Positions 1 through 28,588 of a stretch of DNA of 28,588 nt are shown here, piece after piece; within the stretch, counting starts at the first letter, position 1, and each line of letters begins with the position of its first letter. The notes under the pieces were generated by a model. The model worked only from the letters and a program-made list of their open reading frames with translations, was not told the origin of the DNA and searched no databases. The position numbers were made by a program, and so were the translations under genes. Source of the stretch: a virus (Duplodnaviria; Caudoviricetes); IMG/VR virus record IMGVR_UViG_3300017910_000452, positions 1-28,588 of that record. One strand, given 5' to 3'.

Positions 1-83
1 ACTTCACGGTCTTCAATCGCATTTAAGCAGTCTTGCATGTCTTTTACCGTGTTTTCAAAACGGCAATAACTCATGTTAGGCAT
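1..83 (-). CDS. Conserved phage hypothetical protein, 5' part only (MPNMSYCRFENTVKDMQDCLNAIEDRE...)
   Basis: ATG at 83-81 after an A/T-rich leader. The frame is open to the window edge. The 'NMSYCRFENT..D..DC' N-terminus resembles a phage hypothetical family I recall. Confidence 0.75.
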   Translation of the reverse strand, partial: MPNMSYCRFENTVKDMQDCLNAIEDRE

Positions 84-101
84 AATAATTAATTTTAAAG
101 T

Positions 102-198
102 TAGAAGGCGTGATAGGAATCGAACCTATATCACTGCGCTAAGTAAACATCTTGCTAAAGCTCAGAATGCAAAGCAACAGCCCAACCATTTCACGCCT
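102..198 (-). ncRNA. tRNA-like element 1 (no D-stem, no canonical anticodon arm)
   Basis: Minus strand reads AGGCGTG-AAATGG...ATAGG-TTCGATT-CCTAT-CACGCCT-TCTA. This gives a perfect 7-bp acceptor stem, a 5-bp T-stem and a canonical T-loop. Confidence 0.75.
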
Positions 199-207
199 AG
201 TTAGACA

Positions 208-468
208 CTAATCTAGTAGTGTCATATACGCTTTAGGATTTGCTCGTCTAAACCAGTCAAGTCCTTTACGTGTAAGATCATAGTGTCCAGTCATTTGACT
301 ACCCATGATTAAGTCGTACATTGCAACTTCATTGGGTGATAGCATAGCTGACTCACCTGATAAAGGGTTAGTCACTGTTTCCCATTGCGTGTATGTGTCG
401 CCATCATACCATTTTGGTAATGGAGTTTGGCCTGTATCATTCTTCTTCCCACTCATATCCGTCGTCAA
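208..468 (-). CDS. Hypothetical protein (start may be ATG at 456)
   Basis: ORF track. It sits in a tightly packed minus-strand gene string. Confidence 0.75.
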   Translation of the reverse strand: MTTDMSGKKNDTGQTPLPKWYDGDTYTQWETVTNPLSGESAMLSPNEVAMYDLIMGSQMTGHYDLTRKGLDWFRRANPKAYMTLLD

Positions 469-889
469 TTAGTTTTTCAATTAGTTCTTGTCTTTTGTCA
501 TTGTAGTACTCTTCGTATACATTATGTACAACTTCTTGAAACTCATAGTTATCATCATTGAGTTCTTGAAAGTAAATAGTCATACCATCTGTCATAGCGT
601 CAGGCATCTTTTCAAGCCAATCGCTTTCATAATAATATATATCTTCATTGATCGATGGTCGTTGATCATCATCTGTTGCTACCCACACTTCATAACCGTC
701 AGAAGTTGTCTCTGTGTAAAACATCATGTCAGGATTTTTAGCCCAACCATCTGTAATTTCAAAGTCAAAATGGTTTTTAATACGCTCAAGCATAATATCT
801 TGATTAGTGTCATCGGCTGCAGTAACATTGTCTTCTGATAGCAATTGACGCAATAGCTCGTCGTCTAGTTTTAATTTATTATCTGTCAT
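437..889 (-). CDS. Highly acidic hypothetical protein
   Basis: 150-aa D/E-rich ORF that overlaps its neighbours by a few codons. Confidence 0.8.
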   Translation of the reverse strand: MTDNKLKLDDELLRQLLSEDNVTAADDTNQDIMLERIKNHFDFEITDGWAKNPDMMFYTETTSDGYEVWVATDDDQRPSINEDIYYYESDWLEKMPDAMTDGMTIYFQELNDDNYEFQEVVHNVYEEYYNDKRQELIEKLIDDGYEWEEE

Positions 890-1229
890 TGTTATTCCAT
901 TTAAAATAGTTTTTCATTATATACTTTAGAATATATTTTAGTCTAGATTCTTCGTTGTATATCATAATACGCTTTTTGCTTTTAGTTTCATAAAGCTTAC
1001 CGTCCCATCCAACTGCCTTATAATCAACGGTATACGTCTTGTTTATTTGGTACATTGAGTGGCAGTTTCTGTCTATACGAACATAACCTCTTTTGTAAGA
1101 ATAAAATCTTACTGGTTTTCTTCGTACTTTAAACGGTGTTTCAAAAGCTCTTGTACCATTAGCCTTCTGCCGCGAAGTCGTAATCTCGTTGATGCCCAAG
1201 TATTTCATCAACATAGCTGTGTTTTCCAT
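879..1229 (-). CDS. Basic hypothetical protein
   Basis: 116-aa ORF with an ATG start, in the minus-strand string. Confidence 0.75.
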   Translation of the reverse strand: MENTAMLMKYLGINEITTSRQKANGTRAFETPFKVRRKPVRFYSYKRGYVRIDRNCHSMYQINKTYTVDYKAVGWDGKLYETKSKKRIMIYNEESRLKYILKYIMKNYFKWNNNDR

Positions 1230-1455
1230 AATCTTTTTCTATTAAAGTTGCTATATAATTCCATGCATCGAAATCTCTTAGCTGAGAATCCAATGTAGCT
1301 TGTAATTGCTCTTTGTCAAATATACTGGCTACTTTGCCTTCGATTTGAAGTCTAGTTTTAGCCATATCGATAGATAACTGATGCATATTTGCAAAAGCTT
1401 TATCGTGCGCTTGTAATTTAGTTGTATCAGTCATTGTCATCAAATAAGTGCTCAC
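1159..1455 (-). CDS. Hypothetical protein (start may be ATG at 1440)
   Basis: ORF track. It overlaps both neighbours. Confidence 0.65.
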   Translation of the reverse strand: MSTYLMTMTDTTKLQAHDKAFANMHQLSIDMAKTRLQIEGKVASIFDKEQLQATLDSQLRDFDAWNYIATLIEKDYGKHSYVDEILGHQRDYDFAAEG

Positions 1456-1672
1456 ACCACATTACATCATAAGCGCTAAGGTTGTGTAAACTTGTATCAG
1501 AAAACGAGTGTAACGTGCGAATGTCACAAATTTTTAGTTCAGTGATAAACTTAGTTTTATCTAATTTAATGAACAAACTGCGTATTACGTGAGAATATTC
1601 ACGGTCATTAGCCTCAAGCCTTGCTTTGATATGTGGTTTAAGTCGTTGTTTAAGTGTTTTAATTTTAGTCAT
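1427..1672 (-). CDS. Hypothetical protein
   Basis: 81-aa ORF whose ATG lies 8 nt downstream of motif copy 1. Confidence 0.75.
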   Translation of the reverse strand: MTKIKTLKQRLKPHIKARLEANDREYSHVIRSLFIKLDKTKFITELKICDIRTLHSFSDTSLHNLSAYDVMWCEHLFDDND

Positions 1673-1680
1673 AATTATAT

Positions 1681-1714
1681 ATATTATCCATTAGATAATG
1701 TATTTTGTTTGTAA
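1681..1714 (-). promoter_or_regulatory. 34-bp repeated promoter-like motif, copy 1
   Basis: Minus strand TTACAAACAAAATACA-N8-TGGATAATAT, directly upstream of the ORF starting at 1672. Confidence 0.75.
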
Positions 1715-1789
1715 TCACCGTAATAAAGCTACGGCAATAAGCGATAAATAAAATAACGCTATTGTTAAAAATAATTCTCTTGTATTCAT
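1715..1789 (-). CDS. 24-aa hydrophobic peptide (MNTRELFLTIALFYLSLIAVALLR)
   Basis: Manual translation. It fills the gap exactly between tRNA-like element 2 and motif copy 1, and has one TM-like stretch. Confidence 0.5.
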   Translation of the reverse strand: MNTRELFLTIALFYLSLIAVALLR

Positions 1790-1860
1790 AGTGGACGTGG
1801 CAGGAATCGAACCTGCGTTGGTGTACTTACAACTCATACACTTCCTGACCTTTCACGCCC
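1789..1860 (-). ncRNA. tRNA-like element 2 (resembles the tmRNA tRNA-like domain; G3.U70 and A73)
   Basis: Minus strand reads GGGCGTG-AAAGGTCAGGAA-GTGTA-(11 nt loop)-TACAC-CAAC-GCAGG-TTCGATT-CCTGC-CACGTCC-ACTA. Confidence 0.8.
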
Positions 1861-1861
1861 T

Positions 1862-2111
1862 GAAGGCAGCAGTTACGGACTGGTAGTTAACTAGTATTGT
1901 CATTTATCCGCTCTTTCTGTTTTGTGCGCATCGAGCCGAACCATTATCGCCTTTAATTGCACTAACGTGACCAGTATGCCGCCGCCTCGCGCTTCACAAT
2001 CGTGCACTACTATTTCAAGCTGTGATTGTCCTTCGCACTATATAGCCACAACGCTGGTCTGCCAGCATACTCAGTGTGGCTTTGTAGTCTGCCGCTAACA
2101 GCAGCACCTTC
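1862..2111 (-). ncRNA. Unidentified structured ncRNA, ~250 nt
   Basis: No sizeable ORF and visibly GC-richer than its flanks. The terminal helix is GAAGG/CCTTC plus GTTA-G-CGG/CCG-TAAC. Internal hairpins are AGCCACA/TGTGGCT and ACAATC/GATTGT. Confidence 0.6.
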
Positions 2112-2155
2112 CAACTACTAGTAGTTAATAGTGTTTATTTAGAGAACTTTGTTAA

Positions 2156-2344
2156 CTACTTACGTCGCCAAGCTCTGTGCACACTCGCTGATACTTCTTG
2201 GCTAACGATTTGAATAGTATTGCCTGTCTTGTGCTCAATGATAGGTACATAACTGTAAGTTTGAGTGGTTGAACACTCGACACAAGTCTTGTAACCTAAG
2301 TCTATTCGCACTGGGTGCACAGAATTTCCGCATCTACAATACAT
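2156..2344 (-). CDS. Small C4 zinc-finger protein (DksA/TraR-like finger)
   Basis: CxCG...(P)xR......CVEC pattern. It lies downstream of motif copy 2. Confidence 0.6.
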   Translation of the reverse strand: MYCRCGNSVHPVRIDLGYKTCVECSTTQTYSYVPIIEHKTGNTIQIVSQEVSASVHRAWRRK

Positions 2345-2365
2345 ATTTGTTTGTTTTTGTTTATT

Positions 2366-2399
2366 ATATTATCCAGTAGTTATTGTATTTTGTTTGTAA
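2366..2399 (-). promoter_or_regulatory. 34-bp motif, copy 2
   Basis: TTACAAACAAAATACA-N8-TGGATAATAT. It overlaps the end of ORF 2380-2586. Confidence 0.75.
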
Positions 2400-2586
2400 A
2401 CCACCTGTTATATAGTATTTCAACAGTTTTAGCTGCTATAGCTTCTTGTGCTCGTAAGTATTCATCACCTTCAAGTTCGTCAAAGCTAGTTCCGTCCATA
2501 GCCCACTCTGTATTAGAGATAATGCTATCATCGATAGAATCAGCGATCCATGTCGCCATATTCTCTAGTTCTTTCATTTTACTCAT
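2380..2586 (-). CDS. Hypothetical protein
   Basis: 68-aa ORF abutting its upstream neighbour. Confidence 0.7.
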   Translation of the reverse strand: MSKMKELENMATWIADSIDDSIISNTEWAMDGTSFDELEGDEYLRAQEAIAAKTVEILYNRWFTNKIQ

Positions 2587-2587
2587 A

Positions 2588-2776
2588 TTAAAAATAGTTT
2601 ATTTTGTTATCAGAGTGAGACATCCACTCAATATTTCCAAGGTTATAACCTTCAGAGATTAAAAATTCTTCAAAATCTTCATTTTGCCAGTTTTCTATAT
2701 TTTCTGCTTCAATTTGACCTAAATTATATTGGTCAACAGAGCCATTTGCAAAGTCAAGTATAGTTATATAGTACAT
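2588..2776 (-). CDS. Acidic hypothetical protein
   Basis: 62-aa ORF with TAATG coupling to the upstream gene. Confidence 0.75.
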   Translation of the reverse strand: MYYITILDFANGSVDQYNLGQIEAENIENWQNEDFEEFLISEGYNLGNIEWMSHSDNKINYF

Positions 2777-3024
2777 TATTTTGCTATTTGTTTTAGTTGA
2801 TTAACTGAGTATTGTTTACTTGTTTCTCTCCACATACGGTTGTGTGTGAACTTTCTTGACTTAGAATAAGTCTTTTTGCCACTTACTTCGTAGCGCATAT
2901 ACTCTTTGTCAGTTAGTCCACTGCACAATCCGTCGTGAGCGTGGCGACGTCTATGCTCCGCCGCTCGCATTTTCTTTTGCTCTTCAACATAGGTGAGCAG
3001 TTCTCGCATGTTTTTAACTACCAT
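2776..3024 (-). CDS. Basic hypothetical protein
   Basis: 82-aa ORF, translationally coupled to its neighbours. Confidence 0.7.
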   Translation of the reverse strand: MVVKNMRELLTYVEEQKKMRAAEHRRRHAHDGLCSGLTDKEYMRYEVSGKKTYSKSRKFTHNRMWRETSKQYSVNQLKQIAK

Positions 3025-3215
3025 GGAAGTTCGGTTTTTTCGATGTAAGTTAAACCTTTGTAGTTAAACCAGCTAGATTTACCTTCTTGCCCGGCAGCGT
3101 TAGTAATAAAACCGAATGATGGAGGTAAGTCGCCGATTGCATAGCCTTTATACTCAACATCGCCAAGTTTAGCTAGATGAGTGTCGTATTTTTTATAGAA
3201 TTTAATTGATTGCAT
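3018..3215 (-). CDS. Hypothetical protein
   Basis: 65-aa ORF downstream of motif copy 3. Confidence 0.75.
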   Translation of the reverse strand: MQSIKFYKKYDTHLAKLGDVEYKGYAIGDLPPSFGFITNAAGQEGKSSWFNYKGLTYIEKTELPW

Positions 3216-3230
3216 AGTTTATTATTTATT

Positions 3231-3264
3231 ATATTATCCAAAGGATATTGTAATTTGTTTGTAA
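3231..3264 (-). promoter_or_regulatory. 34-bp motif, copy 3
   Basis: TTACAAACAAATTACA-N8-TGGATAATAT. Confidence 0.75.
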
Positions 3265-3265
3265 T

Positions 3266-3421
3266 TTAGTACATCTCTCCTACCCATGAAGATAGTTCTG
3301 AGTTAAATCTATCGTAGTATTCACGCTCAATTGCTTCAATTTCAGCTTTGGTAATTTTAGAAATAACCTTACGATTACTTAAGCTTCTAGCTCTTTGGTA
3401 TTTGTATAAGTCTCTTTTCAT
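3266..3421 (-). CDS. Hypothetical protein (51 aa, MKRDLYKYQR...)
   Basis: C-terminal part of track ORF 3266-3538. The ATG at 3421 follows the stop of 3423-3692 by 1 nt and removes a long overlap. Confidence 0.65.
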   Translation of the reverse strand: MKRDLYKYQRARSLSNRKVISKITKAEIEAIEREYYDRFNSELSSWVGEMY

Positions 3422-3422
3422 A

Positions 3423-3692
3423 TTAATCTCCTGTATAAGAGCCAGGTGTTTTGGCTTTTTCATCATAATAAGCTTGCGCTGCTTTGTTAGAAAGCTCTCG
3501 TCTAGCTTCATATTCCGCTTTATGGTCAAGAAAGTCATCGATACGCTCTTTCATTTCTTGTTCGGTTTGTGAAGTTAATCTAGTAACATAGTATGGAAAC
3601 TCACCGAAAGCTTCGCATGAATAGCCACTTGCTGATTTACCAGTGTAAGTAGTCCACTCGTTATATTCGTAAGGTATATTTCTGTGTTGCAT
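3423..3692 (-). CDS. Hypothetical protein
   Basis: 89-aa ORF with ATG start and A-rich leader. Confidence 0.75.
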   Translation of the reverse strand: MQHRNIPYEYNEWTTYTGKSASGYSCEAFGEFPYYVTRLTSQTEQEMKERIDDFLDHKAEYEARRELSNKAAQAYYDEKAKTPGSYTGD

Positions 3693-3703
3693 AGTTAGTT
3701 ATT

Positions 3704-3838
3704 TTAAAAGATTCCAAAATTAGCGTTTAAATCACCTTGTGCAAACTTAAGTATTAAGCCAATAATGCCAAGTGATGCTAGTGTTACATAGCCATAAACG
3801 ACTACTTTTAGAATTGTATAGTGATTAAATTTTCGCAT
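3704..3838 (-). CDS. 44-aa single-TM membrane protein (MRKFNHYTILKVVVYGYVTLASLGIIGLILKFAQGDLNANFGIF)
   Basis: Manual translation. The ATG is 12 nt downstream of motif copy 4. Confidence 0.65.
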   Translation of the reverse strand: MRKFNHYTILKVVVYGYVTLASLGIIGLILKFAQGDLNANFGIF

Positions 3839-3840
3839 AA

Positions 3841-3981
3841 TTATTTTATATTATTATCCATTAGTAATTGTAATTTGTTTGTAAGTTCTTCACGTCTTTG
3901 TTTAGACTGTGGAGTGATATTGAAGTTTGCTTCAAACTCATTTATCAATTGTAGTTCATTAAATATTTTATCTATAGTCAT
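3841..3981 (-). CDS. 46-aa hypothetical protein (MTIDKIFNELQLINEFEANFNITPQSKQRREELTNKLQLLMDNNIK)
   Basis: Manual translation. It follows tRNA-like element 3, and its 3' end encodes motif copy 4. Confidence 0.6.
   Translation of the reverse strand: MTIDKIFNELQLINEFEANFNITPQSKQRREELTNKLQLLMDNNIK
3851..3884 (-). promoter_or_regulatory. 34-bp motif, copy 4
   Basis: TTACAAACAAATTACA-N8-TGGATAATAA. Confidence 0.75.
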
Positions 3982-4003
3982 AATTGTAATTTTAAAAAGT
4001 TAG

Positions 4004-4076
4004 TAGTAGTCACGGTGAGAATCGAACTCACGTTTAGTAGTAGATTCTAGATTATCTCTCTAAACCCATTGTGACT
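4004..4076 (-). ncRNA. tRNA-like element 3 (no D-stem)
   Basis: Minus strand reads AGTCACA-ATGG-GTTTAG...CTAAAC-GTGAG-TTCGATT-CTCAC-CGTGACT-ACTA. The acceptor has 6 bp plus one A.C pair, and the T-stem has 5 bp. Confidence 0.7.
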
Positions 4077-4151
4077 TAGCTAGTTCAACATTATTTATAC
4101 TGGTGATGGTACTAGTCGGAACGCGCCAGTGAGTTCAAATGAAGAAGTTAA

Positions 4152-4388
4152 TTAAATAACTTCAACATTTTGTAGAACTTTAGGAATTGAAGTGGAAGAA
4201 GTATAAGATTTATATTTTTCCCAGCAATTTAATTTAGTTAAATTATCTTTCATTAGTTCAAAAGCTTTATCATGATTGTATTTGAAAGTTTTACCACTTT
4301 TGAAAGTGACTTCAATAATAGTATTTTGACCTATTAATGATTTGCGAATGACGAAGCGTTTTGATTGAATTGAGTTTGAATTTTGCAT
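4152..4388 (-). CDS. Hypothetical protein
   Basis: 78-aa ORF downstream of motif copy 5. Confidence 0.75.
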   Translation of the reverse strand: MQNSNSIQSKRFVIRKSLIGQNTIIEVTFKSGKTFKYNHDKAFELMKDNLTKLNCWEKYKSYTSSTSIPKVLQNVEVI

Positions 4389-4422
4389 AGTTATTATATT
4401 TAAAAGTTATTATTAATTTATA

Positions 4423-4456
4423 TTATTATCCAGTTTAGTTTGTATTTAGTTTGTAA
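4423..4456 (-). promoter_or_regulatory. 34-bp motif, copy 5
   Basis: TTACAAACTAAATACA-N8-TGGATAATAA. Confidence 0.75.
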
Positions 4457-4507
4457 GTGTATATTTGTTTAGTATTTAAAAATTAGTTAGAGTTATAACA
4501 CTGAACT

Positions 4508-4639
4508 TCATTGTCTATTAATTATTTTATTTAGTTCAATATCTACAAGTTCAGATATTTCATCATTAGTTAAATGATTATATTCTTGTATAAAATCTGT
4601 GAATATATCTTCTCGTAGTGTATCAATGTCGTAATTCAT
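4508..4639 (-). CDS. 43-aa acidic hypothetical protein (MNYDIDTLREDIFTDFIQEYNHLTNDEISELVDIELNKIINRQ)
   Basis: Manual translation. It lies downstream of motif copy 6. Confidence 0.6.
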   Translation of the reverse strand: MNYDIDTLREDIFTDFIQEYNHLTNDEISELVDIELNKIINRQ

Positions 4640-4662
4640 ATTAGTATTTTTTAGTTACATTA

Positions 4663-4696
4663 TTATTATCCAAATTGACTTGTATTTTGTCTGTAA
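4663..4696 (-). promoter_or_regulatory. 34-bp motif, copy 6
   Basis: TTACAGACAAAATACA-N8-TGGATAATAA. Confidence 0.75.
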
Positions 4697-4701
4697 AAGT
4701 A

Positions 4702-4854
4702 TTACGATAGTAAGTACTCTTGACAAAGTGCAAATGATTCCTGGTCATCAGGTGTTGGCATGTCAGCCGGTTCACAGATCAGGTGACCGTTATAGTCTAC
4801 AATCTGTAGTCTGTCACCGGTAAGAGAGCAAGTAAAGGTACGTAGTATAGTCAT
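4702..4854 (-). CDS. 50-aa hypothetical protein (MTILRTFTCSLTGDRLQIVDYNGHLICEPADMPTPDDQESFALCQEYLLS)
   Basis: Manual translation. It is the first gene of the leftward arm, downstream of motif copy 7. Confidence 0.6.
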   Translation of the reverse strand: MTILRTFTCSLTGDRLQIVDYNGHLICEPADMPTPDDQESFALCQEYLLS

Positions 4855-4874
4855 GTTGTTAAGTATTTACATCT

Positions 4875-4908
4875 ATATTATCCGGATTAGTTAGTAGTAC
4901 GTCTGTAA
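4875..4908 (-). promoter_or_regulatory. 34-bp motif, copy 7 (degenerate)
   Basis: TTACAGACGTACTACT-N8-CGGATAATAT, with the same spacing as the other copies. Confidence 0.6.
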
Positions 4909-5070
4909 AAAGTCAAACACCGGGGCGTAATATACTGAAAATCAAGGGTATATACGCAAAAATCTGGGAAAACTGGTGGGGCCCGTAAAACTAAAATCGT
5001 TTTTGTAAAACGTTGATAATCAGTACGATAGGGGGTAACACTATACTCCTAAATATCTAACGACTTTTTT

Positions 5071-5117
5071 TGTGACACTAGCCTTATAAGTAGTATTAGT
5101 AACAGGCTTATGTCACA
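5071..5117. repeat. Imperfect inverted repeat in the divergent intergenic region
   Basis: TGTGACActAGCCT-(19 nt)-AGGCTtaTGTCACA, 12 of 14 positions complementary. Confidence 0.7.
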
Positions 5118-5182
5118 CTTAGGTAAAAAAACAGCGAAATCTGTAAGTATATATCTTATAAACGAATTTTAAAAATAAGTAT

Positions 5183-7357
5183 ATGGCTATTATTTATTCA
5201 TACCCGTACGTAAGCACGGTAAATAACTCAGATACACTAGTAATAAGCGTGTCAGATACTACAGCAGACAACGGGTTTTTAACTAAAAGCCTTACTGCAG
5301 ACAATTTAGCATCGTATGTGACAGCTCGCGTTAATCTAAACTTCTTAGGAGACACTGGCACGGGCATTGTAAATCTTGATACACAAAACTTAAGTATTAC
5401 AGGTACTGCAAATGAGATAGAAACAGCAGCAAGCAGTCAAACTCTACAAATCGGACTGCCAGACAGCGTAACAATAACAGATGATTTAACAGTAGGACAA
5501 GGTGTTAGCGGTAGTATCACCGTTGGAGATAGCGGTTCTCAAAGCTCGATAGCAGGTTTTTTAAATTTAGACGAAGTATTTGTTAATGACATGCTAGAAG
5601 TAGATGGTGACACTATACTTAACAACGATCTTGATGTAAGTGGTAACGCTGAAATTGGCGGGTCACTAAACATGACATTAAGTAGAATTAACAATGTTCT
5701 TAATCCTACTCAACCTCAAGATGCTGCAACAAAACAATATGTTGATACAGCTGTAACTGGTTTACTAGAATTTAAAGGTACATTTAGAGCTGACAGTGGT
5801 TTAATACTTTCTGGTACAAACGCCGGCGCTTACATATACAATTGCCCAGGTGGTGCAGGTACAAGAGTTGCTATTGCTATAGGTGATTATTACATCGTAG
5901 CAAACACTGGCGGCCAATTTTATTGTTCAGGTGATTTGTTACAAGTAGGAGATTCTATAGTAGCTTCTCAAGATGCAGCTGCTGATAGTTCAACAGTAAA
6001 CGACTGGGGAATATTAGAGGGTAATAATGTAGAAGGTACAGGTCTTGCTAACACAATACCGCTTTGGACAGACAGCCAAGTTCTTGGTGATAGTAATATT
6101 ACTCAAAATCCTGGTGGATCAATTACAATATCAGAAAATCTATTAGTTGATCAAAAAGAAATTGAAGCTGGCACAATGATTATTAACGGTGTTGCTGAAA
6201 TAACTGGTGAACTTGATAAAGCAAATTCCAAAATAATAGGTTTAGCAGATCCTACTGCAGCTCAAGATGCAGCTACAAAAGCTTACGTTGATGCTTCTGG
6301 TGTAAATGGAACCGGCACAACTAACACTTTGCCAGTATGGTCAGATGGGCCGGCGGGCGCTTTAAGTGATTCAGCTGTAACTCAAATAGTAGATGGCGGC
6401 GGTAATGTTACTGGAGTTAGAATATTTAATCTTCCTGGAAATAATTACTTTTTTGGAGGAAATGAATTTTCTTCTAGTGATTTTAATTTTAAATCAAACG
6501 GGCTTAGTGGTGGTTTTTATAGATCAGGTAATTTTAGATTTGAAAACAACTTAGCTGTCGGTAGAACAAACGATCCATTAATTGCAAGATTAGATGTAGG
6601 AACTTCAGCAGATTCTATACCAGCCGCTTTTTTTAGAAACGGTGTTGTAGTATCAAATAATCCAGCAGGTGTTCAAGTTGATAACACATCGATGGTAATT
6701 GGTGCTGGTAATAACGATAACGTTACAGGTTCTGATCACTGTTTGATTGTAGGTAGTGGTAACCAAATTACTAGTAACTCAGATCAATCAGTTGCTTTTG
6801 GACAAGGAAACACTATAACAAGTTCAATTGATTCTTTAGCTGTAGGTAATAGTAATACCATAAGCTCCGCGCAAAGAACATATGCGTTAGGTTTTAGTAA
6901 CGATATTTCGTCAGCGTCCAGTTTTGTAGCTGGTGGCGATAACACAGTAGGTAGCGGAAACACAAAAATAGTACTTGGTTATAACAACTCGTCAACTGGT
7001 AACGATACTTTTGTTATTGGTAACGAACTAACTGGCGCTGATGGAACTATGGTGTTAGGATATAGAAATCGCCCAGCAGATTATCCAACTCCTGATAAAA
7101 ATCAAGGTTTAGGTGAAACTAAACTTGTAATAGCAGTTGGATCTGGCACCAACGCTCCAGCAAAAAATAACGCAATTATAATAACTGAAGGTGGTGTTAA
7201 TGGTGGTAATAGCGGAACTGTGCCACAAGTACCAAGAGTTATATTACCAACAGTAGTAGATTTTAATTTTGCAGATGATACAGCTGCTGCTGCTGGTGGT
7301 ATACCAGTTGGTGGTTTATACCATAACGCTGGAGCATTAAGAATAAGACTTACGTAA
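5183..7357 (+). CDS. Tail fibre/spike-like virion protein
   Basis: 724 aa, G/T/S/N-rich. It has two 'PT..QDAATK.YVD' and two 'GTG..NT.P.W' motifs, and C-terminal 'G..N' repeats like trimeric adhesin beta-roll heads. Confidence 0.7.
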   Translation: MAIIYSYPYVSTVNNSDTLVISVSDTTADNGFLTKSLTADNLASYVTARVNLNFLGDTGTGIVNLDTQNLSITGTANEIETAASSQTLQIGLPDSVTITDDLTVGQGVSGSITVGDSGSQSSIAGFLNLDEVFVNDMLEVDGDTILNNDLDVSGNAEIGGSLNMTLSRINNVLNPTQPQDAATKQYVDTAVTGLLEFKGTFRADSGLILSGTNAGAYIYNCPGGAGTRVAIAIGDYYIVANTGGQFYCSGDLLQVGDSIVASQDAAADSSTVNDWGILEGNNVEGTGLANTIPLWTDSQVLGDSNITQNPGGSITISENLLVDQKEIEAGTMIINGVAEITGELDKANSKIIGLADPTAAQDAATKAYVDASGVNGTGTTNTLPVWSDGPAGALSDSAVTQIVDGGGNVTGVRIFNLPGNNYFFGGNEFSSSDFNFKSNGLSGGFYRSGNFRFENNLAVGRTNDPLIARLDVGTSADSIPAAFFRNGVVVSNNPAGVQVDNTSMVIGAGNNDNVTGSDHCLIVGSGNQITSNSDQSVAFGQGNTITSSIDSLAVGNSNTISSAQRTYALGFSNDISSASSFVAGGDNTVGSGNTKIVLGYNNSSTGNDTFVIGNELTGADGTMVLGYRNRPADYPTPDKNQGLGETKLVIAVGSGTNAPAKNNAIIITEGGVNGGNSGTVPQVPRVILPTVVDFNFADDTAAAAGGIPVGGLYHNAGALRIRLT

Positions 7358-7439
7358 AAATCACTGAAACCAAGTGATATATAAGATATACCCTGCTCGG
7401 GAAAGAGCAACCAAATAAACTAACATAAAACCAAAACCA

Positions 7440-7724
7440 ATGACACTATATTACAAGACTAGCACGTGGAGTAGTCAACCACAAATATCCGAAGACCAAA
7501 TAAACTTTTGGAAGCATATCGCTGATAAAACTAATTGGCGAATAGTACAACTACCAAATGGATATTTTCAAACCGAATACAAAGATCAAGATGGCGCGTG
7601 GCAAGATGTCACTCGTAGAGAAACTATGGATGGTGCCGAAACTGCTATAGATGGTAGCATAGAGCACTACACTAAAAAGCTTGAATTTGTAAAAGGTCCT
7701 AAGGTAGTTAAAACCTTTGAATAA
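7440..7724 (+). CDS. Hypothetical protein upstream of groEL
   Basis: 94-aa ORF with an A/C-rich leader. Confidence 0.8.
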   Translation: MTLYYKTSTWSSQPQISEDQINFWKHIADKTNWRIVQLPNGYFQTEYKDQDGAWQDVTRRETMDGAETAIDGSIEHYTKKLEFVKGPKVVKTFE

Positions 7725-7756
7725 TATTATACAATCAAATTAAATTTAATTAAATT

Positions 7757-9313
7757 ATGTCAGACAAAATTGTCAAAAACCTTAACTTTGGGGAAGACGC
7801 AAAGAATAAGGTGTTTAAAGGTATAGAAAAACTCACAAAAGCTGTTAGCTCCACACTTGGAGCTAGCGGCCAATGTGTTATTTTAGAAGACGATCAGGGT
7901 AAACCTGTCATTACAAAAGACGGTGTAACTGTTGCAAACAGTATTATACTGCTAGACCCGGTAGAAAATATGGGTGCTACGCTTTTAAAAGAAGCTGCTA
8001 GAAAAACTGTGCAAGAAGCTGGCGATGGAACGACAACAGCTACAGTACTAGCGCACTCAATTTTAACAGAGGCCTATAAAAATTTAGATAAAGATAATAC
8101 CCGTAACATTAAAGAAGGTATAAATAAAGCCGTTAATAATGTTATTAAATACCTAGAGAAAAAAGCAATACCAGTTGAAGGTACTATGCTTGATGATGTT
8201 GCTACAATTAGTTGTAACAATGATAAAGAACTAGGTAAAATAATAGGGGAAGCGTTTAAAGCTGCTGGTGAAAACGGTGTTGTTGTAATGGAGCCAACAA
8301 CCGAAGATACTACAGAGCTTGAGTTAGTTGACGGCGTTCAATACGAGAAAGGTTTAACTAACTCACATTTTGTAACAAGCAAAGATAAGCGAGTAGCTGA
8401 GCTTGATAATCCATTAGTATTACTACTTGAGTCACCTGTAGAGTCTGTACGTAAGATACAGTCGGTGCTAGAGTATGTAATTAAAAATAAAAAACCTTTA
8501 CTTATTATTGGTGATTTAGAAACTGAAGTGTTAGCAACGCTAGCAATGAATAGAGTTAAAGGTAATATAAAAGTTAATGTAGTAAACGCGCCTACATACG
8601 GTATAAATAAGAAAGATATGCTTTCTGATTTAGCCACACTTACTGGCGCTACTGTTGTTAACGAAGATCTTGGTGATGACTTAGATGTTATCAACCCTGA
8701 TTTTTTAGGTACGTGCTATAAAAGTATTACCAATGACACAGAAACTATATTACAAGTAGATACATCTACTGATGAAATAAAAGAATTAATTAGTTCAGTA
8801 AAAGATTTAATAGCTAAAGCTAAAGCACCGGGTGAAGTTATACGTCTTGAAAAACGTTTAGCTAGACTTTCAGGTAAAGTGTCGGTTGTAAAAGTTGGAG
8901 CAAATTCAGAGATTGAATTAAAAGAAAAATCGGATAGGGTCGAAGATGCTATCTGTGCTACTAAAGCCGCGGTAAAAGAAGGTATAGTATCAGGAGGTGG
9001 TATAGCCTTGCTCGATGCATCTAATAAAACCAAAGCCAAGAGCGTTGGTGAAAAGATTCTTCTTGAAGCTATTAAAGCACCGTTTAAAACTATACTAAAT
9101 AATGCTGGACTGGAAGAGGTTGGTACGCCCGAAGAAGGTATGGGTGTTAATGTAATTACAGGTGATATTGTAAATATGATTGATAAAGGTATTATTGATC
9201 CTTTGCTTGTAACTAAAAGCGCACTCAAACACGCGGCTTCAGTGGCTACCACTATATTGTCTACAGATTGTGTAATCAATAATTTAAGAGTTGGTGATGA
9301 AAGCAATAGGTAG
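7757..9313 (+). CDS. groEL: Phage-encoded group I chaperonin GroEL
   Basis: Motifs [52 protein letters not shown] and GIIDP..V.KSAL. Confidence 0.97.
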
Positions 9314-9560
9314 AAATATAATTATAAAAAAGAAAAAAGAAGATACCGTTAAAAAAACAGACGGTGGTCTTATGTTAACTGGCAAACAGCGAGTTGATGT
9401 ACGTTACAAAGAAGCAACTGTACTTCATTGTGGTGATGATGTTAAAGGTATAGAAGAAGGTAAAACTATATTCTACGATAAAAACGCAAGTCATCGTCTT
9501 GAAGTTGGTAAAGAAGTTTTCCATGTTATACGTGATATTGATGTAGTTGTTATATTATGA
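9297..9560 (+). CDS. groES: Co-chaperonin GroES
   Basis: [10 protein letters not shown]...KKTDGGLML (mobile loop)...V...G..V..I.EG..I.Y...VIRDIDVVVIL. It overlaps the groEL stop; ATG at 9297. Confidence 0.85.
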   Translation: MKAIGRNIIIKKKKEDTVKKTDGGLMLTGKQRVDVRYKEATVLHCGDDVKGIEEGKTIFYDKNASHRLEVGKEVFHVIRDIDVVVIL

Positions 9561-10000
9561 AGTTAGACGCTGGTGACATTAGGGATTTAAATCTTCTTAA
9601 ACACTATCGTATAATACGTAAGTGGGCTTGCAAAAACAACGATCTTAACGATGCAGAGCTGGAACTGTTAATATACTTAGACTGCATGGATATGTTTACA
9701 CGTAAAGATTTTGAAGAAGGTACATATTCTTTTAGTTGGGATAATAGGCGTTGGAACAAGCTTTTACAAAACGACTGGATTACACTTTGGAGAAAGTATA
9801 ATAGGACTACACAAAAGTATAATATATACAAAGTATCTTTTAAAGGTAAACAGTTAATATCACGCATGTATAGAATTATGCTAGGTGAAGAAGATATACC
9901 TACTAGCACCAGACGTAATAGCATAATGAAAGGCAAGACCTATAGCGATAAAGTTTTGTCATTTGCTATTAATAAAGTCAATAAAGATAAAAATAGATAA
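9557..10000 (+). CDS. Putative winged-helix (MarR-like) DNA-binding protein
   Basis: 'L.DAELELLIYL...' helix and 'YKVSFKGKQLI' wing-end pattern. ATGA coupling to groES. Confidence 0.5.
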   Translation: MKLDAGDIRDLNLLKHYRIIRKWACKNNDLNDAELELLIYLDCMDMFTRKDFEEGTYSFSWDNRRWNKLLQNDWITLWRKYNRTTQKYNIYKVSFKGKQLISRMYRIMLGEEDIPTSTRRNSIMKGKTYSDKVLSFAINKVNKDKNR

Positions 10001-10002
10001 TT

Positions 10003-10884
10003 ATGCCAAAAAATAATTCAAAGACTCCAACAAGACAGTCTTTTACATTTACAGATCCAACTGCTGGTAAAGATTATAGCCTTGACCAAGGTTCCAAAGG
10101 ATTTAAAAGATTTTCTGGAGACTACGGGACCAGTGCTGGTATTCAAGATATGAGAATTAATCTTCCATCAATGCCAGAAGGTAGTGGCGTGTCTACTTCA
10201 GTAGATGGTATATCACCAACAAGTAGTGGCACTGATTACCGAACTGAAGCACAGAAAGTAAGACAAAAAATGCGAGCTGAAAGAGTTCAAAAAAGACAAG
10301 AACTTAGAAACAAAAAGCAAGCAGCAAGAATAGAAAAGCGTACAAAAAAGTTTGAAGATAAAAACTCACCAGTTAATTTTATGGGTTTAGGAAACGCTTT
10401 AGCTGGTGTAGGTAGTGTAATAGGTAGCAACACAGTTGGTGTTGCAACTGATCCATCAACACAAGCTTTACAAAACAAAGGCGGTGTATTAGCCAATGCC
10501 GCTTTAGCCGCGCAGCGAGCCGTACAACCAACTCAAGCTCAACAAGCTGCTGCTGCTAGCGCTGCCGCAGGAGGAGCAATGGGAACTGAAGGCCAAAACC
10601 CCACGGGTGGTAGTGTAATGCCTGCTGGTGGTGGTAAATTTCAATTAACACCTGTTGCTATGTCATACGACCCGCCACTACAAGCAAACGAAAAAGGTGG
10701 TAAAAAATCTGTATTTAATATGAATACTAGAGGTATGGCTGAAAGTGCTTTTGGTACACCAGCAATGAGGCAAGCTTCTGTTGGAGCACCGTTTCAAGTT
10801 AGTGAAGCTCAAATGAAAGCGTTTGGACCAGGAGGGTCGCACGAAAACCCAGAGTTATTAGCTGCAATAAAAAAAAATGATTAA
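10003..10884 (+). CDS. Low-complexity A/G/Q-rich protein, possible internal virion protein
   Basis: 293 aa with a basic coiled coil and an Ala/Gln-rich segment. Confidence 0.6.
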   Translation: MPKNNSKTPTRQSFTFTDPTAGKDYSLDQGSKGFKRFSGDYGTSAGIQDMRINLPSMPEGSGVSTSVDGISPTSSGTDYRTEAQKVRQKMRAERVQKRQELRNKKQAARIEKRTKKFEDKNSPVNFMGLGNALAGVGSVIGSNTVGVATDPSTQALQNKGGVLANAALAAQRAVQPTQAQQAAAASAAAGGAMGTEGQNPTGGSVMPAGGGKFQLTPVAMSYDPPLQANEKGGKKSVFNMNTRGMAESAFGTPAMRQASVGAPFQVSEAQMKAFGPGGSHENPELLAAIKKND

Positions 10885-10894
10885 ATAAACAATT

Positions 10895-11098
10895 ATGGAT
10901 CACAATATAAAAAAATTAATAACAAAACCTAATCTTGAAGGACAAGTTGGTGAAAATGCTATTTGGGAAGGTCCATTAGACACTAGCGGGTTTCCAATGT
11001 CACCAGGTAGTAGTTCTGGTATTACTGGAATGAAACTTAAAATGGCTAAATGTAGCTATACACCAGGACCAATAACTAAAAAAGCTCAAGGTGTCTAA
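10895..11098 (+). CDS. Hypothetical protein
   Basis: 67-aa ORF in the plus-strand operon. Confidence 0.7.
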   Translation: MDHNIKKLITKPNLEGQVGENAIWEGPLDTSGFPMSPGSSSGITGMKLKMAKCSYTPGPITKKAQGV

Positions 11099-11363
11099 AG
11101 TAGACAAAAAAACTCTTAAGTGCAATAAGCCCAGAAGAACTCCTAGTCACCCTAAAAAGTCTCATATAGTAAAAGCTTGTCAGGGTGGTAAAGAAAAAAT
11201 TATACGCTTTGGCGAACAAGGAGCTAAAACAGCTGGTAAACCTAAAGCTGGCGAGTCAGACAAAATGAAAAAGAAACGTGCTAGCTTTAAAGCGCGTCAT
11301 GCAAAAAATATTAAAAAAGGTAAAATGTCTGCCGCTTACTGGGCTGACAAAGTAAAATGGTAA
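11091..11363 (+). CDS. Small basic conserved phage protein
   Basis: Pattern 'K.IRFG..G...R.SF.ARH....K.SAAYW..K..W', which I recall from marine phages. GTG start. Confidence 0.75.
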   Translation: MSKVDKKTLKCNKPRRTPSHPKKSHIVKACQGGKEKIIRFGEQGAKTAGKPKAGESDKMKKKRASFKARHAKNIKKGKMSAAYWADKVKW

Positions 11364-11863
11364 TTATGGAAAAAGGACACTTTGGCCAGTACACTGGCAA
11401 CGCAAGACACTCACGTACTCCAGTTACAAAACGTAACTATAGAGCTTCTGTAGCAGACGATGCTGCACATATTCACTACTTAGAAGAGGATATGAAGTAT
11501 GACAAAAAACATCACTCACCGTTTAAACAAATGGACGAAAGAGAAGGTGATACACAAACACAAGAACTAGATGAAGTTGTGGTAACGTTACCTGAAATGC
11601 ATAAAAGAAATTTAGGTATGTATGACCCAGGTGCGCCAAAATTTAAAAAAGGTATAAGTGGTAGATATCAATTTCGCAGCGCTTCTGGTGGTGTAGATCC
11701 TAATCCATCTAAAGCTTTCACTAGAGGTTTAGGTGATAGTGGTGTGCAAGGTGCTCCAGGCAGATCATTCACACAGGAAGAAGTTGAAGAAATACAAAAT
11801 AGGTATAATACTTACATTCAACCAAAAAAACAAGCACAAGCTTATTTTAAATCACAATCATGA
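11357..11863 (+). CDS. Hypothetical protein
   Basis: 168-aa ORF coupled to its neighbours. Confidence 0.7.
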   Translation: MVIMEKGHFGQYTGNARHSRTPVTKRNYRASVADDAAHIHYLEEDMKYDKKHHSPFKQMDEREGDTQTQELDEVVVTLPEMHKRNLGMYDPGAPKFKKGISGRYQFRSASGGVDPNPSKAFTRGLGDSGVQGAPGRSFTQEEVEEIQNRYNTYIQPKKQAQAYFKSQS

Positions 11864-12015
11864 AATCAAAAGGTTTAGGTGACGACATAGCTAAGTTTAC
11901 TAAAGCTACTGGTATTAAAACTATAGTAGATAAAGTATCTGAAGGTCTAAACATAAACTGTGGTTGCAACAACCGACAAGAGTGGTTTAACGAAAAATTT
12001 CCATATAGACACTAA
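11860..12015 (+). CDS. 51-aa conserved phage protein (MKSKGLGDDIAKFTKATGIKTIVDKVSEGLNINCGCNNRQEWFNEKFPYRH)
   Basis: Manual translation. ATGA/TAATG coupling on both sides, with a 'GLGD...GIK...CGC..R' motif. Confidence 0.8.
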   Translation: MKSKGLGDDIAKFTKATGIKTIVDKVSEGLNINCGCNNRQEWFNEKFPYRH

Positions 12016-12320
12016 TGGCATTTAAACTAACACCTCCGTTTCCAATAGACAACACTCCAATATATCAAGTTGATATGGAAGATGGTGTATTAGGTAAGGC
12101 TAACAATAATGGTACTATTATTATAAATGATAAAGTAGGACCGGATAAAATAGATGAAGTTATTGCTCACGAAAAAGTACACATTGCACAAATGCGTAGA
12201 GGTGATCTTGACTACGATGATGAAAACGTTTATTGGAAAGATAAAGTAATACCAAGATCTAGTATAAAAGAAGGCGCAAAAAATTTGCCGTGGGAAGCTG
12301 AAGCATATAGAAACGCGTAA
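12015..12320 (+). CDS. Minimal zincin-type metallopeptidase
   Basis: HEKVH (HEXXH) plus downstream PWEAEAY as the third-ligand motif. Confidence 0.75.
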   Translation: MAFKLTPPFPIDNTPIYQVDMEDGVLGKANNNGTIIINDKVGPDKIDEVIAHEKVHIAQMRRGDLDYDDENVYWKDKVIPRSSIKEGAKNLPWEAEAYRNA

Positions 12321-12526
12321 TGAAACCATCTAAGAAAGGATATTTAAGAAACAGCCCTGATGTTAACAAGCCAGTAAATAAGATACTAGGTAACAAAATA
12401 ACAATGAAAGGAGTTGACTTTAAGGTATTAGGTACTGACGATAGAGGTTACACTAAAATTATGTACCCAGGTTATGACTATACATTTCCTGGCGCTAAAC
12501 ACGTTATAGAAAAACGTTTAAAATAA
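12320..12526 (+). CDS. Hypothetical protein
   Basis: 68 aa, TAATG-coupled, containing an 'ITMKGV..V.G.D..G....M.PG.DY.FPG..V.E' segment. Confidence 0.75.
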   Translation: MKPSKKGYLRNSPDVNKPVNKILGNKITMKGVDFKVLGTDDRGYTKIMYPGYDYTFPGAKHVIEKRLK

Positions 12527-12536
12527 AAAAACTATT

Positions 12537-13103
12537 ATGCCATATAAAAAAGCTAAAAATCAAAAAACTCCATTAAATCAAAACGATTATAAAACTAATC
12601 TTCAAAAAATGTTATCAGGAATCGAAGTTCCTTATAGTACTGATTTAAGAGCTGTATATACTGGTGGTAATCCTCAGCATCAAAGAGACTTAACAAAAGC
12701 TGCTAGAGCTAGTGGAAAATTAATTGGAAAGTTAAAAGAAGATTTAATAGAATCTAATGCTAGACCTTTTACGCCAGAAGCTGAACAGGCTTTTGATGAA
12801 GCTTTAGAATCTTATTACTCAGAAGTTACACCTAGAACTATGGGTAATATTACAGATGTAACTTTTAAAAAATTACACAATATTAAGAATGCTATTACTT
12901 CTGCTGGTATTCAAGAAAACGTACAAGACATGAGCAGAGGTGTTTATCTTCCAGATGAAAGAAGTGGTAAAATTGAAGCTGATGTATTGCTAGAGCCAAT
13001 AGACGAAAGATCCGGTAATATTATAAAGGAAGGATCTGCGTTTATGCTTAAAGGTTCTACAGCTTACGATGAAAAAAATAAAACTAAAAAACAAACAAAA
13101 TAG
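12537..13103 (+). CDS. Hypothetical protein
   Basis: 188-aa ORF. Confidence 0.75.
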   Translation: MPYKKAKNQKTPLNQNDYKTNLQKMLSGIEVPYSTDLRAVYTGGNPQHQRDLTKAARASGKLIGKLKEDLIESNARPFTPEAEQAFDEALESYYSEVTPRTMGNITDVTFKKLHNIKNAITSAGIQENVQDMSRGVYLPDERSGKIEADVLLEPIDERSGNIIKEGSAFMLKGSTAYDEKNKTKKQTK

Positions 13104-13138
13104 GTGATAATATTAGTATAACAATTTAATCTAATATT

Positions 13139-13510
13139 ATGAAAAAACTATTTTTAGCACTATTATTTAATTTAATTACATTAACAGCTTTTAGCCAAGA
13201 CAATTTTGCGGGTTGGTGGGAAAGCAAAACATCTAAATACATTACAATGATTTACGTAGGAGACTACGGCGTATCACAGGTTGTTAACTACAACCCTTGG
13301 AATGAAGATGTTATAGAAGAAAGAATAATCAAAAGAAATAAAGACACATTCGTAACACACTTGTTTAACAAGCGTAATGGTTATTCAGTAAAAGTAAAGT
13401 ATAAACTAAAAGATAAAAATAACTTAATATGTAAGTTTACTGGTGATTTAAAAAGAACAGTACATCTTACTAGGTATAAGTTTGATTTAAATAATAAACT
13501 AAAAACATAA
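13139..13510 (+). CDS. Secreted/periplasmic protein with Sec signal peptide
   Basis: MKKLFLALLFNLITLTAFS-QD signal peptide followed by a beta-rich mature domain starting with F.G.W. Confidence 0.7.
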   Translation: MKKLFLALLFNLITLTAFSQDNFAGWWESKTSKYITMIYVGDYGVSQVVNYNPWNEDVIEERIIKRNKDTFVTHLFNKRNGYSVKVKYKLKDKNNLICKFTGDLKRTVHLTRYKFDLNNKLKT

Positions 13511-13514
13511 AACA

Positions 13515-14018
13515 ATGCCGTATTCACCAATGCACAAACATTGCATCCAAATGAAAGATCATAAAGGTAAAACTACCGGGCTTATGATGGAAGGTTCTGC
13601 AATGCACATGTCAATGCTCCACAAGGAGACAGACAAACAAGAGAAAAAAGATTTAATGAAAGATATGCCAGTTGATGATAAAGCATCAGCTATAGAAATG
13701 TCACCGTATAAAATGGACCACGGTTCACCAGCGGAATTTACTGGCATGAGTGGAGGTTCAGCTTTACATCAAGATGCTGATCTTAGCGATATTGCTAATA
13801 GTCTTTTTGGTACGAAAAAACTTTCAAAAGCTCAAGCTGAAAAAATAAAAAAACAGGTAGAAGGAAATCCTATGGCTAAAGATACTTTACCAAAAAATAC
13901 ACCTAAGAAAGAACCTACACAAACATTTAGTGGTTTTGGTCAAGTTGACGCTCCAGAAAATACCAAGCAAGAAAAAATAAAAAATCTTGTAAAGTCTGGG
14001 GGTATGAAAAAAGGCTAA
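13515..14018 (+). CDS. Met/Lys-rich hypothetical protein
   Basis: 167-aa low-complexity ORF. Confidence 0.7.
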   Translation: MPYSPMHKHCIQMKDHKGKTTGLMMEGSAMHMSMLHKETDKQEKKDLMKDMPVDDKASAIEMSPYKMDHGSPAEFTGMSGGSALHQDADLSDIANSLFGTKKLSKAQAEKIKKQVEGNPMAKDTLPKNTPKKEPTQTFSGFGQVDAPENTKQEKIKNLVKSGGMKKG

Positions 14019-14029
14019 ATTAAAAAAAA

Positions 14030-14425
14030 ATGAAAAAACTTTTAAGTCTTTTAACTGGCGGTTTAATTAAAGACGTAGGTAATGTAATAGATAAACTTAC
14101 AACTACAGACGAAGAAAGATTAGCTGCTAAACAAAAGATTCAAGAGTTATTAGAGAAAGCAGATCAAGATGCGCAGACTCAAATAAGCGAGCGTTGGAAG
14201 CTTGATATGCAATCAGATTCATTTTTATCAAAGAATATCCGCCCGCTAGTGTTAATATATCTTACTGTTATATTTACGGCATTAGCATTTTTCGATGGTA
14301 ACATTGGTGGGTTCAAAGTGGCTGAGGAGTATATCCCAATATTTCAGTCTCTATTAATTACAGTGTATGGCGCTTATTTTGTAGGTCGTACTTGGGAGAA
14401 ATCAAAAAAAAGTAAACAAGAATAA
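14030..14425 (+). CDS. Holin, 3TM (GTA-type) family
   Basis: 'RW..DM.SDS.LSKNIRP' motif, two TM segments, 'YF.GR..EK' and a basic tail. Confidence 0.8.
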   Translation: MKKLLSLLTGGLIKDVGNVIDKLTTTDEERLAAKQKIQELLEKADQDAQTQISERWKLDMQSDSFLSKNIRPLVLIYLTVIFTALAFFDGNIGGFKVAEEYIPIFQSLLITVYGAYFVGRTWEKSKKSKQE

Positions 14426-14436
14426 AATTAAATTAA

Positions 14437-14706
14437 ATGTCAAAATCAATTACAGCTGAAGAGCTTAAACAAATTAAAGATCAACAAACAGAGTTAGGTC
14501 AAGTAGTAAATCAAATAGGTCAATTAGAAGCAAATAAACACGCGTTACTTCATAAAATTGCTGGTATTAATGAAGGTATTGAAGATACTAAAAAGCAATT
14601 AGAAGAAAAGTATGGATCTATTAATATTGATTTAGAGACCGGCACTTACACTGAAATCGAAAAAGAAGATGATGGTGAGTTAAGTGTTGTTAAATCAGAA
14701 GACTAA
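14437..14706 (+). CDS. Coiled-coil hypothetical protein
   Basis: Heptad pattern ending 'LEEKYG.INIDL.TG'. Confidence 0.75.
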   Translation: MSKSITAEELKQIKDQQTELGQVVNQIGQLEANKHALLHKIAGINEGIEDTKKQLEEKYGSINIDLETGTYTEIEKEDDGELSVVKSED

Positions 14707-14933
14707 TGAGTACTGTTATAAGAAAAATCAGTATTGGTTCTGATTATAAGAATGATGCTATGCACTACGCGTTAGGTCAGCAAGTCTACGGTGGTCATGA
14801 GATATCACACATTCTGTTTGAAGACGAAGACGCTTCTTATAACATATTCATAAAGAAAAACAATGAGGTATTGCCATGGAAGAAATTTAATTCTAACATG
14901 GCTATATCCGTTGAATATGATTTAGAATATTAA
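14706..14933 (+). CDS. Hypothetical protein
   Basis: 75 aa, TAATG coupling on both sides. Confidence 0.8.
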   Translation: MSTVIRKISIGSDYKNDAMHYALGQQVYGGHEISHILFEDEDASYNIFIKKNNEVLPWKKFNSNMAISVEYDLEY

Positions 14934-15538
14934 TGAAAAGCGTTTTTGATTTTATAGTTATACCAGACGGAAAAAGGTATAACAATGAAGTTGATATAAA
15001 CGGCGATAAACTTATAGTTAATTCTAGCATAGAAAACTTTAAGCTTATAAACAGAACAGCAATGGTACTTACTGTGCCAACTGCTTTTGAGACGCCAATA
15101 CAAGAAGGTGATAAAGTAATTATACACCACAATGTATTTAGAAGATATTATAACCATCAAGGTAAAGAAGTTGATAGTAGTAAAACATTTGACGATAATA
15201 GGTACTTATGTCAATACGATCAAATATATCTTTACAAACGTATGGTAAAATGGTTACCAGTTCGTGATCATTGTTTTATTATACCGATAAAAAATAATGA
15301 CGCTTGGTCCCAAGAACCAGAGCAAAAGAATAAAGGTATAGTAAAAATAGGTAATAAAACCTTAGAGTCACTTGGTATATACGAGGGTGATTTAGTTGGT
15401 TTTAAATCAAATAGAGAGTTTGAGTTTATTATAGATAAACAAAGACTATATTGTATGCAATCAAATGATATTTTAGTTAAGTATGAGTTCAAAGGAGACG
15501 AGGAAGAATATAATCCAAGCTGGGCGAAAAGCAGTTGA
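14933..15538 (+). CDS. Tandem GroES-like protein
   Basis: Both halves carry a GroES-like pattern: 'A.V..VP....I.EGDKV', and 'PVRDHCFI.P...KGIV..G....GI.EGD.V.F....E.EF.ID...LY.M...DIL'. Confidence 0.65.
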   Translation: MKSVFDFIVIPDGKRYNNEVDINGDKLIVNSSIENFKLINRTAMVLTVPTAFETPIQEGDKVIIHHNVFRRYYNHQGKEVDSSKTFDDNRYLCQYDQIYLYKRMVKWLPVRDHCFIIPIKNNDAWSQEPEQKNKGIVKIGNKTLESLGIYEGDLVGFKSNREFEFIIDKQRLYCMQSNDILVKYEFKGDEEEYNPSWAKSS

Positions 15539-15758
15539 GGAACTTATTAAAGTTGCTGAAGAAAAAATTATCACTAATACTGAAGATGACGTTTCTGCAG
15601 ATAGACTTAAAAATGCAGCTGCAACTAAAAAGCTTGCTATATTTGACGCGTTTGAAATATTAGCTAGAATAGAAGAAGAAAAAACAATGCTTGAAGATAA
15701 ACCTCAAAACACTAAAGAAAAAAGTTTTAAAGGTTTTGCTGAAGGCAGATCAAGATAA
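15483..15758 (+). CDS. Putative terminase small subunit
   Basis: Small helical protein coupled by TAATG to terL. The call rests on position only. Confidence 0.45.
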   Translation: MSSKETRKNIIQAGRKAVEELIKVAEEKIITNTEDDVSADRLKNAAATKKLAIFDAFEILARIEEEKTMLEDKPQNTKEKSFKGFAEGRSR

Positions 15759-17983
15759 TGTACGAACAGTCTTTAGTAAAAGTAATAAAAGACCACATTA
15801 AGCCTAAAGTTTTAAAAAGAAATAATAGGTATAAAAAATGGGAGTATGGTTACGACGTTGAAAATGACGTTGTTGTTATTAGTAAAGACGGTACAATAGG
15901 TGATGTGATTGAAATACAAAACCTTAAAATAGCTTTACCAGCTATACCTGATAATGTTTATGCTGCGTCTGATAAAATAGAAGATCAACGCTGGACTAAA
16001 TCAGAATACCCTAAACCATTAGCTAAAATTAAAAGTGTATTTGACTGGGAAAGATACCCGGTTAATTTTAAAGAAGAATGGTACGATTATATCGACGAAG
16101 AGTTTAAAAGACGTGAAGAAGGATATTGGTTCTATAATAGAGGCGTGGCTACTTACATTACTGGTTCTCACTATATGTTCTTGCAGTGGAGCAAAATTGA
16201 CGTTGGTGCCGCAGATTACAGAGAGTCAAATAGGCTTTTCTTTATATTCTGGGAAGCATGTAAAGCCGACCAGCGATGTTATGGTATGTGCTACCTCAAA
16301 AACAGACGCTCTGGTTTTTCATTCATGGCATCATCAGAACTTGTGCATCAAGCAACAATATCTTCCGACTCACGCTTTGGGATATTATCAAAATCAGGGG
16401 CTGACGCTAAAAAAATGTTTACCGACAAAGTTGTACCCATATCAGTCAACTATCCGTTCTTTTTCAAACCCATACAAGATGGTATGGACAGACCAAAGAC
16501 GGAGCTCGCCTACAGGGTACCAGCGTCAAAACTCACGAGGCGTAAACTCGACCAAGGCGAAACGCCAGAGGAACTCGACGGTCTCGACACAACGATCGAC
16601 TGGAAGAACACAGGTGACAACTCGTATGACGGTGAGAAACTCAAACTTCTCGCCCACGACGAATCAGGTAAGTGGGAGCGTCCGGATAACATTTTAAATA
16701 ACTGGCGAGTTACAAAAACAACATTAAGATTAGGTAGTAAAGTTGTTGGTAAGTGTATGATGGGCTCAACAAGCAACGCTCTTGATAAAGGTGGCGATAA
16801 CTTTAAAAAATTATATTATGCATCAGACGTCACACAAAGAAACCGCAATGGACAGACTAGCTCGGGATTATATAGTTTGTTCATACCTATGGAATGGAAC
16901 TACGAAGGATTCATCGATTCTTATGGCGTACCTGTATTCGACTCACCGAAAGACGCAGTTAAAGATGCGCAGGGTGACTTAATTACAACTGGCGTTATAG
17001 AACATTGGGAAAACGAAGTTGATGGTCTTAAAGATGATCAGGACAGTTTAAATGAATATTATCGTCAGTTTCCTCGTACAGAGAAACATGCATTTAGAGA
17101 TGAAGCAAAATTATCTTTATTTAATCTAACTAAGATTTACGAGCAAATAGATCATAATGAAGATATGAAAAACAAAACATCAGTCACAAAAGGTAACTTT
17201 CAATGGACTGGTGGTATTAAAGATACAACTGTAAATTTTGTACCTGATAATAACGGTAGATTTTTAGTTTCATGGATTCCACCTATAAATCTACAAAATC
17301 GTGTAATAATAAAAAATGGAGTGAAGTTTCCAGGTAATGATCACGTAGGAGCTTTTGGTTGTGATAGTTACGATATATCTGGTACAGTAGATAAACGCGG
17401 TTCAAAAGGATCGTTACACGGTTTAACTAAATTCAGCATGGAGCAAGCTCCTTACAATATGTTCTTTTTAGAATATATATCAAGACCTCCAACAGCTGAG
17501 ATATTCTTTGAAGATGTTTTGATGGCATTGCATTTTTATGGCATGCCAATACTTGCAGAGAATAACAAACCTCGACTATTGTATTATTTAAAACGTAGAG
17601 GTTATAGAAAATTTTCAATGAACAGACCAGATAAAATATACAATAAACTGTCTGTTGCAGAAAGAGAAATAGGTGGTATACCTAATTCAAGTGAAGATAT
17701 TAAGCAAGCTCACGCCGCTGCTATAGAATCATATATAGAAAACCACGTGGGTTTAAATGAAAATGGATATGGTGATATGTATTTTCAAAGAACATTAGAA
17801 GACTGGGCAAAGTTTAACATAAACAATAGAACAAAGTTTGATGCAACGATTAGTTCTGGCTTAGCTATAATGGCATGTAATAAAAATAAATACACACCAG
17901 TAAACATACAACAAAGAGATCCAGTTAACATATCGTTTAAGAAATATGATAACACAGGTTACATTTCAAAAATAATACAATAG
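15758..17983 (+). CDS. terL: Terminase large subunit
   Basis: Walker A-like KNRRSGFS, Walker B LLAHDE, motif III GSTSN, nuclease FGCDSYD and a C-terminal D. It precedes the portal gene. Confidence 0.9.
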   Translation: MYEQSLVKVIKDHIKPKVLKRNNRYKKWEYGYDVENDVVVISKDGTIGDVIEIQNLKIALPAIPDNVYAASDKIEDQRWTKSEYPKPLAKIKSVFDWERYPVNFKEEWYDYIDEEFKRREEGYWFYNRGVATYITGSHYMFLQWSKIDVGAADYRESNRLFFIFWEACKADQRCYGMCYLKNRRSGFSFMASSELVHQATISSDSRFGILSKSGADAKKMFTDKVVPISVNYPFFFKPIQDGMDRPKTELAYRVPASKLTRRKLDQGETPEELDGLDTTIDWKNTGDNSYDGEKLKLLAHDESGKWERPDNILNNWRVTKTTLRLGSKVVGKCMMGSTSNALDKGGDNFKKLYYASDVTQRNRNGQTSSGLYSLFIPMEWNYEGFIDSYGVPVFDSPKDAVKDAQGDLITTGVIEHWENEVDGLKDDQDSLNEYYRQFPRTEKHAFRDEAKLSLFNLTKIYEQIDHNEDMKNKTSVTKGNFQWTGGIKDTTVNFVPDNNGRFLVSWIPPINLQNRVIIKNGVKFPGNDHVGAFGCDSYDISGTVDKRGSKGSLHGLTKFSMEQAPYNMFFLEYISRPPTAEIFFEDVLMALHFYGMPILAENNKPRLLYYLKRRGYRKFSMNRPDKIYNKLSVAEREIGGIPNSSEDIKQAHAAAIESYIENHVGLNENGYGDMYFQRTLEDWAKFNINNRTKFDATISSGLAIMACNKNKYTPVNIQQRDPVNISFKKYDNTGYISKIIQ
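16113..16697 (+). CDS. Candidate overprinted lipoprotein in the +1 frame of terL
   Basis: Open frame 16035-16697. GTG at 16113 gives MKKDIGSIIEAWLLTLLVLTICSC. terL codon usage shifts over the overlap. Confidence 0.4.
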   Translation: MKKDIGSIIEAWLLTLLVLTICSCSGAKLTLVPQITESQIGFSLYSGKHVKPTSDVMVCATSKTDALVFHSWHHQNLCIKQQYLPTHALGYYQNQGLTLKKCLPTKLYPYQSTIRSFSNPYKMVWTDQRRSSPTGYQRQNSRGVNSTKAKRQRNSTVSTQRSTGRTQVTTRMTVRNSNFSPTTNQVSGSVRITF

Positions 17984-20401
17984 ATGGGTTATACTAATGT
18001 GAATAGTTCCTTTCCGAGTCAGGTGGTACCAGATGCAGAAAAGAATACTTTGGATTACGGATTCCAAGTAGGTAGAGCTATTGAAAACGAATGGTTTAGA
18101 GGTGATCGTGGCTTAGGTGCTGGTGGTCGTTTTGGAAACAACTGGCAAGATTTTCATAGATTAAGATTATATGCTAGAGGTGAGCAGTCTGTAGCTAAAT
18201 ACAAAGATGAATTATCTATCAACGGTGATTTGTCTTATTTAAATTTAGACTGGAAACCAGTAGCTGTATTATCTAAATTTGTAGATATTGTGGTAAATGG
18301 TATGACCGACAAAGGTTATATTATAAAATCATTTGCTTCTGATCCTTACGCTATTAAACAAAGAACTGACTTTGCTTTTAATGCTATACGTGATATCGAA
18401 AACAGAACAATGATAGATCAATTAAACGAAGCCACTGGTCATAATTTTTATGCTACGCCAGATCCTGCTAGTTTACCGGAAAGTCAAGAAGAGTTAGATC
18501 TTTATCTTCAGTTAAATTATAAACAATCTATAGAAATAGCAGAAGAAGAAGTTATATCAAATGTTTTGGAATACAACAGATATGATGAGATTAAAAAACA
18601 ACTAGCTTACGATTTAGTTGTGTTAGGTATAAGCTGTGTTAAAACTGATTTTAATTTAGCTAATGGAGTAAAAGTAAATTATGTAGATCCTGCTAATTTA
18701 GTTTATTCTTACACAGAAGATCCTAACTTTGAGGATATATATTACGTAGGTGAAGTTAAGAGTGTAAGCTTAGAAGAAGTTAAAAAACAATTTCCATATT
18801 TAACTGACGCTGAGTTAGAAGAAATACAAAAATATCCAGGTGATTCTAATTACACTAGAAATTATTGGGGTCAAGACGACAATTATAACAATGTACAAGT
18901 TTTATATTTTGAATACAAGACATACAATAATCAAGTATTTAAAATAAAACAAACAGATAAAGGTTTAGAAAAAGCTTTAGAAAAACCAGGTGATTTCAAT
19001 CCGCCTGAAAATGAAAACTTTGAAAGAGTACATAGAGCTATAGAAGTTTTATACAGTGGAGCTAAAATACTTGGGCAAGAAAAAATGCTTAAATGGCAGC
19101 TTGCTGAAAACATGACAAGGCCATATAGCGATCAAACTAAAGTCAAAATGAATTACGCTATATCTGCTCCTCGAATGTACAAGGGTAGAATAGAAAGTAT
19201 TGTAAGTAAATGTATTGGCTTTGCTGATATGATTCAGCTTACCCACTTAAAAATACAGCAAGTTCTAGCAAGAATGGTACCAGACGGTGTGTTTGTAGAT
19301 GTTGACGGTTTATCAGAAGTTGATTTAGGTAATGGTACTAATTACAATCCTCAGGAAGCTTTAAATATGTACTTCCAAACTGGTAGTATTGTTGGTAGAT
19401 CAAAAACAATAGACGGTGATTTAAATCCAGGTAAAGTACCTATACAAGAATTACAATCATCATCAGGTATACAAAAAGTACAAGCGTTAATACAAACGTA
19501 TCAGTATTATTTACAAATGATACGTGATGTGACGGGTCTTAATGAAGCTCGCGATGGTAGTCAACCAGATAAAAACGCTTTAGTAGGATTACAGAAACTA
19601 GCTGCAGCTGCATCAAATACTGCAACAAAACACGTGTTACAGTCATTAATGTATTTAAGTGTAAGAGTAGCAGAAAATATAAGTTTAAGAGTTGCAGATA
19701 TGTTAGGTTTCCCACTAACAAAACAAGCTTTGTTAAATTCAATAAATCAATTTAACACATCGACGCTTGAGGAAATTGAAAAGCTAAACATGCATGAGTT
19801 TGGTATATTTTTAGAATTAGAGCCTGAACAGGAAGATAAAGAATTTTTAGAGAAAAACATACAAATAGCTTTACAAACTCAAACTATAGGTCTTGAAGAT
19901 GCTATTGATATTAGAGAAATTAAAAATATAAAATTAGCTAATCAATATTTAAAGTACAGACAAAAAGAAAGAGCTAAAGAACAGCAAGCTGCGCAACAAG
20001 CTAATATTGCTGCTCAAGCTCAAGCACAAGCTCAAGCTGCAGAACAAACAGCATTAGCTGAAACTCAAAAACAACAAGTTCTTACAGAGCAAAAAATGCA
20101 GTTAGAACAAGCTAAATCTCAGTTTGAAATACAAAAAATGGAGATGGAAGCTAATATAAAACGTCAGTTAATGGAACAAGAGTTTGGCTATAATATACAA
20201 TTAGCCCAAGCTAAAGCTAGTGCAGAGACATTAAGAGAGAAAGAAATAGAAGATCGTAAAGATCAACGGGCTAAAATTATTGGTACGCAGCAATCTCAAA
20301 TGATATCTCAAAGACAAAACGATGAGTTGCCAAAAAATTTTGAATCTGCTGGTAATGACGCGCTTGGAGGATTTGGACTTGAACAGTTTGAACCTCGTTA
20401 A
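17984..20401 (+). CDS. Portal protein
   Basis: 805 aa directly after terL, with a Q/A-rich coiled-coil C-terminus typical of P22-like portals. Confidence 0.85.
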   Translation: MGYTNVNSSFPSQVVPDAEKNTLDYGFQVGRAIENEWFRGDRGLGAGGRFGNNWQDFHRLRLYARGEQSVAKYKDELSINGDLSYLNLDWKPVAVLSKFVDIVVNGMTDKGYIIKSFASDPYAIKQRTDFAFNAIRDIENRTMIDQLNEATGHNFYATPDPASLPESQEELDLYLQLNYKQSIEIAEEEVISNVLEYNRYDEIKKQLAYDLVVLGISCVKTDFNLANGVKVNYVDPANLVYSYTEDPNFEDIYYVGEVKSVSLEEVKKQFPYLTDAELEEIQKYPGDSNYTRNYWGQDDNYNNVQVLYFEYKTYNNQVFKIKQTDKGLEKALEKPGDFNPPENENFERVHRAIEVLYSGAKILGQEKMLKWQLAENMTRPYSDQTKVKMNYAISAPRMYKGRIESIVSKCIGFADMIQLTHLKIQQVLARMVPDGVFVDVDGLSEVDLGNGTNYNPQEALNMYFQTGSIVGRSKTIDGDLNPGKVPIQELQSSSGIQKVQALIQTYQYYLQMIRDVTGLNEARDGSQPDKNALVGLQKLAAAASNTATKHVLQSLMYLSVRVAENISLRVADMLGFPLTKQALLNSINQFNTSTLEEIEKLNMHEFGIFLELEPEQEDKEFLEKNIQIALQTQTIGLEDAIDIREIKNIKLANQYLKYRQKERAKEQQAAQQANIAAQAQAQAQAAEQTALAETQKQQVLTEQKMQLEQAKSQFEIQKMEMEANIKRQLMEQEFGYNIQLAQAKASAETLREKEIEDRKDQRAKIIGTQQSQMISQRQNDELPKNFESAGNDALGGFGLEQFEPR

Positions 20402-20434
20402 AAAAAACTTTTAATTATTTAATTATATTATATT

Positions 20435-21628
20435 ATGTCAGAAGAAGTAAAACAAGAAGGTGAGTTTAAAGTTAAAAAACCATCTAAGCCTAAAAATTTA
20501 GGTAAAAAAGAAGAGGTAACTAAAGTTGAAATACCTAATACAGCTGCAGAAGCTCAAGGTGAAGTAGTGCCTGAAGTAACTAAAGTTGAAATAAAAGAAG
20601 AAGATGCCGTTCAAACACAAGAGACAAATGATAGCGATGTTATTGTCGAAAAATCCGAAGACAGTAGCGACAGCCAAGAAGTGGTTGAAGAAGTACGGGA
20701 AACCGAAGAGAAGTTAGAAACACCTTTGACGTTAGTTGAAGAAACTGAAGTTAATGAACCAGTTGAAGTTTCTAAACAGCCCGCACAGCAGGCAGAGCAA
20801 ACAAAACAGTTACCTGAAAATATTGAAAAGCTAGTTTCGTTTATGGAAGAAACTGGTGGTACAGTCGAAGATTATGTTCGGCTTAATGCAGACTACACTA
20901 ACGTAGACAACAGTACTTTAGTGAGAGAATATTATAAACAAACACGACCGCATCTTGATTATGACGACGTAAGTCTTTTGTTAGAGGATTTTAGTTATGA
21001 TGAAGAGTTAGACGACGAAAAAGAAATACGCAAAAAGAAAATTGCGTTTAAAGAAGAAGTTGGAAAAGCCAAAAACTTTTTAGAAAGCTTAAAAGGTAAA
21101 TATTACGACGAGATCAAGTTGAGACCGGGCGTAACCCAAGAGCAGCAAAAGGCTATGGATTTTTTCAATCGATATAATGAAGAGCAACAACAGGCAAAGC
21201 AAATTAATCAAGATTTTTTAAATAAAACGTCTGATTATTTTTCAAATGATTTCAAAGGTTTTGATTTCAATTTAAATGAAAAAAAATTTAGATATAACGT
21301 AAAAAATGCTGATCAAGTTTCAAAAGAGCAGAACGATATTGGTAATTTCATTAAGATGTTCTTAAATGATAAAGGAGAAGTTATTGATACTCCAGGATAT
21401 CACAAAGCTATTTACGCCGCAAGAAACGCTGATACTATAGCTCAACATTTCTATGAACAAGGAAAAGCTGATGCTGTTAAAGAGGTCATGGCTAAGTCAA
21501 AAAACATTTCTACTGAACCAAGACAAACATCACAAGGCGAAGTATTTGTAAATGGATTAAAAGTTAAAGCTATTAGCGGTGTTGATTCTTCAAAACTTAA
21601 AGTTAAAAAAGTAACATTAAAAAACTAA
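20435..21628 (+). CDS. Capsid scaffolding protein
   Basis: Acidic disordered N-terminus and helical C-terminus, between the portal and capsid genes. Confidence 0.7.
   Translation: MSEEVKQEGEFKVKKPSKPKNLGKKEEVTKVEIPNTAAEAQGEVVPEVTKVEIKEEDAVQTQETNDSDVIVEKSEDSSDSQEVVEEVRETEEKLETPLTLVEETEVNEPVEVSKQPAQQAEQTKQLPENIEKLVSFMEETGGTVEDYVRLNADYTNVDNSTLVREYYKQTRPHLDYDDVSLLLEDFSYDEELDDEKEIRKKKIAFKEEVGKAKNFLESLKGKYYDEIKLRPGVTQEQQKAMDFFNRYNEEQQQAKQINQDFLNKTSDYFSNDFKGFDFNLNEKKFRYNVKNADQVSKEQNDIGNFIKMFLNDKGEVIDTPGYHKAIYAARNADTIAQHFYEQGKADAVKEVMAKSKNISTEPRQTSQGEVFVNGLKVKAISGVDSSKLKVKKVTLKN
20604..20717 (+). CDS. Candidate overprinted 37-aa basic protein (MPFKHKRQMIAMLLSKNPKTVATAKKWLKKYGKPKRS)
   Basis: +1 frame of the scaffold gene, with ATG after an A-rich run. 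It resembles small 'MPFKS..Q...P..A.KW..KYG' phage proteins I recall. Confidence 0.5.
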   Translation: MPFKHKRQMIAMLLSKNPKTVATAKKWLKKYGKPKRS

Positions 21629-21639
21629 ATTAATTAATT

Positions 21640-23097
21640 ATGGCTATTGATCCATTATTTGGGAGTATTGTCCCAAGTCAAAAACAACAATTGCTAGATA
21701 CAAACTTCCTTTCATTTAACGGAGGTGCTAATCCTGGCGATTCTGATACATTTGCGCAGCAGTATCTACCTGAGATCTATGAGCAAGAAGTAGAGCGATA
21801 CGGAAACCGTACGCTTTCTGGATTCTTACGTATGGTAGGTGCTGAAATGCCTATGACTTCTGATCAAGTTATTTGGTCTGAGCAAAACCGTTTGCATATT
21901 GCTTACGAAGGATGTACTAACAATGGTGCTACTAGTACTATTGGTATTCCTGTAGGTGCAGACGTTAAAAACGTAATTTCTGTAAATCAAACAGTTGTAC
22001 TATTAGACGGTGCTGGTGAAGAACTTACTGGTGTTGTAACATCATCTAACCTAACTACAGGTGATGTAGTTGTAGCTCCTTACACTGCTGCAGACACTAG
22101 CTCACTTGCTGCTACTGGTATAAAAATGTTTGTCTACGGCTCTGAGTATGCTAAAGGTTCATCTACACCTAACAACACCGCAACTGGTTTAGCTGACGGT
22201 TATGTAAGTGTTGATCCTTCATTTACTCAGTTTTCTAACTCACCAATCATTATCCGAAACAAATATGTTGTTTCTGGTTCTGATACAGCTCAAATTGGTT
22301 GGGTAGAAGTAGCTACAGAAGACGGAACATCTGGATATCTATGGTATCTAAAAGCTGAGTCTGAAACAAGACTACGTTTTGAGGATTACTTAGAAATGTC
22401 AGTTATTGAAGGTGAAAAAGCTGGTGCTGGTTCTGCTGCTGAAACAGCTGGATTTAAAGGTACAGAAGGTTTATTTGCTGCTATTCAAGATCGTGGTAAT
22501 GTAGAAGCTGGTTTTAACGCAGCTGCAAGCGCGTTAGGAGAGTTTGATGCTATTCTACGTAACCTAGATACACAAGGTGCTATTGAAGAAAACATGCTTT
22601 TCTTAAATCGTGAAACTTCACTAGGCTTTGATGATATGCTAGCTGCAGTAAACGCTGCTTACTCTGGTGGTACTTCTTATGGTATCTTCGAAAATTCAGA
22701 AGATATGGCATTGAATTTAGGTTTTAGCGGTTTCCGCAGAGGTTCTTATGACTTCTACAAAACTGACTGGAAATATCTAAACGATGCTTCTACAAGAGGT
22801 GGTATCGAGGACGGACTAATTCCTCCAGGATATGGCGTTAGCGCTATCGATGGAGTATTAATCCCAGCTGGTACATCAACTGTATACGATCAAATTCTTG
22901 GTACTAACATCCGTCGTCCATTCTTGCACGTACGATACAGAGCGTCACAAACTGACGATCGCCGTATGAAGTCTTGGTTGACTGGATCTGTTGGTGGTGC
23001 TTTCACAAGTGATCTTGATGCAATGGAAGTAAACTTCCTATCTGAAAGATGTCTTTGTGTACAAGGTGCTAACAACTTTGTATTGTTTACTAAGTAA
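21640..23097 (+). CDS. Major capsid protein
   Basis: 485 aa after the scaffold gene and followed by a hairpin terminator. Biased codons (GCT, GGT, TTC) suggest high expression. Confidence 0.85.
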   Translation: MAIDPLFGSIVPSQKQQLLDTNFLSFNGGANPGDSDTFAQQYLPEIYEQEVERYGNRTLSGFLRMVGAEMPMTSDQVIWSEQNRLHIAYEGCTNNGATSTIGIPVGADVKNVISVNQTVVLLDGAGEELTGVVTSSNLTTGDVVVAPYTAADTSSLAATGIKMFVYGSEYAKGSSTPNNTATGLADGYVSVDPSFTQFSNSPIIIRNKYVVSGSDTAQIGWVEVATEDGTSGYLWYLKAESETRLRFEDYLEMSVIEGEKAGAGSAAETAGFKGTEGLFAAIQDRGNVEAGFNAAASALGEFDAILRNLDTQGAIEENMLFLNRETSLGFDDMLAAVNAAYSGGTSYGIFENSEDMALNLGFSGFRRGSYDFYKTDWKYLNDASTRGGIEDGLIPPGYGVSAIDGVLIPAGTSTVYDQILGTNIRRPFLHVRYRASQTDDRRMKSWLTGSVGGAFTSDLDAMEVNFLSERCLCVQGANNFVLFTK

Positions 23098-23114
23098 GAT
23101 TATTTATGTAAATG

Positions 23115-23152
23115 TTGGGGGTCACAATACGTGACCTCCAATAATTTACTTT
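23115..23152 (+). terminator. Putative intrinsic terminator after the capsid gene
   Basis: 11-bp stem TTGGGGGTCAC/GTGACCTCCAA with a 5-nt loop and an imperfect T-rich tail. Confidence 0.65.
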
Positions 23153-23177
23153 ATTAACATTTTTATTATATTATATC

Positions 23178-23948
23178 ATGGCAAAAACAAAAGAAAAACC
23201 AACAGTAGAACAAGGTTGGGAAATAAAAGATAGAACATATCTTGTAACCGGTAAATATAAACCGCTAACATTGAGAATACCATCTAGGCATAGCGCTAAA
23301 ATCCCGCTACTATGGTATGACAATGAAACAAATACACAAAGAGAATTACGTTACGCTACAAATCAAAATTCACCATTTGTAGATGAACAAAAAGGTGAGG
23401 CTACATTAGGCACTATACTTTTTAAAGATGGCGCTTTAGTTGTACCAAAAGAAAAACAAGCGTTACAAAAAATATTATCTTTGTATCACCCTTATAAAGA
23501 CAAACGTTATAGAGAGTTTGATTCAGCTGTTCAAGCAGTTGACGAACTTGACGTAATGGAACTACAAATCGATGCGCTAAATGCTGCTCGTAGCATGGAT
23601 ATAGAACACTTAGAAGCTATTATGCGAGTTGAGGTTGGAAGTAAAGTAAATGAAATGTCATCTAAAGAATTAAAAAGAGATGCACTTATTTTCGCTAGAC
23701 AAAATCCAGCTTTGTTTATTGATCTCGCTAAAGATGAAAATGTTCAACTTAGAAACTTTGCAATATTAGCTACTGAAGCTAAAATTATAAATTTATCTCA
23801 AGATCAAAGATCATTTTCATGGGCGTCTAATGGTAAAAAACTTATGAATGTACCATTTGATGAAAATCCATATTCTGCTATGGCAGCTTTCTTTAAGACA
23901 GACGAAGGTGTAGAAGTCTTCAAGTCTATCGAGAAAAAGCTAAAATAA
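23178..23948 (+). CDS. Hypothetical protein of the head module
   Basis: 256-aa ORF after the capsid gene. Confidence 0.8.
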   Translation: MAKTKEKPTVEQGWEIKDRTYLVTGKYKPLTLRIPSRHSAKIPLLWYDNETNTQRELRYATNQNSPFVDEQKGEATLGTILFKDGALVVPKEKQALQKILSLYHPYKDKRYREFDSAVQAVDELDVMELQIDALNAARSMDIEHLEAIMRVEVGSKVNEMSSKELKRDALIFARQNPALFIDLAKDENVQLRNFAILATEAKIINLSQDQRSFSWASNGKKLMNVPFDENPYSAMAAFFKTDEGVEVFKSIEKKLK

Positions 23949-23959
23949 CATGTAACAAT

Positions 23960-23992
23960 AGTATAGGGCTCGTTCACTCGGGCCCTTATACT
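23960..23992 (+). terminator. Intergenic hairpin (terminator or processing site)
   Basis: AGGGCTCG-TTCACT-CGGGCCCT, extended by AGTAT/ATACT. No clear U-tract. Confidence 0.45.
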
Positions 23993-24006
23993 TAAAAAAA
24001 ATATAA

Positions 24007-25014
24007 ATGGCAATAAACGTAAATACTGTTTACACTACAGTGTTGTCTATATTAAATAAAGAACAACGGGGTTACATAACACCTGATGAGTTTAATAAGT
24101 TAGCAACACAGGTTCAACTAGATATTTTTGAAAATTATTTTGAAGATCTAAATCAACAGCTGCGTGTACCTCAAACAGATAATACGTATGCTAATCGTCA
24201 AAAAAATATAGATAATTTGATATCTATATTTAAAACTATAGGTGGAATTACTAGAACACAAGAAGGTGCTATAGTTTCTTTTATAGTAGATAATTTTGGA
24301 ACTCAATTTACTCCAGGTAATTATCAAGGCGTTCAGTTGTTTCCTACTTTAAATACAAGTTCTAGATTTACTGTAAACAGCGTAGATCCTACAACAGGAG
24401 CTATAACAAACTTATCTTTGTTTAGAGGAGGTGGTGACTATATCACAGATAGTCCTGTAACTTTAACGTCCCCTGGTGGTGGTACAGATTGCACTATAAG
24501 TGTAACAAGCGTTAATCTTGAAGACTATTTTACTGGACCAGATAATATACACAGAATAGGAAGTGTTATATACAATAGTACTAAAGAGCTTCAAAGAGTT
24601 CAAAGAGATGAACTTCTGCACTTGAACTTATCTAAATATACTAAACCAAGCACTACATACCCTGTATATTTATATGAACAATCAACTGTAGGATCTAATG
24701 GCGCTAATACAGGTCAACCTCATATTTACGTTTATCCTAAAAGTCTTTACCAAGAATTTAACGCAAACGCTTTGTTTACAGTTAGTTATATAAGGAAACC
24801 CAACAATGTTCAATGGGGCTTTAGTGTTAATCAAACCTTAGGTAATTACACGTATGATCCTACAACATCAATTCAATTTGAACTAGACGCTACAGAACAA
24901 ACAGAAGTTATATTAAGAATATTAGCTTACGCTGGTGTAGTTATAAAAGATCCTCAAATTGTACAAGCTGCATCTCAAGGAATTCAAGCGGAAGAAGTAA
25001 ATTCAAAAAGTTAA
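24007..25014 (+). CDS. Virion structural protein (head-tail adaptor/ring-like)
   Basis: Position, plus helical termini (ILNKEQRGYITP.EFN; YIRKP..V.W) flanking a Gly/Thr-rich beta insert. Confidence 0.6.
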   Translation: MAINVNTVYTTVLSILNKEQRGYITPDEFNKLATQVQLDIFENYFEDLNQQLRVPQTDNTYANRQKNIDNLISIFKTIGGITRTQEGAIVSFIVDNFGTQFTPGNYQGVQLFPTLNTSSRFTVNSVDPTTGAITNLSLFRGGGDYITDSPVTLTSPGGGTDCTISVTSVNLEDYFTGPDNIHRIGSVIYNSTKELQRVQRDELLHLNLSKYTKPSTTYPVYLYEQSTVGSNGANTGQPHIYVYPKSLYQEFNANALFTVSYIRKPNNVQWGFSVNQTLGNYTYDPTTSIQFELDATEQTEVILRILAYAGVVIKDPQIVQAASQGIQAEEVNSKS

Positions 25015-25017
25015 TAA

Positions 25018-26259
25018 ATGGGTTTAATAACAGAAAATAATCGGCAATATTACGAAGGTGTACAGAGCTTTAGAGGTGATGGTACAACATTTAAGTTTCA
25101 ATGTACTTTTAACACTGATTTAGTTTGGTACAGTTCAGACCCAACTAATCCTAAATATCCTTTAAATAACTTTAAAATTTATTCTAGTACAACTGGTACT
25201 CCAGGTAGTTGGTCTGAAATAACATCTGGTTACAGTATAGGTCAAGACTCAGTTGGTGATGGCACAAAAAATATTTTAGATTTTACTAATAACATTCCAG
25301 CAGATGGGTTACACATTGTTGTGCAACTTAAAAAATTAGATGGTGGTAACTATGGTAGCACACCAAATGATAAAGCTTATGGAAATGAAGTAGAAAAAAA
25401 CTGGGGATCGTATGCGTACACTAAACTTGATGAAGTTATAGAAAACTTTTTAGTTGCTTATGTAGGCGCTGGAAAAATTATACAAGATGTAAAAAGAACA
25501 GATGTTATATTTCACGCAAAAAGAGGTTTACAAGAATTTAGTTATGACACACTAAAAAGTGTAAACAAGCTAGAAGTTAGTGTGCCTCATAATCTTAGTA
25601 TACCCTTGCCTGAAGACTACGTCAATTATGTTAGTTTATATTGGATAGATAACTCTGGAGTTAAAAGAGTTATTATGCCGGGAAATATGCTCACTACAAA
25701 TCCAACTGATATATATTTACAAGACACTAAAGGTGTTCCGGTGCAAGATCAATTTAATGATAACATTGACACAACATCTGTGACAGAAGATCGTTGGAAA
25801 AATAATATATTAAAAGAAAAAACTAATCCTGATTTTATAGATGATACTATATTAGGTTGGGAATATTATTATGGTTGGCCTGAGTTTGGTTATGGACAAC
25901 TCTACGGTTTAGACCCACAGTTTGCTAACTCTAGTGGCTATTATACTATTAACGAAAGAGAAAATAAATTTTCATTTTCAGCAAACTTAGTAGATAAAAT
26001 TGTAGTTATAGAATACATCTCTGATGGGCTTTCTACTAACTTAGACACTAAGATACCTAAGATGGCAGAAGAAGCTCTTTACGCTTATATAAAGCACGCT
26101 ATATTAGCTAGTAGAATAAATCAACCGGAATATTTAGTACAAAGACTTAAAAGAGAAGCTAGTGCTCAACTAAGAAATGCGAAGATACGTTTGTCTAACA
26201 TTAAGTTAGATCAAATTACGCAAGTTATGCGTGGAAAATCTAAATGGATAAAACACTAA
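25018..26259 (+). CDS. Virion structural protein (tail ring/tube-like)
   Basis: 413 aa with a 'LP.DYVNYV' motif, located in the tail module. Confidence 0.6.
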   Translation: MGLITENNRQYYEGVQSFRGDGTTFKFQCTFNTDLVWYSSDPTNPKYPLNNFKIYSSTTGTPGSWSEITSGYSIGQDSVGDGTKNILDFTNNIPADGLHIVVQLKKLDGGNYGSTPNDKAYGNEVEKNWGSYAYTKLDEVIENFLVAYVGAGKIIQDVKRTDVIFHAKRGLQEFSYDTLKSVNKLEVSVPHNLSIPLPEDYVNYVSLYWIDNSGVKRVIMPGNMLTTNPTDIYLQDTKGVPVQDQFNDNIDTTSVTEDRWKNNILKEKTNPDFIDDTILGWEYYYGWPEFGYGQLYGLDPQFANSSGYYTINERENKFSFSANLVDKIVVIEYISDGLSTNLDTKIPKMAEEALYAYIKHAILASRINQPEYLVQRLKREASAQLRNAKIRLSNIKLDQITQVMRGKSKWIKH

Positions 26260-26265
26260 AATTAA

Positions 26266-28588
26266 ATGGCTGAAGTTAAAAACGCTTTCATTAAATCCAA
26301 AATGAATCGTGACCTAGATGCTAGGCTGATTCCAAGTGGTGAATATCGTGAAGCTTTCAATGCTCAGATTAGTAGATCTGAAGGTGATGATGTTGGTGCT
26401 CTTGAAAATATACTTGGTAATTCGTTAGTTTTAAACGGAGAGTTTGAAGTTGGAGAATCTTATGCTAGTGATTTATCTGCTATAGGTTATATTGTAGATG
26501 AAAGAACTGACTGCATTTATATTTTTTTAACAGACGGCACGCGTCAATCCAAAACAGATCCATTTGTAACAAGCCCTAATAGTGGTTCTAATCATTTTAT
26601 ATATAAATACGAGCCATCTCAAAATCCTCCTATAGCAACAAAACTTGTTAGTGGTGCTTTTTTAAATTTTTCTAAAAATTTTCCTATATACGGTATAAAT
26701 TTAATAGAAGATTTATTATTTTTTACAGATAACTTTAATCAACCTAGAAAAATAAATGTAGATACAGCTGCTAACAACAGTCAATACTACTCTACAGAAG
26801 ATCAAATATCAGTAGCTAAATATAATCCTTGGTCGCCAATACAGCTATATCAAGAATCTACTGTTTCTCCTGGTGATTATGAAACAACAATGAAAGACGT
26901 TGTAAGTAAATTTTTACCAAATGGAGGTACAGCTTTATCTACTAATGCCGTTAATAACGCTACTCAGTTTCCTATTAACGATATAGAAATACCTTTTTAC
27001 CCCGCGCTGCAAAGTTCAACAAACCCAAACGAACCACAAGACGGCATGCGTGTTGGAGTTATAACAGCAGCAAGTCAATACAGAGGGGTTATTCAAGATA
27101 CAGGTCTTACTGTTGATAGTTATACATCTCCTAATATAACATTAAGTGGGCCTATAACTTTAGCTCAAGACGATCAACTTGTTTTTAACTTTAATCCATA
27201 TTACGACAATCAATATGCAGGTGACTCTAGGTTTTTAGAAGATAAATTTGTTAGGTTTAGTTATCGCTTTAAGTATGATGATAATGAATACTCTATATTA
27301 GCTCCGTTTACCCAACATTGTTTTATACCTAAGCAAGATGGTTATTTTTTAAATACAGAGCGAGAACTTGGTGATCAACAAAGTACATTTGGATCTACTG
27401 TTGTTGATTTTATGGAAAATAAAGTTAGTGAAATAAGTTTAAATATTCCACTACCTTGCGATGGAGATTTACTTAATAATGAATATAAGGTAAAAGAACT
27501 AGAAATAATATTTAAAGAGTCTGATGGTTTAGCGTTACAAGTTGTTGAAACCGTTCCAATTAGTGAAATTGCTTCTACATCTGCAGGGTCAAACACGTAT
27601 ACATATACATATATAAACAAAGAACCTTTTAAAACTTTACCTGAAGCTGATTTAATTAGAGTTTACGATAAAGTTCCTGTAAAAGCTTTGTCGCAAGAAA
27701 TTATAAGCAACAGGATTGTTTATGGTAATTATCAAAATAAACACACGCCGCCAGAGTCTATAGATTACTATGTGAGCGTAGGAGAAAAAGCAGACTTTAA
27801 TTTAAACATTGGCACAGCAGATACTGATGGAGCTTTTATTAGTCCTACAACAGTTAACATTACAAACTTATCTGCTAATTTTGTTCCTACAATTGGTCAA
27901 GTTGTTACTGGTAATAACATAGTAGCTGGTACTTTAGTTGTGGATTACGTAGCTCCTCTTCTTACGTTAAGTGAAGATCAAACAGGTGTGGCATCTGGAA
28001 CTACATTAACTTTTGAAGTTATAGGTGAAGATACTAACACCACAGGAATTATAGAATATCCTAGTAGCTCTGTCAAAACCAATAGAACATATCAAGTTGG
28101 TGTTGTTCTTTCTGATAGATACGGCAGACAGTCTAGTGTTATACTTTCTAATAATAAAGATGTTATAACTATAAATGATATATCTTATTCAGGAGACACT
28201 GTGTATTCTCCATACCCTGATGATACTAATCTTTCTAATGATATAGTTGAGTGGCCAGGTAATTCACTTAAAATGTCATTTAATAGTACTATTGATGGTA
28301 GTGGAGGTTTTTGGCCTGGTATATATAACGGTGATGTAACAAGTCCTGATTACAACCCACTTGGATGGTATACATACAAAGTAGTTGTAAAACAAACTGA
28401 ACAAGAGTATTACAATGTATACACAGCTGGCGTAATGCAAGATGTTCCATTTGATTATTCAACTCCAGGGCCACCAACAGCCGCAGATCCAGTAAACGCA
28501 AACACATCGTTTGTAACACTAATTAATGATAACATAAACAAAGTACCTAGAGATTTAACCGAAGTTGGGCCTCAAGATAAAACTTTTA
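26266..28588 (+). CDS. Large tail protein (stabilisation/nozzle-like), truncated by the window end
   Basis: ATG at 26266 (MAEVKNAFIKSKMNRDLDARLIPSGEYREAFNAQISRSEGDDVGALENILGN...). It appears open to the end and contains 'LLFFTDN.NQPRKINV'. Confidence 0.75.
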   Translation, partial: MAEVKNAFIKSKMNRDLDARLIPSGEYREAFNAQISRSEGDDVGALENILGNSLVLNGEFEVGESYASDLSAIGYIVDERTDCIYIFLTDGTRQSKTDPFVTSPNSGSNHFIYKYEPSQNPPIATKLVSGAFLNFSKNFPIYGINLIEDLLFFTDNFNQPRKINVDTAANNSQYYSTEDQISVAKYNPWSPIQLYQESTVSPGDYETTMKDVVSKFLPNGGTALSTNAVNNATQFPINDIEIPFYPALQSSTNPNEPQDGMRVGVITAASQYRGVIQDTGLTVDSYTSPNITLSGPITLAQDDQLVFNFNPYYDNQYAGDSRFLEDKFVRFSYRFKYDDNEYSILAPFTQHCFIPKQDGYFLNTERELGDQQSTFGSTVVDFMENKVSEISLNIPLPCDGDLLNNEYKVKELEIIFKESDGLALQVVETVPISEIASTSAGSNTYTYTYINKEPFKTLPEADLIRVYDKVPVKALSQEIISNRIVYGNYQNKHTPPESIDYYVSVGEKADFNLNIGTADTDGAFISPTTVNITNLSANFVPTIGQVVTGNNIVAGTLVVDYVAPLLTLSEDQTGVASGTTLTFEVIGEDTNTTGIIEYPSSSVKTNRTYQVGVVLSDRYGRQSSVILSNNKDVITINDISYSGDTVYSPYPDDTNLSNDIVEWPGNSLKMSFNSTIDGSGGFWPGIYNGDVTSPDYNPLGWYTYKVVVKQTEQEYYNVYTAGVMQDVPFDYSTPGPPTAADPVNANTSFVTLINDNINKVPRDLTEVGPQDKTF

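Follow-up and report, generated by a model that had tools for sequence, protein, structure and literature searches.

The window (the whole 28,588-nucleotide stretch of DNA that was analyzed) derives from an uncultured phage whose host is probably a member of the Flavobacteria. Three elements that resemble the top half of a tRNA are located on its minus strand, at positions 102 to 198 (element 1), 1789 to 1860 (element 2), and 4004 to 4076 (element 3). We designated the corresponding sites in related genomes slots C, A, and B, respectively. Each slot was anchored by a minus-strand open reading frame (ORF) with no PHROG or Pfam match: a 77-amino-acid ORF for slot C (208 to 441), a 62-amino-acid ORF with Cys pairs that appears zinc finger-like by eye for slot A (2156 to 2344), and a 78-amino-acid ORF for slot B (4152 to 4388), which was also the query for an RNA-independent set of relatives. 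Two further minus-strand features, neither with an Rfam match, are a noncoding array, immediately upstream of element 2, that is made up of stem-loop cassettes (1861 to 2155) and, upstream of element 3, a conserved hairpin with an A-rich tail (4085 to 4135) that by eye may form an H-type pseudoknot. A 33-bp promoter-like repeat (repeat family D1/D2) is present in seven minus-strand copies between 1682 and 4908 (1682 to 1714, 2367 to 2399, 3232 to 3264, 3852 to 3884, 4424 to 4456, 4664 to 4696, and 4876 to 4908), compared with no matches in 100 shuffles. We infer that these repeats are promoters; they place all three elements on one co-oriented early strand, on which a single weak terminator-like site was found within positions 1 to 5200.

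A structural scanner found exactly three elements in the window versus a mean of 0.002 per shuffle in 1,000 dinucleotide shuffles, of which 2 contained one element and none contained two. The elements, with their T-stems, identical T-loop, GG linkers, and NCTA ends, had been described in a first-pass annotation of this DNA, and that description was confirmed. Its expectation that no full tRNA would be recognized was also borne out: ARAGORN called no tRNA or tmRNA genes for the three elements, and the best Rfam tRNA score (RF00005), 26.3 bits for element 1, was under the cut-off of 29. Element 2 instead matched tmRNA (RF00023; 30.9 bits, E value of 5e-9, below the cut-off of 47), and element 3 had no Rfam match. 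None of the elements has the D stem and 7-nt anticodon loop of a tRNA or, as in a full tmRNA, a tag frame and pseudoknots between the halves of the tRNA-like domain (TLD); element 2 has 34 nt where the tmRNA model spans 328 positions. All three scored with the TLD model R1 (47.3 bits for element 1 and 34.4 bits for element 3). Judged from sequence, the elements are anticodon-less RNAs that resemble the TLD of tmRNA. In free folding, the acceptor/T form was the minimum-energy structure for elements 2 and 3; the T arm of element 1 was drawn into a long helix, and the acceptor/T form was not its minimum. Folding z-scores were modest (-1.8 to -2.4).

Element 2 (72 nt; T-loop at 1805 to 1811) has the features of an alanine-type, message-less tmRNA TLD. 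Its 7-bp acceptor stem carries the alanine identity pairs G1-C72, G2-C71, and G3·U70, followed by A73 and the tail CTA, and a 6-bp hairpin stands at the place of tmRNA helix 2 and the message. This layout, with a stemless GG D-loop, one helix, a short connector, and a T arm, is of the kind found in phage DS6A. The Rfam match joins both tmRNA ends, and the tmRNA model beat the tRNA model in clan overlap. An alanine-type TLD was present at slot A in 14 of 16 informative protein-anchored loci, and all 14 carried the full alanine identity. Across the 13 genomes that were retrieved by protein, a single distinct sequence accounted for the 18 nt making up the T-stem, 3' acceptor strand, and discriminator, and the protein next to slot A, found in 8 of the 13, was just 39 to 76% identical. 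Among alanine-type copies the connector had A at -2 in 38/40 and C at -1 in 33/40, and the basal helix had at least 5 pairs in 29/40 (mean, 5.35 versus 3.27 in shuffles). Of 19 loci whose downstream flank was long, 4 (L018 and L023 to L025) yielded no alanine TLD, and in one locus (L013) slot A was occupied by tRNA-Met and slot C by the alanine TLD.

The loop after GG in alanine-type copies was mostly 4 nt (UUAG), compared with a 6-nt run ending in GA in the tmRNA of one Bacteroidetes genome and a 7-nt run in DS6A; only L048, L086, and DS6A had the longer, tmRNA-like run. We take the region after GG to be the SmpB contact region of tmRNA. Therefore, binding of SmpB by RNAs of the element 2 type may be weak.

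The three elements are under different constraints, slot A being bound to sequence and slot B to shape. The first-pass annotation treated them as one kind, an assignment that did not hold, and overlooked both the alanine identity and the tmRNA-TLD geometry. Element 3 (73 nt; T-loop at 4020 to 4026) has a 6-bp acceptor stem plus an A7·C66 mismatch, lacks alanine identity, and lies 22 nt ahead of an ATG at 3981; in its close orthologues the hairpin is missing and the RNA is 44 nt long. Slot B was filled in 20 of 24 loci and empty in 4. In the 13 protein-found genomes, the same 18 nt that were invariant at slot A comprised 10 distinct sequences at slot B, with a mean identity of 0.60, and slot B orthologues had compensatory changes at 8 of 12 pairs (0/500 shuffles). 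The linker of the minimal form varied freely in protein-anchored orthologues except for GG. A scan in which all stem letters were free found 52 contigs with 29 distinct 44-mers, in which 173/174 acceptor pairs and 115/116 T-stem pairs were formed (288/290 together) and G3·U70 occurred in only 1/29. An earlier alignment, A1, had indicated covariation at 7/12 pairs, a figure biased by search patterns that fixed part of the stems; because of this, the evidence for covariation is taken from the stem-free scan and from the set anchored by proteins. These results support the proposal that the elements are nondecoding tRNA mimics kept by covariation.

Element 1 (97 nt; T-loop at 118 to 124) is paralogous to element 2 but no longer has alanine identity. 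It has a 7-bp acceptor stem with A1-U72, G3-C70, and U73 and a long imperfect hairpin, and it lies 9 nt past the stop of the ORF at 208 to 441 and 18 nt ahead of an ATG at 83. The 13 slot C loci, with tRNA and non-tRNA identities assigned by ARAGORN, held four mini-forms, two alanine TLDs, one RNA of the element 1 type, three tRNA-Gln genes, and three tRNA-Met genes; some relative loci are near-duplicates (L015/L017, L018/L027, and L023/L024). Intact tRNAs thus occupied 6/13 loci, as would be expected if the elements were decayed tRNA pseudogenes or leftover integration-site fragments, a reading that intact tRNAs in two of the slots in some relatives and the 26.3-bit tRNA score of element 1 might favor. 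However, the 5' strand and GG loop of element 1 are shared with element 2, and therefore the slot C tRNAs are replacements for element 1 rather than its intact ancestors. Both acceptor strands are kept, unlike in an att fragment, and the 3' end differs from that of the tmRNA in the Bacteroidetes genome examined. The pseudogene or integration-site reading is largely refuted by the covariation counts given above, and we consider it extremely improbable.

The genomic CTA tail was also informative. The NCTA end, as the first-pass annotation had noted, is present in all three elements in place of NCCA, but it is not peculiar to mimics: the intact tRNA genes that occupy these slots in relatives also end in CTA (7/7). 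The tail was kept in 17 of 20 copies for which the search pattern left it free, which points to selection on the precursor. Host habit as the source of CTA was rejected, because tRNAs of a Bacteroidetes metagenome-assembled genome (MAG), which may not be the host, ended in CTA in 1/39 and in CCA in 1/39 (read by pattern from the best 30 of 83 matches). Elements 1 and 3 have a leader in common, but the same leader comes after a tRNA-Met gene in L015 and after an alanine TLD in L005 and was therefore assigned to the downstream gene.

The reading that best accounts for the observed fold, covariation, alanine marks, and slot pattern of the three elements is that element 2 is a trans-acting tmRNA decoy and that elements 1 and 3 are processing marks recognized by shape only. 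We tentatively assign this reading a probability of roughly 45%. RNase P would cut the elements at +1, guided by the GG/T-loop elbow and the 12-position acceptor-plus-T helix; a third guide would be the C-U-A tail, which could still pair with the GGU loop of RNase P. The 3' trailer of element 2 would then be trimmed, CCA added, and alanine charged. The alanyl mini-TLD might tie up SmpB and EF-Tu or enter stalled ribosomes without a tag frame, which would reduce the proteolytic tagging of phage proteins. A decoy role is in line with the reported inhibition of tmRNA by a molecule similar to the DS6A TLD, possibly through titration of SmpB (PMC4131195, PMC11915505). At slots B and C, cleavage by host tRNA-processing enzymes would leave the following gene with a short AT-rich leader. 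Of the two functions suggested earlier, the cut signal appears to fit elements 1 and 3, the slots of which can be filled by any tRNA top half, and the decoy fits element 2, with the tmRNA-SmpB/AlaRS pathway as the likely target. A decoy for anticodon nucleases, part of the original suggestion, is disfavored because the elements have no anticodon loop to cut. It is also possible that slot sharing stems from recombination between T-arm sequences rather than from shared function.

It is rather unlikely that all three elements are cis-acting processing marks only, with the alanine marks of element 2 inherited and functionless. All three are intergenic on one co-oriented strand with one weak terminator-like site, the types are swapped in L013, the CTA tail is conserved, and an ATG lies within 30 nt of 33/44 distinct alanine-type copies, so that element 2 may have a cis role as well. 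However, RNase P and 3' trimming do not require G3·U70, which is invariant at slot A while slot B stems drift. Furthermore, cultured Microbacterium phages have unannotated copies in which G3·U70/A73 was kept (5/5 copies read) with four different T-stems, and these copies adjoin tRNA genes, inside tRNA clusters, rather than preceding an ORF. In 5/44 distinct alanine-type copies, the promoter-like repeat comes directly after the RNA.

Alternatively, all three elements might be released as trans-acting RNAs that soak up SmpB or other host factors able to bind the elbow, with the message cuts a by-product. The inhibition of tmRNA by a DS6A-like molecule is reported to be independent of alanine charging (PMC4131195, PMC11915505), and because of this elements 1 and 3 might act as decoys as well. 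Each of the three elements scores with the TLD model, and several copies per genome would increase dosage (two to three model matches in each of five near-complete relatives, some of which are real tRNAs). We regard this alternative as unlikely, because the 44-nt form has no equivalent of helix 2, near which SmpB binds tmRNA (PMC1168896), its linker is free to vary except for GG, and intact tRNAs occupy slot C in 6/13 loci. Another possibility is that element 2 acts with host SmpB as a tag-free rescue RNA that takes the stalled chain on its alanine, after which the ribosome continues or drops off without a tag. The strict alanine identity at slot A, the retention of organellar message-less tmRNAs with SmpB, and the absence of a phage-encoded SmpB (0/5 near-complete relatives) are consistent with this proposal. 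However, element 2 supplies no stop codon or release route, and the sole cited experiment on a phage form reports inhibition, making tag-free rescue quite improbable.

The TLD might also serve mainly as a stabilizing scaffold for swappable RNA hairpins that decoy host proteins. The cassettes at 1861 to 2155 are shuffled among relatives, and some are found inside a TLD hairpin in other genomes; for example, a module of the window's own array sits inside the TLD hairpin of L004. Among 43 distinct hairpin interiors, 15 shared at least 14 exact bases with DNA outside masked elements, compared with 4.2 expected from shuffles, and most of the matching DNA consisted of independent stem-loops belonging to the cassette array that other genomes carry upstream of slot A. 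However, about 2 of the 15 matches look like chance and 2 partly involve unmasked TLD, none of the three window hairpins has such a match, the 43- to 44-nt forms have no cargo, and local recombination alone could move hairpins. A mainly scaffolding role is therefore very unlikely.

The alanine-type design was found in dozens of marine phage contigs. It was not found in Elemovirus elemoA positions 1 to 34,000 (best score, 16.2 bits, at an annotated tRNA-Ala) or in the 42 kb searched of the closest terminase relative, and in a BLAST comparison with cultured phages the early region had short, weak matches only. A GTDB pattern scan matched two short MAG contigs that are probably phage pieces. None of 24 RNA runs listed contained half of the sampled sequence words; in four runs, the matches were contigs of related strains, which carry no information on RNA ends, strand, or level. 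No description of this RNA family beyond DS6A was found in the literature searched; the supplement of PMC11915505 had no match to the motif, and the candidate RNAs of PMC10690425, whose supplements were covered in part, could include it.

Five findings are new: the interchange of slot contents with real tRNAs, a form of only 44 bases, conservation of the CUA tail, hairpin cargo that can be exchanged, and the copies in Microbacterium phages. These phages are cultured and have a harmless laboratory host, which makes it possible to test whether phages routinely interfere with trans-translation and what purpose anticodon-less tRNA-like RNAs serve in phage genomes. Within one genome, the contrast between an alanine slot that is invariant and another slot that covaries freely separates a function read from sequence from one read from shape. 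With 44 bases, the minimal form is a natural tRNA mimic of very small size. The sharing of slots with tRNA-Met and tRNA-Gln suggests that marking processing sites is part of the reason why some tRNA genes are retained by phages. A broader view, which is unlikely, is that a widespread marine phage group has a modular tRNA-top-half toolkit, in which an alanine-chargeable mini-tmRNA disarms host tagging and carries swappable hairpin cargo, and 43- to 44-base mimics punctuate the early message alongside tRNA genes.

Anticodon-less tRNA-like RNAs have precedents in phages, such as the small stable RNAs C and D in the tRNA region of T4. YrlA Y RNAs, which also occur in phages, have a tRNA-like module with a T arm, and one is cut by RNase P and given CCA (PMC4201824). 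Unlike the elements, YrlA RNAs possess a D stem and an acceptor stem that is closed by a loop, and a Ro60 gene lies nearby; the elements had no YrlA match in Rfam, and none of the five near-complete relatives encoded Ro60 (TROVE). In plant mitochondria, t-elements are noncanonical tRNA-like folds beside mRNA ends, where tRNAs do the same job (PMC1920247). The phage elements share the conserved T arm and noncanonical fold, and a sequence-independent top-half fold, a gene-boundary position, and interchange with tRNAs were all found at slots B and C. In contrast to t-elements, they belong to a bacterial virus and are under compensatory selection across many genomes. Bacterial RNase P is a different enzyme from that acting on plant mitochondrial t-elements; it tolerates extensive substrate truncation and reads the D/T elbow and 3' RCCA (PMC4919922).

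Message-less tmRNAs are kept with SmpB in mitochondria and some plastids, the plastid forms being about 65 bp (PMC11915505). These have a TLD without a tag frame, as does element 2, but they replace the tmRNA of their compartment, whereas the probable phage host has a full tmRNA. In the portions available of the two tmRNA surveys, DS6A is the only phage for which a message-less tmRNA is named (PMC4131195, PMC11915505). The DS6A TLD (83 nt) and element 2 (72 nt) both have G1-C72, G2-C71, G3·U70, A73, a GG loop without a stem, a single hairpin where the message would be, an identical T-loop, and an ACUA end, and both have sub-threshold Rfam tmRNA scores (43.2 and 30.9 bits, respectively). Unlike DS6A, the window phage has a shorter loop after GG and three paralogues in one genome, two of them without alanine marks, and further differences are the 43- to 44-nt forms of its relatives, the hypervariable hairpin, the early-gene position, and the interchange with real tRNAs.

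The first-pass annotation described three minus-strand tRNA top halves that lack an anticodon arm, at positions 102 to 198 (element 1), 1789 to 1860 (element 2), and 4004 to 4076 (element 3), and inspection of the window sequence confirmed all three. A scanner for a T arm, an acceptor stem, and GG found these elements and nothing else in the window, compared with 0.002 finds per shuffled window. As that annotation had expected, ARAGORN detected no tRNA genes in the window and Rfam returned no full tRNA match, the tRNA score of element 1 being below threshold. Element 2 matched the Rfam tmRNA family (30.9 bits, below the cut-off; E = 5e-9), with both tmRNA ends joined across 34 nt. Free folding supported elements 2 and 3; element 1 adopted a different helix, and its fold therefore rests on comparison. 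The proposed covariation was borne out for elements of the element 3 type, which covaried at 8 of 12 pairs among 13 sequences, a result obtained in none of 500 shuffles. A scan with no stem letter fixed yielded 52 contigs with 29 distinct 44-nt forms, in which acceptor pairs 1 to 6 (173/174) and T-stem pairs (115/116) were formed; pair 7·66 was formed in only 4 of the 29 and G3·U70 in only 1. The three elements are real and conserved.

The 28.6-kb window encodes GroEL, two GroES proteins, a terminase, a portal, and virion proteins. We infer a flavobacterial host because the terminase is approximately 45% identical to those of Flavobacterium elemo phages and Flavobacteriaceae are the hosts of nearly all 87 cultured matches. 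The GroEL gene and the two GroES genes, one of which encodes a longer GroES-like protein, lie on the plus strand (7757 to 9560 and 14933 to 15538). The early region contains small minus-strand open reading frames (ORFs) without a family match (1 to 4900) and seven minus-strand copies of a 33-bp promoter-like repeat (1682 to 4908), with two boxes at fixed spacing, that is confined to this region.

To avoid circularity, 28 related loci were collected by the 78-amino-acid protein encoded at 4152 to 4388 (minus strand) rather than by RNA, and genes and T arms were then mapped. The elements occupy fixed slots between early genes, and because some loci are near-duplicates, the slot counts overstate independence. 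Slot B, which follows the 78-amino-acid gene and holds element 3, was informative in 24 loci and occupied by a top-half RNA in 20 of them; no occupant was an intact tRNA, and 3 carried the alanine marks (G1-C72, G2-C71, G3·U70, and A73). Slot A, which follows a Cys-rich gene (2156 to 2344, minus strand) and holds element 2, had an alanine-marked tRNA-like domain (TLD) of the tmRNA kind in 14 of 16 loci, tRNA-Met in one, and nothing in one. Slot C, which holds element 1 and follows the ORF at 208 to 441 (minus strand) or, in L003, the preceding gene, contained 43-nt mini-forms (4), alanine TLDs (2), the element 1 type (1), and, by ARAGORN, tRNA-Gln (3) or tRNA-Met (3) at 13 loci. In the 13 genomes with both slots A and B, the 18 stem and discriminator positions were identical at A, and 10 distinct sequences occurred at B.

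In locus L013, tRNA-Met and the alanine TLD (10073 to 10145 and 11134 to 11211) have exchanged slots relative to other genomes. Slot B of L013 and L018 (T-loops near 8264) carries a variant with a 6-bp acceptor stem and a 6-bp T-stem, which keeps the 12-pair length. Other anticodon-less top-half classes with different acceptor stems, one with the alanine marks and a longer hairpin, occur in the same phage group (L007:10636-10744, L018:10454-10565, L034:1667-1803, L011:4477-4535, and L015:8296-8402).

The marks G1-C72, G2-C71, G3·U70, and A73 together form the alanine identity set, and element 2 has all of them. It also has a stemless GG loop, a single hairpin, and a short connector. Judged by its sequence, element 2 is a look-alike of a message-less tmRNA. 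The TLD-only RNA of mycobacteriophage DS6A, which we located in the DS6A record (83 nt, 43.2 bits with the Rfam tmRNA model), shares the alanine marks, the T-loop, and the ACUA end. A 24-amino-acid hydrophobic ORF (1715 to 1789, minus strand) starts at the last base of the element 2 tail, and an ATG overlaps the tail of the alanine-type RNA in the same way in several relatives.

Pattern scans recovered 22 and 66 viral stretches, the second set including 3' ends resembling full tmRNAs, which were dropped. All 12 pairs were formed in 40 chosen alanine-type sequences, with compensatory change at 7, a result that the search pattern biases. The basal helix of the hairpin, which no search pattern fixed, had at least 5 pairs in 29 of the 40. 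Unannotated copies adjoin tRNA genes in the cultured Microbacterium phages Gack, Eden, Dismas, Armstrong, and Quenya (L053:1439-1530 and L209 to L212); these five have four distinct T-stems between them and all retain G3·U70 and A73, and 25 records cover at least 80% of the Gack copy. In BAjuniper, there is an overlap between an alanine-type match and an annotated tRNA-Pro. The sole two GTDB matches are short metagenome-assembled genome (MAG) contigs with phage gene context, one labeled Aliivibrio, and are probably mis-binned phage DNA.

The CUA tail was kept in 17 of the 20 alanine copies whose tail the search pattern left free, in all 7 real tRNA genes within slots, and in DS6A; in one Bacteroidetes MAG, only 1 of 39 tRNA ends read had it. 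Bacterial RNase P pairs G255 with C74 and G254 with C75 (PMC4919922, available text). In the CUA tail, U75 could replace the second of these with a G·U pair, and such pairing would point to selection on the precursor.

At least 14 bases were common to the hairpin interior and DNA outside the masked elements for 15 of 43 distinct interiors, versus 4.2 expected, with about four of the 15 attributable to chance or to an unmasked TLD. Most matches were free-standing stem-loops in an array upstream of slot A; no hairpin of the window itself had such a match. The pattern allows the TLD to be a natural scaffold for hairpin cargo, and the sharing may also arise from recombination alone. A multi-helix RNA motif without an Rfam match (1863 to 1990, minus strand) lies immediately ahead of element 2, separated from it by a few bases; the two outer halves of the motif are conserved around a variable insert in many relatives, and it also precedes tRNA-Met in L024. 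After the 78-amino-acid gene lies a conserved hairpin with an A-rich tail (4085 to 4135, minus strand), with equivalents in L002, L005, and L016, a covarying stem, and, by eye, a possible loop-tail pseudoknot. This hairpin type is present without element 3 downstream in L042 and L118, and the L016 copy had no Rfam match at E values up to 10.

We tentatively propose, at a probability of roughly 0.45, a split function in which element 2 would be a tmRNA decoy, charged and trans-acting, and elements 1 and 3 would be cut marks. Sequence-level constraint on the alanine marks fits a charged trans RNA, and an analogue inhibits tmRNA: a molecule similar to the DS6A TLD was reported to be strongly inhibitory, chargeable or not, with SmpB titration a possible cause (Hudson 2014, PMC4131195, available text). 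The available text of Nawrocki 2025 (PMC11915505) gives the same account of inhibition and also describes short plastid forms. For processing marks, one would predict that only shape is constrained and that real tRNAs can take their place, which would suit elements 1 and 3. However, the post-GG loop of alanine-type RNAs is shorter than that of tmRNA, uncharged forms may inhibit as well, and 33 of 44 alanine copies also have an ATG at most 30 nt downstream; a promoter-like repeat directly follows 5 of the 44. SmpB and Ro60 genes were found in none of five relatives searched. The RNA sequencing runs searched yielded contigs alone.

In the literature covered, which took in little subscription material and part of the PMC10690425 supplements, we found no published account of these elements as a family, of the 44-nt form, or of swapping between slots. 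Plant mitochondrial t-elements are a precedent for tRNA-like processing marks (PMC1920247, available text), and the kind of RNA described here is already known from DS6A and t-elements.

Follow-up and report, generated by a model that had tools for sequence, protein, structure and literature searches.

By its predicted structure, element 2, a 72-nt stretch of phage DNA at positions 1789-1860 on the minus strand (ACTA end included), belongs to the class of tmRNAs that consist of a tRNA-like domain (TLD) without a coding sequence (CDS), and is neither a standard tmRNA nor a tRNA. The CDS-less, TLD-only class is known; what is new here is the size of the family to which the element belongs (at least 87 distinct sequences), the family's altered D-loop, and its swappable central arm together with an adjoining cassette of RNA modules. 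In a proposal that we regard as evenly balanced, element 2 would compete with the host tmRNA at SmpB, EF-Tu and stalled ribosomes, with the result that fewer proteins are tagged for degradation.

Structure and setting of element 2

The DNA analyzed here in full (the window) is a 28,588-base record of a marine phage, approximately 46% complete. Small genes on the minus strand occupy positions 1-4900, and the structural genes (tail, GroEL/GroES, holin, terminase, portal and virion proteins) are encoded on the plus strand beyond position 5183. The window's terminase matched 87 annotated phage records, of which 86 are phages of Flavobacterium, Cellulophaga, Tenacibaculum or Maribacter with less than 60% identity (best 46%) and one is an uncultured phage with 63% identity. 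Because these matches are mainly to phages of the Flavobacteriaceae type, we infer a Flavobacteriaceae host. Elsewhere on the plus strand, positions 7757-9560 and 14933-15538 carry genes for GroEL and GroES as well as a longer gene of the GroES-like type, and a 220-codon open frame at 16035-16697 lies within the terminase gene in another frame, where the GC content is raised; it has no Pfam match.

A preliminary description of this DNA had proposed a stand-alone TLD with alanine identity. The acceptor that it named, GGGCGTG paired with CACGTCC, is present on the minus strand, with the 5′ strand G1-G7 at 1854-1860 and the 3′ strand, discriminator A73 (1792) and CTA at 1789-1799, and it contains G1-C72, G2-C71 and a G3.U70 wobble; CCA is not encoded. 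In the predicted fold, the acceptor is followed by the unpaired 12-nt strand that had been described, a stemless D-loop with the elbow GG (1842-1853), and then by a central helix with a 9-nt loop (1821-1841), which stands at the place of tmRNA helix H2 and is the hypervariable slot of the family. The linker CAAC (1817-1820), which retains the equivalents of A334-C335, and the T arm (1800-1816, with a 5-bp stem and the loop TTCGATT) are likewise as first reported. The central helix had been given as 5 bp; its five Watson-Crick pairs are present, and a sixth U.G pair makes it 6 bp in the MFE fold. The element thus has the standard one-piece order of 5′ acceptor, D-loop, closed helix, T arm and 3′ acceptor. 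Its inner part is the 21-nt central hairpin, and the element contains no tag-like frame. Fold, Rfam match and frame search together bear out a tmRNA-type domain without a tag frame.

Annotation misses such elements. ARAGORN calls no gene in the window, and the Rfam tmRNA model (RF00023) matches element 2 with an E-value of 5e-9 and 30.9 bits, whereas its gathering score is 47. A structural search found exactly three D-stemless elements in the window, one of them with the alanine set, where none of 300 dinucleotide shuffles held any. The folding z-score of element 2 is modest by itself (-1.93; 13 of 200 shuffles were equally good).

Several other identities were considered. An ordinary tRNA or pseudo-tRNA is rejected, being at odds with the ARAGORN result, the missing D stem and a loop of 9 rather than 7 nt. 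Standard tmRNAs (RF00023; those of Bacteroidota and of phages phi38:1 and Calle_3) share with element 2 the acceptor identity set, U6-A67 and G7-C66, the D-loop GG, the T arm and a CCA that is mostly not encoded. Element 2 differs from them in its length (72 versus ~360-410 nt), in D-loop spacing and connector, and in having no mRNA-like domain, tag frame or ring of pseudoknots. A two-piece (permuted) tmRNA does not fit the standard order and self-closing helix, nor do the cassettes hold a tag-like frame that would make them the coding piece of one; a weak permuted-tmRNA match in one relative (L039, E 0.7) is at chance level. The mitochondrial tmRNA model (RF02544) is unlisted in the Rfam scan of the window, in which one lower-scoring overlapping match of the same clan is left unnamed. 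CDS-less organellar tmRNAs (mitochondrial RF02544; the ~65-bp plastid forms of Mallomonadaceae) resemble element 2 in having no tag frame, and have been proposed to aid with incomplete mRNAs without tagging (PMC11915505). Those RNAs, mostly permuted, serve rescue in the cell to which they belong, whereas element 2 is encoded by a phage whose host cell possesses a full tmRNA. Finally, ACTA in place of ACCA does not indicate decay, as 27 of 30 tmRNAs from the host group also lack an encoded CCA. The ACTA end is common to the elements of phages DS6A, phi38:1 and Calle_3 and to true tRNAs of related phages.

Alanine identity across the family and comparison with known tmRNAs

A first search pattern, with both ends fixed, found 27 viral stretches whose ends are nearly constant and whose inner arms are unrelated. 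Conservation of G3.U70 in homologues had been named as a check on the alanine reading, with a lack of conservation counting against it; two scans that left the identity bases free both show the pair to be conserved. In the T-arm scan, only the linker and T arm were fixed; 58 of its 120 loci yielded 51 distinct D-stemless elements, 49 of which have G3.U70 with A73, though 48 of the 51 have one identical acceptor and are therefore not independent, and one that is counted (L033) probably reflects a spurious pairing. The other 62 loci (tRNAs and others) failed the filter, including L098, which has G3.U70 with U73. The elbow GG, itself part of the filter, is present in all 51 distinct homologues. 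In the free-acceptor scan, the fixed parts were the start of the D-loop, the linker, the T loop and pairs 6-7, with positions 1-5 and 68-73 left free; it gave 120 loci, at least 66 of them duplicates or without a parse. G1-C72, G2-C71, G3.U70 and A73 occur together in 32 of the 34 distinct D-stemless parses, a count of 34 that includes one mis-parsed tRNA (L240). These come from loci of 33-61% GC and represent five acceptor sequences in which pairs 4-69 and 5-68 covary, and tRNA-spaced controls from the same scan have G3.U70 in 1 of 20 cases. Because G3.U70 and A73 are retained while neighboring pairs covary, and G3.U70 is rare in the controls, the alanine identity of the D-stemless family is likely under selection. 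Exceptions to the alanine set are L071 (A3-U70), L296 (U3-A70) and L098.

The rest of the fold is also conserved. In a hand-picked alignment of 17 sequences, all 204 of 204 cells are paired and 7 of 12 pairs show two-sided changes, including acceptor pairs 4-69, 5-68 and 6-67 and four of the five T pairs; this alignment and the 87-member set were chosen for G3.U70 and are no test of that pair itself. In 82 of 86 members, the inner arm is closed by a helix of 4 bp or more, compared with 33% of shuffles.

As a reference for the host group, we used 30 tmRNAs from genomes of the same order as a bin labeled Bacteroidetes. These have the acceptor GGGGCTG/CAGCTCC in 22 of 30, an encoded CCA in 3, D-loops of the form GG+4+GAC in 28 and GG+5+GAC in 2, and a GAC connector in all 30; the acceptor of element 2 is unlike any of them. 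The family D-loop is one base shorter, reading GG+3 nt+G in 74 of 87 members and in none of the 30 host-group tmRNAs, and the family connector is mostly AAC (a feature fixed by two of the search patterns). One relative, L315, has exactly the acceptor of the 22 host-group tmRNAs, and another carries a 134-nt mini-tmRNA with a host-type D-loop, G3.U70 and an encoded CCA (L253:546-679, plus strand), a possible intermediate between full and TLD-only forms. Owing to this host acceptor and this intermediate, the comparison favors descent of the family from tmRNA rather than from tRNA-Ala.

SmpB contacts A15, U17, C18, G19 and A334 of tmRNA, with A15, U17 and A334 making up the Trp122 pocket and G19 packing on SmpB (PMC8363625). 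The AC before the T stem, equivalent to A334-C335, is kept in 23 of 25 members of a scan that left it free, and 85 of 86 members have a G at offset +5 or +6 relative to GG, the position that corresponds to G19. In element 2 itself, the spacing from the D-loop GG to GA is as in the host, and equivalents of U17, C18 and C21 are absent. Judged by these positions, binding of element 2 to SmpB is plausible.

In the literature searched, a TLD-only tmRNA is on record for one phage, DS6A (PMC4131195, PMC11915505). DS6A encodes little more than a TLD, and a similar RNA inhibited tmRNA whether chargeable or not, perhaps via titration of SmpB (PMC4131195). A 2025 database (PMC11915505) includes 9 standard genes without a CDS and credits the DS6A form with inhibiting endogenous tmRNA in E. 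coli; reports of tmRNA inhibition concern no form other than that of DS6A (Mao et al. 2009, as cited). SmpB titration by a phage TLD is not new, because this precedent is published. The DS6A element (JN698994.1, 28478-28560; tmID 11587) is 83 nt long, ends in ACTA and, like element 2, scores below the Rfam tmRNA threshold (43.2 versus 30.9 bits). The two further share the one-piece order, G1-C72, G2-C71, G3.U70 and A73, a stemless D-loop, one closing helix, an NCAC/NAAC linker and the T arm. DS6A differs in being a single reported case and in having GAC in its D-loop. The family of the window, by comparison, numbers no fewer than 87 distinct sequences; the D-loop is shortened in most of them, the central arm is exchangeable, and a cassette adjoins the element. 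Our searches of the literature on phage tmRNA and TLDs, DS6A, trans-translation and SmpB, and structured-RNA decoys returned no account of this family or cassette; members may be among the 79 phage entries or the 9 "standard, no CDS" entries of the database (PMC11915505).

Among cultured phages, blastn with element 2 returned one 32-nt match to the T arm only, and the five related phage records that we searched include none with a clear TLD-only element and two with full tmRNAs. Five near-complete relatives carry one or two TLDs each, with no full or coding-piece tmRNA over the cut-off and no SmpB gene, so their TLDs would depend on host SmpB. Across 185,579 bacterial genomes, the pattern matched three times, in each case on a short contig of a metagenome bin (one with phage-like neighbors); these are not host genes. 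Further family elements lie on short contigs in two bacterial metagenome bins (L154, L155, L156, L159 and L165), probably mis-binned phage DNA. Two loci also hold a second element of the D-stemless kind, which has G3.U70 with A73 but differs in its acceptor and contains an insert of 70 nt (L003:1127-1233 and L022:225-331, both plus strand).

The putative transcription unit, its module cassette and the sibling elements

Element 2 lies within what appears, from the arrangement of motifs, to be a single unit. In order, this unit comprises a promoter-like motif, a 62-aa ORF, a ~295-nt non-coding cassette, element 2, a 24-codon ORF and the next promoter-like motif. The tripartite, early-promoter-like motif has nine matches within positions 1-5200, seven of which are clear minus-strand copies heading small genes (4876-4908, 4664-4696, 4421-4456, 3849-3884, 3232-3264, 2367-2399 and 1682-1714). 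The copy at 2367-2399 would drive the ORF, cassette and element 2, and that at 1682-1714 is the next; we found no terminator-like site between these two. "Stand-alone" thus holds for element 2 as a domain and fails for its transcription, with no promoter-like repeat directly ahead and no terminator-like site behind. By these signals, element 2 has no promoter of its own and would form the 3′ end of a cassette of RNA modules with which it is transcribed.

The 62-aa ORF at the head of the unit (2156-2344, minus strand) is cysteine-rich and zinc-ribbon-like, with no Pfam family and no match among annotated phages; its nearest named Atlas cluster is zf-dksA_traR at 0.88, which is a lead only. Among 79 distinct upstream regions, 39 have its 3′ end at most 500 nt upstream of the element, with a cassette of 0-431 nt after it. 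At the other end of the unit, the last A of the ACTA end is, as had been noted, also the A of the next ATG, which opens a 24-codon hydrophobic ORF (1715-1789, minus strand; no Pfam family). This overlap is true of the window and does not hold as a family feature. It occurs in 9 of 97 element/downstream combinations, a set that includes a few ordinary tRNAs and in which the remaining downstream classes are crude. The overlapping ATGs include that of an apparent homolog, in L018, of the window's 116-aa gene, and most non-overlapping combinations have an A/T-rich leader and then an ATG shortly after. In several relatives the 24-codon ORF is absent and the promoter-like repeat directly follows the TLD.

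Directly upstream of element 2, the non-coding cassette (1861-2157, minus strand) is predicted to be composed of structured RNA modules at 2123-2157, 2084-2119, 2044-2081 and 2002-2038, together with a scaffold at 1865-1983 that holds a nested module at 1924-1962. Cassettes of relatives are composed of recurring, nested modules, and the same modules enter the TLD. Variants of 2123-2157 and 1924-1962 lie inside the TLD in relatives, module 2084-2119 is found inside the family TLD frame of a contig from an RNA run, and one module occurs in 15 distinct contexts, three of them inside a TLD. Overall, exact words of 12 or more bases that also occur in upstream cassettes are present in 26 of 65 distinct inserts, compared with 13 of 1300 shuffles; one of the 26 is a mis-parsed partial insert, and the inserts are related to one another. 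The inner arm therefore reads as a tolerated slot that is filled with modules in relatives and nearly empty in element 2. The search for tag-like frames gave a single chance-like match over the 65 inserts and nothing in the cassettes. Neither in the window nor in 20 loci do the modules match an Rfam family, and they do not appear to be copied from the rRNA, RNase P RNA or tmRNA of the host (54 matches in sense and 52 in antisense over 408 windows at score 24, with shuffles alike). This swappable cassette is the less explained, and potentially the more surprising, part of the system. Upstream regions of L004, L020, L057, L073, L087, L098 and L104 show shuffled nested modules and larger pseudoknot-like scaffolds, again with no Rfam match.

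Contigs from 18 RNA runs contain part of positions 1500-2400, and contigs of relatives cover the region; the 24-codon ORF has near-identical sequence among them. Such contigs show neither strand, ends nor level, and DNA may be present in the libraries. Two contigs of run X2 stop at 1789 and 1790, beside the predicted 3′ cut, leaving the element uncovered. A second study differs, with X4 stopping at 1770 and X9 and X12 giving no cover; contigs of X1 and X5 cross the 3′ junction.

The other two D-stemless elements of the window, element 1 (102-198) and element 3 (4004-4076), both on the minus strand, indeed lack G3.U70, having G3-C70 with U73 and U3-A70 with A73, respectively, and hence no alanine identity. 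One ortholog of element 1 has G3.U70 with U73. It had been suggested that the copies may have different targets; elements 1 and 3 resemble exchangeable processing marks more than decoys aimed at other targets. At their gene junctions, relatives have minimal elements of ~43 nt, made up of an acceptor, a 9-nt loop with GG and a T arm (L001:1028 and 4623, L027:864 and 4654 and L030:5073, all plus strand; L018:4761, minus strand; and L054). tRNA-like processing signals such as mitochondrial tRNA punctuation and mascRNA need no aminoacylation identity. Element 2 resembles such signals in being a tRNA shape inside a longer transcript, with adjoining genes and no promoter of its own, and differs in keeping an aminoacylation identity, unlike siblings 1 and 3. 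Another tRNA-like scaffold, which lacks alanine identity, has one more hairpin ahead of the T arm and offers a variable slot of its own, occurs at L005:2831-2912 and L006:1667-1803 (both plus strand) and in the cassettes of L057, L075, L081, L098, L103 and L104, often directly upstream of the TLD.

Possible action of element 2 and alternative readings

In the mechanism that we favor over its rivals, host tRNA-processing enzymes would cut element 2 out of an early transcript, with RNase P cutting before G1, trimming of the 3′ end after A73, and addition of CCA. Alanylation by AlaRS is then quite probable. The keys for this enzyme are G3.U70 and A73 (PMC3968760). Binding to SmpB we consider slightly favored, and a net damping or diversion of trans-translation could go either way. 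A TLD with SmpB makes polyalanine without a template (PMC2481249, PMC3929946); a charged TLD with SmpB could take over the nascent chain, add alanine in the same untemplated manner, and free or stall ribosomes without a full tag. With alanine identity under selection, the RNA is probably more than an SmpB sink. Because a similar RNA inhibits tmRNA whether chargeable or not (PMC4131195), pure titration fails to explain selection on G3.U70. The strictness of this selection suggests that charging matters, which fits ribosome entry or stabilization better than passive titration. In favor of interference, the five near-complete relatives would rely on the SmpB of their host, and the full tmRNAs of the cultured relatives phi38:1 and Calle_3 show that this group of phages does handle trans-translation. 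Speaking against interference are the altered D-loop at the SmpB contact, with the GG+3 nt+G form in most members and the U17, C18 and C21 equivalents absent from element 2, as well as the counter-examples L071, L296 and L098 and the single acceptor shared by 48 of 51 elements in the T-arm scan. Also on this side, AlaRS reads the acceptor stem rather than an anticodon (PMC3985003), and convergence on G3.U70 would therefore be expected of any mimic that has no anticodon and must be charged. If these RNAs act as proposed, interference with ribosome rescue and tagging would be a common phage strategy, and the family would be a natural test set for the D-loop needs of SmpB and for untemplated alanine addition by a TLD in vivo.

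The altered SmpB loop also counts in favor of a rival reading, in which the TLD would be mainly a natural tRNA scaffold, a stable, alanylated and EF-Tu-bound chassis that displays exchangeable modules as decoys for host RNA-binding or defense proteins, with SmpB binding incidental or lost and element 2 a nearly empty chassis. The words shared between inserts and cassettes and the recurrence of one module inside and outside TLDs point the same way, as does module 2084-2119 in the TLD from an RNA run. Engineered tRNA scaffolds, which protect inserted RNAs in vivo, likewise carry foreign RNA on a replaceable arm of a tRNA frame; they are artificial, full tRNAs with the insert in the anticodon arm, whereas element 2 is natural, D-stemless and of the alanine type (PMC3753655). 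We nevertheless hold this reading to be doubtful. No module target was found, whether as an Rfam family in 20 loci or as excess similarity to host RNAs; the modules also stand free in the cassette, and so have no need of a TLD; and short, nearly empty copies are retained (the window, L005 and L220). Rather unlikely, in our view, is that element 2 serves as a punctuation mark, in which RNase P makes the 3′ end of the cassette, 3′ processing frees the downstream mRNA and the alanine identity is inherited baggage. The missing promoter and terminator would fit, as would elements 1 and 3 and the 43-nt minimal versions, which sit at the same junctions without alanine identity, and the ATG that overlaps in 9 of 97 combinations and is nearby, after an A/T-rich leader, in most others. 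Yet the siblings need no G3.U70, while this family keeps G3.U70 and A73 over five acceptor types and 33-61% GC; in several relatives a new promoter directly follows the TLD, so there is no downstream mRNA to free; and contigs from RNA runs span the 3′ junction.

Two further readings are weaker. Element 2 may be a decoy or replacement substrate for host defense nucleases that attack tmRNA or tRNA; it lies in an early, hypervariable gene region, and CoCoNuT systems carry, beside RNase domains, SmpB-like domains that are predicted to bind tmRNA (PMC11090510). This is very unlikely, as the CoCoNuT targeting is itself a prediction and element 2 offers no mimic of an anticodon loop, with its 9-nt loop and negative ARAGORN result. 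These scaffold, punctuation and nuclease-decoy readings are not mutually exclusive. A relic, be it what remains of a tRNA or tmRNA after decay or a piece of the host tmRNA gene from an integration site, might explain the sub-threshold Rfam score and the full tmRNAs of related cultured phages, and tmRNA fragments from island integration do exist (PMC4131195). It is extremely improbable and largely refuted by covariation, with both ends present and covarying. In addition, the acceptor differs from those of 30/30 host-group tmRNAs, 82 of 86 inserts are closed by a helix though their sequences are unrelated, and no integrase is found among the PHROG matches of the window's 34 ORFs, in a record that is ~46% complete.

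The interference and scaffold readings could also be joined. The alanylated, tmRNA-derived chassis and its cassette would then form a natural combinatorial RNA display of dozens of nested, recombining structured modules, every one of them a decoy aimed at some RNA-binding or defense protein of the host, with the charged chassis carrying them to EF-Tu or stalled ribosomes while adding untemplated alanine in place of a degradation tag. We put this forward as an unlikely, speculative combination. In the full, 362-nt tmRNAs of phi38:1 and Calle_3 (L338 and L339), the tag called by ARAGORN is unusually long and does not end in AA, and they may tag proteins without sending them to the usual protease.
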